Made by a program: the position numbers and the translations under genes. A model generated the notes under the pieces. It had not been told where the DNA came from and ran no database searches. It worked only from the letters and a program-made list of their open reading frames with translations. This document shows, piece after piece, positions 1-64,000 of a stretch of DNA of 64,000 bases. Positions within the stretch are counted from its first letter, which is position 1; each line of letters starts with the position of its first letter. Source of the DNA: an uncultured Nitrososphaeraceae archaeon (GTDB lineage: Archaea; Thermoproteota; Nitrososphaeria; Nitrososphaerales; Nitrososphaeraceae); contig CAWIMJ010000007.1 of assembly GCA_963837175.1 (NCBI GenBank), forward strand, positions 1 to 64,000, written 5' to 3'.

Positions 1-987
1 GCTACCAATGAATTCCATTGCAGTCTTCCATTGATGTTCAAATTCAAAGTCATCAAGCGGTGGATCGCAATGTTCTTTGTTCCAGTTATATGCAAATGAG
101 TGTATGTGGTTTAAAGAAAGGATGCCTGCATTACGCCGTAGTAATGAATCCATTATTCTTAGAATTTTTACTGCACGTTCGCCTTCCAGAAGCTTTATTG
201 AAGGATTGAATAGTTCTTCGATTGGTATTTCTTGCGGTTGCGACTTTCCGTTTCCATTGTTTAAATACCTTAATCCATATTTTCTGCATATATTATCGAT
301 ATGTTCTTCAAAATCATCAACAATGACTGGTTTTTTTGTTCCAATGATTTGGTAACGTTGTCCATTTCTGTGAATCGAAGGTGAACAAAAGAATATTCCG
401 TGCTCGCCTTGACCTTTTATTTCTATTGCAGGAATTGCATTACTATTTATTTGCTGACTACCTAAATGATCATTGGTAATTCTATCGCTACTTTTCTTCG
501 CAAAAGGTCTGTGAGAATAGACATACATATGAGCCTTGTTTGTATCGTCTGAATGCTGTTCAACTAAAGTCCATTGCGCCAACTCATTTAATGAAATAGA
601 TCCTCCATTGCGTGTGCATAATTCTTCAATTGCTTTTAGATTATCAGCATCTATTCCATTAAGATATAAGCCAGACTTTTCTTTATTATGCCATACTTTA
701 CCAAGAATGACAGCCATGCCTTTGTTGAAGGCTCCTGTAGCCTTCCATTTATTATGCAAGTCTTCAGGAATTGGTGTATTCTGATACTCCATTCAAGATG
801 TCGATGTTGTTTTGTTCTGAGTATCTGCAGGTATTACATTAGCGCCTATTTCATAGTACCAAAAATCGGCCCAGCCATTATGATCATCCAAAGGAAAGCT
901 TTTTGAATCGGAGTTATAACCTTCTTCCGCTTTACTTTTGTCAAAAGATTTATCTCGTACATTTGGTATATACTCTTCATTCGTCAT
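1..987 (-). CDS. Bifunctional primase-polymerase (Prim-Pol)-like replication protein, partial, with an in-frame TGA at 793-795
   Basis: ORF 793..987 (WADFWYYEIGANVIPAD) continues in the same frame after TGA as MEYQNTPIPE...GMAVILGKVW...GIDAD...HMYVY...EIKG...SPSIHRNG and stays open to the window edge. DxD, His and PS-H motifs resemble AEP Prim-Pol domains. Confidence 0.7.
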
Positions 988-1195
988 TTTGGGTTAACTC
1001 CTGAGATAACGATGATATGGCATTAGTTACGGGTCCTCCAACCTCTTCTAATGCCTGTTGTTCTTTTTTCTTATGACATTTACAATCACATAATACATCA
1101 AAGCCTAAACCTTGCCATCTACCATAACAGCCATTATGCGTATCGTTCTTACATTGTTTAGAGAGAAAATCTATAGCAGTGGAACTATAAGTCAA
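977..1195 (-). CDS. Small Cys/His-rich hypothetical protein, possibly Zn-binding
   Basis: CKNDTHNGC...CDCKCH; overlaps both neighbouring genes in an operon-like way. Confidence 0.6.
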   Translation of the reverse strand: MTYSSTAIDFLSKQCKNDTHNGCYGRWQGLGFDVLCDCKCHKKKEQQALEEVGGPVTNAISSLSQELTQNDE

Positions 1196-1359
1196 ACTTT
1201 TATTTTACCTCCCTCTGCTTCTTCCAATTCATCCAATAATCGTCGAATCAGACTGGAGTACGACTCTCCGAATCGCCCTTTGTTTTTGAGACGAACGTAG
1301 ACATCTTCTCTTATTAAAACTGTGCACCTCTTGTTAGGTGAGCAACTTTTATAACTCAT
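1192..1359 (-). CDS. Small ribbon-helix-helix/antitoxin-like DNA-binding protein (55 aa, not in the ORF track)
   Basis: Translated by hand: MSYKSCSPNKRCTVLIREDVYVRLKNKGRFGESYSSLIRRLLDELEAEGGKIKV; its stop overlaps the TTG start of the next gene (TTGA). Confidence 0.7.
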   Translation of the reverse strand: MSYKSCSPNKRCTVLIREDVYVRLKNKGRFGESYSSLIRRLLDELEEAEGGKIKV

Positions 1360-1365
1360 TAAACA

Positions 1366-2205
1366 ATGTTCATGAACAACAATTACTTTAGGAATCTTGA
1401 CGAATTTATGGCTAAATTAGACAACAACGTTAAATTAACACAGGAAGAATTGCTACAAACCGGCAGGGTTCTTGTAGGCTGTACAAAATTAATAGATAAT
1501 ATAACTAGCATTAATCCCAAAACATATGCCAAAGCTCGCTCACATCGTCAAACTAAATCTCTGGCCCATGCAACTATATATCACAGCTTGCCGACAATAA
1601 TAAAAGAGAAGCCAAAATTCCGTCCTTATGACATCAAAAAAATTCTTCCAAAAGAGATGCAGAAGATAGATGATGCTTCCTTGACACGCATATTAAGATC
1701 TTCTGTTAACATCAAGGAATTAACTAAACTGAATAATATAACAGACGTCAAAGGTAAGAGGGGACATCCATTTAAAAATAACAATAACACAACTAGTATT
1801 TCTGGTGTGAAGTCATTTTATAAGCATTCATCATATTATGATAGTTTGGAAAAGGTCTTGGCTAAGGCTAAGATGAGAAAGCATATTTACAATCTTCTGT
1901 TAGAATCTGGTCTTCTTCACAGATATTTGAAGCATATTAGGATTATATCGCTTTATATCATAAAAGCAAATGATAAGAAAACAGCTTGGAATATAATCAA
2001 GTCAACTAAACCGCCAAATATGAAAACAGAATCAAAATTTGAAGCTGATTTTGAAGCTGATTACAAGAAGATAAGTGGTATTGAAGATGGCAAGAAACTA
2101 GAAGATATGGCAGAGATGTGGGCTAAGTCATTTATAAAAAATTATAAAGAGAACAATTTTATCAATCTGTATAAAGCTGGTGGACTAAGATTCTACTTAA
2201 ATTAA
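1366..2205 (+). CDS. Basic hypothetical protein of the element, possibly a winged-helix regulator
   Basis: 279-aa Lys-rich ORF, divergent from the replication operon and convergent with the integrase. Confidence 0.6.
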   Translation: MFMNNNYFRNLDEFMAKLDNNVKLTQEELLQTGRVLVGCTKLIDNITSINPKTYAKARSHRQTKSLAHATIYHSLPTIIKEKPKFRPYDIKKILPKEMQKIDDASLTRILRSSVNIKELTKLNNITDVKGKRGHPFKNNNNTTSISGVKSFYKHSSYYDSLEKVLAKAKMRKHIYNLLLESGLLHRYLKHIRIISLYIIKANDKKTAWNIIKSTKPPNMKTESKFEADFEADYKKISGIEDGKKLEDMAEMWAKSFIKNYKENNFINLYKAGGLRFYLN

Positions 2206-2222
2206 TGAATAAGATGTTTCGA

Positions 2223-3469
2223 TTATGAGGTCTTTATAGCCGGTTTCAATTGTCCTGAATCTATAAGTGATTGAATTAATACTTCGAACTGCTCTTGCTT
2301 CTTAATTAGAACTTCAATCTGCTTTTCTTTTTCAGACAATTTTGCATTTACCAGATATTCATTATCTTCAGATTTGTTTGCAAGCTCTTCTACCTTCTTT
2401 TGTAATGATTTTTCGTCATTGATAGTTAATGCATCTATACATTTTAAGTAGTCTTGCAATAGGTCATTTTCAGTAGGACGATAATATGAGTCACTTATGC
2501 CTGTGCTATGTCCCATCAGGTTTTCAATGTTGATTGGTTTCATTCCAGCTAATTCACAACGTGTCTTGAAATATTTTCGTAGAGAATGATTTGTAGGAAA
2601 TGGATGTCTTTTCTTTCCTGCTTCTAATTTTTTTCGTAGACCTTGTGCCCAAATAGCGCGCTCCATCAACCTCTTGACTCCTATAGCAGTTAGTTTCTTT
2701 GGAATTGTAACAAGACCTTTACTTATCTTTACCCGAGTATCCCATAGATCACGCATTACCCAGCTATTATCAGTTATTATCTCTCCTGATTCTTCTCTAT
2801 ACTTCATCCATTCTGAAAGTGCTCGATACGCTGATGGAGTTATGTATGTGATATAGGAATCATCTTCATCAGCATAAACTATCATTCTTGCTGCTACAAT
2901 TTTACCTTCTTGTTGGATAGGCTGAATATTTCCCCAATGCAAATAATCCCATGCACCAACACGTATACCTGAAGAGACCATAGTGTAGATAAGTGGTTTT
3001 ATTCTTCTATCAGGATATTCACACATCTTTTTAATTTCTTCAATGTTGGAGCTCTATCATCAGCATATCTTCTTCCCCTTGGAATACCTCTAGTAATTTT
3101 ATCCCATGGGATAGAAATGTCTGCCATCTGAGAGAATAACTTGATACTCTTTACATAGTTGCGTATTGTTCCTGCAGTTATTTCTTTACGGTCAACACGT
3201 TCTTTTAGTAATTGTATGAAACTGAGGATGCTATTGAAAGCCCAAATGTTATCATCTCTTCCTTTCTCTGCAAAGACTCTTGATTTATCTTGGAGTGTTC
3301 CAGACTCCAGAAGATTGAGAAAATCTAAAAACTTCTCTAATCTCATCAAATACTTTTCCTTTGTTGCTGGAGATTTCATGGCATATAGGTACGTCCATGG
3401 ATCTAATCCTCTTCTTTCTATTACTACTGTCGATGCTGATGGTCCTTCTATTTCTTTGTTCTCTAACAC
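2223..3469 (-). CDS. Tyrosine recombinase/integrase, split by one frameshift near 3030-3040
   Basis: SSGIRVGA (R), HSLR (HxxR), LMGH (H), SYYRP (Y) in 2223..3026; N-terminal part in 2999..3469 (DDRAPTL joins CEYPDRR). Confidence 0.9.
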
Positions 3470-3527
3470 TTTTCTTTCTTTTCACCTTATATTTTACAGG
3501 ACCCACTAAAAAGGACTGATATCGTAG

Positions 3528-3621
3528 CGGGTTCGGTGGGATTCGGACCCACGACATTATAACCCAGAGAAATCTTGACTGGTTAAGAGCCAGACGCTCT
3601 ACCTGGCTGAGCTACGAACCC
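3528..3621 (-). tRNA. tRNA-Lys(CTT) with a 20-nt non-canonical intron (position 42/43, 3559-3578)
   Basis: Acceptor stem GGGTTCG/CGAACCC, anticodon loop CT-CTT-AA; BHB motif with AACC/GGTT central helix; removing the intron restores a 74-nt cloverleaf. Confidence 0.9.
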
Positions 3622-3645
3622 GCAAAAAATCAGCATAACCAGGCG

Positions 3646-3655
3646 ATATTTAAAT
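3646..3655 (-). promoter_or_regulatory. TATA box of tRNA-Lys
   Basis: TTTAAATA on the minus strand about 26-33 nt upstream of the tRNA 5' end. Confidence 0.55.
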
Positions 3656-3679
3656 GAACCGAGAAAATAGGAGAACTAA

Positions 3680-4270
3680 TTATTGAGAAACTTTTTCTAT
3701 CTGTTGTTCTTTAATAATTCTAACTATGGCATCAGAAACAGAACAATTATATCTTTCTTTTTCCTTAAGAATCTTTCTATAAGCTTCTAGTGTAATATAA
3801 ACGGGAATAGAACCAGTTCCCTCCAACAATGCTTTTACCCTATATAGGCCATTTTCAATTCCTCTATCTGCTATATTCTTTATCTTGATTTTGTTCATTA
3901 ATCCTCCCAACGGACCCATAGGCATCCCATAATCGACAGTAATACTTGTGTTCGTAATTTTCTCAGCAAGCTCCTCAAATTGAACAGTGATTTGCCAGTG
4001 TTTAAAAGGACCTTTGATCATCTGCGCAACAATCTTACGATGGGGTATATAATCAATTGTTTCACAATCCCATTCTAATCTTTTACCATCAAAATCGCCA
4101 TTAATTCTAAAAATAGTGCCAACTCCAAAACCATTTTTTACTAGTATTGGAATAACGCTTAGATTCATATTTTCTGGAAATTGATCTGCCATGTGTTCAG
4201 GCCTTGCAAAATAGGTAAATACTTCATTGACAGGAGCATTAATTTCAATACTCTTGCTAATAATAGTCAT
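3680..4270 (-). CDS. SRPBCC (polyketide cyclase/START-like) protein with a short C-terminal RHH-like extension
   Basis: SIEINAPVNEVF...GPFKHW SRPBCC pattern; tail PVYITLEAYRKIL...SVSDAIVRII. Confidence 0.75.
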   Translation of the reverse strand: MTIISKSIEINAPVNEVFTYFARPEHMADQFPENMNLSVIPILVKNGFGVGTIFRINGDFDGKRLEWDCETIDYIPHRKIVAQMIKGPFKHWQITVQFEELAEKITNTSITVDYGMPMGPLGGLMNKIKIKNIADRGIENGLYRVKALLEGTGSIPVYITLEAYRKILKEKERYNCSVSDAIVRIIKEQQIEKVSQ

Positions 4271-4524
4271 AGTCTATCAAAGGATGTTAGTAGACTGGAT
4301 TTAAAGGTTTCTTACGCGATGGTCTTATAGGATTAGTAGAGAACTCCCATTAATCATCATATTAAAAAGAAAATTTCCTTCGTAAAGTTAGAGTTCAATT
4401 TTTACAAGCACTTATGACTTAAATGGATAATTTTAGAGATATACACATATATGTTTAGCATCTAATCGGCTGTAATTTTCAAAACAAAATAAAGAGTATC
4501 CTCAAGCAACAAAAAGTTGCATAC

Positions 4525-5476
4525 TCAGGCCAATGGATTACTATTTACAATTTCATTCAGACATTTTATTATATCATCTCTCGTGACAGGAATAGGATTA
4601 TTGTCCAAATGCCCTCGATCTGGCATGATTACATCGGCTGCGTGATCAACTGGCTGTTTCAGTTTTAGAGGCTCAAATTTCAATTTATGGCAAATTCTTT
4701 TAAAGCGTTCATAGTATACTGATTTATTGAATTTGTGTGCAATGGTAGTACAAGATGACAGGGCATAGCCGTGTGGAACACCTTCATTTGAAAAAACATA
4801 TGATAATGCATGGCCTAACGTTGTAGACGAATTTCCAAATCCTATTCCAGAGAGCATTGCTCCATATGGCAGCAGATGTGGTTTGTCATTTATTAGTGAA
4901 TCTTCCAGAATATCAAAAGCTTCTTTGCAAAAGAGTTTTGTAAATGGATTAGCAAGTTTACTATCATAGGCTTCTGAAGCTTGAGATGCAGCATCGCATG
5001 CAGAATTTCTCATGATATTAAAGGGAGTTCCGGGTAAAAAATATGGATCAACAATTGCAGCGTCTGCGAGAAATTGCTCATCTTGTAATAGTTTTTTTTT
5101 GTGTTCAAAACTTACAACTGCATATGTTGTCATTTCAGCACCTGTCCCGAAAGTTGTTGGGATCAAAATCTTCGGTATACCAGTTACTTTGCCAAGGTAC
5201 TTACATACATCCATAGAGCTTCCTCCACCAAGACCAATATATGTTGAAATATCCTTTCCCTCGGTACTCCCTTCTTATTGTCTCAATAGTTTCAATTGCA
5301 GGATCAGGAGTAACCTTGTCGTAAACTTCATAATTCCTTATTTGCATATATTCTAACCACCTATTATAAACGTCAGGAGTCGTCGTTGTTATGATTAAAG
5401 ATTTTGTTGGATATTCAAATTCCTTCGCAGCATTTTCGCCGAAGGCTATTTTTCTTGGCATCATTACCTTCCACAT
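4525..5476 (-). CDS. Iron-containing alcohol dehydrogenase family protein (frameshift near 5260); possibly a semialdehyde reductase of the HP/HB cycle
   Basis: GLGGGSSMD in the shifted frame, IPTTFGTGAEMT, HALS and HG metal ligands. The HP/HB role is inferred from thaumarchaeal Fe-ADH homologues. Confidence 0.85.
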
Positions 5477-5967
5477 AAGAAAAGGAGGTAGCCTTTACTG
5501 TATTATATTTTACTGACTCTCATAGAATTAAAAACTTGTTATTGCTTATGAATGTAAGATGTTACTCAATAGAACGTATCCACTTATCTTTTTTCATTAG
5601 TTGAAAATACGTACTGTTGATTAAAGCACAGAGATTTTATTAGAATCAATTCTTAATAGACACAATCAGTGCTTGCTGATGATGTCTACTTTAGAGGTGC
5701 ATATAAGAAAGATGAGATTAAGAAGGAGCTCTGTTGGCCGTAACTTACTTTAACAATTGATGTTATGGCTTTGACTTATTTAGTCACAAAGCTGAGAATA
5801 TTTTGTATTATTAATGATAGATCTTCTTTCTTTTTCTATATTTTTTTATATCTTTTTTTATATAATATACTAATAAAGTCTATTCAACAAGTCAGAATAT
5901 AGTTTTTTAGCAATTCGACAATTCTATAGGTACGAGTTATATGAGCCTGTTGTGATTTTATAATGTA

Positions 5968-7071
5968 ATGATGTTTGATAAAATATCATTCAAGCTAGGA
6001 ATTTCTATCTGTATTCTAATTTCAACTGGGCTTTTTTTATGCTATACTTCAAATTCATTAATACCTAGATCCTATGCTCATCTTTCACATTATCCTCATT
6101 ATAACGGTGGAGGAGATGGAGTAGGACAATACTATGCTTATATGGGAACGGATCCAGAATATGCTCGACCCTATGAGATAACCCAAATTACATTTAGTAT
6201 ACAAGATTTCAACGCTAATGATGTCTACAATGTAGAAACTATGGTTGAGATTTATGAAACCCTCACTGGCCAACGAATCGCCGTATATCCATGGACATTT
6301 CATGGCAGTGGTGATTTCAACATTAACTATGTATTCCCAAAGATAGGAAATTATCAGATAGTTCTTAGTGTAGCTAACAGTAACGATTCTACCATCAATT
6401 ACAATGAAATAGATCCTCCAAGAAGTATTCTGGGTAATACTCAGAATTGCAATTGCGATAGAGCAGTTTTCAATGTATCAATATCTAGTAATTTTGGTAG
6501 TATATTTGGCACAACCATGCTCATGGCGGTTGCAGGGCCTATAATTGTATTTGGGGTTGTTTTGGGAGTATCATATAGAAATAGAAGAAAAGGAGGAACA
6601 TATTCAAAGTTATCAGAAAAAGAGATGCTAAAATACACAATAATGTTTTTAGCGATGGCGGCAGGTTTGGTTCATTTAGCAATTTTTTCAGAACATGGCT
6701 CACGTCACATTTATTACAGTGTTTTCTTGTTAACAGCAGGAGTCGCTCAGATCGCCTATGGAATATCTTATGTATTAATCTCTCTAACAAACGAATCTAT
6801 TTATTACAAGAATAAAGATTTCGTAATGACTTATTACCGAAAGACAGTAATACTCAATTTGTTTGGGTTGCTAGGTACAGGAGTACTTCTAGGATTATAT
6901 ACATATTCTGTGATCTTTCCTCCTCCACTCTCACCAGCTAATGAGCCAGAGGCAATAGATTTAGCAGGTGTTCTAGACAAATCTCTAGAGATAGTTTTGT
7001 TTGCAGGAATTATATATCTTATGAAATGGGAAAAGCACAGATCACAGAATCAATTAGTGGATATAAAATGA
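5968..7071 (+). CDS. Membrane protein with signal peptide, extracellular beta-sandwich-like domain and multiple TM helices
   Basis: N-terminal hydrophobic segment, GNYQIVLSV strand, about five C-terminal TM segments containing His (LVHL, EH). Confidence 0.65.
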   Translation: MMFDKISFKLGISICILISTGLFLCYTSNSLIPRSYAHLSHYPHYNGGGDGVGQYYAYMGTDPEYARPYEITQITFSIQDFNANDVYNVETMVEIYETLTGQRIAVYPWTFHGSGDFNINYVFPKIGNYQIVLSVANSNDSTINYNEIDPPRSILGNTQNCNCDRAVFNVSISSNFGSIFGTTMLMAVAGPIIVFGVVLGVSYRNRRKGGTYSKLSEKEMLKYTIMFLAMAAGLVHLAIFSEHGSRHIYYSVFLLTAGVAQIAYGISYVLISLTNESIYYKNKDFVMTYYRKTVILNLFGLLGTGVLLGLYTYSVIFPPPLSPANEPEAIDLAGVLDKSLEIVLFAGIIYLMKWEKHRSQNQLVDIK

Positions 7072-7375
7072 AAAAGCTTTAAATTCTCGTGAGGAGTATT
7101 AATTATATATTCTATATTCCTAAAAGTTTATCTATTAATTTTTCTTGTTTCTTTTTCGATTTGTGATTATAATAGTTTCATCAACATTATATGCCTACAG
7201 TAATAATTATAATTCATACGATTGACAAATACTATGTGAAGCGAATGAAGATGTACAAATCATAAGGTAAAAATAATATTACATTGGAATAAAACAACAA
7301 CCTAACTACTTTAGTTTATTAGAATAACTTCAACAATTAATTATTATTCACAAGAACAAAAAGAACAATTAAACA

Positions 7376-7879
7376 TTATTTATTCAACGATGACTTTGTA
7401 TGCTTCTCTAATTCTGTCACTGTTCTTATCGTTTTGTTTTCAGTTAATTTAAAGGCTGATAGTACCATTATCAAAGTCATTGAAAATAATACCAGCCCAA
7501 GTCCGAGGTGAATTGTCACTAAGGTAGCATGCAATCTCTCAACTATAACAATAGCTCCTAATATTATTTGACCTATCACGGCAATACTAGCAATTATTGA
7601 TGCCGTTTTCATTCCTCTTGTAGCAACTCTAGATTTTAATGTAAATATCATAGTTATAATGACTAATAAGCCAGTTGTGGCTGCAATTGTCCTATGAAAA
7701 TATTCAATAATAAAGTCCTCAAGCGGTATGAGTCCAGCAGGACAGAGCGGCCAGTCAGGACAACTCAAGCCAACTCCAGATGCGTTGACATATCCTCCTA
7801 TAAATATTAGAGCATAAAGTACAGAAATAGTAGACAGGGAAAGGATTTTGAGTATGGCAATATTATTGTTATCTTTCAT
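7376..7879 (-). CDS. ctaA: Heme A synthase (COX15/CtaA, short archaeal type)
   Basis: GLSCPDWPLC, EYFHR, HLGLG; last gene of the cox operon. Confidence 0.9.
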   Translation of the reverse strand: MKDNNNIAILKILSLSTISVLYALIFIGGYVNASGVGLSCPDWPLCPAGLIPLEDFIIEYFHRTIAATTGLLVIITMIFTLKSRVATRGMKTASIIASIAVIGQIILGAIVIVERLHATLVTIHLGLGLVLFSMTLIMVLSAFKLTENKTIRTVTELEKHTKSSLNK

Positions 7880-7911
7880 TTCGTTCTGCTATGATATTAT
7901 TGTTCTTAATA

Positions 7912-8920
7912 TTATTGTACTATTATTTTGCCCGTCATAAATGGATGAACAGAACAATGAAAGTCATATTCTCCTGCTTGTAGATTTGCAGTCATTAATC
8001 TAGCAGATGCTGCAGCATTTATAATACTTGTATCAAACTGCTTACCTGCATCAGGTGCGTCTGGTGTTTTACCACTTGTAACTGTATGTGGCGATGAATC
8101 TTTGTTTACTACATCAATTTCATCACCCTTCTTGACTGTCAGAGAAACGGGATCATAAGAAGGATTGCCAGCAGTAGATGCACCTACAGGAATAGTTAGA
8201 GTAGCAGCTGCTGCTGGAGCAGAAGTCCTACTACCACTACCTGCTGTGGTGCCGGTGGTAGCATTACTACTTGCATTTCCTGCGCTAGTTGCAGCTCCAG
8301 CGCTTGCAGCTGTAACAGTAAGCTTTGATGACATATATGGATGAACGGCACAATAGTATGGTACTTCATCACCTTCTTTTACACCTTTTAGCGTCTGTGG
8401 TGTTGACTTTTCTCCTGGATTTATAATACTAGTATCAAATACTTTACCAGAATCTGGATCTGACGCTCCAGTGCCCGATGTAGCTGTATGTGCAGCAGTA
8501 TCTTCATTAACCCAAACTATGTTATCATTCACGGCTCGCTTTTGCAACATCAGGATTATAATCCGGAGATCCTTGAATAGAAGCTCCTTTTTGTATAGTA
8601 ATCGTTACACCAGCTACTGCTGGTGCATTTGTAGTCGTGCTGCCGCCGCCTTGAGTAGTAGGGGTAGTTGGTGTTGTTGGGGGGCCTTGAGTAGTAGGGT
8701 TAGTTGGTGTTCCTGGCGGGCCTGAAACTTCTGGAGTTGTACCTGCAGTAGGCGGCTGTACTGCTATACTCGAAACAGGTGGAGGATTTTTTGCCATTTG
8801 ATTCCAATTCGGAACAAGTATGACAGTACAAACTGCTATCACAATTACCATGATGGCGAGGCCCTGCGCCATACGCTTTGAAGAAGTTCTAATGATGTGG
8901 CTCTCGTCGTGCGAAGTCAT
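7912..8920 (-). CDS. Membrane-anchored blue-copper protein with two cupredoxin domains (frameshift near 8535)
   Basis: N-terminal TM, Pro/Thr linker, two type-1 Cu sites (HTATSG...CAVHPYM; HTVTSG...CSVHPFM); ORFs 8525..8950 and 7912..8550 join. Confidence 0.85.
7934..8226. repeat. Direct repeat copy 1 (293 bp, cupredoxin domain)
   Basis: Matches 10626-10918 with a single mismatch found by eye (GGTGTTTT vs GGTGCTTT). Confidence 0.95.
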
Positions 8921-10412
8921 AATATTCCTCTCCAATATGGAATGGATCATTTATATCCGCTAATTTACCTCTTCCAGCGCTCTTTATTAAATTCACTAGC
9001 ATTAAGACATATGACGCACCTATCATCGCTCCCCCTACTGATGCAATCTGGTTAAATGCAATCCACTCAGGAAAAGGTGCATAGTCAAAGTATCTTCTGG
9101 GCATTCCGTACAATCCCAATACGTGTTGAGTTATAAAGATTAATATGATTCCTGTGAAAGCTAACGCAAAGTGAACCTGTGCTGCTCGTTCGTTGTACAT
9201 TCTCCCTGTAATAAGTGGAAATAGATAGTAAAGGAAACCAGTGAAGGTTAACGATACTGTTCCCATTAGTATTAGATGGAAATGACCAACTACCCAATAA
9301 CTATCATGTGTGATGAAATCTAAGGGGAGTGCTGTGTTTACTACACCACCTGCTCCTGACGCAAAGAACAGCATGATGCCGCCTACACCAAACAACATGG
9401 GAGCAGCAAACTTTATCCTGCCACCCCACATTGTTGCAATCCAGTTGAATACATGCATGGACGATGCAGGTACGGCAGCCAAGGTGCCAACCATAAACAC
9501 AGTCTTTTCTGTAAAGCTCATACCTGTTGCAAACATGTGGTGCGCCCATGATGCAAAGCCAACGATGGATAGCAATGTAAATGCTGCCACTCCAGACTGA
9601 TAGCTAAAAAGCGGTTTCCTTGAGAATTTTGGTATTGTTTCATAGAGCATACCTACTGCAGGTATAAAAAATATATAGACTTCAGGATGAAACGTAAACC
9701 AGAATAGATGCTGATAAGCAATAGGATCGCCCCCCATAGCAGGATTGAAGAAGCCAGACACTCCAAGTCTATCAGTATAGAGCATAATCAATGCTCCTGC
9801 AAACGTAGGAATAGAAACAATTATCATAAATGAAGTGGTAAGAATCGCCCAAGCAAATAGCGACATTTTCATTAAAGGAAGATCGGGATGTTTCATTTTC
9901 AGAATAGTGACTATGAAGTTTATTGAGCCTAGGATTGAAGAAACTCCAAGAATTTTTGCACCAAATATCCACATATCCGCTGCAGGACCAGCTGCTCTAG
10001 TTATTGAATATGGTGGATAGGCCGTCCAACCGGTATCTGAAAATCCTAGCCAGATGAGTGCACCTGCTACTGGTATCATCCAAAAAGCTACAGCATTAAG
10101 TTTTGGCCAGGCCATATCTTTGTAACGCACCATTATTGGAATAAGATAATTGCCTACACCAGCTGCAAATGGAATTACCCAAAGAAGAAGCATAGTAGTT
10201 CCATGTACTGTAAAAAATCTATGATATGAAGTAGATTCCGGAAATATTTGTATACCTGGTAAGAATAATTCTGCGCGTATCGCCATAGCCAAGGCCCCAC
10301 CCAGCATGAGAAATGTTATAGATGTAAACATATACAGCAAACCTACATCCGTATGATGAGTCGAGAAAAGTATCTCCCACATTGGACGAGGTCTTTTAAT
10401 TTCTAATACCAA
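8889..10412 (-). CDS. coxA: Heme-copper oxidase subunit I
   Basis: FTVHG, WFTFHPEVY, WAHH, HFH motifs; likely start TTG at 10412 (MVLEIKRPRP). Confidence 0.97.
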   Translation of the reverse strand: MVLEIKRPRPMWEILFSTHHTDVGLLYMFTSITFLMLGGALAMAIRAELFLPGIQIFPESTSYHRFFTVHGTTMLLLWVIPFAAGVGNYLIPIMVRYKDMAWPKLNAVAFWMIPVAGALIWLGFSDTGWTAYPPYSITRAAGPAADMWIFGAKILGVSSILGSINFIVTILKMKHPDLPLMKMSLFAWAILTTSFMIIVSIPTFAGALIMLYTDRLGVSGFFNPAMGGDPIAYQHLFWFTFHPEVYIFFIPAVGMLYETIPKFSRKPLFSYQSGVAAFTLLSIVGFASWAHHMFATGMSFTEKTVFMVGTLAAVPASSMHVFNWIATMWGGRIKFAAPMLFGVGGIMLFFASGAGGVVNTALPLDFITHDSYWVVGHFHLILMGTVSLTFTGFLYYLFPLITGRMYNERAAQVHFALAFTGIILIFITQHVLGLYGMPRRYFDYAPFPEWIAFNQIASVGGAMIGASYVLMLVNLIKSAGRGKLADINDPFHIGEEYYDFARREPHH

Positions 10413-10603
10413 CACATATACACCTACTGATGGCAGTGATTGTATATCAATGTCAATAAAAGTATTTTGATTTTTATCAGAACCAATTCTCAAGATCAGA
10501 AAATAATAGACAAACTTACAATTGATTTTATTGTCTATGATGGCTAGAACATGAAATTAGAGTAGTAGTATATTATAAATGAGATAAAAAAAGAGGGTAA
10601 GTA

Positions 10604-11461
10604 TTATTCTACTTTCAGCTTTCCAGTCATAAATGGATGAACAGAACAATGAAAGTCATATTCTCCTGCTTGTAGATTTGCAGTCATTAATCTAGCAGAT
10701 GCTGCAGCATTTATAATACTTGTATCAAACTGCTTACCTGCATCAGGTGCGTCTGGTGCTTTACCACTTGTAACTGTATGTGGCGATGAATCTTTGTTTA
10801 CTACATCAATTTCATCACCCTTCTTGACTGTCAGAGAAACGGGATCATAAGAAGGATTGCCAGCAGTAGATGCACCTACAGGAATAGTTAGAGTAGCAGC
10901 TGCTGCTGGAGCAGAAGTACTACTACTAGCATTACCTGCTGTGGTGCCGGTGGTAGTGGTAGCAGATGAGGAAGTACCCGTCCCAGTAGTTGTTGATTGG
11001 GATTGATTTGTAGTTCCAGTCGCGACTGCCACATTTGTTTGTGTTGGTTCTTCTACAAACAATTTTCCCTTCATATTATAGTGAAGCAGGCCACAGTATT
11101 CCCTGCACTGAATCAAATATTGGCCAGTCTGATCAAACATATTCCATATTGTATTAACTCTGCCTGGAACTGCATCCATTAAAATTGTAAAATCAGGGAT
11201 ATTAAAACTATGGATAACATCTTGGGAAACGACCTCAAATCTATATGGTAATCCCTTTTTTACATGTAACTCTCCTATTTCTTTTGTTCCATCCGCATGT
11301 TCAAAAGTCCAGAACCACTGCTGTCCAATAACTTTAATAATTTCAGATTCTGGAGGTGCATGTTCTAGTACATGTTCTACATTCCATGATTCTGCTCCCA
11401 CCCACGTAAGAAGACTAATTACAACGCCAACATAGACCCATTCTACTGTAGCATGACCCAT
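10604..11461 (-). CDS. coxB: Heme-copper oxidase subunit II (CuA) fused to a C-terminal type-1 cupredoxin domain
   Basis: GQQWFW, DVIHSF, CREYCGLLHYNM CuA motif; Thr/Ser linker; then HTVTSG...CSVHPFM. Confidence 0.93.
   Translation of the reverse strand: MGHATVEWVYVGVVISLLTWVGAESWNVEHVLEHAPPESEIIKVIGQQWFWTFEHADGTKEIGELHVKKGLPYRFEVVSQDVIHSFNIPDFTILMDAVPGRVNTIWNMFDQTGQYLIQCREYCGLLHYNMKGKLFVEEPTQTNVAVATGTTNQSQSTTTGTGTSSSATTTTGTTAGNASSSTSAPAAAATLTIPVGASTAGNPSYDPVSLTVKKGDEIDVVNKDSSPHTVTSGKAPDAPDAGKQFDTSIINAAASARLMTANLQAGEYDFHCSVHPFMTGKLKVE
10626..10918. repeat. Direct repeat copy 2 (293 bp, cupredoxin domain within coxB)
   Basis: Near-identical to 7934-8226; offset 2692 bp. Confidence 0.95.
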
Positions 11462-11760
11462 TAACGATGTGCACTCTCCATTGATTCTCTTGGCTGATTT
11501 TTCTTATTAGATTCGCGGAACCTCCAAATTATGTAGACAATACTACCTTGGACAACAGCGCCAACAATAAATGCCACGACCATTAATCTATAAAATGTGC
11601 TCCATACTTCCACTCGTCTTACAACATACTTTTCTGCAGATTCTTGAGCTAGAGCAAATTCGGCGAGGCTCAAAAGAGATATAATCAGCAAGGGGGCAAC
11701 GGCCAAAAGTAGCCATGACCTTGAATAATACGATGACATATAGATCACTATTCTGAGCAC
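11461..11760 (-). CDS. Small membrane subunit of the oxidase operon (resembles the separated N-terminal TM part of subunit II)
   Basis: Two TM segments ending IIWRFRE; stop/start overlap with coxB. Confidence 0.7.
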   Translation of the reverse strand: MLRIVIYMSSYYSRSWLLLAVAPLLIISLLSLAEFALAQESAEKYVVRRVEVWSTFYRLMVVAFIVGAVVQGSIVYIIWRFRESNKKNQPRESMESAHR

Positions 11761-11794
11761 AATTGAGCTCTACATCTAATTTAAGGTTTTTGGA

Positions 11795-12418
11795 TTACTC
11801 GTTAATGTAACGGTGTATACCCATTACATTCACTGCAGATAAAGAATAAATCTTACTCTCATGCTTTAATATTGTCAGCGCTGCATTACGCATATGCCAT
11901 TGATAAAGCACTTCAGGTTTTAAATCGAGCAAGATAGAGATAACAGCTTTTATTGGATCTAGATGAGTAATCATTAGGATATTTTTGTCTTTATGTTTTT
12001 CTGTGATCTCATCAAGGAGATTCTTTATTCTTTGTTTTACAGATGTAAAAGTTTCGACTCCATTGCTAATTAGTGTCTTATCATTCTCAGTGTAGAATTT
12101 TAAAAATAGATTTCCATATTTCTGAATTATATCTTCATACTTCATCCCAACAAGTTTACCAAGATCAATTTCGTACAGTCGCTCATCTATTTTGTAATTC
12201 ATTCCCAATGTTTTACAAACGATCTTTGCAGTTTCGATAGTACGTATGACAGGACTGACTAAGACTTCTTCTATTGGCATATTTTTTAGATATTTCGCAG
12301 TATCAGAAACCTGTTGTTTTCCGTATTTTGTAAGATGTGACTCGATATGTCTGCCTACTAAGATTCTATTTACATTATTATCAGCCTGCCCATGACGCAT
12401 AAGTACTACGAGTGGCAA
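11795..12418 (-). CDS. Histidine phosphatase (phosphoglycerate mutase-like) family protein
   Basis: MRHGQ, SPVIRTIETA, LYEID, ITH motifs. Confidence 0.9.
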   Translation of the reverse strand: MPLVVLMRHGQADNNVNRILVGRHIESHLTKYGKQQVSDTAKYLKNMPIEEVLVSPVIRTIETAKIVCKTLGMNYKIDERLYEIDLGKLVGMKYEDIIQKYGNLFLKFYTENDKTLISNGVETFTSVKQRIKNLLDEITEKHKDKNILMITHLDPIKAVISILLDLKPEVLYQWHMRNAALTILKHESKIYSLSAVNVMGIHRYINE

Positions 12419-12576
12419 ATAAAATCATTGAAATTCAGCAAGATTACAATATTAATTTTCGCCAACTGACTATTAAATCCACCAATACTTCTTTTTTATC
12501 TTTTGGATCCTAAAAAATTGAAAAATAACACTCGGATGATTGGATAAGCTTAATATCTAATTATTCATGAAATGAA

Positions 12577-13263
12577 TTGAACTGTATTATGAGAGTAGGA
12601 ATAATTGGCGGTACTGGCGGCATGGGAAAAGGTTTTGCTCTAAGATGGTGTTTTGGACATGACGTTAGTGTAGGCTCTCGGGATGCACAAAGGGCAAAAG
12701 AGGTCGCTCAAAGTTACACAGAAGCTGCCAGGGAAGCATATGGAAACAGTATGACTGGCAGCATTTCAGGAGATGATAATTTTTCTTTAGCTAAGAATTC
12801 TGATATCTTAATTTTATCTATTCCATATGAGTCTATCGAGGATACATGCGATAGATTGGTAAAAGAAGTTAGGAATGATTGTATCATTGTTTCACCAATA
12901 GTTCCGATGGCCAGAACAGATGCTGGGTTCATATATCTCCCTCTTGAAGAAGGAAAAAAATTCGCCGCAGAGATCATAGCATACAAGTTACCACCTAGAT
13001 CTAGAGTTGTTTCAGCATTCCATACAATCTCGGAGATTAAACTGATAAATGTAAAAAGGAGCCTCGATGCAGATACCTTCGTATGCGGAGATGATCAGAG
13101 TACAGTAGCGATATTAAATACTTTAATTTCTGAGATTAATGGGCTTCGTTCTATATATTTAGGTCCATTGTCAATTTCATATCAAGCAGAAATTCTAACT
13201 CCTATGCTACTAAATGCGGCTAAAAGAAATAAGATGAAACATCCGGGTATTAGATTAGTGTAA
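12577..13263 (+). CDS. npdG: F420-dependent NADP+ oxidoreductase
   Basis: IIGGTGGMGKG, VGSR, VVSAFH, CGDD, LGPL. Confidence 0.88.
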   Translation: MNCIMRVGIIGGTGGMGKGFALRWCFGHDVSVGSRDAQRAKEVAQSYTEAAREAYGNSMTGSISGDDNFSLAKNSDILILSIPYESIEDTCDRLVKEVRNDCIIVSPIVPMARTDAGFIYLPLEEGKKFAAEIIAYKLPPRSRVVSAFHTISEIKLINVKRSLDADTFVCGDDQSTVAILNTLISEINGLRSIYLGPLSISYQAEILTPMLLNAAKRNKMKHPGIRLV

Positions 13264-13268
13264 TAATA

Positions 13269-13574
13269 ATGAGATACAGAGAAGGAAATGGAGAGAGAAG
13301 CCGTCGTGGTAGAAACTGGATGTCTGCAATGGGTGTCCTCTTCATAGTCATGGCCGTTATCATTGCTCTAAGAAATCTCTATTTTGTCACTACAGAATTC
13401 TCTTTTGAATTTTATCTTGATAACTATACCAATACCCAACTTACAAATGAAAAATTTGTCATTGCTATGTTGATTGCTGGCGGAATTTTGCTATACTGGG
13501 GTTACTTTAAAAAGAAAGAAGATTATGGACCTCCGGATGAACATGAACGACATAGATTTAACTATGGAACATAG
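13269..13574 (+). CDS. Small two-TM membrane protein
   Basis: Two hydrophobic segments; co-oriented between npdG and pspA. Confidence 0.65.
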   Translation: MRYREGNGERSRRGRNWMSAMGVLFIVMAVIIALRNLYFVTTEFSFEFYLDNYTNTQLTNEKFVIAMLIAGGILLYWGYFKKKEDYGPPDEHERHRFNYGT

Positions 13575-13640
13575 TTATCCAAAGATTGGATAACTGATCT
13601 ATAGTATATTTAATAATTATTTAAGACCATAATGATATGA

Positions 13641-14384
13641 TTGAGATTGGGTCTAACAAATCGTCTTTCAACAGTAATTAAGCAAAAAGTGAATCAACTC
13701 CTTGACAGGTATGAAGATCCACGCCAAGCACTTGATTATTCCCATGTGAAACAAACTGAAATGTTGAATAAATTACGTAGAGATATTGCAGAAGTTATAA
13801 CATCTAAAAAGCGACTAGAAATGCAGAAGGCAAAACTATGGGATAATATTCGTACACTTGATGAGCAAGCTCATCGTTCAATTGAAGTAGAGAGGGAGGA
13901 TTTGGCAAAACTGGCACTAGAGCGCAAGAATTCGAATTTGCTTCAAGTACAAGGCCTGGAAAAACAAATAGCAGAAATGCAAAATGAACAGGAAAAACTT
14001 GAACAGACGGAAAAACGTCTGTCTGCGAAAGTTGAAGAATTCAAGTCAAAAAAAGAGGTCATCAAGGCACAATATTCCGCTGCAGAAGCTCAAGTCCGCA
14101 TAAAAGAAAGTGTTTCAGGAATTTCTGAGGAAATGACAGATGTAGGCATAGCAATGAATAGGGCAGAAGATAAGACTGAAAAAATGAAAGCAAAGTCTCA
14201 AGCTTTAGACGAAATGATAGATTCCGGGGTACTTACAGATTATACATCAAATAAAGATGATATAAATAAGGAACTAGAAAAAATTACAGTAAAAGATTCA
14301 GTAGAAGAAGAATTAGCAAAGTTAAAGGCCCAGAAGGCACGTAAAAAGAAGCAGGTAACCGAGGAGCAAGAAATACAACAATGA
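13641..14384 (+). CDS. pspA: PspA/IM30 (ESCRT-III superfamily) protein
   Basis: EDPRQALD, REDLAKLALERK, long coiled coil, VEEELAKLKA. Confidence 0.92.
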   Translation: MRLGLTNRLSTVIKQKVNQLLDRYEDPRQALDYSHVKQTEMLNKLRRDIAEVITSKKRLEMQKAKLWDNIRTLDEQAHRSIEVEREDLAKLALERKNSNLLQVQGLEKQIAEMQNEQEKLEQTEKRLSAKVEEFKSKKEVIKAQYSAAEAQVRIKESVSGISEEMTDVGIAMNRAEDKTEKMKAKSQALDEMIDSGVLTDYTSNKDDINKELEKITVKDSVEEELAKLKAQKARKKKQVTEEQEIQQ

Positions 14385-14938
14385 ATGGCAAAAAACGCAT
14401 CAAAAGCGTCAAATCCTCAAAGTATCGAAGAGGCCAAAAGCCATTGAAACGAAAAATCCTTAAAGCCTCTACTTTAAAGGAAAAAAGTTCTAAATCACAG
14501 AAAAAGGTAAAGGTAGAGGGAGGCAGATCTTCAAGAAAAGCAATAAATCCAAGCCTAAAAACACATCCCTCGAAGAAGAAGGAAGTATCAATACAGGCAA
14601 CTGTAAAGGCAAAAAGAGCAACTGTAGGAGTTAGACCAATGGAAAGAAACAAAATTGTCAGGATTATGGGTCATGGCCAGTTCAGAGTAGATAATAAGAT
14701 ACTTAAAAAACTTAACGAAATTGATAATTCAATAGTCCAGTTAGTAAGCAATGATAGATCTGATGACATTGAGTTTAGAAAGCGCCTAACAGAATTTACA
14801 GATATAGTAGAAACAAATGGAGAACGACTCGATCCGACAGAAATAGTCCAGTCTGATATCATATTGCCAAGTCCTGATCTTTCGATTGAAGAAGCAAAGA
14901 GGCTTTTCAAAGGCGATGGGGTAGTTCCAGAATTTTAA
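14381..14938 (+). CDS. PspA-associated protein PspAA with a Lys-rich N-terminal extension
   Basis: IVRIMGHGQF...LNEIDN...SDIILPSPDLSIEEAKRLF..DG domain; ATGA overlap with the pspA stop. Confidence 0.8.
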   Translation: MNGKKRIKSVKSSKYRRGQKPLKRKILKASTLKEKSSKSQKKVKVEGGRSSRKAINPSLKTHPSKKKEVSIQATVKAKRATVGVRPMERNKIVRIMGHGQFRVDNKILKKLNEIDNSIVQLVSNDRSDDIEFRKRLTEFTDIVETNGERLDPTEIVQSDIILPSPDLSIEEAKRLFKGDGVVPEF

Positions 14939-15510
14939 AGTGGCAAATCCCAAAGAGGATACCAGAGAGTAATATCTCTCTCTAGGGGGACCTCATCACC
15001 AATTGTAGCCATTATTTTCATTTCCTCCTCAGTATTCCTTGATTTTGTACCATTATCTAAGGGTACAAAAGGATAAAATGTATTACGCTTATAGTTGTAA
15101 ATCAAATATTCCTTTCTATTTCTATCATCAATAAATTCAAAGATTGCTGCAAGTAACTGATTTGAAAAACCTTTTTCATCAACAGTATCTCCTACTGCAC
15201 TAATTCCTGCTAGAAGATCTTCCATTCTTTTACCTTCAAGTATAACCCAGAGATAGCCATAAGAATCAATAACGGTGCGATATGTTAGTTCAAAATCAGT
15301 CTTGCTTATATCAAGAAACCGCTTAATATCGTCTTTCATTTCATTAAAATACATTCCGCTGATACTTTTAAGACTCAATGCACATCTTCCAGAATTTTTT
15401 AAACCCATCTTGCTCTCTATCGTGAGATATGCAGAAGATAGCGAAAAAATGACATCAGAATCCGTTTTTGAATTATACTTCTTTTTTACAAATTTTCCAA
15501 AGAATCTCAA
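14935..15510 (-). CDS. PspA-associated protein PspAB
   Basis: DSYGYLW, YLIYNYKRNTFYPFVP, WYPLWDLP; follows htpX. Confidence 0.8.
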   Translation of the reverse strand: MRFFGKFVKKKYNSKTDSDVIFSLSSAYLTIESKMGLKNSGRCALSLKSISGMYFNEMKDDIKRFLDISKTDFELTYRTVIDSYGYLWVILEGKRMEDLLAGISAVGDTVDEKGFSNQLLAAIFEFIDDRNRKEYLIYNYKRNTFYPFVPLDNGTKSRNTEEEMKIMATIGDEVPLERDITLWYPLWDLPL

Positions 15511-16425
15511 CTCATGGATGCCTCCATCTCCATGAGTTTTTGTATTCTCTTTTCAACAGGGGGATGAGTAGAGAAAAGATTTCCGATCGTGCTTCCAGAA
15601 ATAGCTGGTATAATAAAAAATGCATTTAATCCTTCTACTTGTCTCAAGTCTTTTGTAGGAACTCGGCGCATATTACCACTAATTTTCATTAAAGCATTAG
15701 CCAATTTGACAGGTTTTCCAGTAATCTGGGCAGACTCCTCTATCTGCTGAAAATTCCCTGTATCGAGCGATTGCTCTAATAATAAGAAAGCTAATGATCC
15801 ATACTAGAACAGCTACCACTATCACGATTATCATAATGCCGCCATTATTTCGGTCTCTTCCATATCCCATTCCACCATATAATCCACCATAGAATCCAAA
15901 CTGCATAAGATACCATGCAACGGTAGCGAAAATACTTGCAAGCGTTATTACAAGTACATCTCTATTTCTAATGTGTGTTAGCTCATGTGCTATCACGCCT
16001 TCTAACTCTTCTGGATCGTCTAGAATATCCAATAGACCTGTTGTAACTGCCACTACAGAGCTCTTCCTATCTTTCCCTGTCGCAAAGGCATTAGGCATGC
16101 TTGTATTTACTACAGCTATCTTTGGTTTTGGAAGATTATTCCTTGCCACTATTCTTTCTACCATATCATGCAGTTTTGGAAATTGATCTCTGGTAACTAT
16201 CTTTGCTCCCGAACTCCATAGCACTATCTTGTCTGAGAAATACCACTGTGCCAGAACCATCAAAGAAGCAATTATCGCTATAGGAATAATTCCAAGACCA
16301 ACATATGCCAGTACACTTAGAAATACTACATAGAGTAAGGCAAGAATTGCAAAACTGAGGATCATCCTAATGGTTAACCCGGTATCTCTCCTCTGCCATG
16401 CCGGGGTTCTTGAAACAGAACTCAA
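15507..16425 (-). CDS. htpX: Zinc metalloprotease HtpX (M48), frameshift near 15735
   Basis: PNAFATG, HELTH, REFSADR, and STHPP in the second fragment. Confidence 0.93.
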
Positions 16426-16458
16426 CTAGATTATTATTTGTACAGCAACTACTTTTAA

Positions 16459-17670
16459 TTATTTGCTTGATTGGTATAAAAAAGATTCAAGATTATCAAT
16501 TGCTTGCTCAAGTGTCTCTTCTTTTGGAAGATAAACTATTCTAAAATGGTTCGCCCCGAATGCCGTTCCGAATCCTGAACCGTGCACTGTTAGCACTCCA
16601 GTATTGTTAAGTAGATCTATAACAAAATGCTGGTCATCTTTCCATCTACGATTAAGATCAATTTTCGGGAAAACATAAAATGCCCCTCGAGGCATCCTAC
16701 ATGAAATACCTTTTATTGCATTCAGACGCTTCACTGTATAATCTCTTCTTCTGCGCAACTTTTGTACCATGTCTGCAATATGTCCTTGAGGTCCTCGTAA
16801 TGCCTCTACGGCTGCAATTTGTACGGGCAAATTAGTAGATATTCGTACTCTTGCAAGTTTTGGAATATTCTTTCGCAAGACATCCAATTTTTTAGAATCA
16901 CTATTCATGCATATATAACCGCAACGCCATCCGCTCATTAAATATGCTTTTGAGAAACCATTAAGAAGTATGACTGGTGCATCCTTTGCCACTTTTCCAA
17001 TTCCAGTATACTGATCATCAAAAACTATTTTGTCATAGATTTCATCACAGATTACATACAGATCATGTTCTGCTGCTACATCAATTATCTGTTGAAGGCT
17101 TTTCCGGTCAAATACCTCTCCAGTAGGATTATTTGGACTAATTATACATATTGCACGTGATCTGGAGTTGATTTTTGATAGAATATTCTCAAGATCCGGT
17201 TTACCATCGTCATGAAGTTTGAATTCAACAGGTTTTCCTCCATAGAATTTCACATACGATGCATAAGGCGGATAATATGGCCCTGGCATGAGAACCTCGG
17301 TATTAGGATCAACAACAGATGCCAAAGTCATCTCAAGACCTTCAGAAACACCATTGGTAACCAAAACATCTTCTTCTATTATCGATAATCCTTTTTGTGA
17401 TTCTTTTTCTACAATGGCTTTACATAATTCTGGCAATCCTTCTGATTTTGTATAATAATTCTCATCATTTTTTACAGCTTCGATTAATGCAAGTTTAATA
17501 TGTTCAGGAGTCTTGAAATCATATTTTAGCGGGTCTCCGATATTCAGATAGATTATTTCTTTTCCAGATTTTTCATACTCACTTGCATATGAAATGATAT
17601 CACGAATGGCATATTCTACTCCCTGCGTCCTATCAGAGACTTTCAATTGATACTTTAAAAGAAAATACAC
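16459..17670 (-). CDS. PLP-dependent aminotransferase class I/II (alanine aminotransferase-like)
   Basis: LNIGDP, PNNPTG, DEIYD, GFSKAYLMSGWRCG. Confidence 0.92.
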   Translation of the reverse strand: MYFLLKYQLKVSDRTQGVEYAIRDIISYASEYEKSGKEIIYLNIGDPLKYDFKTPEHIKLALIEAVKNDENYYTKSEGLPELCKAIVEKESQKGLSIIEEDVLVTNGVSEGLEMTLASVVDPNTEVLMPGPYYPPYASYVKFYGGKPVEFKLHDDGKPDLENILSKINSRSRAICIISPNNPTGEVFDRKSLQQIIDVAAEHDLYVICDEIYDKIVFDDQYTGIGKVAKDAPVILLNGFSKAYLMSGWRCGYICMNSDSKKLDVLRKNIPKLARVRISTNLPVQIAAVEALRGPQGHIADMVQKLRRRRDYTVKRLNAIKGISCRMPRGAFYVFPKIDLNRRWKDDQHFVIDLLNNTGVLTVHGSGFGTAFGANHFRIVYLPKEETLEQAIDNLESFLYQSSK

Positions 17671-18222
17671 TAAGATAAATTGTTATTTATCTAAGGATAA
17701 CGTACAAAAAAATTTAACAATATGAATATACAGGCATATTTATGATAAGACGATAGATTGTCAAATATATTGACTACAAACAATGTAAAAGAGTTATCAG
17801 ATATTCAGTTATGAATTAAAGATATAATTTTTAGTACCTTTATAGTTACTCTAATCTCCAAACAAGACAGATTTCAAGGAAATATTAAAAATCTGTCTAA
17901 ATAAGAAGCAATAATGAATAGATAGCATTTGTGCACATTATCTAAGAATATGTATTCAATTAATTATGTAATTGTAGTAATACAAAAAGGAGCGTCAAAA
18001 AGACTATTTAAAGAGCATCTGATATAGCTACAAAAACTGCCATAACTCAGAGAATAAAGCGACGCTAGAATAAACGGTTACTCAATCAGGTATTAAATAT
18101 TAATAAAACAAAATGACAATTTAGAAACTAAAAACCTGGCAAAGCAGAAGGAAGAATAATCCAGATACTAGATTAATCAACTTTGCCAAAGGAGCAAATA
18201 TGGCTATACTTTCACGATTTTC

Positions 18223-19092
18223 TTAATCATTAATGAAATCTGCTACAACATTATTAAAAAATTCTGGTTTGTCAACATGCGGTCTATGACCACAATTTTC
18301 AAGTAACATCAATCTGCAATTTTTCATCTTTATAAAAGGTTTAATAAATTTTACAGGAATCATTCGATCTTCTTTTCCCCAAATCAATAGTGTATCTGCC
18401 TTTATTTTATGTAAACGCCTATTCAGTCTTGGTGAATGAGCACTACCTCTAAGGGCGGACAGGAATGCCTCTTTTGCTCCTGGCATAGACAACTTCTGAT
18501 AAACTATCTTTGCGTAATTTTCATCAACAGAATTGTTATCTACAGAAGATAATGCTCTTTTTACTTCTTGGACTGTCCTTGCTTTTAAAATATTAGTATA
18601 CTTTAGCAAAGCAGATGTTCCTCTAAATGAAACAGGCAATACTCCTGCAGGACTTACCAAAACAAGTTTACAAACAATTTTATAATAATGTATTGCAACT
18701 TCTGCTGCAATATGGCCTCCAAGTGAAGAGCCTACAATAGATACAGGAGTTGATATCTTCATATAATTAATGAACTTTGCAACAAATTTTGTATAAAAAT
18801 TTATTGTATAATCGATTTGTGGTTTATCGCTAGAACCAAATCCAGGAAGGTCAACTGCAATTACTCTGAGTTGTTTTGTGGAAAGTGTGTCAATATTATT
18901 GATCCAACTCTCTATTGAGCCACCTAAACCATGAATAAGCAACACAGATTTGCCTTTCGATAGGGTATCTACATAACGAATAAGAAGGTTATCAACCTTC
19001 AAATGGTGAAATCCATATTTTATCAATTGAATTTCGTATTTTATATAATATAAAATACCTTTCGTATTTATCTCATAGATATATGAAGCCAA
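18223..19092 (-). CDS. Alpha/beta hydrolase (start uncertain)
   Basis: IHGLGG, DLPGFGSS, GSSLGG nucleophile, WGKED, GHRPH. Confidence 0.9.
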   Translation of the reverse strand: MASYIYEINTKGILYYIKYEIQLIKYGFHHLKVDNLLIRYVDTLSKGKSVLLIHGLGGSIESWINNIDTLSTKQLRVIAVDLPGFGSSDKPQIDYTINFYTKFVAKFINYMKISTPVSIVGSSLGGHIAAEVAIHYYKIVCKLVLVSPAGVLPVSFRGTSALLKYTNILKARTVQEVKRALSSVDNNSVDENYAKIVYQKLSMPGAKEAFLSALRGSAHSPRLNRRLHKIKADTLLIWGKEDRMIPVKFIKPFIKMKNCRLMLLENCGHRPHVDKPEFFNNVVADFIND

Positions 19093-19404
19093 TATTCCAT
19101 TATCAAAATCCTACCATAGAAGGCCAACAGATCCTTCTTCCAAGTTAAATTTGAAAATTCTTTTGAAAATCTCCTTTGTATTTACATTCTTTAGCATGCC
19201 AGTGTTATTATAACATTTAATTCAGTTATTACATGAATTGGTATAATAATAACTAAATGATATTTGAAAAGAATTGATATTTTGGGAATAGTATAGTCTA
19301 CCATTATCAGTGACCCATTACTATATAATATATTCATTAGATATTATTTTGGCACATTTTAAGAACAAGAATTTTATAACTGGTCCAAACTGCAAGTAGG
19401 TATT

Positions 19405-19566
19405 ATGAGTAAGAGCAAATACAACTTCACTCTTTCAGATAGTGAGTGGCAAACTGTCTTAGACGCTCTTAGTAACACAATATTTAACCAAGATCTTACC
19501 GAGGACGCTAGAAAAAACGCAAAGGAATTGTTTTTGAAACTACAAAAAGAGATTCCTAATAAATGA
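19405..19566 (+). CDS. Small hypothetical protein (53 aa, not in the ORF track)
   Basis: MSKSKYNFTLSDSEWQTVLDALSNTIFNQDLTEDARKNAKELFLKLQKEIPNK; TTTTATAA TATA-like box about 26-33 nt upstream. Confidence 0.65.
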   Translation: MSKSKYNFTLSDSEWQTVLDALSNTIFNQDLTEDARKNAKELFLKLQKEIPNK

Positions 19567-19722
19567 ATAAGTTAAAACCTATTCAACAGGGGTCATATCT
19601 GACAATTTTTATGCTTTAAAATACAAATACAAAAAGGGTAAAATTTTATTTTTGATGGATTATTACTAACATACACTAATATACAAGTTATAGTCCAATT
19701 CTGATTTTGCTATTCTCTTTCA

Positions 19723-20064
19723 CTATTGAAGAACCTTTTCACCCTTATCTAATGTAGCAATATTAATTACTTGATCTATGGCAGATACGAAAATAACTCC
19801 ATCGCCATGTTCACCTGTCCTAGCAGACTCTGTAATAGCCTGAATGACAGAATCCATCAGATTATCAGGAACAACAATTTCAAATTTTGCTTTTGGAAGA
19901 AGATCATATGCAACAGGTTGGCCTCTCCATTGTAAATGGAGTTCTCTTTGTTTGCTCCATCCTGAAACAGTAGAAATTGTCATACCACCGACTCCCAATT
20001 GTCTGAGGCGCTCCTTGACAACTGGCATTCGTTCCGATCTTATAATTGCGTCTATCCTTTTCAT
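19723..20064 (-). CDS. glnB: P-II nitrogen regulatory protein
   Basis: MKRIDAIIR, GMT, LLPK, ARTGEHGDGVIFV. Confidence 0.92.
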   Translation of the reverse strand: MKRIDAIIRSERMPVVKERLRQLGVGGMTISTVSGWSKQRELHLQWRGQPVAYDLLPKAKFEIVVPDNLMDSVIQAITESARTGEHGDGVIFVSAIDQVINIATLDKGEKVLQ

Positions 20065-20320
20065 ATGGAATTCAGTATGCAATTAGTCTTAAAATGTTTA
20101 TGGTGATAATATATTTGAAACTCAGATCAACAATCAAAAATTTACTTTTCTTAAGCAATAGAAAGAAAAAGATCGGATAAAAATTATCAGCTAAACTCTT
20201 AAATCATCTCTATATTATCATTGTGTCTATGAAGGCATCAACAACCCTATAAATTGGCTAATAATCAACATATAGGCTCAAATTTAAATAGTAATAACAG
20301 ATAATATTGAACAGTATTAT

Positions 20321-21172
20321 TTATTTCTTAGTCACTGATTTCATTAATTTAAGAGTGTTTTGCAATGATGCATTTTCTATTGTTATTGCGTTTAAACTCT
20401 CTCCTATAGGCTCCTTTATAGCCTGTCCACCAACTATTATAGGTATAGAAGAGTTAGATCTAATTTTGTTAACTAGCCTTATTCCGGCCTTGACGTTTTC
20501 TTCAAGAGTAATTGATAGGAGAATCAGATCAGGCTTGATATATCCTATATAATGCATAACTGAGTCGACAGGTACTGAAGGCGAAATGTTAAAAACATTG
20601 TATCCTCTACTTAATAACACTGATTCGATGACATTGCAACCGATGTTATGCAATTCACCATCTGGTGTGCATATAATTACTTTCTTCTTGTTGGTCGGTT
20701 TATGTACTCTTTCATTAATTATCTTTACCAAGCTATGTGCAATATTACTACACACATGCTCTGTAGCAATATCAATTCGCTTATGCTCCCAAAGATCACC
20801 TATTTTATACATTACTGGTTTTAACAGGTCGTCATAAAAGTCAGTCAAACCAAACGATTTGGTATACTTTTCGTAAATCTCAATTACATAAGTTAGATCA
20901 CCATTAGATAATCCTGTAACTATTTGCTCGCAAAGTCTTGATAAGACAACCGTACTTTTAACGTCTTGTCTTGAACCATAAGAAGATAAAAAAGCAAGGA
21001 TTTTTGGGTCATTTTGATACTCTAGTGGTATATCGTTAATTGTGATGGTAGATATTTTTCCGAGATATTTTATTGTCTCCTGTCTAGAAGTATTGGTGTT
21101 TTTGTTCCAAATGCTTCGAACCAAATAGGCATAATCAATTCCTTTTACTTTCTTTTTTCTGATATAAACCAT
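20321..21172 (-). CDS. Cobalamin-binding (B12-binding_2 + B12-binding) protein with a basic N-terminal domain
   Basis: IGDLWE...ATEH and GELHNIG motifs as in CarH/LitR-type B12 domains. Confidence 0.85.
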   Translation of the reverse strand: MVYIRKKKVKGIDYAYLVRSIWNKNTNTSRQETIKYLGKISTITINDIPLEYQNDPKILAFLSSYGSRQDVKSTVVLSRLCEQIVTGLSNGDLTYVIEIYEKYTKSFGLTDFYDDLLKPVMYKIGDLWEHKRIDIATEHVCSNIAHSLVKIINERVHKPTNKKKVIICTPDGELHNIGCNVIESVLLSRGYNVFNISPSVPVDSVMHYIGYIKPDLILLSITLEENVKAGIRLVNKIRSNSSIPIIVGGQAIKEPIGESLNAITIENASLQNTLKLMKSVTKK

Positions 21173-21636
21173 CCTTTATTATTAATATTCTTGTTAATAA
21201 TTTTAAAGTATCCTATTATACTAACCGTCCTATCGTTTTATTATTCTCAATTTTCGATTCTGCTTCCAATAGTAAGAAGTATAATTCTATATTCTATGCC
21301 GATGATAAAATAACCTTAGATATTTTTACTTGATGATTGACATAGTTCATTTTAATTCTGCATTTAATTTAATTTAATTTGAAAATTAAAAAATAATTTA
21401 TAGTCCGCTATAATGTATCACAATTTCTCTGATAGCCAAATTTAGTAATTGAAAGCTGTTCATCATCGAAGACAATCTACTGCTTCACTAGCTTATGTCT
21501 TACCAATAGAAAGCAAAAGATAGTCAAGGCATTCTCATCACTTCTTATTTTTGACTTATCTGATTCTATGAACTTGCTAATAATTTCTTACACATTCTAG
21601 TAATATATATTTCGAAGTAGAGTTATTCTGGATATT

Positions 21637-22281
21637 ATGTTAGGAGATATCGATATAAGAAGGTTGATTGAAAAAAAACTTGATAAAATATACGATGACT
21701 TTACGACCGTAGATAAGAGTAATCCTGACAGGATTCATGCTCTTGAAGTAACTAGGTGCACTCGATTATCATACTATGAACGCAAAGATCCTCTCCTTGC
21801 TGATAAAACTGAAAGGCTTTCTGTTCTGCTCAAGGATGGTATCAGACGGACATTTAATAATATTCACGGCGAATATAAAGTCGACAACTTAATACTTGAA
21901 GTGAATGCAGATATGATAATTAATGAAGAGTTTATTTTAAGATTTGAAGTTGTAGCGGATCTTCCTGAAATTCCTCATCCACGAGATCTTTTATATCTGA
22001 ATTCATGTCTTTTCGCCTTTAACAAAAATGATGGAATTATAATGTATATTAATTTGGAAGGAAGAACCATCGAGTTTTCTGTTACTAAAAATAATAGGAT
22101 GTTTGAAGAGATTATACGAAGAACACGCGTGTTGAATACATTATTGAAGGAACGCAAAGTTCCTATAATAGAGCCTTCTGAGCTTTGCTTAAAATGTAAG
22201 TATTATGGGAGATGCTATTATAGAGAAAATAAAACTTCCAACTTTTCTCTGGAAACCTTGCTTGGTCTTGGAAAAAAGTGA
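21637..22281 (+). CDS. Solo Cas4-like / PD-(D/E)xK-fold protein
   Basis: CTRLSYY and C-terminal CLKCKYYGRC form a split four-Cys Fe-S pattern; no CRISPR array nearby. Confidence 0.7.
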   Translation: MLGDIDIRRLIEKKLDKIYDDFTTVDKSNPDRIHALEVTRCTRLSYYERKDPLLADKTERLSVLLKDGIRRTFNNIHGEYKVDNLILEVNADMIINEEFILRFEVVADLPEIPHPRDLLYLNSCLFAFNKNDGIIMYINLEGRTIEFSVTKNNRMFEEIIRRTRVLNTLLKERKVPIIEPSELCLKCKYYGRCYYRENKTSNFSLETLLGLGKK

Positions 22282-22498
22282 ATAATTAGATAATACTATT
22301 AACTAGAGAGGCAATACCATTGTGATCTTTATGTGGATCAGATACCTTATTACCTATCTTGCTCTCGCTTCAAAACTATATCCAATAATAACGAGATCCA
22401 GTTTTCCAGTATATACACTTCACTGTTATCTAAGTGGTACTCAAAAGTTTTAACCTATCTGATAGACTGATATATATCAAATTATATTATGATAAATA

Positions 22499-23051
22499 TT
22501 AAGGGAATGTTAAATTAAACTCCATATCTCCCCCAGTTGCTTGGAAACTTGAAGTCTGTTTATATGAATATGTCCCATTTATAATATAATTTGCACGGCC
22601 ATCTACTATCTTATCCCAAATGGCAGCATTCAGATCATTTCTCTCTACAGTTTGAACATCTTTTAAAGTTACTGTACCGTTTCCTATAATAGGATATATT
22701 CCTTCTTGCGAAGCTACAAATCCTTCTGGCTTTTCTCCAATATCTCCAGAAATTACACGCATATTATCTACAAAGACATTATATTGAATTGCTTCAAGAA
22801 TTACAGTTCCCATATTTGGATTATATGCATCAAAAACAACTTGAATTTCGGCAATATTATCAGCAGTTTGGTTGGCGAGCTAGATTATTGACAGAAAGTC
22901 CTATTGCCTTTATATTCATTAATGCGCCCTGATTAAAACCTTGTCCAATAAAGTTAGTATTATTGAAAATTCCTGTATTCATAATAAGAAATATCGCTAT
23001 TGCCACTGCAGCAATACCTCCGCCGGCTGCATACATGGCCTTTTTGTTCAT
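22499..23051 (-). CDS. Membrane-anchored LEA_2-like beta-sandwich protein (frameshift near 22880)
   Basis: N-terminal TM in 22860..23051; YNPNMGTVILEAIQYNV...YIINGT in the downstream frame. Confidence 0.55.
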
Positions 23052-23252
23052 ATTATGTTCATGATTGTGGTTCTTTATAAACAGAGAGAGATCTAGATGG
23101 CCTAATAGATCGCATGTTATATCGATATACGATAGAATCCTTTGGTTATTTTCTCATCACAAACATGTTATATAGCGATCCCTTGTAGACAACGGTCTTT
23201 TATTTATCTCTAAGCATATTACTAGCTCTTTTGTATATTACTATAACAAAGT

Positions 23253-25055
23253 ATGAAGAATGCCGATATAGCGAAGATATTTCGTAAAATTGGATTCATG
23301 ATAGAAATCGGAGAAAATGACATAAATGCAACTTTTAGAGCTAGAGCATACAAGCGAACATCTGATGTCATCGCAAGATTGTCTGCAAACATTGAAGAAA
23401 TATACAGAAAAGAGGGAGTAGAGGGACTACAAAAGATTCCTTCAATCGGAAAAGCAATTGCCTTAAAAATTGAGGAGTGTATAATGACAGGAAAAATAAA
23501 GTACTTTGAACGGTTAAAGACAACAACTCCAATAAATATTGACGACTTTTATAGTTTAGAAAGTATTAGTCCCAAGACATTTAAAGTTCTTTATGATAAA
23601 TTGAAAATCAAAGATTTATCAGATCTAGAAAAAGCAGCATCAGAAGGAAAGCTTCAGGATATTCCAGGTTTTTCTCAAAAGAAAGAAGAGACAATTCTAA
23701 AAAAAATTCAAATATTCAAGAAAGGTACAAGTAGATATCTTATAGGAGAAGTTTATCCTATTATAAAGCAAATAGAATCTCGTCTATCTAATGTTAAAGG
23801 AGTAAAAAGAGCTGTAGCGGCAGGTTCTTTTAGGAGAATGAAAGAAACAATAGGCGATATTGATTATGTTGTAGTCTCTGATAGTCCTGAAAAGGTAATA
23901 AACTACTTTGTTAATATGCCTGAGGTTGATGAGATCATTAGTAGAGGACCAAGCAAGTCATTTGTGCGTCTGAACAATGAAATGGATGCAGATTTGTTGG
24001 TTGTTCCTCAAGAAAGTTTTGGCTCATCACTGCAATATTTTACTGGTAGCAAAGAACATGGTGTTGCAATGCGAAAGATTGCACTTGCAAAAGGTCTTCA
24101 CTTGAATGAATGGGGAATTTTTGACAATGATAAGAAAAGAGTTGCGGGTTTTACTGAAGAAGAAGTTTATCAAGCGTTAGATTTGGATTGGATTCCTCCG
24201 GAGATGCGTGAAAATACTGGGGAAATTGAGCTTGCAAGAAAAAGAGGATACCTGTCAAGGTTAATAAAATATAATAGTTTGAAAGGTGATTTGCAAGTTC
24301 ATAGTAACAATACCGATGGAACAATGTCTATAGAAGAAATGGCCCTAGCTGCAAAAGAAAAATTTGGCCTTGAATATGTTGCTATCACAGACCATACAAA
24401 AAGCTTGAAATTGACTAATGGACTTGATGAAAAACAGATACTGGATCAAGCTAATAAAATTTCAGAAATTAATGACAAGTTAAAATTAATGAATCAGTAT
24501 ACTAAAAGATCAAAAAAAAATCATCATCATCATGATCATCATATATTCTCAGGCAATTTTCGAATTTTGTCATCTGCCGAAGTAAATATAATGAAGGATG
24601 GATCGCTTGATATTGCGAATAATGTGTTAGATAAACTTGACATAGTAGGAGCAGCAATACATTCTAGTTTCGCACAACCAATAGAAGTCCAAACTGAGAG
24701 ATTAATAAGAACTGCACAGAATCCTAGTGTTGATATTATTTTTCATCCTACGGGTAGACGAATAAATAAAAGAGAAGGATATGCTGTTAATATGAAGAAA
24801 TTGATAGATGTAGCAAAAGATACAGACACTGTTCTGGAAATCGATGCTCATTATGACCGTCTTGATCTAAAAGACGATTATATAAGAATGGCAGTTGAAA
24901 ATAGTATTAAACTTGTCATTGATTCAGATGCACATCATCCTGTCCATTTTGCCTTTTTGAAATTTGGTATAGGTCAAGCCAGACGGGGTTGGGCAAAACA
25001 ATCGGATATACTTAATACCTTATCTGTTGATGCATTACTAAAAAGCTTAAAATAA
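23253..25055 (+). CDS. polX: DNA polymerase X / PHP exonuclease
   Basis: HhH IPSIGK, AGSFRR, GDIDY, YFTGSKEH; PHP motifs QVHS, TDH, HPTGR, DSDAH. Confidence 0.95.
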   Translation: MKNADIAKIFRKIGFMIEIGENDINATFRARAYKRTSDVIARLSANIEEIYRKEGVEGLQKIPSIGKAIALKIEECIMTGKIKYFERLKTTTPINIDDFYSLESISPKTFKVLYDKLKIKDLSDLEKAASEGKLQDIPGFSQKKEETILKKIQIFKKGTSRYLIGEVYPIIKQIESRLSNVKGVKRAVAAGSFRRMKETIGDIDYVVVSDSPEKVINYFVNMPEVDEIISRGPSKSFVRLNNEMDADLLVVPQESFGSSLQYFTGSKEHGVAMRKIALAKGLHLNEWGIFDNDKKRVAGFTEEEVYQALDLDWIPPEMRENTGEIELARKRGYLSRLIKYNSLKGDLQVHSNNTDGTMSIEEMALAAKEKFGLEYVAITDHTKSLKLTNGLDEKQILDQANKISEINDKLKLMNQYTKRSKKNHHHHDHHIFSGNFRILSSAEVNIMKDGSLDIANNVLDKLDIVGAAIHSSFAQPIEVQTERLIRTAQNPSVDIIFHPTGRRINKREGYAVNMKKLIDVAKDTDTVLEIDAHYDRLDLKDDYIRMAVENSIKLVIDSDAHHPVHFAFLKFGIGQARRGWAKQSDILNTLSVDALLKSLK

Positions 25056-25097
25056 ATGAATTGATCAGCATATACAATTTTTATATTCCCCTCAGGT

Positions 25098-25676
25098 TAG
25101 TAACCATCGTACAGTATATGCATAGCCCAACTCTAGAGAGAGATGAGACAACTACAAAGAAGATTTTTCTTGGAATTTTCTACTTTTGTGCCGCTGCCAT
25201 GGCGATTATCACCTTTTATTCTATATATGTGAGTACACTAGAATACCTTGTTACAGGAAGAGTAGTTATCGGTGAAGTACTTGTTAACACAGAATTTCCA
25301 GTACCTGGATTTGCAAAACTTGTCACTTATTTAATGATAGTATCTGTGTTAGGATGGTATTGTGTAACCAGACTAGGCGGCGAGAAAGTGAAAAATATTC
25401 CTAAAACTGTAAAGTCTATCTTACAGTTGATTGTCTTATCTCTAGCAGGTACCAGCTCTGTATGAATTCATTTACAATTTTATAGTATGGAATTCACTAA
25501 TCACAGCAGATGCAATAAAAGGAATAATAAGACTTGATGACATAAATGTAGCATATCCTAATCCCAAAACACCGTGGAATCTTGTATTTGCGACCAAAAT
25601 GTCTCTTGCTGCATTTCTGATCTCTGCTCATGGATTTTATACTATGTCTAAACCTAAGAAGAAGCAGCCTGAATGA
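25098..25676 (+). CDS. Multi-pass membrane protein (frameshift near 25450)
   Basis: Hydrophobic helices continue in the shifted frame (LYEFIYNF...PWNLVFATK...) to TGA at 25674-25676. Confidence 0.6.
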
Positions 25677-26611
25677 GATTAATATCTAAAATTAGACATT
25701 ATCGTTGCATTTGCATTTCCTCCATCTAATTTAAATTTTATCATGTTAGAAACTTGTGAATATATTCCATAATAAATTACGCTAAGCTACAGTATGACTA
25801 TCGCCTCTAATAGTACATTCGTTGCAGCTCTCAGAAACTTCATGCAGCTTCATCAGTTTGCTTCTTTTAATATACATGATTAAAAATAATATCGTTAGCT
25901 TTACCAATATCAATGCGAGTCTGCTATCGTAGCATTTGTTTTGAGTTCTTTCTATAAAATCTTTTAACACTACTCTGTAGTTCCTAAAATAGGATAGATG
26001 CATTCAGTGCAACATGCATAGCACTTTTATTTTCTGGCTTTAGCTTTTCTTTATGGATTTCTGATTCCGAATTTTTTATTTAAAGATTAGTATTCTATTA
26101 CTAATAGTCATGATAGGCATAATAATCATTCAATGATTATATCTTTTTTAGTTGATATTTTATTATACTTTATCAATCTTAGAAACTAGACTTATGATCT
26201 GTCAAGAGTAGGTCAACTATCATATTCTCAAAGGAATAATTCTGTCTTCAAATGGAGAGAATTATAGAAGAGGTTGTTAACGACTGCTACCGTTATATTA
26301 CTACATGATGCAAAGTGCTTGATTTAGGGTATATTATATAACAATTTGTTTTATCTACTAAGGTATATAGCAATAAAGCACCAAATTACTGTTACATTGT
26401 TATACAAAGAAAAATAGCGATTAATAATAAATGTTCTACCACAATAGATAATCATATGCCATGAATTTCTACCTGTTAAACAATATCTCAAGAAAATAAA
26501 CAATGCTATTTATCGAGACTCGTCTTTGATATGATAAATGGAGATTTTTGACGAGGCATTATTGACATGACTATTTATTTTTTTGAATTCGTTGATCTTC
26601 TTTGCATTGAT

Positions 26612-27721
26612 TTAACCTGGCCGATCTAGTAGTCCTAAATCATTAATGTATGTTCGAAAAGAGGTTTCAAACTTATTCCATGTATATTTGGATGCATTGT
26701 CTAAGCATACACTCTTCATATATTCTCTATTTTTTATACAATATTCAATTCCTTTAACAATTTCCTGAGGAATTCTTCTGCACATAAAGCCTGTATCTTT
26801 ATGTTTCTGTATATCCAAAATTTCCCCACTATCATCACAATATACAACTGGTTTTCCATATGCATTAGCTTCAAGTGGCGTAATACCAAAATCCTCGTCT
26901 ATGTATGGTGCCAGGAAAACATCACAATTGCTGAATAATTCTGCCTTTTCTTGCTCAGAAAACTCTTTGACTATAATCTGTACATTATTAGGCAGGGTCT
27001 GATTATTTATAGTTTCGATTGTAGTATCATATGGTCCAGCTATCACAAAATCGTAATCAGGCATAATATGTGCCGTCTTTAGTATAATATCAATACCCTT
27101 CTGTATTACATTAAGCCTAGAGAAAGCCAAAATAAAAAAACGTCCACTTTTTTTATACAACTCATCTAGTGTAGCGCTTCGAGCTTGGGATATTGCCGCT
27201 ACTATATCACAACCTGGATGGATAATATCAAAATTGGAAATTCGATTATACTTTTTGAGTCGTATGCCTACTGTTTGGCTGTTCACTATGATGTGTGATC
27301 TTTTGAGATTAGGAGTGAGGTAGATACTATCTGCAAGTCTACATATTACAGTTAATAATATATACACCATTTTTTTTCGTATCCCTTTTTTTTGTTTAAA
27401 TGACTGCCAAAATAGATCGTAGTATTGTTTTATATGATGCTGAAAATATATAATATGATTTCTATGCCTAATGCAATGCGAATCAGGTTGCAGGGTTATG
27501 CTTATATCAAAGTCTGAGAAATCAGCATTAGATATTTTGGCTAAATAGAAGATTCTAAATAAATCCTTCCATTTTCTTGGTAAATACCTAGGCAAATATT
27601 CTTCGCTGTGAATGTATTTGATAAGTACTTTATGATCATCAAGTGCACTTATCATATGCTTGATAATTTCATTATTTCCTCCTTCCTTTTGTCTTCCATC
27701 GGCAAGTATTAGAATCCGCAT
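26612..27721 (-). CDS. Glycosyltransferase family 4
   Basis: QKGID, EDFGITPLEANAYGKPV. Confidence 0.9.
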   Translation of the reverse strand: MRILILADGRQKEGGNNEIIKHMISALDDHKVLIKYIHSEEYLPRYLPRKWKDLFRIFYLAKISNADFSDFDISITLQPDSHCIRHRNHIIYFQHHIKQYYDLFWQSFKQKKGIRKKMVYILLTVICRLADSIYLTPNLKRSHIIVNSQTVGIRLKKYNRISNFDIIHPGCDIVAAISQARSATLDELYKKSGRFFILAFSRLNVIQKGIDIILKTAHIMPDYDFVIAGPYDTTIETINNQTLPNNVQIIVKEFSEQEKAELFSNCDVFLAPYIDEDFGITPLEANAYGKPVVYCDDSGEILDIQKHKDTGFMCRRIPQEIVKGIEYCIKNREYMKSVCLDNASKYTWNKFETSFRTYINDLGLLDRPG

Positions 27722-27730
27722 ATTGGTTTA

Positions 27731-28952
27731 TTACGCCTTTAAACCTCTTCTCGTATCTATTATAGAATAGTATAGTTGGGAATGTTGTCTAGCAACAAAA
27801 TTCCATTTTAGTTTCTGCTTAAACACATCTACAGTTTCAGCATATTTAAAATAATTCCTGTCTAATTTTTTAATTCCCTGGGAAAAAGCGTGAGGATTTC
27901 TTTTGGCAGTTATTCCTAATCCTTTGGCACCAAATTCTCTAAAGAATTCTAAATCTGTAGCTATAAATGGTAATCCATGGGCTAGAGCGTCAAACATTAC
28001 GCCTGACCCAGCAGTTACTTTGTATGGTAATATTGCTACATCAGAAGCGTAAAATAATATAGATAGTTCTTCCTCACTGAGAAACCCCCTTTGTAAATCT
28101 AGGATATTTTCTGTGTTCTCCCAGTTAAGATTGAGGTTTTCAGTACTGTAGTGGCCTTTTGAAGAATTTACTACCAAGATCCATCCATCTGGAAGTTTCA
28201 TCTTTCCTAGAATATCCCAACCTTTAGTAGCTGTCCTAAATCCTAGTGCTAAAGCTATTCTATATCCATGTTCTTGAGGTAGAGAGAATTTTTCCCTTGC
28301 TTCTTTCTTGGTTAGTGGAGGATATATGGCTGGCTCAAATCCATGATAAATTATATGGCATTTACTACTAGCACTGTCCCCAATATCATTAGTACCTACC
28401 ACCAAGTCTCTCTGACATATAACGTGAGAAGACTATGCCTGCTGTGCTCATCCTAAGTTTTTCTTTATTTAAGTTATTGAAAGCCTGATAATTTAGAAAA
28501 TACTTCCAGAACCTTACCAATGCTCGAGCAGGTATCCCTAATTTTCCTATTCTGCCACATTTTTTAATTAATGATGCTTGGCTAATCCATTGACCGAGAG
28601 AATATCCAGTATGAAATGTTGTGACTATAGGGATTTTACATTTGGTATAAAATGGATCAATATATGTCCCACTTTTTTTTGGATCGAATGGATCCAATAT
28701 TAATCCATATAGACCAGGCTCAAATTGTACATGTACAACATCAGGCTTTAGATCATTAATTATTTTTAACAATACATCGGAATTGTTCGGATTCTTAGGA
28801 GCTATACCGGAATATTGTCCATCCCCTTTCTCATCGCATACAACATATACATCTAAACCATCTTTTCTAAGCTCATTTGTAAGGTTTGATGTATAACGTC
28901 CTACACCACCTGGCATGGGTGGATATTCTGTAGAGACCATTAGTACTTGCAT
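27731..28952 (-). CDS. Glycosyltransferase family 4 (frameshift near 28395)
   Basis: EYPPMPGGVGRY N-terminal domain; SGVMFDALAHGLPFI C-terminal domain. Confidence 0.88.
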
Positions 28953-29011
28953 CGTTGTCTTAGATCACCCAATTCTACTTTTCATAAAGATGTAAAGAGA
29001 CCTAATTTTCT

Positions 29012-29512
29012 TTAGCTCCACATTTTACCAAATGTTTGACCTTCCATTAGCGTTAACAGGCCTTGTCTATAAATCTCAAATTTCTTTTTTTTCTCTTCTG
29101 TTAACGCATTATTTGAACGCAATAATTCTTCTAATGCATCTAACTGTAATATTCCCATTGGTATCATCAAGTCCTTTTCTTTTCCTGGTGCTGCTTTGTA
29201 AAGGTAAGGATTTTCTTCTATAGACAATGCCTGTTCTAACCTGAATTGTCTTTTTCTATGTATATAATGACCACCAAGTATGCTAACAATGGTAAAAAGT
29301 ATTGTAGCTGTAATCATAAAAACCCAGATATTTGAGAACACGATATTTAGAACAGGTACATTTTCTAAAAGTAGTTTATACTGAATTGTAATCCAATTGG
29401 TTATAGCTACAAACAATGCTATATATGCTGAATAAAATTGTCTAGATTCCCAAAATCTGCGTCCTAGCCATTCTAGTATCCCACCATATTGTTTATGAAC
29501 CATAAATTTCAA
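29012..29512 (-). CDS. Two-TM membrane protein
   Basis: Hydrophobic segments; located in the GT cluster. Confidence 0.65.
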   Translation of the reverse strand: MKFMVHKQYGGILEWLGRRFWESRQFYSAYIALFVAITNWITIQYKLLLENVPVLNIVFSNIWVFMITATILFTIVSILGGHYIHRKRQFRLEQALSIEENPYLYKAAPGKEKDLMIPMGILQLDALEELLRSNNALTEEKKKKFEIYRQGLLTLMEGQTFGKMWS

Positions 29513-29791
29513 GATAATACAAACCTCTTTTGATTATATAGTTTTGGAAAATATGCGTTTATTAGAACTACAACAACTTTAAAATAAATGATTGGCATTT
29601 TTCTTTCATATGAGAGTAAAAACTCCATTAGCTATGGCTCTGCTTTATTTGATTTCCTCTTCAATATGGCTGATACGAATCTTTTATTTTAGAATAAATA
29701 AAAAGGAAAAGAAGTTACTATAAGAAATCCTGTTAATCTTTTATATAATTCTATTTATAATATATATAATAAGTTATATAAGCAATAGATA

Positions 29792-30970
29792 ATGCGACAT
29801 AATAAGATCCCTCTTTCAGATGGTGCAAATATAAGAGCTGGAGTTGTGCACTATAACATGGAAGCCTACGGAGAGAATCATTAGATTCCCGAATGTGGCG
29901 AGCATGTTGGTCTACATTCTATTCAAGCACTTGATGAAATGGGATGTAAGGTTTTCCTTTGTGCAAGTGCATATCCAAAAAGGGAAGAAACTATTAAGAG
30001 AATAGGAATTGATATAGAAGACTCCATAGATGGATTTGTAAAGGCTATTGGCCGTAATGAGATACTTCCATTTCTTGGAGCCTATCAGAGGATGGTGTAT
30101 ACTTATTCTTTCTTCAAGAAACTGATCAAAGAATATAAGGTTGATTTCGTACTTGTTACGGGAGGATCTACTCTTATTCCAAAGTCAATGGCAGATAAAA
30201 CCATTGTTTACGTTCACTATCCTATTGATCTAGAGCTTATGCATCAACGTTATCTTAATAATAAAATGAAAAAGATTTACATCAAACCTTGGCTATTTAT
30301 TTCAAATAATCTCGATTATATCAAAAGATCTACCATAATTACAAATAGCAATTACACAAGAGATGCAATAAAAACCGCATGGGGAATAGATGCCAAGGTA
30401 ATATTTCCACCTTGCCCACAGTATTCCTTCCCATTAGCAGATCAAGTGAAAAAAAATATTGTCTGCTCTTTAGGAAGGTTTACACCTGAGAAAAACTATG
30501 AGATAATACTTCAAATTGCACGAAGACAGTCTAATACACAGTTTGAACTTATCGGAAGCATTACTCCAGATAAATTTTCATATTTTGAAAAACTAAGGAA
30601 AACTGCACCAAAAAATGTCATCTTCCATGTAAATGCAAGCTTGGAAGATAAAATAGAGGTATTAAAGAGATCTAAGGTGCTGTTACACAGCTTTATAGGA
30701 GAGCATTTTGGAATTGCAATTATTGAAGCCATGAGTGCTGGACTGATTCCAGTGACACATGATTCAGGTGCTGCAAAAGCCGACGGTCTTGTGCCTAGAA
30801 ATTTTAGATACAATGATATAGATGAAGCTGTTGCATCAATTAATGACGCATTTTCTTCATGGAGCATAGATGAATCTCAGAGATTACGACAATATGCCAT
30901 GAGATTTTCAGCAGAATCATTTAGAGCAAATATAAAGTCATTTATATCTAATTGGATTAAATCAAACTAG
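29792..30970 (+). CDS. Glycosyltransferase family 4 (ALG11-like), with an in-frame TAG at 29882-29884
   Basis: YVHYP, NSNYT, GRFTPEKN, EHFGIAIIEAM; in-frame ATG at 29792 lies upstream of the TAG. Confidence 0.85.
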
Positions 30971-31098
30971 CGATCCCAAAGAATTTTAAAGCCAAATTCG
31001 TATGAAGAGAGTAATGACATTGTATCGTTAAGGGCTATAGAGTTGTTAATATATTTATACTAAGCTGTAATTTCCCGTAAACTATAATAGTTACACAG

Positions 31099-32196
31099 TT
31101 ATTCATTATCTAGAATAACATTATTCTTTTGGTACTGTTGGAAAATCTTGTCATTCTCAAGAAAATATTTAAAAGTCATAAATTTTTTATCCCATTCGTT
31201 TATCTTCTCGATTCTTAAATCACTAATATCTTTTGCTATCTCTTCTGATCTTTTAACATTTTCTATTGCTTCTTGAATTTCCTTTGGAGAATTATCTACG
31301 TGCACGGTGCCTTTGTAAAAATATCGCTTCAGTGGAGGCCAGTCAGAGGTTATCAAAGGTTTTTCAAGAGCCAGCGCTTCATATGCGCCTGCTAACATTG
31401 TTTTATTTCTTTTTGTAAGAACCATTATCGCATTAACGCCTTGAAGCAGAGAGATATAATCATTATAATCTAAAAATCCAGTAAAGACTATATTGTTTAT
31501 TTCATTTCCTAGAAGATATTTAGGAGCTTTAGATTTGTCTCCAGTTATATAAAATTCTATTCCAGACATAGTGGTAGCTGCATCAAGAATTTCTGCCAAA
31601 GGCTCGTCAGGTGCAAAAGAGGATATAACAGCAACCTTGAAAAATTTGTCATTTTTCTGTTCTCTTTTTTCCTGCTTTTTTCTACTTCTTACTTCAAAAT
31701 ATGAAAGAGGATCTTCTAATACAATTGTCTTTCTTTTAATATCCGGACAAATATTATCCTTTAATTCCGAATTGGTAACGATGACCATGTATACTTTCTT
31801 CATGATCCATCTGTTTAACGGTCGAAGGTATGACCAAGGTTTATCAAAAGCTCCGGTATGCATATCTATTGCTATATTGCATTTTGCGCCAGTTAAGTAC
31901 TGATGGACTATTGTGGCTAGCGCACAAAATATCGGTGGGATTTGACAAATTATAACCTGTGGTCTTTCCTTCTCTAATATAAATAATGTATTTGTAAATA
32001 ATTTGAGGTATTTGATCGGTGAATATATTTTCTTTTTAAATTTGTAACTGATTAAATATAGTTGAGCATCCAAACGTTCTGCCAAGTTCTTTGCTCTGAT
32101 ACTATGCGGCGCCCAAACTAGGAATACTGTTTTTAGAGGATCCTTTTTATCGGAATAAATTTCATTATTATCATTAATTATCTTCTTACGCTCCAA
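31099..32196 (-). CDS. Glycosyltransferase (GT-B, GT4-like)
   Basis: DMHTGAF, SFAPDEP, FTGFL, AYEALALEKPLITSD. Confidence 0.85.
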   Translation of the reverse strand: MERKKIINDNNEIYSDKKDPLKTVFLVWAPHSIRAKNLAERLDAQLYLISYKFKKKIYSPIKYLKLFTNTLFILEKERPQVIICQIPPIFCALATIVHQYLTGAKCNIAIDMHTGAFDKPWSYLRPLNRWIMKKVYMVIVTNSELKDNICPDIKRKTIVLEDPLSYFEVRSRKKQEKREQKNDKFFKVAVISSFAPDEPLAEILDAATTMSGIEFYITGDKSKAPKYLLGNEINNIVFTGFLDYNDYISLLQGVNAIMVLTKRNKTMLAGAYEALALEKPLITSDWPPLKRYFYKGTVHVDNSPKEIQEAIENVKRSEEIAKDISDLRIEKINEWDKKFMTFKYFLENDKIFQQYQKNNVILDNE

Positions 32197-32402
32197 TTAT
32201 CATAATCTCTTATAGGATAAAGCACTTAAGGATTATAATTTTTACGTAATAATATACAAGTTATTTAAGATCGAAATGTTATTTGCCTAAACCCTTAATA
32301 AAAAGGAGTAGTAAATTTCAGATCCAATAGTCACAATTGTTAAAGCCAATAATGAAATCATTTTTTACTTCTTAGTAGACATCTTGGATAATCACTTGGA
32401 TA

Positions 32403-32476
<74 letters not shown>

Positions 32477-32634
32477 ACCAAAGCTTGCAAAGATGCTTCA
32501 TTTAGATAGTGTTAATAAAAGTATTTGACTATCGTAACAACGTTTTTACGAATCCAAATCAATTAGAATCATTGTCTGTTGAACTATGATTCTAAAGATT
32601 AAAGAATATCGCAGTGAATCTTTAAACGAATAAT

Positions 32635-33615
32635 TTGCCATTAAAAACAAAGATCTATTCTATTAGACGTCATCCTTCATTAATAAAAGACATTTTTAAG
32701 CGAAAGAAATGGGATTACATATTAGATAAATCAACAATACTAGATGAGAAAGAGACATTTGATTTTATATCGCATTTGAAACAAACTTCTCCTTATTATA
32801 TAAATCCAAATGATGATCCAAAATTAAACAGGCTGTGTAGCCTAGAGGATTGGAAGAATCAAGAGATAAGAGAGACACTTTCTCAATTACAAAAGCTAAA
32901 CCCACAGGGCTTTATTCATAGAAAGGATTGGGAATGGGCACTTGGCATAGTAGCCATGCGTAGATTTGGTAAATTAAATAAAAATAGCAAAGCGATAGGT
33001 ATTGGCTCGGGGACAGAACCAATTCCATTCTATCTGTCAAATAACATTAACCATGTATATGTCACTGATCTTTATGAAAAAACAGAAGGATGGAAAAAAG
33101 CAGCCCCCTCAGATTTTCCTGAAAATCCAAAGAAGTATGCGTCTTTCCCATATAATGAAGATGCCTTAACAGTATTAAGAATGGATGGCACTAAACTTGA
33201 ATTTCCTTCTGAGAATTTTGATATAGCATTCTCTTTTTCTTCTATAGAGCATTTTGGTGGAAAGAATCATTCAGGAGCTTTAAGAAGTTTAAGAGAGATA
33301 GAGCGTGTTTTAAAGCGTGGGGGAATAGCTGTAATAGCTACTGAATACATAATTAATAATAAGGAACATCCTGAATTCTTTAATGAACGAACGATATATT
33401 CTGATTTAATCAATAAATTAGAAAAGCTGAAACTTGTAGAACCTCTTGATTTAAGAATAACAACAAATACATTAGATACAGTTGTAGAATTTTTTTCTGT
33501 TGATGCTAATTGGGATAATATAGACAAGGAATACAAAAAAACTCATCCTCTTATTCTTCTTCGGGTTAGAAATATATTGTTTACTTCATTAATGCTTGTT
33601 TTTCAAAAGCATTGA
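32635..33615 (+). CDS. SAM-dependent methyltransferase (type 11)
   Basis: IGIGSG, FDIAFSFSSIEHFG, RVLKRGG. Confidence 0.85.
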   Translation: MPLKTKIYSIRRHPSLIKDIFKRKKWDYILDKSTILDEKETFDFISHLKQTSPYYINPNDDPKLNRLCSLEDWKNQEIRETLSQLQKLNPQGFIHRKDWEWALGIVAMRRFGKLNKNSKAIGIGSGTEPIPFYLSNNINHVYVTDLYEKTEGWKKAAPSDFPENPKKYASFPYNEDALTVLRMDGTKLEFPSENFDIAFSFSSIEHFGGKNHSGALRSLREIERVLKRGGIAVIATEYIINNKEHPEFFNERTIYSDLINKLEKLKLVEPLDLRITTNTLDTVVEFFSVDANWDNIDKEYKKTHPLILLRVRNILFTSLMLVFQKH

Positions 33616-33841
33616 TCAAAAATCTATACTATTGTATTATCTTTAGAAGAGGTGATCTTTCTCGTTTTTGTTGCGATTGAATAACAATAACAATTTCGAT
33701 AACACATTCAAAGAAATACTATTCATAACGAAGTTCCAAAAAATTGAATATTAAAAAGTGTAATGCTACATTAATAAATTACAGAAAAAAAACACCAATT
33801 TATGATAGTTGATTTATAAATATATATTCTATCTTATAGAT

Positions 33842-34945
33842 TTAATTAAACATCCTGATAATATTAAAGAATGTGTCTCTTTGAGCAGGGTTTCTTTTGA
33901 TTTCTTTTATTAGATTAACTAGTTCTTGAATTGAAGTTCCTGCGGTTTTACCTGCAGCTTTAAATATTTCCTCTGAAAATGCGGTTCCCACCAAATCGTT
34001 ACCTCCGTATGATAACGCGACTTGTGCCAGTTTCTTTCCCAGTGCTACCCAATATACTGAGATATTATCAAGTACATTTGCTAGCAAGAGTCTTGATACT
34101 GCAATAACTCTCAAATCGTAAGTTGAAGCACTCTCTTTAGTGATTATCTCTTTTTGTTCTAACTCTGTATTGTCTAAACTAAACTTTAAGGGAATAAAGG
34201 TGGTAAAGCCTTTTGTTTTTTTATGGAGTTCTCTGATCTTCAAAATATGATCCACGATATGCTCTGGTTTTTCTATATGTCCAAAAAGCATTGTGCAATT
34301 GCTCCTTAATCCCAAGTTGTGTGCTTGACTAGCAGTTTCAAGCCATTCTTCCCCAGAGCATTTTCCTCTAACAATTGTGTCTCTGGTTTCTGGATGAAAA
34401 ATCTCGGCTCCGCCGCCTGGTAGCGCATCTAATCCAGCACTCTTCAATCTCAGCAAGACTTCTTTAACTGAATTGCGCGTAAGTCTAGATATGAAGAAAA
34501 TTTCAGCAGGAGTCAACGCTTTAATTGTCACATTAGGAAACTCTGCCTTTATCGCACCAATCATATTCTCGTAATAATCAAGGCCCAACTTTGGATGAAA
34601 ACCACCAACAATATGAATTTCAGTTGCTCCCATTTGTTTTATAGCAAGGCTGGCTCTCGATACAATCTGTTTGGTTGTTAAGGCATAAGCATCAAACTCA
34701 TTGCCCTTCCTGTAAAATGCACACAATGGACAACTTGCGGCACAAATATTAGTATAATTTAGATAATAAGAAGTGACAAAGCTAACAGTATCGCCTTTAA
34801 GGCGCTTACGAATCCTATCAGCTACAGATCCTAACAAAAATAAGTTTTCATCATTCATCAGCTGGATGCCATCTCCATATGATAATTCTTCGCCGGCAAG
34901 TGCTTTTTCTAAAGCAGGAGTTCCCCCTGAAATATGTGTTAACAA
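33842..34945 (-). CDS. mqnE: Radical SAM, aminofutalosine synthase MqnE-like (CofH/MqnC/MqnE family)
   Basis: CAASCPLC, IHIVGGFHP, PGGGAEIF. Confidence 0.75.
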   Translation of the reverse strand: MLTHISGGTPALEKALAGEELSYGDGIQLMNDENLFLLGSVADRIRKRLKGDTVSFVTSYYLNYTNICAASCPLCAFYRKGNEFDAYALTTKQIVSRASLAIKQMGATEIHIVGGFHPKLGLDYYENMIGAIKAEFPNVTIKALTPAEIFFISRLTRNSVKEVLLRLKSAGLDALPGGGAEIFHPETRDTIVRGKCSGEEWLETASQAHNLGLRSNCTMLFGHIEKPEHIVDHILKIRELHKKTKGFTTFIPLKFSLDNTELEQKEIITKESASTYDLRVIAVSRLLLANVLDNISVYWVALGKKLAQVALSYGGNDLVGTAFSEEIFKAAGKTAGTSIQELVNLIKEIKRNPAQRDTFFNIIRMFN

Positions 34946-35047
34946 ATTAATGGTTCTATCGTTTGAAGTTAATATAAAACATTTGATAATAACTGTGGAA
35001 TGCTTGTAAAGAATAAATAGTATTGATAGTCAAAAATTACGGTAATA

Positions 35048-36175
35048 TTGCAAAATACCTTTGCGGTGCAAGATTTAATTAGTAAATCTGATGTTGGAGA
35101 TATCTTAGATCGTGCCTTAACGGGTGAACGCCTCGGGTTCAAAGAATGCTTAAGACTCATCAAATCTGATGCGGTGCATTCAATAGGAATCGTTGGTAAC
35201 ATATTGCGTCAGAGACTATATGGTAATACTGTTACGTTTGTAAATAATATTATATTAAACTATACAAATGTTTGCGTTACTTATTGCAAATTCTGTGCAT
35301 TTTACCGTCCGCCTGGACATAGTGAAGCTTATACCGTATCGCTAGAAGAAATCGTTCGACGTGTTTTGGTTTCTAGAGAAATGTTCGGTATTACCCAAAT
35401 ACTAATTCAAGGAGGACATAATCCTAACTTGAGGATTGAGTATTATGAGGAAGTTTTTAAAGCAATAAAGACAAAATCCCCTGATATAGGAATACATGGA
35501 CTCTCTGTATCTGAAATTGATATGATTGCAAAAGTTGAGAGAAGTAGCACGAAGGAAATTCTTGGAAGGTTAAAAGAGGCAGGACTAGATTCTCTTCCTG
35601 GTGCGGGTGCTGAAATACTTGACGATGACGTAAAAGCAGAGATCAGCCCTCTCAAGATAAAGAGCCAAGAATGGCTTCGGATAATGGAACAGGCTCACGA
35701 ACTTGATCTAAAGTCCTCAGCCACAATGATGTATGGCACGATTGAAACTGCAGAACAGAGAGCACAGCATATTATAAAAATTGCACAATTACAGGAAAAA
35801 ACAAGAGGATTTATGGCATTCATTCCTTGGAGTTTTGAGCCAAACAAAACGCAAATACAATCGGAAGGACTGATAAGATATCCTTCAGGTGGATTAGATC
35901 TATTAAAAATGATTGCTGTTTCTAGAATAATGTATTACGGTTTAATAGACCACCTCCAATCATCATGGTTAACAAATGGAATAGGCATGGCCCAGTTAGC
36001 GTTAAATTATGGCGCAGACGACTTTGGTGGCACTCTTATCGGTGAAGAGGTAGTAAGCGCAACAGGTGCTAGGTCGACAGAGCTTACTGCGCATAAAATT
36101 ATAGATGCAGTCAAGCAGATTGGTTTTAAAATTGCAGAAAGAAATAACTTCTATCAGACCATAAAATATTATTAA
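35048..36175 (+). CDS. mqnC: Radical SAM, cyclic dehypoxanthine futalosine synthase MqnC-like
   Basis: CVTYCKFC, QGGHNP, PGAGAEIL, QSSW, GADDFG. Confidence 0.78.
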   Translation: MQNTFAVQDLISKSDVGDILDRALTGERLGFKECLRLIKSDAVHSIGIVGNILRQRLYGNTVTFVNNIILNYTNVCVTYCKFCAFYRPPGHSEAYTVSLEEIVRRVLVSREMFGITQILIQGGHNPNLRIEYYEEVFKAIKTKSPDIGIHGLSVSEIDMIAKVERSSTKEILGRLKEAGLDSLPGAGAEILDDDVKAEISPLKIKSQEWLRIMEQAHELDLKSSATMMYGTIETAEQRAQHIIKIAQLQEKTRGFMAFIPWSFEPNKTQIQSEGLIRYPSGGLDLLKMIAVSRIMYYGLIDHLQSSWLTNGIGMAQLALNYGADDFGGTLIGEEVVSATGARSTELTAHKIIDAVKQIGFKIAERNNFYQTIKYY

Positions 36176-36358
36176 AGTTATTCAAAATGATTAAAAGATA
36201 ATTTTGTGAGATTCAACTCATACCTAATCAAGGCCAAAAGATTTGATTTAGATTTGGTAATCAAAGGTCAATAAGATTTCTATGTCAATGAATGGTATAT
36301 TATTTGTCAAATCTAATTAGAAATACGTTTAAATGTCTATTTATATAGTTTCTGTCGT

Positions 36359-37756
36359 ATGCCAGTTGGAATTGATGACCTGGCTATCTATGTCCCGAAA
36401 CTTTATGTCGACTATAAAGATTTTGCCAAGGCAAGGGGGATTGAGCCCCAAAAGTTAGAGTATGGTATCGGAATAAAAAAGATGGCCCTAGTTGATACTA
36501 ATCAAGATCCAGCCTGTATGGCTGCGAATGCATGTTTGAAATTAATGCAAAGAAACCGTCTGCATCCCCATGATATAGGAAGAATGTATATAGCTACTGA
36601 ATCTGCTCTTGATGAATCCAAGGCAATGAACTCTTTTGTCATAGGTATGTTAGAACAGGTTTATGGAGAAAGTTCCTTCGAGCACGCAGGTGGAATTGAG
36701 TGTAAATTTGCATGTGTAAGTGGATCTTATGCACTATATGATAATGCGAATTGGATCAGAGCAGACGAGAATAATGGCAAAGCAGCTATTGTTATAGTAA
36801 GTGATATTGCCAAATACGATATCGGTTCAGCAGGTGAATATACACAAGGAGCCGGTGCTGTTGCCATGCTGGTTAAAGATAATCCTAGATTATTATCATT
36901 TGATCAAAAAGTTGCCTCTACAATTATCAAGAATGAATATGATTTTTACAGACCTTTTGGAAAAGAGACTCCTCTTGTTAACGGAAACTATTCGAATCTA
37001 TTGTATTTGATACAAGTAAAGAAGGCATTTGATAGTTATAAAGAAAAGGCTATTAGAACAGGATTGATTGAACTTGAGCATGGTGAATCTATTACAGATC
37101 ACATTGACTTTTTCAGTGTACATCTTCCTTATAGAAGAATGGGTGAAAAGGCATTAGCCTATTTGTTAAGACATGAGTGGCGACACCTTCCACGTTGGAA
37201 GGATGTTATAAAAGCGGTAGGAATGGAAGAACCAACTCCCCAAGATTCGAGAGGCACCATTGAATCGATTCTTGCCGACAAAGAATTTATGAAAGCTGAT
37301 GACAACTTCAGGCGTCGATTTATGCAAACTCCCTTTTATAATGAGGTATTCGAAAACAAAATGGCAAGTTCACTTGAAGCATCTGCTGTTATAGGAAATT
37401 TATACACAGCTTCAATGTATATGGGATTTAGAAGTTTACTTGAATATGAATACAAAAAAGGCACTGACCTTGAAAGTAAGAGAATAGGCTTCGGATCTTA
37501 TGGCAGTGGTAGCAGTGCTATGGTATTTAGCGGCGTAATACAGCCAGAATATAAAGAGATTGTAAAACGAATGCATCTTGAAGAAGAAATTGGGACACGA
37601 ACAAAGCTATCCATGGAAGAATATAAGAGACTTCATGATAACGAAAGGAAATTCGATGATTTTCTTACAAACGCTCATCGAGAATTCGTATTGATAAAGA
37701 TTGGTGGCATCACTGCTGACAAAGCTGGATTTAGAGAATACAACTATGTCAGCTAA
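36359..37756 (+). CDS. Hydroxymethylglutaryl-CoA synthase
   Basis: ATES, KFAC, EYTQGAGA, HLPY, GNLYTAS, SYGSG. Confidence 0.93.
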   Translation: MPVGIDDLAIYVPKLYVDYKDFAKARGIEPQKLEYGIGIKKMALVDTNQDPACMAANACLKLMQRNRLHPHDIGRMYIATESALDESKAMNSFVIGMLEQVYGESSFEHAGGIECKFACVSGSYALYDNANWIRADENNGKAAIVIVSDIAKYDIGSAGEYTQGAGAVAMLVKDNPRLLSFDQKVASTIIKNEYDFYRPFGKETPLVNGNYSNLLYLIQVKKAFDSYKEKAIRTGLIELEHGESITDHIDFFSVHLPYRRMGEKALAYLLRHEWRHLPRWKDVIKAVGMEEPTPQDSRGTIESILADKEFMKADDNFRRRFMQTPFYNEVFENKMASSLEASAVIGNLYTASMYMGFRSLLEYEYKKGTDLESKRIGFGSYGSGSSAMVFSGVIQPEYKEIVKRMHLEEEIGTRTKLSMEEYKRLHDNERKFDDFLTNAHREFVLIKIGGITADKAGFREYNYVS

Positions 37757-39020
37757 CTATTCTGAAATCTAGCGATTTACTCTTTAGAAACTCAATTAAC
37801 CTTTCTGCATGCTTTTCATCTTCCATTTCAAGGCTAAGATAAACACCAGCAGTTCCGGCTGAGATATTAGAACTTAGTCTATCGTGAACTACTTCAACAA
37901 TATTAACGCTCAATTCGGCAATACCGTCAACTACTGTCTTCAATGCTCCGGGCTTATCCTGTAACTGTATAAAAATTTTAAGCATTCTACCCATTTGCAT
38001 AAGACCTTTTGCGACCACTTGACCAAGTAGATACATATCAACATTTCCACCAGAGAGCAATGACACCACATTCTTATTCTTATTGGGATGGCCATTTGAA
38101 AGTAAATATGCTAGACTTGCAGCCCCAGCAGGTTCTATGACCACTTTAGCTCTCTCCATAAGTAAAAACATGGTTTTTAATATTGAAGAATCATCGACTA
38201 ATGTTATATCATCTATATATTTATTAGCTATCTCATATGTTAATCTGCCCGGAGACTTTACAGATATACCATCAGCAATAGTATATCCTGATTTTATATT
38301 TTGCAAAGAGCCTCTTGCAAGCGATTCTTTCATTGCAGGAAAAGCTTTAGATTCTACGCCGATAATTTTCACATGGGGCTTTTTAGCCTTTATTGCAATA
38401 GCAATTCCTGCTGCTAGTCCACCACCTCCTATCGGCAAATATACTTGGTCAAGTTCTGGCAAGTCTTCTAATAGTTCTAGACCAATTGTTCCCTGACCTG
38501 ATATTACATGTGAATCGTCAAAAGCGTGAATTATTGTGCTACCTTCATTCTTGGCAATTTCTTGAGCTTCAATCCAACATTCATCATAATCTAATCCGCG
38601 CAGAATTACTTTTGCTCCATATCTTTTTGTGGCGGCTACTTTAGCTGGTGATGCATTCTGTGGCATAATAATTGTACATGAAATATTATTTCTTAATGCA
38701 GCATAGGCAACTCCTTGCGCATGATTTCCAGCCGATGCAGCAATGACGCCATATTTTTTCTGCTTTTCAGGTAACATATTAATTTTAACAGACGCTCCCC
38801 GAACTTTGAAAGAGCCTGTTTTCTGTAGAGATTCGAGTTTGAGGAAAATATTGGTTCCAGTAAGTTTTGAAAAGGTATCAGATCTTTGTAACGGCGTTTT
38901 TCTTATAGTTGTTTGATTTAGTAAGTCCCTAGCTTTTAATATGTCTTCTATAGTTGGAAAGTCTTGTTTTTTGTTTACATCCCATATACTTTGGCCATTC
39001 ATTACAATCGGACAATGCAA
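37749..39020 (-). CDS. ilvA: Threonine ammonia-lyase with C-terminal ACT domain
   Basis: TGSFKVRGA, SAGNHAQG, GGGGL, SGGN, DKPGAL. Confidence 0.93.
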   Translation of the reverse strand: MHCPIVMNGQSIWDVNKKQDFPTIEDILKARDLLNQTTIRKTPLQRSDTFSKLTGTNIFLKLESLQKTGSFKVRGASVKINMLPEKQKKYGVIAASAGNHAQGVAYAALRNNISCTIIMPQNASPAKVAATKRYGAKVILRGLDYDECWIEAQEIAKNEGSTIIHAFDDSHVISGQGTIGLELLEDLPELDQVYLPIGGGGLAAGIAIAIKAKKPHVKIIGVESKAFPAMKESLARGSLQNIKSGYTIADGISVKSPGRLTYEIANKYIDDITLVDDSSILKTMFLLMERAKVVIEPAGAASLAYLLSNGHPNKNKNVVSLLSGGNVDMYLLGQVVAKGLMQMGRMLKIFIQLQDKPGALKTVVDGIAELSVNIVEVVHDRLSSNISAGTAGVYLSLEMEDEKHAERLIEFLKSKSLDFRIVS

Positions 39021-40085
39021 TCAACTTGATGCCTTAATTATAATTTTATGGCTAGTATGCTTTAAGAAATATCTTGGTGATGATAATCTAAATTATGTAT
39101 GTGCTATCAGCGTCTTGAAGATAAAATTGTTTTTATTACGACCATAAATAACCTATAACAACATGCAGAAGATATTCTTAGCAGTCTATATGACTAAAAG
39201 ACATTGAGGAGATAATATCATTCAAGATACTCGACTAAGAAAAAAGATGTTTCCTTTGGAATGCCACAAATACTTTTTAGATAGATCATACCATCTTTCA
39301 GAGGTGCGATACATAAAAACTCTTTCTACAATAGGATTGTGTATTTTCTGCAATTTTATAAAATGACAACTGAGTAAAATTGTTTCAACATTTCATACTA
39401 ATACAAATAGTGAAAACAATATAAGGAATTTTCACTCAACGATCAAATATATAAGTCAACACATTATAATTGATAGACAAGCACTAAAAAGGATAGTAAA
39501 GATTTGACTAAGAACATAGAAATACAAAGAAAATTAGTAGATTATTTCACTATAAAGGAAAGTCCGAAAGTAGGATTTGAGATTTTATAGGTAATTCTTT
39601 TAATCAAATATACTCAAGTATTTAGAATAGGACAATAACAAAAATGATATTGGTTTTCTCAAAAAATTCATCCTTTTAATTTTTATTATCGTTTACTGCA
39701 AAATAGAAAAATTGATTACGATATCAAGTATATAGAAGATCATTAACTCAGGTCATATATCTATGATAGGGTATGATCTATTGACGATAGTATATGAGGT
39801 ATTATGGATTCATTAGTAAACTAGAAGAGAAAACAGATGCAGATATTACGGATGGATCCCACTCAGAGTTCATCATATCCTTAGAGCACTCATTATTACA
39901 ACCGTATTCTCAAACATGGATACAGCTATGCATGATACAGGTGCAATGTGGCTGATGACGGTCATCTTCTTTATTGCTAATCATTTCTATGTTCACTGGT
40001 GATGCTTCTGTTCTTTCTCTTCTTATTACTATATATCCGAATACAATATTTTATAACTCTAATACTAATACATCAAGTTAATACT

Positions 40086-40334
40086 ATGTCTGAGGACACA
40101 GAGGAAGAGAGAATTTTTAGGGAAAGATATGCTCAAGAGTTGGGAAAGAAAAAGCAACAGAACACCCATAGCTATCATGGATATGATGAGTTAGCTGATG
40201 AAAGAAGGAACATAAATCAGCAGGAGATGAAGACACCAGGGCGCAAAGGAGAGAAAATAAAGCATGAAGAGATTGATAAGGAAATGGTTAGACGTGACAG
40301 GATAAAGCAAAATAAGGAATCAGCTGAAAAGTAG
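40086..40334 (+). CDS. Small highly charged hypothetical protein
   Basis: MSEDTEEERIFRERY...; TTTTATAA upstream supports this ATG over 39999. Confidence 0.55.
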   Translation: MSEDTEEERIFRERYAQELGKKKQQNTHSYHGYDELADERRNINQQEMKTPGRKGEKIKHEEIDKEMVRRDRIKQNKESAEK

Positions 40335-40885
40335 TTCTTACAATAATAAGAAACTACAAGATTGCGTAAGGGAGAGATTAATAATGTAACTCTATATTGA
40401 TTCCAAATAAAAGTTCATCTCTTTTTAGAGTCCTGATAGTTCCTTTAGATTGATATTCAAGAATTCCAAAGATCTACTCCTGAGTATATCGTAAAATGTA
40501 TTTGTTAACTCTGCTTGTGAGCTTTGTAGACATTAAATGAATCTCCCACTTGAACTATTTATAGCAAACAAGTGCTAGAATATAACAATCATTTCAATTG
40601 AAGACAATATATGGAGCGTTGAAATTATCTGGAATGTTTTCCTTCTCATACGTAATTTCTTTTATTTTCTTATGTTATTACTAGATCCAATCACGACTCG
40701 TGATGTAGAATGTAAGCACAGAATCAAAATTTGTCAAGATGGCTGTTTCCTTAGGTCTGCAAAGATATAGCGACATGTCGTGGATTTAGTACTACATTTG
40801 ATTTTCAACAACTGTTGACTTGAAGCAAGCAAAGCCTATTAATAATAATAATTAATTGGCTTCTTTTATTCTTCGTCTTTTATTA

Positions 40886-42214
40886 TTATTGTCCTGCAAC
40901 TTTAGCATTAATTAGCTTGTTGTTTTCAAATGTATTATTATTATTATTATTTGAATCTGGAGCAACATTTATGCCAAATTTTGTAGCATTGATTATTGTA
41001 TTAGAGCTAAATGTATTATCATGTGCACCTGTATTGATAAGTATGCCATTTGATTTAGCATTTGTGATGGTATTATCATGAATTTTATTATTATGAGCTA
41101 GTGCCTTTAGATAAATTCCTTCTTCACTGTCTGAAACTGTGTTATTATATACTTGATTGTTATTTGATGCTGATACAAATATGCCTTTAACTTCGTTATG
41201 TATATAGTTGTTTCTTGCTACTGAATTGTACATATTTCTACTAAACATTATACCTGAATGTGCGTTATTGTATGCTTCATTACCTTCAAATGTAATGTTA
41301 TAACAATCTAGCGAACAGATTATTCCCTCCTCTCCATTGTTATGAACCACATTATTGCGAATTATCATATCATGTGTCCCAGTATGAGGATCTAGTCCAT
41401 AAGCAGTATTGTCATGAATGAGATTACCTTCAATAATCATACCACCTACTCCATCTGAATAGAAACCAGTTTGAAGATTGTGTATATGATTGCCTTTTAC
41501 CAGACTTCCAGGACCTCCATCATATCTAAGACCAGGACCACGGTAGTCATCCACATATCCAAGATATGCCAGTTCTGAATTGATAATATCTGTAGTCCCT
41601 GTTGCATCTTTTTCAACGAATATATATGGTCTAGGTATCTTTCCTTGTACATCAGTTTTAGCATAATCATTTGTTTGCATATTCCATGAAGTTATCTTTA
41701 CTGAATCAATCTTTAATCTACCATGGACATCTATTCCATTAGCAGTATCTCCATCGGCATTAATCTTAAGCCAGGTAGTATCTGTAGAATTGATATATAA
41801 TGCAGCGTTATTAGCAACTACAATACCTGCATTTAATAACCATATTCCTCCACGATGATCACCACTACCAGTAGGATTAGTTTCTTCTTTATGGATTACA
41901 TTTGCATCTTTGATCTGATTATCAATATCAGTCAGACTTGTAGAATCACAAGTTATAGTTATTATCTTAGCATCTGAGTCATAGATAATACAAGCAGCCC
42001 AGTTTGTAGCAGCATTCTGCGGCGGTTGCTGTTGAGCATAAGAGAATGGCAATATTAATGCTGATATTGACGGTACTATTACTATTATCGCTACAGCTAT
42101 AATAACAAGCATAATAACAGATAATGATGACAATCCACCTGTCGATAATACTGTTAATAGTCTTTTCTTAGACTTTCTATCATTTATCAATTTTAATACA
42201 GCTGTATAAGACAC
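40886..42214 (-). CDS. Secreted/membrane-anchored right-handed beta-helix (NosD/pectin-lyase fold, AlgG-like) protein
   Basis: N-terminal TM; repeated Asn-rich PbH1-like units; YGLDPH motif. Confidence 0.8.
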   Translation of the reverse strand: MSYTAVLKLINDRKSKKRLLTVLSTGGLSSLSVIMLVIIAVAIIVIVPSISALILPFSYAQQQPPQNAATNWAACIIYDSDAKIITITCDSTSLTDIDNQIKDANVIHKEETNPTGSGDHRGGIWLLNAGIVVANNAALYINSTDTTWLKINADGDTANGIDVHGRLKIDSVKITSWNMQTNDYAKTDVQGKIPRPYIFVEKDATGTTDIINSELAYLGYVDDYRGPGLRYDGGPGSLVKGNHIHNLQTGFYSDGVGGMIIEGNLIHDNTAYGLDPHTGTHDMIIRNNVVHNNGEEGIICSLDCYNITFEGNEAYNNAHSGIMFSRNMYNSVARNNYIHNEVKGIFVSASNNNQVYNNTVSDSEEGIYLKALAHNNKIHDNTITNAKSNGILINTGAHDNTFSSNTIINATKFGINVAPDSNNNNNNTFENNKLINAKVAGQ

Positions 42215-42639
42215 ATTTTAATTAATGTTATCAGCAGCAGAGCAATTTATCTCAAATTATACATTATTAAACATATTTGATGTAGAACACAGATTAGAGT
42301 ATATGAAAGAGGTAATATAGTTAGATTCAATTTCAAAAGTGCTATATATAGCTGACAACAACTTCCTTCCACGTACAGATACGCCTATGAGTTACGTACA
42401 GCAACCATCATAAGTACAATAGAATCGCATTGTTTATTGTCCATTTTGTATTTGGATGGCTACACTAGGCCAACTAAAACAAGTTAATATTAAGATGTAA
42501 TAATTGCACTCTCTTGCTATTTGCAAACGGAAAGTTATCACAAAAGTTATTGATGTTAGCAAACTACCAATTTGATCATCATTCTTTGTATTAGAAGAAG
42601 CGTGCACTTGCTCAACTAGTCTGGTTTGATCCCCAAACC

Positions 42640-43092
42640 AATACTGATAATAGGTATGTTTTTCTCTTAGAATTACTTCAGAGTACAGGTATGGTAGACG
42701 GTGGAAGTTTATTTCACGTGTATTATTAGTAGCAGATGATTAATGATGGTGTTGTTATTGTTGGAATATCAAGCTCTTGGCGAAATTTGTCTGAGTGCTG
42801 TACTGTAATTATATCTGAATTGTCACTCTTCTCCGGAGGTACTAAAAGCAGATTGACTCCAAAAGGGTAATTTATTAGAAGATTTTATTTTGTAGATTGC
42901 TTCCTGTAATTGCTCAGGTGTGAGACTGGAAGATGTCAATATCAAGCCCGCCAGCATTTGATACTGCTGCTACTACTTCGGGTGTAGTTGGTCCTCCTAC
43001 CAAACAGTAGTATGATCCTTTGTAAACTTGAACTCGAACGTCTGTACTACAGATTGAATCTTGTTAATCGTAGTTGTTAGCGTTGCTGGCAT
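42640..43092 (-). pseudogene. Nitronate monooxygenase-like remnant
   Basis: GGPTTPEVVAAVSNAGGL...PEQLQEAI...PFGVNLL readable across several shifts and stops; ends approximate. Confidence 0.7.
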
Positions 43093-43168
43093 TTAGATAT
43101 TAATTTCCTACTTGGGATTGTTACAGCATAGTAGTACATGACCACAGTATATGAGCCCAGATAGTTAG

Positions 43169-43190
43169 TGGGGCCAGTGGTTTGTGAACC
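43169..43190. repeat. Degenerate att direct repeat of the tRNA-Pro 3' end
   Basis: TGGGGCCAGTGGtttgTGAACC vs TGGGGCCAGTGGgattTGAACC at 53034-53055 (19/22, first 12 exact). Confidence 0.8.
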
Positions 43191-43602
43191 AAATTTGACA
43201 CGACTATGAGTCTCAGCTTCTAATTCTTAATGTAGCAGTATTAGATAACTAGTGACTCGGGTTCGGTTGAACATAGGAGACAGATTTGACTCAATTTTGC
43301 AACTAAAATTAGGTGTTTAATATTCATTGGTCCTGGAACTTTAGTAGTACTTAGCCACACTATTTCTTTAGCTATAAGCTACATTGGTTTTGGTTTTAGT
43401 AAATCCAAATGCTCCTACTTTATCGATATAATTTTGTATGGAAGGATAGATCGAAGCAAAAAATAAACCATTGCGGTAGATGTTGAATCCATACCTGCTC
43501 ACACGATATTCCCAGTCAGAGTTTTAAAGGTATGTACGCCTAGCTAGAATGAGGTTTAATGCATGACATTGATAATACAATTGTAAAGTTAACAGAAAAT
43601 AC

Positions 43603-44180
43603 TCATTTTGTAGCATTAGCAGTATTGTTCCCAAAGAAATTGAAAAGTTGCTCAATGAGAAATTTCGGATTTTCTTCAGCAATCCAATGTCCAGAGAGAG
43701 GAACTATGCCACCACGCACATTTGTAGATATAGACTGCATTGAATCTAATGGCGCAGTACCGAAACTATTCTCTCCACCAAGAGCTAAAACAGGCATCTG
43801 AAGCTTAACTTTAGAGTATTCTTTAATCTGTTCTGCATCTATCGGAAAGGCTCTATAGTACTCAAAGCCGGCACGCATTCCACCAGGAGCAGAATAACGA
43901 CTGACATATTCGTCTATATCCTCTTTTGTGATTGCGGCAGGATTATATGAATAATTACTATAGAACCAAGTAAGGTATTCTCTTTCTTTTCCTTCAACAA
44001 GTGTTTCTGGTATATCCCGTACCATATGAAATGGAATGTGCCATAAACGTGTTGAGTTTAGTGCCTGACCTATTCCTGTAATAGGAACATCAAGAATAAC
44101 CAAGCGTCTAACCTCATCAGGATGAGCAGAAGCAGACGAAAATGCTACCAGTGCACCTAAATCATGCCCAACTAAGAATG
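43603..44180 (-). pseudogene. Alpha/beta hydrolase (epoxide hydrolase-like), N-terminally truncated
   Basis: FLVGHDLGA...RRLVILDVP...YYRA...SGHWIAEENP; no N-terminal HGxP region seen. Confidence 0.75.
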
Positions 44181-44566
44181 AGTCTTCACATTATCAATAT
44201 CAAAAGATATTTCTTCTAAAGTGGGCTGTTGTTGTTGTGCTATTGCAGTATGATTTTGGTTTAATACTAATGTAAAAGCAAACAATATGCTGATCACAAT
44301 AATACCAATAATGAGAAACGTTATTGCAGTCACATGATGTGAAGCTGGAATGTGGATTTATCTTTTCCGACCATCACAGAACCTGGCCCTCGGTTTGTTA
44401 TAATAGTATGATGAATACATTGCCTTGCATTGTACCCAGAGCAGCTAAGAGATGCACATATGAGCATACTAGAGGCTTTAGTATCTTAGAAGTATTAGCA
44501 TGTTTACTTCTTTAGGAGATCGTTTCATAATATAAAGGATGTTAAAGCAAGATAAAACCATTTTCA

Positions 44567-44812
44567 ATGTCCAGGATCAATAATGTAAGAATTGTCTTAA
44601 TCCACCTTGATTTCATGGAAATCAATCGTCACAATGACACTGTCGAAGACTGGCTGACCGTCTGGCCGGCAGCGATAGACTCTGCACAGTTCAAGAAGGC
44701 AGTTAATAACGTTATGAACCCAAACGACAGAATGTCTGCGTATCCTCCCAGCACAGTGGCATCTCCCCATCTATTTAAGAAAGTTGCAGTGCCTGAAATA
44801 TGTGTAGAATAA
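44567..44812 (+). pseudogene. C-terminal remnant of an antibiotic-biosynthesis-monooxygenase-like protein
   Basis: VW...FKKA...YPPSTVASPHLFKKVAVP.IC resembles ABM-family C-termini (recalled similarity, not searched). Confidence 0.4.
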
Positions 44813-44974
44813 GCCCTTAGTCAGCCATATAATCACCAGTACCCAATTCTTGTTCTGTCTCTTCTTAATACCACTTGGTTGTTATAGAAGTATACAAGGC
44901 AGTGGTGTAGTCGAGGTGCACAGGGATATATATTTTCTTATTGACCTGATAGCATTAATTAATCTAAGTTAGAT

Positions 44975-45235
44975 TTACTTTACTCCCTCCGAAATTGTTA
45001 TCCTATCTGCAATATTCTTTACAAATGGGGTAATCATAATTGTCATGGGAAAGCCAATTGCGAATGTCGTCAAAAATATGCCAAACCACATTTCGAAAAA
45101 ATTATGAACAATTCCGATATTTATTATAGTAACGACTAAAGAGGTGAGCACTGACATTATAAAACCCATTATGACTCCAAATACTAATGTATAGTATTTC
45201 TTAGAAAGTTTATTTACCCTCTTTCCATTATTCAT
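44975..45235 (-). CDS. DUF2798-like small membrane protein
   Basis: MGFIMS..S...FFEMW...F.IGFP...P pattern. Confidence 0.7.
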   Translation of the reverse strand: MNNGKRVNKLSKKYYTLVFGVIMGFIMSVLTSLVVTIINIGIVHNFFEMWFGIFLTTFAIGFPMTIMITPFVKNIADRITISEGVK

Positions 45236-45428
45236 TCCCTAACTCTTAGCATCCAACTTATATACTTTGGAGTTTGGATTAGAAGAAGGGCAAGAGCATA
45301 TTACGGCTGGATACTAAGTATTTCTGCACAAAAGATTGGACAACATATTCTGACCTTTACCTGTGTCGTCATTATGCAATGGTTGCAGTAGATATTTAAT
45401 GCACATTAAGTTAAACAAGGAGACGAAT

Positions 45429-45998
45429 ATGGCCAAAATCGCATTAATAGTTGGTTCTGTTAGACAGGAACGCCAGGGTATTAAGGTTGCTCGCTGGATG
45501 GAGGAGAAATTAAAGAACCGTAACCACGTAGTATTTTTTATCGACCCGCTGGAACTGAATCTGCCTTTGCTTGATAAAATGTACAAGGAAATGACAGACC
45601 CTTCAGAAAAAATGAAATCCCTCCAAAGCAAAATAAATGATGCAGAAGGATATTTGGCGGTAACTCCTGAATATAATGTGGGAACCTCCGGTGCAATGAA
45701 AAATACATTAGATTACTTTTTAGAAGAATATTTTTTCAAGCCATCGGCTATTGTCTCTTATTCCCCAGGAATGTTTGGTGGGATAAATGCTGCCCAGCAA
45801 CTTAGACTAATTTTTGCAGAGTTAGGAGCGCCTTCAATATCTTCATCCTTCTCAATACCAAGGCTCCACAAGGTGTTTAATGAAGATGGCAAACTAATAG
45901 ATGAAGCATATGACAAAAGGGTGTTGAAATTTCTTGCAGAATTTGAATGGTATATTGAAGCCTTCAAAAACCAAAGAGCAAAGGGCACTCCATATTAG
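45429..45998 (+). CDS. NADPH-dependent FMN reductase
   Basis: IVGSVR, VTPEYN, KNTLD, SYS.G.FGG. Confidence 0.9.
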   Translation: MAKIALIVGSVRQERQGIKVARWMEEKLKNRNHVVFFIDPLELNLPLLDKMYKEMTDPSEKMKSLQSKINDAEGYLAVTPEYNVGTSGAMKNTLDYFLEEYFFKPSAIVSYSPGMFGGINAAQQLRLIFAELGAPSISSSFSIPRLHKVFNEDGKLIDEAYDKRVLKFLAEFEWYIEAFKNQRAKGTPY

Positions 45999-46088
45999 AT
46001 CTTAAAGTGCAGGGTTTAATTGATATACGATGAGGTGACCCATAAACAATAGTTTTATATGAAATGGTATGGGCATAGAGGTAGCCAG

Positions 46089-46208
46089 ATGACAAACATC
46101 GCCCCTTACATATGCGAAGAATGTTATACTCTCTTCAACTCACAAGAAGAACTAATTCAACATGAAAACTATGCAAGATACAGGAGACCAGGTTATTGCT
46201 GGCAATAA
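46089..46208 (+). CDS. Tiny C2H2-like zinc-finger peptide, possibly degenerate
   Basis: YICEECYTLFNSQEELIQH; second His absent. Confidence 0.4.
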   Translation: MTNIAPYICEECYTLFNSQEELIQHENYARYRRPGYCWQ

Positions 46209-46360
46209 TAACATTCCTTATTAACCTTATTTCGTTTCAAAATTCCAGTCTACTACGAATCGAAGAGATCGACGACAATCGTTATTGGGCTATAGCTGGT
46301 GACCTTGACATCTTCTTCAGGAATATTACAAGCAATTAATTTCTGATAACCTCTGCTCCA

Positions 46361-46495
46361 CTATTTGCGCAGTGGTCTGAAGCCCGCACGAACCTCTTCT
46401 GAAAAGAGTTCCGGCTGTTCCCAGGCCGCAAAGTGCCCGCCTTTGTCGAGCTTGTTGTAATGGATGAGTTTGTGATAGGCCCGCTCTGCCCAGCT
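46361..46495 (-). pseudogene. C-terminal fragment of a microsomal-type epoxide hydrolase
   Basis: SWAERAYHKLIHYNKLDKGGHFAAWEQPELFSEEVRAGFRPLRK* in a GC-rich patch. Confidence 0.75.
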
Positions 46496-46720
46496 ACCCA
46501 AATCATAGAACCATTCAATGGGTCAGATGATGCTGCAAAGTAGTCATCATATCTATTAGATAATTCATTTGCTGTTCCTAATTTCAAAAACTGTGGTTCC
46601 TTTATTGAGTTAAGTTCATCAGCATCATCATTAGATGTTCGTGTTGAAACTAAAATACTAGGATAAATTGAGTATGAAGAATATCCAAATATAATACCCA
46701 AATTTCCACCATCTCCACTT
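46496..46720 (-). pseudogene. Fragment of a secreted-protein-like gene
   Basis: GNLGIIFGYSS..IYPS...RYDDYFAASSDP..WVAG; no N-terminus seen. Confidence 0.4.
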
Positions 46721-47311
46721 TTGCTTATTTGGTCAAAAAGGGAGCGATATCTGAGCTTCTTTTAGTGGAAGTATTATAATTATATATCTCACCAATGATT
46801 GAAGTACCTCCATCTCATTATTATCGAAGCAGGGATAGTGGAGGTATTTGTAATAAGGTGGAGATAGCAAAACTTGATAGATCATTCATCTCCACTACTT
46901 TTACACTTGTTTTGAGCACGAATTTGCTCTTGGTGCAGGTAATGAAGATGGTGGAGATATTTTCCTATAACTTTTATGATTATATTGCGGTACATATTTT
47001 ATCGATACTTTTTCACATCTATTACATAAATTACATGCAGGCTCATATGTTATAGATTAGTATTGAAGAATTGAAATACACTCTAGCAATGTTTTAGTAA
47101 ATGTTTATATGTCAGCTAATTTGCCGTTACGTTATTAAGAATTAAATCTTGAATTTCTCTTCAAAAAATTACAGAAGGTTTAACGCATATGTATATTATG
47201 CATCTTCTTATGTTGGTGCTGCAGCTAATGGTGATGATGATAATAATGATGATAGATACTTTTAAGCTCGATAGTTAAGATACGAAGCTTCGAGATGAGT
47301 CGATTCTATAA

Positions 47312-48839
47312 TTATATAAGACCTAAATCCTTGTGTGGGTTTCCGACCATATTCTTAGCCACAACTATCTTGTCAAATTCTTTTGCGCTAACATAGCCAC
47401 TTGATATAGCCGCATCGCGCAAAGTAGTCTTTTGGTCAAATGCTTTGTGAGCAATAGCAGAGGCCTTGTCGTAACCAATTACGGAGCTGAGAGCTGTCAC
47501 AAGCATTAATGATTCATTTACGTATTGGCTAATTCTATCGCTATCAAGAGTTATTCCTTCTATGCTGTATCTACGCAGCTTGTCACATGCATCGCCCAAG
47601 ATATTTGCTGAATGAAGTACATTTTTTATGATTATTGGTCGCATTGCGTTTAGCTCAAAATTGCCTTGTGATCCAGCAATAGCCACGGCAGTATCGTTTC
47701 CAATAACTTGTATGCAAACCATTATCATAGCTTCTTCTTGTGTTGGGTTTACTTTTCCGGGCATTATTGAAGATCCGGGTTCGTTTGCAGGTAGGTTAAG
47801 CTCATGTAAGCCAGCACGAGGGCCTGATCCTAACCATCGAATATCATTTGCAATCTTCATAAGCGCTACAGCAAGTGACCGAAGAGCTGGCACTTGCATT
47901 GACCATAGGATCGAGCGATGCTTGTGCAGTAAACTTATTTGGAGCAGTAAAAAACGGATGTCCTGTCAGTCGAGCAATTTCAGATGCAATCTTTTCTCCA
48001 AATCCTGCAGGGGCATTGAGTCCCGTTCCTACTGCTGTACCTCCAGCCGCAAGTTTGTATAACCCCCTGATCGATATTTTAATATTATCAAGAACATCTT
48101 TGAGCTGTACTGCATACCCAGACCATTCCTGTCCTACTGTAAGTGGTGTTGCATCCTGTAAATGAGTACGACCAATTTTGATTATGTCAACCCACTTCAA
48201 TGCCTTGTCCCACATCACATTTATCAGAGCCTCTACATTTGGAATGAGATGATTTGTAAACTCTAGAACTGTTGCAATATGCATGGCAGTTGGAAATGTA
48301 TCATTAGATGACTGTGACATATTTACATGGTCATTTGGATGAATCGGTGTTTTTGTACCTATTATACCACCCGCCATCTGTATTGCTCGGTTTGATATTA
48401 CTTCATTAACATTCATGTTTGTTTGTGTGCCAGAGCCAGTTTGCCATACATATAGTGGAAATTCACTGTCGAGACTGCCACTTATAACTTCGTCAGCAAC
48501 TTTGATAATGAGATCCTCCTTGTCACTTGGTAATCTACCTTCTGGAGCATTTACAATTGCTGCAGCTTTCTTGACATATCCATAGGCGTGATAAACAGCC
48601 TTTGGCATACGATCGTCACCAATAGAGAAATGGACAAGTGATCGCTGTGTTTGAGCACCCCAGTAATGATCAGCAGGTACTTCTATATCGCCCATAGAGT
48701 CAGACTCTATACGCATTCCTGATGAGGCACGTATTCCAGTATTGTATTTATGATCATCTGCCGTTCTCGGTAGCAGTCCATTGCTGCTATTATTGGAAGA
48801 TTTATCAAGGTTATTATCCGAAGAATTTGTCATGTCCAT
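47312..48839 (-). CDS. fumC: Class II fumarate hydratase (frameshift near 47895)
   Basis: [35 protein letters not shown]. Confidence 0.95.
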
Positions 48840-48881
48840 TTAACTTTCTCGATTTGTAGATATTTAGACTTACACATATTT

Positions 48882-50550
48882 TCATGAACTCACAGCAAAA
48901 GATCTATACTCTGGTTTGTAGAGCATTGCCTTGAGCCAGAAATTGATATCGTGGGGCCGTGGAGCATCAACTCCCTCTAGGTTACGCTCAAAGACAAGCC
49001 CGGCGACACGTTCGGCGGTGCGCACCTCTGTATCCAAGATATTGCTTTGGGGTGGGAATAGCATACCCATCTTGAGTTGATTGTCAGTTACCTGATCAGC
49101 TGTTGCTCTTGCAGCTTCAATAAACATTTCATCGGTTACAAACTTTGCACGGGTAGCATAAATTGCAAGGCCGACCGCCGGATATACGTAAAAGTTATTT
49201 GCTTGTCCGGGAAGAAAAATATTACCATTATAATGCACTGGAGGAAACTGCACACCAGCTGCATAAATGGCCTTACCACCAGACCATCTATATGCTTCTT
49301 GTGGGGTGCACTCGGCATGTTCAGTTGGATTGGACAGAGCAAATATGATTGGTCGTTCATTTACCTTAGACATGGTCTCTACCACGGCCTGAGTAAATGC
49401 TTTACCTATAGTACTTACACCAATCAAGATGCTAGGCCTAATCGAGTCTACTGCATCTACTAGATCGTGAGTGGGAGTATGTGTATGAGCATACACCTTT
49501 TGCTGAGATATCAGGTCTGTACGTGTATTCTCCAATAAGCCGTTCACATCGAACATCCAGATGCGGCTTCGAGCTTGTTCTTTAGATAGACCCTCGAGTT
49601 TCATTGTCGACCTGATCATATCAGCAATACCAATACCAGCCGATCCAGCACCTAGTAAAAGAATACGCTGATCTTTAAGGCTCTCGCCAATTATACGCAT
49701 AGCGTTTACCAGTCCAGCAACGGTTATGCTGCCAGTGCCTTGAATGTCATCATTGAAGGCAGCATACTTTATCGCGGTAGCGAGATAGATAATGGAGGGC
49801 ATCGGTGCCTTTCCAGTCTTCAAAATGGATGCAGCAGTTCTGGAAGCATTCTTGGACAGCCTGCACAAACTCATCTACGAATAGCTCTGTTTCTTGTATA
49901 CTGGGACGAGTTTGTCGTAATCCTAGATAGAGAGGGTCATTTAGCAATTGGCGATTATTCGTGCCGAAATCAAGTAGGAGTGGTAGAAGTCCATGTGGGG
50001 GTACACCTGCACAGGCGGTATACAGTTGTAGCTTTCCAATCGGTATGCCCATACCGTTCGCACCAAGATCTCCTAGTCCGAGGATGCGACCACCAGAAGA
50101 TACGCAAATAACGCGCACATCCTTCTCGGGCCAGTTCGAAATGACCTCGTGCACACGTCCTTTTTGATTCATTGATATGTACATTCCATTCGGCCGACGG
50201 TATATGTGTCCGAACGTTAGGCAAGCCTCACCAACGGTCGGATCGTAAAGTATTGGTAGGAAGTATGCAGGATCAGACATTACGACATGGTAAAAAAGAG
50301 TCTGGTTTGAATCGAAGAGCTGGATCAGGAAAATGTAACGCTCCAGGTCAGTCGGCTTTTGACCCAATTGCTGGAGGATACGTCGCTGCTGTTGGTTGAT
50401 AGTCTCAACCGAAGGGGGTAGAAGACCTTCGAGACCAAAGGCAGCGCGTTCGGCATCTGTAAAAGCTGTACCTTTGTTTAGTGCCGATGTGTCAAGTAGT
50501 TTTATTCCTCTCTCATGCGGAGAAACCGAGGTCTCATAATGAGGTGACAT
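48882..50550 (-). CDS. maeA: Malic enzyme, large SfcA/MaeA type (frameshift near 49760)
   Basis: NKGTAFT, YDPTVG, RILGLGDLG, HFEDW, FNDDIQGT, GAGSAG, LSNPT, GQANN. Confidence 0.93.
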
Positions 50551-50815
50551 AAATGCACAATAGAAATGTTCGGCTCGATTTAAGCATGATGCAAGTCAAG
50601 CCATAGATATTCATGAGCCATTTTGTCTAATATTATGCACCTTATTGAAAGCTACTAAATTTTTTAACCTTATATGCATAGACCAACATTGATCTAAAAA
50701 AAGGGCTTGATTTGATTTATTTTGTTAAGGTAATGATCGCAATAAGAAAAGCGACCAGATGCTTTAAAATATCATCATTTATGCGATCATTTCTTATTCC
50801 AAAATGCCGTGTCCT

Positions 50816-50998
50816 CTATAATAATTGGCCACAATATGGGCAATATTTGATATGTGTTGGTGAATGATAATCTAGACCAGCTTGGAGCATCTCATCGTTA
50901 GCAGTAACTAGATTGAATAGATACTTCTCCTCTTTTCCGCTCTCCAGCTTACGGACAAAGAGACCATGGTCAGGATTAGCTGAAGCAGCGAAAGGCAT
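50816..50998 (-). CDS. Small protein with C-terminal CPYCG zinc-ribbon half; possibly a remnant
   Basis: IKYCPYCGQLL at the C-terminus. Confidence 0.45.
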   Translation of the reverse strand: MPFAASANPDHGLFVRKLESGKEEKYLFNLVTANDEMLQAGLDYHSPTHIKYCPYCGQLL

Positions 50999-51116
50999 AC
51001 GAAGAACTATTCCTCAAGACTACGCGACATTTAAATGGAAAGACAATGAAGATCACTTTAAACGCTTTCTTCATCCACGTGATTTGAGGGAGAAAGTTCT
51101 CAAAAAACTTGAAAAT

Positions 51117-51614
51117 ATGGGCATACATATCCACTTAGAAGGAAAGGAAGAAATCAAACTTCAAGAGCACAAAACACATAGTCCAGGTAAAAGGGGTTCA
51201 TCTGATAAAGTTGATGATGAAGATCATGGAGGATGGCAATCTGCTTACAAAGCAACAGAGGAGGTTGAGAAGTTAAAAAAGGCTATGGAAAAGCCTGGAG
51301 CCATAGAATTTCTTTACGGGAAGATAATTAGGTCACATCTAGCGCATAAATTGGCTAAATTTAAGATATTAGCGTTTCTTCATGCTGCAAAGATAGACGA
51401 AACAGCACTTCATAAGATGATGGGAATAGGAGCGTCTCTTATGCAAGATGATATAAAAGAACAAGATACTGCTAACTTCAAGCTCATTCACCAAGGATTG
51501 CAGTTATTTGACGACAATCAATTGGAACAATATGCAGACAACTTAGCTAAATCGTTAATAGAAGATCGTGGATACTACGCTTTATTATATATAGCAGGAT
51601 TCTTGAAGCTTTAA
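51117..51614 (+). CDS. Hypothetical protein convergent with the integrase (start uncertain; ORF open from 50913)
   Basis: Long open frame, helical composition, no recognised motif. Confidence 0.55.
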   Translation: MGIHIHLEGKEEIKLQEHKTHSPGKRGSSDKVDDEDHGGWQSAYKATEEVEKLKKAMEKPGAIEFLYGKIIRSHLAHKLAKFKILAFLHAAKIDETALHKMMGIGASLMQDDIKEQDTANFKLIHQGLQLFDDNQLEQYADNLAKSLIEDRGYYALLYIAGFLKL

Positions 51615-51708
51615 TCTTAAACTCCTTTTTATCACATAATAAACTGGAGTATATAGGAGCATGATATAATATAACTCTGTTAATTTGCAGTAGCATTCAA
51701 ATCATATT

Positions 51709-52975
51709 TTAAGTATTATTAATAGTTGGTTTCAATTGTCCTGTATCTATTAGTGATTGAATTAGTTGTTCAAAGTGCTCTTGCTTCTTTATTAAACTCT
51801 CAATCTGATTCTCCTTCTCTACCAGTTTTGCTTTGATTATATATTCACTATCTTTGCTCTTTTCCTTTAATTCTAAAACTTGCTTCTGCAGTAGGAGTTT
51901 ATCACTATTGATTGTAAGCAAGTCTACTGCTTTCAAATAATCTTCTAAAACTTCACGTTCAGTAGGTTTGTAGTACATTCTGAAACTCCAATATCATGTC
52001 CCATAGTTAGTTCTACATTTATTGGCCTCATCACCTGTTCAGCATGAGATTTGTAGAACTTACGAAATCCATGAGCTGCCTTCCATTCATGGCGCTTGAC
52101 ACCCGTTGTTAGAGTTTGACGAATTCCCTGTTCCCACAACGCTCGTTCTAAAAGCCGTTTTATTCCGCTACTTTGGAGTTTCTTTGGACACGTAGCAAGA
52201 CCCCATTTTGCTCCATAATTCATGTTCGTTGTCTGCCACAAATCACGCATAACCCAGGATTCGCCAGTTATCTTTTCACCGTAGCCTGCTCTAAAGTCAA
52301 TCCAATCTTTCAATGCATTATAAGCCTCTGGTGTTATGAAAGCATAATATTCTTCTCTGTCTCCAGGATAAACCAATACTTTGGCAGCAATTATCTCTCC
52401 GGTAGTCTTGTTAGAAATTGGAGTTATATACTTCCACTGCAGATAATCCCATGCACCTATTCTAATTCCCGAAGAAGCCATAGTATAAATAATTGCTTTA
52501 ATTCTCCTGTCAGGGTACTCTATCACTCTCTGTATCTCTTCTAGAGTTGGTGCTCTATCATTTGCTGCTTGTATTCCCTTTGACAGGCCTCTTGTTATTT
52601 TCTTCCATGGAACGTCCAAATCAGCACTTCACAAAATACTTTTAATGATTTTACAAAATTCTTTAAAGTAGCAGCCGTTATCTCTTCCTTTTCAACTCTT
52701 TCTTTTTGAAATTGTAAGAATCGTATTACCTGATTTAATGTCCAATTAATATTGGTCTTCGCCCTTTCTGCAAGATGGTTACATCTTATTTCTATCTCTT
52801 TAATCTCGATTTCAAATTGAATAAAGTCAAAGAATGTTCTTAGCCTTCTCTCATAATACTTTCGTGTTAGGTCGGACCTTATAGAATATTTGAACATCAT
52901 GTATGGACTTAACTGGCTTTCTTCTTCTGCTTTTGATAATACTGTATCTATGACGGTGTTCGAATTAGTCTGCAT
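51709..52975 (-). CDS. Tyrosine recombinase/integrase (two frameshifts, near 52615 and 51980)
   Basis: SSGIRIGA, HGFRK, MGH, YYKP; clear paralogue of 2223..3469. Confidence 0.9.
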
Positions 52976-53033
52976 GTCTTTTTGAGTTATATATAATATC
53001 AAAATGAGACCTAATAAAGTGACAAGATTGACA

Positions 53034-53130
53034 TGGGGCCAGTGGGATTTGAACCCACGACCGCCAGCGCCCCAGGCGTGTACCTCTTTATTGAGAGATG
53101 GTATCCTAGACCAAGCTAGACGATAGCCCC
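53034..53130 (-). tRNA. tRNA-Pro(GGG) with a 21-nt non-canonical intron (position 29/30, 53078-53098)
   Basis: Acceptor stem GGGGCTA/TGGCCCC, T-arm GTGGG TTCAAAT CCCAC; intron removal restores the CCAGC/GCTGG anticodon stem; relaxed BHB. Confidence 0.92.
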
Positions 53131-53154
53131 TTGTCAAAATCAGATAAGTTTACC

Positions 53155-53164
53155 TCTTTTAAAT
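53155..53164 (-). promoter_or_regulatory. TATA box of tRNA-Pro
   Basis: TTTAAAAG on the minus strand about 26-33 nt upstream of the tRNA 5' end. Confidence 0.5.
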
Positions 53165-53777
53165 GTACAGTAATTGTCCAAAATAAGATTATGATTAATA
53201 CATAAATTGGAATTAAAGTGAAATGGTAATCGCTTATAGTATAATGAATTTCTCGAAAAATAAAGAGCAATTATATTAGCCATCAATCATGTTAATTGGA
53301 TCAGTCGTTTTATATTGCATATAGAGGAATATTTATCGTATAAACAATAGTACTTTATCGTATTTTCTCATGTAAGAAACATTTACCGATATTTTGTTGT
53401 GTAACAAGAGCGTAATTATTGAAGTTACACTTGATATCATATAAACAGTAGTTGATGTAAAGCAAAGATACTATAGTAGTCTTGTGTTTCTTTTATTACA
53501 TATTCTAATTCTCTACTGTTTTCTTAGTCTTTTTGTTAGAGAATGACTTTGGATAATTTTTCCTTACAGTTAACAGGTTCAAAACCTTGTTTATAACATC
53601 TGCGATGTGTGTGTGTTGTAATTGTTGGTTATTATTTAATATTCAGAGTTTATCAATAAAGATTACTGAATTTTCAGTGATTTCCCTCAAGATACATTAT
53701 CTTGCTTTCTTTTACTTTCCCTAATTTCACAGATATGATAAGTTATTTATTATGAATGGTAGCAAATCAATAAATAA

Positions 53778-54587
53778 TCAAATCGCTTTCATCCTACCGA
53801 AAGAAAAAACTCCAAGTGCTCCTAAACCTGCAGTAAATGCAATTAATATGCTTATATCTACTTCAAAAGGCGCGCTCCCTATGCCAATCATAGCATTCCT
53901 GAGCGCGTCTACAGCGTATGTGGCAGGATCTATTAATATTAAAAATGAAAGCCAATCAGGGAGGTTATCTAACGAAAATAGAGCACCACTTAAAAAGAAA
54001 ATAGGGAAGACTACAAAACTTACAATCATCTGGAATCCTTCTAGACTATGCATATAGCTACCAAGAGTAAGACCTAGCGATGTCAATGAAAACGATAGAA
54101 GCAAAACAACTACTACAGTTTGAACTAAGGATAAAATAGTATAGTTAATGCCTATAATACCTCCAACTATCAAAAGTATAGAAACCTGAACCAGCGAATT
54201 TGTCATCCCTCCAAATGTTTTACCTACAAAAACAATTCCTCTGCTGACAGGTGCGACCATTACACTTTTTAAAAAGTCAAATTTTCTGTCCCATATTATA
54301 TACAATCCATAAAAAATGGATGTAAATATGACAGACATACTAACTATCCCAGGAAAAATGAACCTTTGATAATCCACATTTGCATCAATGGTATTGATGT
54401 TATTTGAGCCAATACCTGATCCAAGTACAAATAACCAAAGAAGTGGTGTGAATGTAGATGCTACAAGCCTGCTCCTTTCTCTTAAAAATACTTTAAATTC
54501 TCTAAGCCAAATAGCATATATTTTGTCAAAAAGTATTTCTAAATGAGCCCGAATACTTTTGTAGCTATCATTTATAGTAGTAGGCAT
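53778..54587 (-). CDS. ABC-2 type exporter permease
   Basis: IWLREFK, FPGIV, IIWDRKF, FFLSGALF, DPATYAVDALR. Confidence 0.92.
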   Translation of the reverse strand: MPTTINDSYKSIRAHLEILFDKIYAIWLREFKVFLRERSRLVASTFTPLLWLFVLGSGIGSNNINTIDANVDYQRFIFPGIVSMSVIFTSIFYGLYIIWDRKFDFLKSVMVAPVSRGIVFVGKTFGGMTNSLVQVSILLIVGGIIGINYTILSLVQTVVVVLLLSFSLTSLGLTLGSYMHSLEGFQMIVSFVVFPIFFLSGALFSLDNLPDWLSFLILIDPATYAVDALRNAMIGIGSAPFEVDISILIAFTAGLGALGVFSFGRMKAI

Positions 54588-54938
54588 TTTTTCCCGACCG
54601 TCCGTATAGAATGGGTAAGATGAATAAATTCGAAGTGTTGGCATATAACTGATGGATGTAGAACGTGAATGAATATAGCATATAGGTAAGTTTTGGCAAT
54701 ACTCATTAAATAACAACTTCATTCCATTTACTATTTATTTATTTATTTTTAGCAGTTTGTCTAGATGATAGAAACTAATTTTGTTGATATTTGACCGCTT
54801 ACTTAAAATCTTTTTCTCCTAATAAAGAAAGGGTTTCCTAGTCAAAAAGGTTTTATTAGATCCTAGAAAATCTATTTATGTAATCATGACTTTATTAGAT
54901 ATGATGAGCATATACTGTTACTATCATATGGTACAAAG

Positions 54939-55352
54939 ATGAGAGTGAACATGGATAAACATCTGATATTATATTGTACGAAACTGATAGTAGTATTTAA
55001 TATATTTTATACTTGTCTGAATCAAAATTTAATAGTTCATGTTATTAACTTCGTTAAAGGTTTTGAATCTGCCATAATATTTATAGCTGCAACCTTGTTT
55101 CTGCTAATATGTATTGCCATTACATTAAGAAATGTCAAAAAATTGCCAAACTATTATGTCGTAGAGATCTTCGATTTATATGGTAAAAAGATTTTCATCG
55201 ATAGCTTAAGACAAATCTTTACAACATATGATGCCGCCGAAAGCTACGCGCGTTTTTATCATGAAATCTATAGAGAGCAGTACAAGTTCAGAGTAGTTGG
55301 GAAGAGAAATGTTTACTATAATACCATTAATACCTCTAATAAAACTAGATAG
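54939..55352 (+). CDS. Hypothetical membrane-anchored protein
   Basis: TM segment then F.TYDAAESYARFY; start uncertain. Confidence 0.55.
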   Translation: MRVNMDKHLILYCTKLIVVFNIFYTCLNQNLIVHVINFVKGFESAIIFIAATLFLLICIAITLRNVKKLPNYYVVEIFDLYGKKIFIDSLRQIFTTYDAAESYARFYHEIYREQYKFRVVGKRNVYYNTINTSNKTR

Positions 55353-55749
55353 TTCCATATTTTGAGAGCGGACTCATACAGATTTTGCAGCCAAACATTG
55401 CCAGTTTATTTTTTTCCTTGATCTCGTCCAGATTTCTTATGATCAATCTTTTATCATCTTCCGCCAGTTTGAGGGTTGATATATCCTGTTCTGAAACTCC
55501 GTAAATTATAGGTATGATTGATGTAATCTTATTACACGTATGACAATAACCTTCAGATATTCTGCGGGGATTATGGTCATGGTAATTTAAGTGAAATTTT
55601 TCAGCTTCATCTTGTGTAATTCCAAAGGAATCTATAAGTTTATAATTAATTCTATAATAGAGTAGATCTCCTTCATCATATTCATTATTTCTTAGGTAAA
55701 ATCCATGCAGGTCTTTGAGCAAGCGATCAATTGCAGTTACATCAATCAA
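55345..55749 (-). CDS. Hypothetical Zn-binding protein
   Basis: CHTC...PIIYG...CKIC. Confidence 0.65.
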   Translation of the reverse strand: MIDVTAIDRLLKDLHGFYLRNNEYDEGDLLYYRINYKLIDSFGITQDEAEKFHLNYHDHNPRRISEGYCHTCNKITSIIPIIYGVSEQDISTLKLAEDDKRLIIRNLDEIKEKNKLAMFGCKICMSPLSKYGTI

Positions 55750-56197
55750 TAAATTACAATGATAGCTTTTGTAATAGATCTATTAATATATTTTTGATTT
55801 ACATTTCTATTATTTATCATAAAATCGACTAACGTTATGATAATACCTTTCCTTTTATACTAAGACAATAAATGATTCAAAAAACTAAAAAGTTGTTAAA
55901 AATATTATAAACTTTAAAATACAGACTTTAACATCATATAAGGTTAAGTCTTTGCCAAAGGATACTGATTGTTTGTTATACTACAATAATAAGCCCTAAT
56001 GGTTATAGTAGGATTGAAATGAAATTAAATAATAAAAGATTTGTTATGCCATATCATCAATATTGCTAATTAATTATAAAATAAAATTAATAAAATTTGA
56101 TATTAACAAATCAGTTGTGTTATACACTATGACAGAAAGAAAGAAAAGAACAACTCTCTTCTAAAAATAGGATAGATAAATAAGTGATGAAAAAAGA

Positions 56198-56446
56198 TTG
56201 TTAAGAATAATGAAACATCCTAAAAAACAACAACATACACAGCAGAAAAAAAATAATAATGAGAAAAATAATGCCATTAGTAGTGGAAAAGTAACTTCAA
56301 TGATAGGTAAGAGCGTTTTCACTTTAACTTTTAATGTAGATATAGCACGTGCTCTTAATTTTCAACATAATGAATCACTAAGTTATAATATAATTGGCAA
56401 CCAATTGATTATTAAAAAGGAGGATTCTAATAGAATAGACTGGTAG
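56198..56446 (+). CDS. AbrB/MazE-like small DNA-binding protein
   Basis: GKSVFTLT...DIARALNF....L.Y...GNQLIIKK. Confidence 0.55.
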   Translation: MLRIMKHPKKQQHTQQKKNNNEKNNAISSGKVTSMIGKSVFTLTFNVDIARALNFQHNESLSYNIIGNQLIIKKEDSNRIDW

Positions 56447-56910
56447 ATATAAGGATTAGCCATTGATTAAGGATCAATTCATAACATACAATAATTGCTA
56501 ATATTCAGTCAACTAATTATCGAGTTCTTGGATACCATTCCGTCGCTGTGCGGGACTGCCTTAGTTATTCATATTTAGACATGGGTGTAAAAATGCCAAA
56601 AATCGCGATCTATAGGATAACTGTCTCTATCGAATTACGACCGGTTAAATCACAGGAGTGTTTAAATTTAATAAGAAATAGTATAGCAAATATTATACAT
56701 CTATTGTTAGTCTTACATAGGAATGTGAAAATAATATAATTTTTCTAGTCTTTTTAATTCTTTTTTTATTTATTAACAGCCTGATTTTTATCTTCTATCT
56801 GAAGTATCTCAAATGCAATCGACCTAATGTATTACATAAGTCACTCTAGTCTTTCTGACAATCATTTTATACACCGCTTCTTTTATTTTGCTGTTAGTGT
56901 TTGGACTATC

Positions 56911-57048
56911 ATGGAAGGATATTGCGTTAAATGTAAATCAAAGAGGTCAATGAAAGACGAGAAGAAGGTCACAATGAAAAATGGTAGGCCTGCAACCACA
57001 GGAATTTGTTCTATCTGTGGAACAAAAATGTTCAAGATAGGCAAATGA
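56911..57048 (+). CDS. DUF5679-like small basic Zn-binding protein
   Basis: MEGYCVKCK...MKNGRPA..GICSICGTKMFKIG. Confidence 0.8.
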   Translation: MEGYCVKCKSKRSMKDEKKVTMKNGRPATTGICSICGTKMFKIGK

Positions 57049-57070
57049 TCTTTTTCTCACTTTTTGTTTT
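57049..57070 (+). terminator. Oligo-T archaeal terminator-like tract
   Basis: TCTTTTTCTCACTTTTTGTTTT directly after the stop codon. Confidence 0.4.
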
Positions 57071-57248
57071 CCGTTAAGACTGTACATCCTTTGTGCTGTA
57101 GCTTATGCTATGATTCATATCATATAATTATGGGGGTTCAAACTGTATGTCAAGAGAATGTATTATAGCTGTATAGTTAAAAAATATCTCTTATCCAGAT
57201 TCTTTATGCAATTAAAATATAATACCATAAAATATATTAGAAGATCAT

Positions 57249-58217
57249 TTGATAACTATACGCAATCTTGTTAAAAGATATCAGAATATAATTGCTGTTA
57301 ATGACCTAAGTCTAGATATTCATGAAAATGAGGTTTTTGGTCTTCTAGGACCAAATGGTGCAGGCAAAACCACTACAATACATATGCTTGCCACTCTTCT
57401 TAAACCTACCTCTGGCACTGCTACTATAAATGGTTATGACATTGTAAATGAACCTGCTAAAGTGAGGGCCAGCATAGGTATTGTGTTTCAGGCACCGAGT
57501 AGTGATGACATGTTAACAGGATATGAAAATCTAAAGCTTCATTCTTTGCTTTATAGCGTCCCTAGAGATATCAGAGAAAAAAGAATTTGCGAAGTATTAG
57601 AATTAGTAGGTCTAACCGAAAGAAAAGATGATAAAGTCAAGCAATATTCGGGTGGGATGAGAAGGCGGCTAGAGATTGCAAGAGGTCTTATTCATAGGCC
57701 GAAAGTAATTTTCCTTGACGAGCCAACACTTGGTCTTGACCCAACAGGCAGGGAATCAATGTGGAAATATATAAAACAATTGGTGAGGGAAGAAAAGATC
57801 ATTATTATATTGACAACTCACTATATGGAGGAAGCTGATATTCTCTGTGATAGAATTGGCATTATAGATAAGGGCAAAATAATTGCATTGGACACACCAT
57901 CAAAACTAAAAAAGATGATTGCTAGCGATATTATAAAACTGAAGCTAAAGAAAAAAAATAGTCAGGATATCGAAACTCTAAGGAGCTTTACTTTTATACA
58001 TAAAATTGAAAGTATAAATATTAATGATGAGCAAATTTTTATTTTATCAGTAGATAATGCTAGCCATAATCTTCCTATAATTTTGAAATACATTGATGTT
58101 GAATCAGTAGAGTTCACAAGTACTACATTAAACGACGTATTTCTTGGATTTACTGGTCGAGATCTCAAAGAACAGCCAGAAGGAGGTTTTATGGAAAGAT
58201 ATGCTCAATATGATTAG
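57249..58217 (+). CDS. ABC exporter ATP-binding protein (DrrA-like)
   Basis: GPNGAGKTT, YSGGM, FLDEPT, TTHYM. Confidence 0.95.
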   Translation: MITIRNLVKRYQNIIAVNDLSLDIHENEVFGLLGPNGAGKTTTIHMLATLLKPTSGTATINGYDIVNEPAKVRASIGIVFQAPSSDDMLTGYENLKLHSLLYSVPRDIREKRICEVLELVGLTERKDDKVKQYSGGMRRRLEIARGLIHRPKVIFLDEPTLGLDPTGRESMWKYIKQLVREEKIIIILTTHYMEEADILCDRIGIIDKGKIIALDTPSKLKKMIASDIIKLKLKKKNSQDIETLRSFTFIHKIESININDEQIFILSVDNASHNLPIILKYIDVESVEFTSTTLNDVFLGFTGRDLKEQPEGGFMERYAQYD

Positions 58218-58495
58218 CATTAGTGGAAATGTACCAATTGACGTTACAGCAGTATAATTATGTATTATGAAAATATACTAGAATCACATTATGATACCAA
58301 AAATAGAGGATAGAAGGTGAAGGTGAAGGTGAAGTAGAAAATAAAATGGAAAACTATTCTATAATTTCTGCATACAAATATTATACGATACTAAGAAATG
58401 AGATATTGGTAAATATTACTACAAATATATTCTGATATTTTTCTGGCTAATAACTGTACTATCACCTCTCATTTTATGAAGTATACTCATACGTA

Positions 58496-59759
58496 TCAAA
58501 CTTCAACGACTTCGCCTACATTTGGAGCTTTTGCATCAAAACCATATATATCTGTGATCTCTTGTGCAAATTTTGTACACGACGGGCCATCACCATGAAC
58601 TGTAAGCACTTTGGGATTACCCTTGATTCGATCCAGAATTTCAAATAATTCACTTCTGCTATTATGTCCTGAAAATTCGAAACGCTTAACATCAGCTAAG
58701 CATTTTCTTACTTTGCCGTCAAATGTCGTAATTCTTTTTTCGAGTAATGTCCTACCGGGAGGTACCTACGCCTTGATATGATACCAGAGCTATGCCATTC
58801 TTATCATTTTTTGCAATTTCTTGCATATAGAATACTGCAGAACCTCCCACTAACATTCCTGCCGGGGAGATTATTACACATGGTTCTTTTACAGCTTTTT
58901 TTCTTCTGTTCCACCCACTTATCCATTCTGCTCCGCCTATGGCTTGCTTAAATACTTCGGCATTTCTCAAGAATGCAGGATATTTCATCATGATTTGATT
59001 AGCTTTAAGTGCCATTCCATCCATCACTACTTTGTATGGAAAATTGTATTCTTTTAGAACACAAGCTATTTCCTGCGATCTCTCCACAGAAAATGCAGGA
59101 ATAAATAATGTACCCCCTCTTTCAACTACATCATAGGCGTATTCAAGCAGATCCTTTTCAGACTGCTCTCTAGATACTTGTTCAGTCTGAGAATAAGTAC
59201 TCTCTAAAATCATCAAGTCAATCTCATCAAAATTCAAATCGGCAGGGCGCAGTAATTTTGAACCTCTAGTATTTATATCCCCTGTATAAAATATACGTTT
59301 TCCGTCATGTTCTACAACAACTGTAGATCCGCCTAGAACGTGTCCAGATTCAAGCAGAATTATCTTGACGTCTTTTATTATATACGGTTCTCTGTATTCC
59401 AAGTTCTTTGAATACTTCATCATTGTCATAAGATCAATGTATTCAAAGGGCAGATAGAATCCTGATATTTTGATCATATCTTCAATTAACAATCGCGACA
59501 GATCGAATGTTGGTAGAGTAGCAAGGGCCTGGAGATTCCTTGATTCTGATAGAAATAGAGATGGAACAAAGCCTGAATGGTCTAGATGTGCATGAGTAAT
59601 TACTACTGCATCAATATCTTTTGGTTTAACATGCATGGGAAAGATAGGTTCTCTTTTTAAAAGTACGCCATAATCCATCAATATATTAGTACTATTGCTA
59701 TTTACTAGGAATGCTGAACGTCCAACTTCCTTCGCAGCACCTAAAACAGATACTTTCAA
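58496..59759 (-). CDS. Beta-CASP metallo-beta-lactamase ribonuclease (aCPSF-like), frameshift near 58760
   Basis: HAHLDH, GHVLG, TGD, ESTY, FSVERSQE; FSGH and VHGD in the shifted frame. Confidence 0.9.
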
Positions 59760-59928
59760 ATTTTACTCTTCTGAATATTTAGTGATAGATGCTTTAAGTC
59801 TTTCACAGTAAGTAGATATATGCATGCTTCTTAAGGGGTCATTGTACAACATAGTTGTTGATATGAAACTGCGATGAAATAGCGATTATTTGATTAGAAT
59901 AGTTAATTATGGAACAGAGCAGTATTTT

Positions 59929-60765
59929 TTACGTATTATTAAATTGAATATCCCATAAACGTTCCTTTCTCTCTACGTATGAAGTAATATTCTGTAACTG
60001 TTCAAGATACCTAAATCCGCATTCGTCCAATAAATCTTCAAAATCGTAACGTTCACACAGGTCTTTTTTCTCATCCTCTAATCTTTGCATAAGAATTGAT
60101 TTTATGGCTTCTGATTTACTAGGTTTGCTACTATAAATGTACCATAGGTTGTGAGCACCTCGTAGTTTTGAGAGAAATAAATAGTTCTTGCTAGACATTT
60201 TTGTATAGTAAAGATTCATAATTTCAATATTGACATCTTCCCATGAGGGTGTTCTCCATTTAGCAATTCTTTCAAAACCATTGCCTTCAAATTCAGCTGC
60301 TAAACTAATTCCCTGATCTAATGTTGTCACAATCACATCTGCCTTCGCAGCAACTGCATCTCGAAAATCTAGGCCAGGTTCCATCCAACCAACAAAGATA
60401 ACATCGAATTGTTGGTTAATTCCCCAGCGAGCATCGGCAATTTTGATATAATCTGGTTTTTCTCTTTTGTAATAATAAAAGATTTTCGCGTCATTATCAA
60501 TACCTAATGCATTGGGAATAAATTCCCGTATTTTTGAAAGAAAGTCGCCGTTTCCGCAACCTACGTCTAAGTATCTTGGTTTGCCATTCTTTGCAACTGC
60601 TTTTAATATAGAAATTAGACGGAGTACATCAATTTTTCTATATGCAAAATACGTGCCACATAAAAAAGGAAAACTATAACGTTCGTGATGTGGGGACATA
60701 GCATATGTTTTAAATTGTTTTAAGGAGATCATCGCTTTTTGGAGATCAGCTGTTTTAAAGGGCAT
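59929..60765 (-). CDS. SAM-dependent methyltransferase
   Basis: YLDVGCGNG, FDVIF. Confidence 0.8.
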   Translation of the reverse strand: MPFKTADLQKAMISLKQFKTYAMSPHHERYSFPFLCGTYFAYRKIDVLRLISILKAVAKNGKPRYLDVGCGNGDFLSKIREFIPNALGIDNDAKIFYYYKREKPDYIKIADARWGINQQFDVIFVGWMEPGLDFRDAVAAKADVIVTTLDQGISLAAEFEGNGFERIAKWRTPSWEDVNIEIMNLYYTKMSSKNYLFLSKLRGAHNLWYIYSSKPSKSEAIKSILMQRLEDEKKDLCERYDFEDLLDECGFRYLEQLQNITSYVERKERLWDIQFNNT

Positions 60766-60900
60766 TTTAGATTTAATTATTCAAAAATAAATTCAATTTG
60801 TACTATTTAATGATTATATATATAGCGAAGATCTTTTAAATAGAGATAAATATTATAGTAATATGGCCTCAGAGGACTATAGAAAAACCGATTTAATTAT

Positions 60901-61113
60901 ATGTCTTTGAGAATAACAATCTTCAAAATGGTCAATGGTCATTGTGACTGTGCAGACTGCAAAGATCCTATTGCAGGTTGGATTCCTTTAAAAGATGACA
61001 ATAACACAATAGCTGGAAGGTTTGATCTTTGTGCAGCACATAAGGAACAGTTTATACAGGAAGAAGTGAGCAAGAACAACATGAGAGAAGACAGAATAAT
61101 CCAGAATAACTGA
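60901..61113 (+). CDS. Small Cys/His-containing hypothetical protein
   Basis: CDCADC...LCAAH. Confidence 0.5.
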   Translation: MSLRITIFKMVNGHCDCADCKDPIAGWIPLKDDNNTIAGRFDLCAAHKEQFIQEEVSKNNMREDRIIQNN

Positions 61114-61248
61114 TTATTATTAGAGAATAGTGGTTTTGTTAACTTCTAATAAAGTTCCATTACATCTATCTAATATTGTTGATTCTCAACTCTGAAAAGA
61201 TTGTTTATATGTGAAAAAGATGCTTCCTCTTTTCTTATTGTTCGTCAA

Positions 61249-62311
61249 CTACTCTTGTCGTTCACTTAATTCATTTTTTAGCGGATAAACGTATACATTC
61301 GCTCTCTCATCCCCAATCTCTAGAATGTATCATTATTGTTCCATATATCTGATTTCCATCTAAACCCATTGCATCCATACCCAATATAGAAGTAGGATCT
61401 ACACTCTCGACTTCTGGAATTATATCATTTCCAGGATATGGCTCTAATGTTATTTTTTCCTCTCCTAGCAAGCCAGTATCTCTTATTCCGTTGGACATCT
61501 GCCTTTCTCCGTCGTTTAGCATGATGTCGATATTGTATTTGCTTCTGAGATTCACCATTCCATTGTACAAGTCAAACTCCTCACCACTAACAATATAGTT
61601 AACGAATTCTGATTCGAGTATTCTTTTTGAGATGTAATCGTATCCGTTCTGATTGGTAATAAAAATCACTTTGATCCCATTTGTTGGATCAAGAACTGCT
61701 ATCTGATTTCTCTCATATTCTTCAGCTATCTTGAGACTTTTAAATGTTCTCTCAGACCTTGCTATTACAACATAATGAAAAGGATTGTATCTTCCAATTC
61801 TTGCATGTAAGTTAACCAAGTCTTCATAAATGCCTGGATTAGAATTCTTAAGATTATCAGCGAAAAACTGCCAGGTCCGTATCTTTTTCTTATTTACCAT
61901 TAAGTTAATAGCACTAACAGTTATTGCCTTAAAACCTAACAAAATTCTATGAGTAGATGCGAAAACATTATCTCCAATTTTTCGATTACAGCCAGTTAAA
62001 AGTGGAACTCCTCCAGCGGGTTTACCTGTTATCTTATAGATATATGATCCTTTGCCATCACGCATTGTATTTGCTGCAATATAGCTCGTTGTCTGGTATG
62101 GGAATTTCATTTTATCAATATAACTTGAAGAAGCACCAATTACTATTTCCGGCAACACCTTTCCCACGGATTTCATTCCAAAATCATGCGATGGAGAGAT
62201 TACCTTGATACCTCTCCGGAGGAAATGATCCAGCTGTTCTATGATGATCTTCTTGTTTTCGACTAGCGAGTATAATCTACTTTTATATTTAGATTCAAAG
62301 CTTTCTTCCAT
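61249..62311 (-). CDS. RibD C-terminal (dihydrofolate/pyrimidine reductase)-like protein, frameshift near the C-terminus
   Basis: YIAAN, FDL...L...YNIDIMLNDG...GLLGE..ITLEP echo RibD_C. Confidence 0.55.
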
Positions 62312-63030
62312 CAGTTATTAAAGCAACAACTTGCTTATGATAATTTACAATTTATTGGATATCTGCAATATATTATAATATATTTAGATAACAATGCAAT
62401 CATCAAATATATTCTTTGTCCGTTTTACTGGTTGCTGGATCATATTATTTCTAGACGTAACATAAAACAATTTGCATGATCTTTTATCAACCAAAAGCTT
62501 ATTTGCACATCTATAATAGGTGAGATAAGCATTAGAGTTCTACGATCATGATTATTATTACTGATGCTTTGGATTAACCATTATATAAGATAGAGATAAT
62601 TTAATGAACAAGTATCATAATAAAGATGATTGATAGTAATTTAATAGATTAAACAATTCTTCAAATAAAACGAAAGGATTGATTCATTAATTTCTCCTTG
62701 TATTAATTTGCCTATTCAACAGATGATATCTAACTTATCTCCATTTTATAACAGTAGTATATTCTCCTGCCGGCGATTTATATTCTGTTCCTTACGATAT
62801 ACGTACATAATTGGTCATCATACACTTCCGAATAGATTATAATACTTTTTAGATACTGTTTTAATTATGATTCATTAGCTGATCCATTAACATAGATAAA
62901 ATGATGTAACATCTTTGCTATGCTCAAATGAGGAGCAATGATTTGAACAACAACTTTGAATTTCATTTCCTCTATTGGGAGCAATACCATTTTAACACAA
63001 TAATTATTTATATTTAGATTAGAAATCTAA

Positions 63031-63258
63031 TTAAGAAGGTAAATAGTTTTTCTTTATGGTATAAAGGATAAAACTGCATTCTTCACAGGAATAAAATAAA
63101 CTGTCAAAATCAGAACATAGAGACATTATTGCATAACATCTTGGGCATTCAATTTCATGATTTATTTCAACGGGTGTTTCTTCCTGGTGTTCAATAGTGC
63201 AATTTCTGATCTCAGCGCTTTTCTCCAATTCTGTGTTTGCCATAATAATACTAATCAA
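63031..63258 (-). CDS. Small zinc-ribbon protein
   Basis: CPRC...CEEC. Confidence 0.65.
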   Translation of the reverse strand: MISIIMANTELEKSAEIRNCTIEHQEETPVEINHEIECPRCYAIMSLCSDFDSLFYSCEECSFILYTIKKNYLPS

Positions 63259-64000
63259 ATTATAGATAATTTCTTACTTTTAAAATAAGAATCTCTGTGG
63301 GGAGAGGGGGTAGTATATGCTATGATTACTTTGACCTAAGTGAATTGACGGATATTTTTGACACAAAGCAATGTATCTCTACGCGAATAAGTTTCTTTTA
63401 CTCTTAATGTCTGATACCTAAGTTTGGTCCTTTTTTCTTTTTGTTAGATAGGATTGTCTTTAACTGAGGTTCACAGCATTTACAAAAGATATGATAACTT
63501 AATTTTCATCTTGAACAAGGATTTTACTAACTAGAAAATTTTATTTATCTATATCTTTAATTCTTGTGATATTTTCATACTTGGTAAATTTAGATGGCTT
63601 CCACATGAAACACACCTTATTAACTGGAGAAAATACAATTGTACTAACAACATATTTCAAAAAAGTAATCATGTATCAGAAGTTTATAGATCCCAGCGTA
63701 TGGTAAAATGAATATGCAGGTAATACATCAATAAGATACTGACAATGACACTCCAGACTCTTTTAGTCGAAATTTCCATATAATTTGTAATCCACGATTG
63801 TGATCTTTTCTATACTTTTCTTGCATTCTAGATAACCATTAGAAATAACTGTTAAAGATAAATCAATTTCATAAATCTAACAAAGGTGTTGTTCAATTAT
63901 ATTTCCGCACGACTATATGCCTCCAATCTCCATTCTTATTACTCTTTTCAAACTCTATTTTGAAATTATATAAATTAAGAAAGTTTAGTATTGGCTTATA

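Follow-up and report, generated by a model that had tools for sequence, protein, structure and literature searches.

A putative blue-copper electron donor tethered to subunit II of the terminal oxidase in Nitrososphaeraceae archaea

Introduction

The caa3 oxidase of Thermus thermophilus (PDB 2YEV, chain B) carries a redox domain outside the membrane, at the C-terminus of its CuA subunit, and the oxidase that we describe here is laid out likewise. Blue-copper proteins have also been found joined to other enzymes. For example, the account of haloarchaeal ba3-type oxidases in PMC3128077 includes a fusion of halocyanin to subunit IIa, and the part of PMC11761707 that deals with MCO4 of ammonia-oxidizing archaea (AOA; Nmar_1354, PDB 9CCK) describes a "dangling" C-terminal type-1 (T1) cupredoxin. 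The concept of an attached carrier thus has three precedents in print, i.e. caa3, the halocyanin-IIa fusion and the pendant cupredoxin of MCO4; a fusion to CoxB of AOA is itself apparently undescribed. Which of their many plastocyanin-like proteins, then, feeds electrons to the terminal oxidase of AOA? In the relevant passages of PMC7785015, a plastocyanin-like donor is only "presumably" assigned, and in those of PMC7300363, the donor is likewise "hypothesized".

Here, we analyse a window (the whole 64,000-nucleotide stretch of DNA) from a soil ammonia-oxidizing Nitrososphaeraceae archaeon, in whose genome archaeal amoA was found. A first-pass annotation of this DNA had proposed that the oxidase carries its own electron donor as a T1 domain on a flexible arm.

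The oxidase locus

The features of the locus are listed below.

11461..11760, minus strand: 99-aa open reading frame (ORF), candidate CoxB-N; leader or hydrophobic segment plus one membrane helix
10604..11461, minus strand: coxB ORF, 285 aa; stop codon at 10604-10606
11378..11461, minus strand: CoxB membrane helix, residues 1-28, from the alignment to 1qle_B; the modelled helix spans residues 2-28
11048..11356, minus strand: CuA cupredoxin domain, residues ~36-138, from PF00116, PDB matches to CoxB chains and invariant columns
10901..11047, minus strand: CoxB linker, residues ~139-187, from its low-complexity Thr/Ser/Ala/Gly composition and pLDDT
10607..10900, minus strand: type-1 cupredoxin domain, residues 188-285, from PF13473, PF00127 and invariant ligands
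10602..10901, no strand given: direct repeat copy 1 (300 nt), the CoxB T1 domain
8889..10493, minus strand: coxA, haem-copper oxidase subunit I (PF00115, E 6.9e-138)
7912..8950, minus strand: membrane-anchored two-domain type-1 cupredoxin, broken into ORFs 8525..8950 and 7912..8550
7910..8209, no strand given: direct repeat copy 2 (300 nt), domain 2 of the downstream cupredoxin
7376..7879, minus strand: short CtaA/COX15-like haem A synthase gene, 167 aa (PF02628, E 1.2e-19)

With coxA directly downstream of coxB, subunit II is encoded beside subunit I. The coxA product scores 513.9 bits with TIGR02891, under the cut-off of 670.75, and the oxidase scores best as a CtaD/CoxA type. The cluster is closed by the CtaA/COX15-like haem A synthase gene, whose Pfam match to PF02628 spans profile positions 75-177 of 322. 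One CuA subunit gene was found in the genome, along with many cupredoxin genes elsewhere (16 matches). The first-pass annotation started from the premise that AOA lack c-type cytochrome carriers, and for this genome the premise holds: no Cytochrom_C (PF00034) or Cytochrome_CBB3 (PF13442) domains were found in the 91%-complete assembly.

Architecture of subunit II

CoxB consists of a membrane helix, a CuA domain, a linker and a type-1 cupredoxin; Pfam matches, ligands, composition and pLDDT agree with the first reading of the gene on this point. COX2 (PF00116) matches residues 72-130 (E 1.7e-19; 70.3 bits against a cut-off of 22), and the ligands of the binuclear CuA site (H84, C119, E121, C123, H127 and M130) are complete and do not vary among the 24 diverse fused homologues aligned. 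The T. thermophilus caa3 subunit II (2yev_B) also matches the CuA domain, at E 6.2e-12. Among homologues, W49 is invariant, and it aligns with Paracoccus W121, which we take to be the electron-entry residue.

The two N-terminal transmembrane helices that the A-type pattern places on one polypeptide are not both present in CoxB. Aligned with the subunit II of Paracoccus (1qle_B), the protein matches from residue 77 onward, so that the ORF begins at the equivalent of helix 2, and the Pfam profile for the two-helix N-terminus (PF02790) has no match in it. CoxB also falls below the cut-off of the NCBIfam equivalog TIGR02866 (103.1 against 147.7 bits), a shortfall that fits a missing helix 1 together with divergence. 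Where might helix 1 be? The stop codon of the 99-aa ORF overlaps the coxB start (TAATG), and a homologue of this ORF immediately precedes coxB in 80 of 85 loci, the other five being the non-archaeal ones. The ORF matches TIGR02866 weakly over CoxB positions 9-50 (E 3e-5), and the best PDB match of its profile, at an E value of only 0.18, is the first transmembrane helix of the Thermus caa3 subunit II (2yev_B, residues 44-73). The 99-aa ORF is likely the detached first transmembrane helix of subunit II, a split of CoxB that is newly recognized here. Programmed frameshifting or readthrough from this ORF into coxB was considered and rejected, as relatives show an in-frame stop or an overlapping stop and start at this point.

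After the CuA domain, the first-pass annotation had seen a Thr/Ser/Ala linker of ~50 residues and then a complete cupredoxin with His, Cys, His and Met ligands, and both descriptions are borne out. Residues ~139-187 are 94% T/S/A/G/P/N/Q, and residues 141-185 have pLDDT values below 50 in the AlphaFold2 model of CoxB. The linker contains two N-x-S/T sequons, and sequons are present in 23 of 24 homologues, among which its length ranges from 36 to 58 residues. Linker length polymorphisms of 3 and 9 nt occur in independent contigs, both of them in frame. Beyond the linker, Cupredoxin_1 (PF13473) matches residues 199-282 (E 2.9e-16; 59.8 bits against 27) and Copper-bind (PF00127) residues 203-285 (E 2.5e-9; 37.9 bits against 21.2). 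The T1 ligands H228, C272, H275 and M278 stand in canonical positions and are invariant in all 24 aligned fused homologues, and pLDDT in the T1 domain is 77-94; the site would be loaded with copper. The single-chain model as a whole has a pTM of 0.39, with its domains in no fixed arrangement, and a fold search with it returns generic two-cupredoxin proteins only (laccases, nitrite reductases and, as the top match, AOA MCO4), at rmsd values of 14-20 Å that say nothing on domain packing.

The ligand loop, C-x2-H-x2-M, is amicyanin-like, and amicyanin chains are the top PDB matches of the T1 domain (E 6.6e-8 to 1e-7). The domain was rejected as an amicyanin orthologue, as it scores 35.3 bits with the NCBIfam amicyanin profile against a cut-off of 110.2. 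Might the domain handle copper, as a local store or as a chaperone that loads CuA or CuB? The strong dependence of AOA on copper and the need for periplasmic chaperones in the assembly of CuA both speak for such a role. CopC, moreover, comes up in connection with oxidase assembly in part of PMC7785015. However, a full His-Cys-His-Met set with an amicyanin-type loop is typical of electron carriers, and Pfam and NCBIfam profiles reveal no similarity of the T1 domain to the Sco or PCuAC families; we regard a copper-handling role as highly improbable.

Origin of the type-1 domain

The downstream cupredoxin runs from a membrane anchor through a Pro/Thr linker to domain 1 and, after another linker, to domain 2, which has PF00127 and PF13473 matches; both domains carry H/C/H/M ligands. 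Near 8537, within domain 1, the assembled sequence has a +1 frame change that cuts the gene into two ORFs. The base at 8537 is missing from every covering Logan contig in three of four runs (the fourth has no cover there), and intact orthologues of 303-345 aa occur in relatives. The independent contigs without the extra base suggest that it is an error or a private mutation. The first-pass count of three type-1 copper sites in the operon is supported by the ligands of both downstream domains, but the gene is broken in this assembly, and the count holds only if the break is such an error or private mutation.

The T1 domain of CoxB and domain 2 of the downstream cupredoxin lie in direct repeats 2.7 kb apart. 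Positions 10602-10901 and 7910-8209 are 97% identical over 300 nt (blastn extends the repeat in the window to 353 nt at 96.3%), and there are 9-10 differences between the copies, whose flanks are not shared. A third copy, with 97% protein identity, is found on another contig of the same genome (G000:C9:98916-99206). Within a locus, the DNA of the CoxB T1 domain and that of domain 2 are 89-98% identical (12 of 12 loci; 261-336 nt compared), whereas the T1 domain of the window shares only 51-82% protein identity with those of other genomes, and between genera the domain has diverged by about 40-50% at the protein level. In a tree, the CoxB T1 domain of each genome falls beside domain 2 of the same genome, such that the labels need 12-13 changes; the domain 1 label needs one, and the domain 1 clade has support of 99/98.

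Judged by these sequence comparisons, the fused T1 domain was copied from the second domain of the downstream cupredoxin, and the near-identity within genomes combined with divergence between genera indicates concerted evolution of the two copies by gene conversion, a pattern seen in all 13 genomes examined. Both observations are new here, and a redox domain pair that evolves in concert across a family is a clean natural case of gene conversion within a respiratory operon. Sustained homogenization implies that the two domains are functionally interchangeable and should therefore meet the same partners. Gene conversion between nearby repeats may also persist neutrally, and thus the identity of the copies is no proof of selection.

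Integrity of the junction

A repeat of this kind raises the question of whether the fusion is an assembly artefact, in which coxB has been joined to repeated cupredoxin sequence. The T1 domain lies in the 97% repeat, 24 of 73 public loci end within the linker or the T1 domain, and the Logan contigs listed end at the repeat edge near 10900; as none of them runs from the CuA domain far into the T1 domain in this exact strain, they are uninformative on the junction. Additionally, positions 10688-10841 have no cover in the two DNA runs (Logan), a gap that we ascribe to collapse of the repeat onto 7954-8205, and the repeat pair likewise explains the frequent breaks at coxB in public assemblies. Each of the three parts (CuA, linker and T1) has cover from contigs of RNA libraries, although such an origin alone is no proof of transcription. 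Against an artefact, the coxB frame continues through a linker that is specific to coxB, the repeat copies are distinguishable by sequence and by flanks, and the same fused ORF, which is among the best 120 of 4475 database matches, recurs in single-contig genomes and in very long contigs (455 kb and 1.16 Mb at loci L019 and L035). We therefore reject an assembly chimera, to which we give almost no credence.

Distribution of the fusion

A search of representatives at 50% identity yielded eight clusters below E 1e-30, too few for a survey of the fusion, and the survey is based on genome searches. A frame of at least 260 aa is present in 65 of 120 Nitrososphaeraceae genomes with a match, closed single-contig genomes included, and the fusion is the usual form in this family. 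In one genus with closed genomes, the fused forms are 318-330 aa long. One well-sampled Nitrososphaeraceae genus is without it: frames of 163-186 aa occur in 18 of its 19 genomes with a match, three of them from single-contig genomes. The fusion is also absent from all 18 loci recovered from other AOA lineages (mainly Nitrosotenuis, with one Cenarchaeum and one Nitrosomirales record). Its absence from one genus and from other AOA lineages makes the fused domain dispensable for an AOA oxidase, and the unfused lineages retain an operon-encoded two-domain cupredoxin. It had been asked at the outset whether the fusion is already common and documented. Common it is, given the 65 family genomes, but no description of a CoxB-cupredoxin fusion in AOA was found in the literature outside subscription journals, and the fusion is apparently common yet undocumented.

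Beyond AOA, a COX2 domain followed by a PF00127-type domain is also found in a Thermoplasmatota metagenome-assembled genome (P0238), in a Halobacteriales one (P0271) and in P0152. These proteins differ from the one described here: their N-terminus is the canonical one with two helices (PF02790), their T1 loops are of other types and their CuA part is only 36-41% related, differences from which we infer that they are independent inventions.

These data also bear on whether the T1 domain is a largely neutral passenger, i.e. a duplicated domain 2 that came to lie at the 3' end of coxB and stays intact only because the selected downstream copy overwrites it. Concerted evolution in all 13 genomes is what such a passenger would show, and one genus and other families do have the oxidase without the fusion. 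Yet the frame, the linker and the stop position are kept across many genera despite the 40-50% protein divergence, linker indels are in frame, and the linker, which lies outside the conversion tracts, nevertheless remains open and low in complexity, with its sequons in 23 of 24 homologues. Similar fusions, moreover, arose independently in other archaea. We consider a neutral passenger improbable.

Proposed function

We propose that the T1 domain is a tethered electron donor. Subunit II would be made of two polypeptides, a small upstream protein with helix 1 and a second protein with helix 2, CuA, linker and T1 domain, the last of which would sit on the outer side of the membrane by way of a flexible, probably glycosylated arm of ~50 residues. 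Domain 2 of the anchored cupredoxin was copied onto coxB, and gene conversion between the direct repeats has since held the copies near-identical in each genome. The T1 domain may take electrons from the complex III side, either without an intermediary or through self-exchange with domain 2, which is identical to it, and would hand them to CuA by way of the entry site at the conserved Trp, like the cytochrome c that is fused to subunit II in caa3. The analogy with caa3 drawn in the first-pass annotation is upheld in domain order (CuA, linker and a C-terminal T1 carrier), and a tethered donor, in other words a copper analogue of caa3, is plausible. On balance, this explanation, with the T1 domain as an electron-entry or relay domain, strikes us as fairly probable.

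A different role for the same arm deserves consideration. The T1 domain may be a swinging relay for other partners, with the anchored two-domain cupredoxin as the true CuA donor; those partners might be periplasmic dehydrogenases or the hydroxylamine-oxidizing module, or the domain might connect complexes III and IV within a supercomplex. A linker that is both long and variable (36-58 residues) and a model without fixed docking would suit a relay, as would the 16 cupredoxin matches in the genome, which point to a copper relay network, and the unfused lineages, whose retained two-domain cupredoxin evidently suffices as donor. However, the simplest effect of fusing a donor to the acceptor subunit is to raise its local concentration at CuA, and domain 2, being identical, would be a competitor for those partners. 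For these reasons, we think the swinging relay unlikely, and the tethered donor remains our preferred reading.

The tethered donor can be taken further, if tentatively. The oxidase operon of soil AOA may encode a self-matching copper wire, in which a donor domain was copied onto its acceptor, CuA, and in which selection, and not proximity alone, keeps the copies identical through gene conversion, for exchange at zero driving force and for docking to the same patch on CuA, with domain 2 as the immediate donor of complex IV in all AOA; we offer this extension as a possibility that we ourselves rather doubt. More immediately, a donor-type domain that sits on the CuA subunit and is kept identical to one particular domain of the operon's anchored cupredoxin suggests a specific donor candidate. 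The CuA-linker-T1 part is also a small soluble construct in which intramolecular electron transfer from copper to copper could be measured.

Comparison with known systems

How does this subunit compare with its closest counterparts? The carrier of caa3 is a haem c, whereas here it is a type-1 copper cupredoxin, and no PF00034 or PF13442 domain is present in the protein; among the 83 CoxB representatives scanned, 38 have a cytochrome c domain. The cytochrome c domain of caa3 is tightly packed, whereas the T1 domain is held on a disordered linker of 36-58 residues, and here, unlike in caa3, the first helix of subunit II probably has a polypeptide of its own. Amicyanin (e.g. 1AAC), the closest solved type-1 protein by sequence, shares the cupredoxin fold and the short Cys-x2-His-x2-Met loop, but it is a free periplasmic carrier of methylotrophs, whereas the T1 domain is tethered.

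The halocyanin-IIa fusion, as described in PMC3128077, resembles the present case in that a blue-copper donor is attached to a membrane part of the oxidase, in archaea whose carriers are cupredoxins and not cytochrome c. In that B-type enzyme, the cupredoxin sits on the small helix IIa, which replaces helix 1; here, the T1 domain follows CuA in a CtaD/CoxA-type enzyme, and the piece that carries helix 1 has no copper domain. MCO4, as described in PMC11761707, is like CoxB an AOA protein with a pendant C-terminal His2-Cys-Met T1 domain, held by an unstructured linker beside a copper enzyme. Its host, by that description, is a two-domain multicopper oxidase with a linker of 15 residues, whereas the host here is a respiratory oxidase.

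Domain architecture and gene cluster

The 285-aa CoxB of the window joins a CuA domain, a linker and a complete type-1 (T1) cupredoxin in one ORF, and here the first-pass annotation had read the sequence correctly. Pfam places COX2 (PF00116) on residues 72-130 (E 1.7e-19), and Cupredoxin_1 (PF13473, E 2.9e-16) and Copper-bind (PF00127, E 2.5e-9) on residues 199-285, all with scores that exceed the curated cut-offs. Among PDB sequences, the N-terminal half aligns to subunit II chains, best to Paracoccus 1qle_B (E 5.1e-17) in an alignment that begins at the second membrane helix of Paracoccus subunit II; for the C-terminal 100 residues, amicyanins are the best solved-structure match (E 6.6e-8). 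Residues ~139-187, between the two domains, are 94% Thr/Ser/Ala/Gly/Pro/Asn/Gln. The gene lies in a compact oxidase cluster on the minus strand.

Oxidase cluster of the window, in cluster order
11461..11760, minus strand: hydrophobic 99-aa ORF, first in the cluster
10604..11461, minus strand: fused CoxB ORF, 285 aa (PF00116 + PF13473 + PF00127)
8889..10493, minus strand: coxA (PF00115, E 6.9e-138)
7912..8950, minus strand: membrane-anchored two-domain cupredoxin, fourth in the cluster
7376..7879, minus strand: short CtaA-like haem A synthase, last in the cluster

The two-domain cupredoxin is thus present downstream, as had been proposed, though frame-broken in the window assembly. The CtaA/COX15-like protein (7376-7879, minus strand; 167 aa) covers only about one third of the Pfam profile and may be a haem A synthase of half size. 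Adjoining the cluster on the plus strand, at 5968-7071, a 367-aa protein combines an exported domain at its N-terminus with several membrane helices in its C-terminal part; its Pfam matches are weak and sub-threshold only (DUF981, DUF4781).

Across an alignment of 24 fused homologues (57-92% identical to the window protein), the CuA ligands H84, C119, E121, C123, H127 and M130 are invariant in 24/24, as is W49, which aligns to Paracoccus W121, the residue that we take to be the electron entry point. The His, Cys, His and Met ligands claimed for the cupredoxin are H228, C272, H275 and M278, again kept in all 24, in a loop with the short Cys-x2-His-x2-Met spacing. Linkers run from 36 to 58 residues, and 23 of the 24 homologues have at least one N-x-S/T sequon per linker. 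In an AlphaFold2 model from this alignment (mean pLDDT 65.7, pTM 0.39), the T1 domain is modelled confidently (block means 77-94), the pLDDT of the CuA domain is only moderate because the alignment is shallow, and residues 141-185 fall below 50; the single-chain model has no defined CuA-T1 arrangement. By topology, CuA, linker and T1 all lie outside the membrane.

A split subunit II

The 285-aa protein has no counterpart of membrane helix 1 of canonical subunit II. Where is that helix encoded? A homologue of the 99-aa ORF directly precedes coxB in 80 of 85 loci (some genome-handle loci duplicate named records), the other five being the non-archaeal ones, so that it is present in all AOA-type loci examined; in the window its stop overlaps the coxB start. 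On the CoxB equivalog profile, the 99-aa ORF matches positions 9-50 (E 3e-5) and the 285-aa protein positions 56-194, and a profile of 18 upstream ORFs has as its best PDB match helix 1 of Thermus caa3 subunit II, weakly (E 0.18). These matches are suggestive of the upstream ORF encoding the first helix. A programmed frameshift was considered for the junction and ruled out by the in-frame stop of some relatives and the overlapping stop/start of others; since the junction takes these two forms, the gene split is genuine and conserved. The arrangement recalls subunit IIa of B-type oxidases (PMC3128077).

Distribution of the fusion

The first-pass annotation had left open that the fusion might be common and documented. 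It is common in the family, widespread and already annotated by domain, and not a rarity; a description of the AOA CoxB-cupredoxin fusion was not found in a search of openly available full texts. Of 8000 candidates scored in a word-index search with the window protein, 4475 had E <= 0.001. The best 120 of the 4475 are all 275-291 aa, 76-100% identical, with PF00116 plus PF00127/PF13473 in precomputed annotation, under source names such as 'cytochrome c oxidase subunit II' or 'cupredoxin domain-containing protein [Nitrososphaeraceae archaeon]'. With only the CuA part as query, one genome per species was scanned, yielding 73 coxB loci.

Classes of the 73 loci, as assigned by script
Complete fused ORF: 20
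ORF runs off the contig end within linker or T1: 24, of which 16 already show part of T1
CuA ORF stops in the linker, T1 in the overlapping next frame: 2 (L037, L050)
Complete and unfused: 3 (L046, L057, L058)
Other AOA lineages, unfused, 138-165 aa: 18 (mainly Nitrosotenuis, one Cenarchaeum, one Nitrosomirales record, plus broadly labelled MAGs)
Non-archaeal: 5
Too short for classification: 1 (L081)

At the genome level, 120 of 151 Nitrososphaeraceae genomes have a CoxB match (89/103 among high-quality ones; one genome flagged as unpublished, G114, enters the 151-genome tallies only). Because 65 of the 120 have an open frame of at least 260 aa around the CuA domain, and intermediate frames (196-249 aa) are mostly at contig ends, the fusion is the majority state of the family. 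One genus with such long frames includes three single-contig genomes (323-328 aa), in one of which CuA and T1 share the same 328-aa frame. Another genus differs, with 163-186-aa frames in 18 of the 19 genomes with a match, three of them single-contig; the fusion was not found in this genus, nor in any other AOA family that was sampled. Its absence from this genus and from every Nitrosopumilaceae-type lineage sampled speaks against any essential role.

Origin and concerted evolution of the T1 domain

Over 300 nt, the CoxB T1 domain (10602-10901) and domain 2 of the downstream cupredoxin (7910-8209) are direct repeats with 97% identity. A second two-domain cupredoxin gene, on a different contig, holds a third copy, whose protein identity is also 97%. 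This second gene (L088, G000:C9:97416-100706, on contig 9 of the window's genome; ORFs 816..1418 and 1294..1797) is interrupted by a frame change within its linker and is followed by a SufC-like ABC ATPase gene.

A maximum-likelihood tree was built of 39 T1 domains from 15 genomes (13 CoxB-fused, 16 domain 2 including the third copy, and 10 domain 1). Domain 1 forms a single clade (support 99/98, one label change), whereas CoxB-T1 and domain 2 are wholly interleaved, needing 12 and 13 label changes, and for every CoxB-T1 the domain 2 from the same genome is either its neighbour or part of the same unresolved cluster. Within loci, the two are 89.4-98.4% identical in DNA over 261-336 nt in 12/12 cases (96.3% over 353 nt in the window), and in 11 of the 12 the similarity extends to the stop codon or to within a few codons of it; between genomes, the window T1 is only 51-82% identical in protein to other T1 domains. 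Since the copies are near-identical within genomes, divergent between them and interleaved in the tree, the pattern indicates repeated gene conversion rather than a recent duplication in one strain. In the midpoint-rooted tree, domain 2 of the unfused loci L046 and L057, both long-branched, branches below the mixed clade, which fits a single origin of the fused T1 domain from domain 2.

The 300-nt repeat also breaks short-read assemblies at coxB: in 24 of the 73 public loci the contig ends within the linker or T1 domain of coxB, and truncated 'CoxB' database entries are likely common. Sequencing depth in an independent soil run is 28.9 for the repeat piece and 9.2-9.3 for its flanks, the ratio expected of three collapsed copies.

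Independent reads

For 7300-11900, 20 public runs (six of them RNA libraries), drawn from 12 studies, contain half or more of the words sampled. Contigs of two DNA and two RNA-library runs were compared with the region, and together they cover the upstream ORF, CuA domain, linker and T1 domain; an 803-nt RNA-library contig (11699 to 10898) spans the two-piece CoxB junction and the whole linker to the repeat edge. Linker length differences between soil populations are 3, 9 and 6 nt (window 10895, 10924 and 8226), all in frame. We regard it as extremely improbable that the fusion is an assembly artefact; contigs bearing fused ORFs reach 455 kb and 1.16 Mb (L019, L035), and the last join in the window strain is neither proven nor questioned by these runs, because no listed contig continues at least 31 nt beyond the repeat edge in both directions.

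The domain 1 break in the downstream cupredoxin is probably an error or private mutation of the window assembly, since three of the four runs (one DNA, two RNA-library) lack one window base at 8537 in every covering contig, the fourth having no cover at this site, and the frames of ORFs 8525..8950 and 7912..8550 shift by one base at precisely this position. The similar linker frame change in the contig 9 gene hints at indel errors in low-complexity DNA.

Proposed function

The window genome has amoA and a single CuA gene, and no c-type cytochrome domain was detected at 91% completeness, in keeping with the proposed absence of a c-type carrier. We consider that the T1 domain probably serves as an electron-entry or relay domain tied to the CuA subunit, because a donor-type domain sits on an acceptor subunit with both the T1 site and the CuA entry Trp intact. 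Kept identical, T1 and domain 2 would share their surface and their potential; each would be able to dock on CuA, and electron hopping from one to the other would cost no driving force. The T1 domain could instead relay electrons for other partners, which seems unlikely, or take part in copper handling, which we judge highly improbable. A neutral passenger maintained by conversion, a reading that the near-identity of the copies and the unfused genus would both accommodate, is very unlikely. A tethered-donor function for the T1 domain would be reasonable, and it has precedents.

Comparison with known systems

Fold-search matches of the model include the Hyphomicrobium three-domain copper nitrite reductases, which have a tethered-donor role. 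The proposed likeness to caa3 oxidases holds for the domain order, which is the same, but the defining haem c domain is missing; at most, the fused CoxB would work like caa3, without membership. A cytochrome c domain is found on 38 of 83 scanned CoxB representatives (taken from 150 listed: the six best matches, then mostly longer proteins, with the remaining 67 outside the scan). Three of the 83 are fusions of CoxB with PF00127: P0124, of the AOA clade; P0238, labelled Thermoplasmatota, with a relative, P0271, labelled Halobacteriales; and P0152, a 471-aa CoxB in which a canonical two-helix N-terminus and CuA are followed by a tandem pair of T1-like cupredoxin domains and, at the C-terminus, a membrane helix. 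The fusions elsewhere are independent of the AOA one, P0152 being yet another wiring of copper carriers to subunit II.

What this analysis adds is the family-wide concerted evolution of T1 and domain 2, a split subunit II and a likely spurious downstream frameshift; the main new point is the putative origin of the T1 domain from, and its concerted evolution with, domain 2. Tethered blue-copper precedents are described in parts of two papers: the halocyanin-subunit IIa fusion of haloarchaea (PMC3128077), and the 'dangling' T1 cupredoxin of AOA MCO4 (Nmar_1354, PDB 9CCK; PMC11761707).
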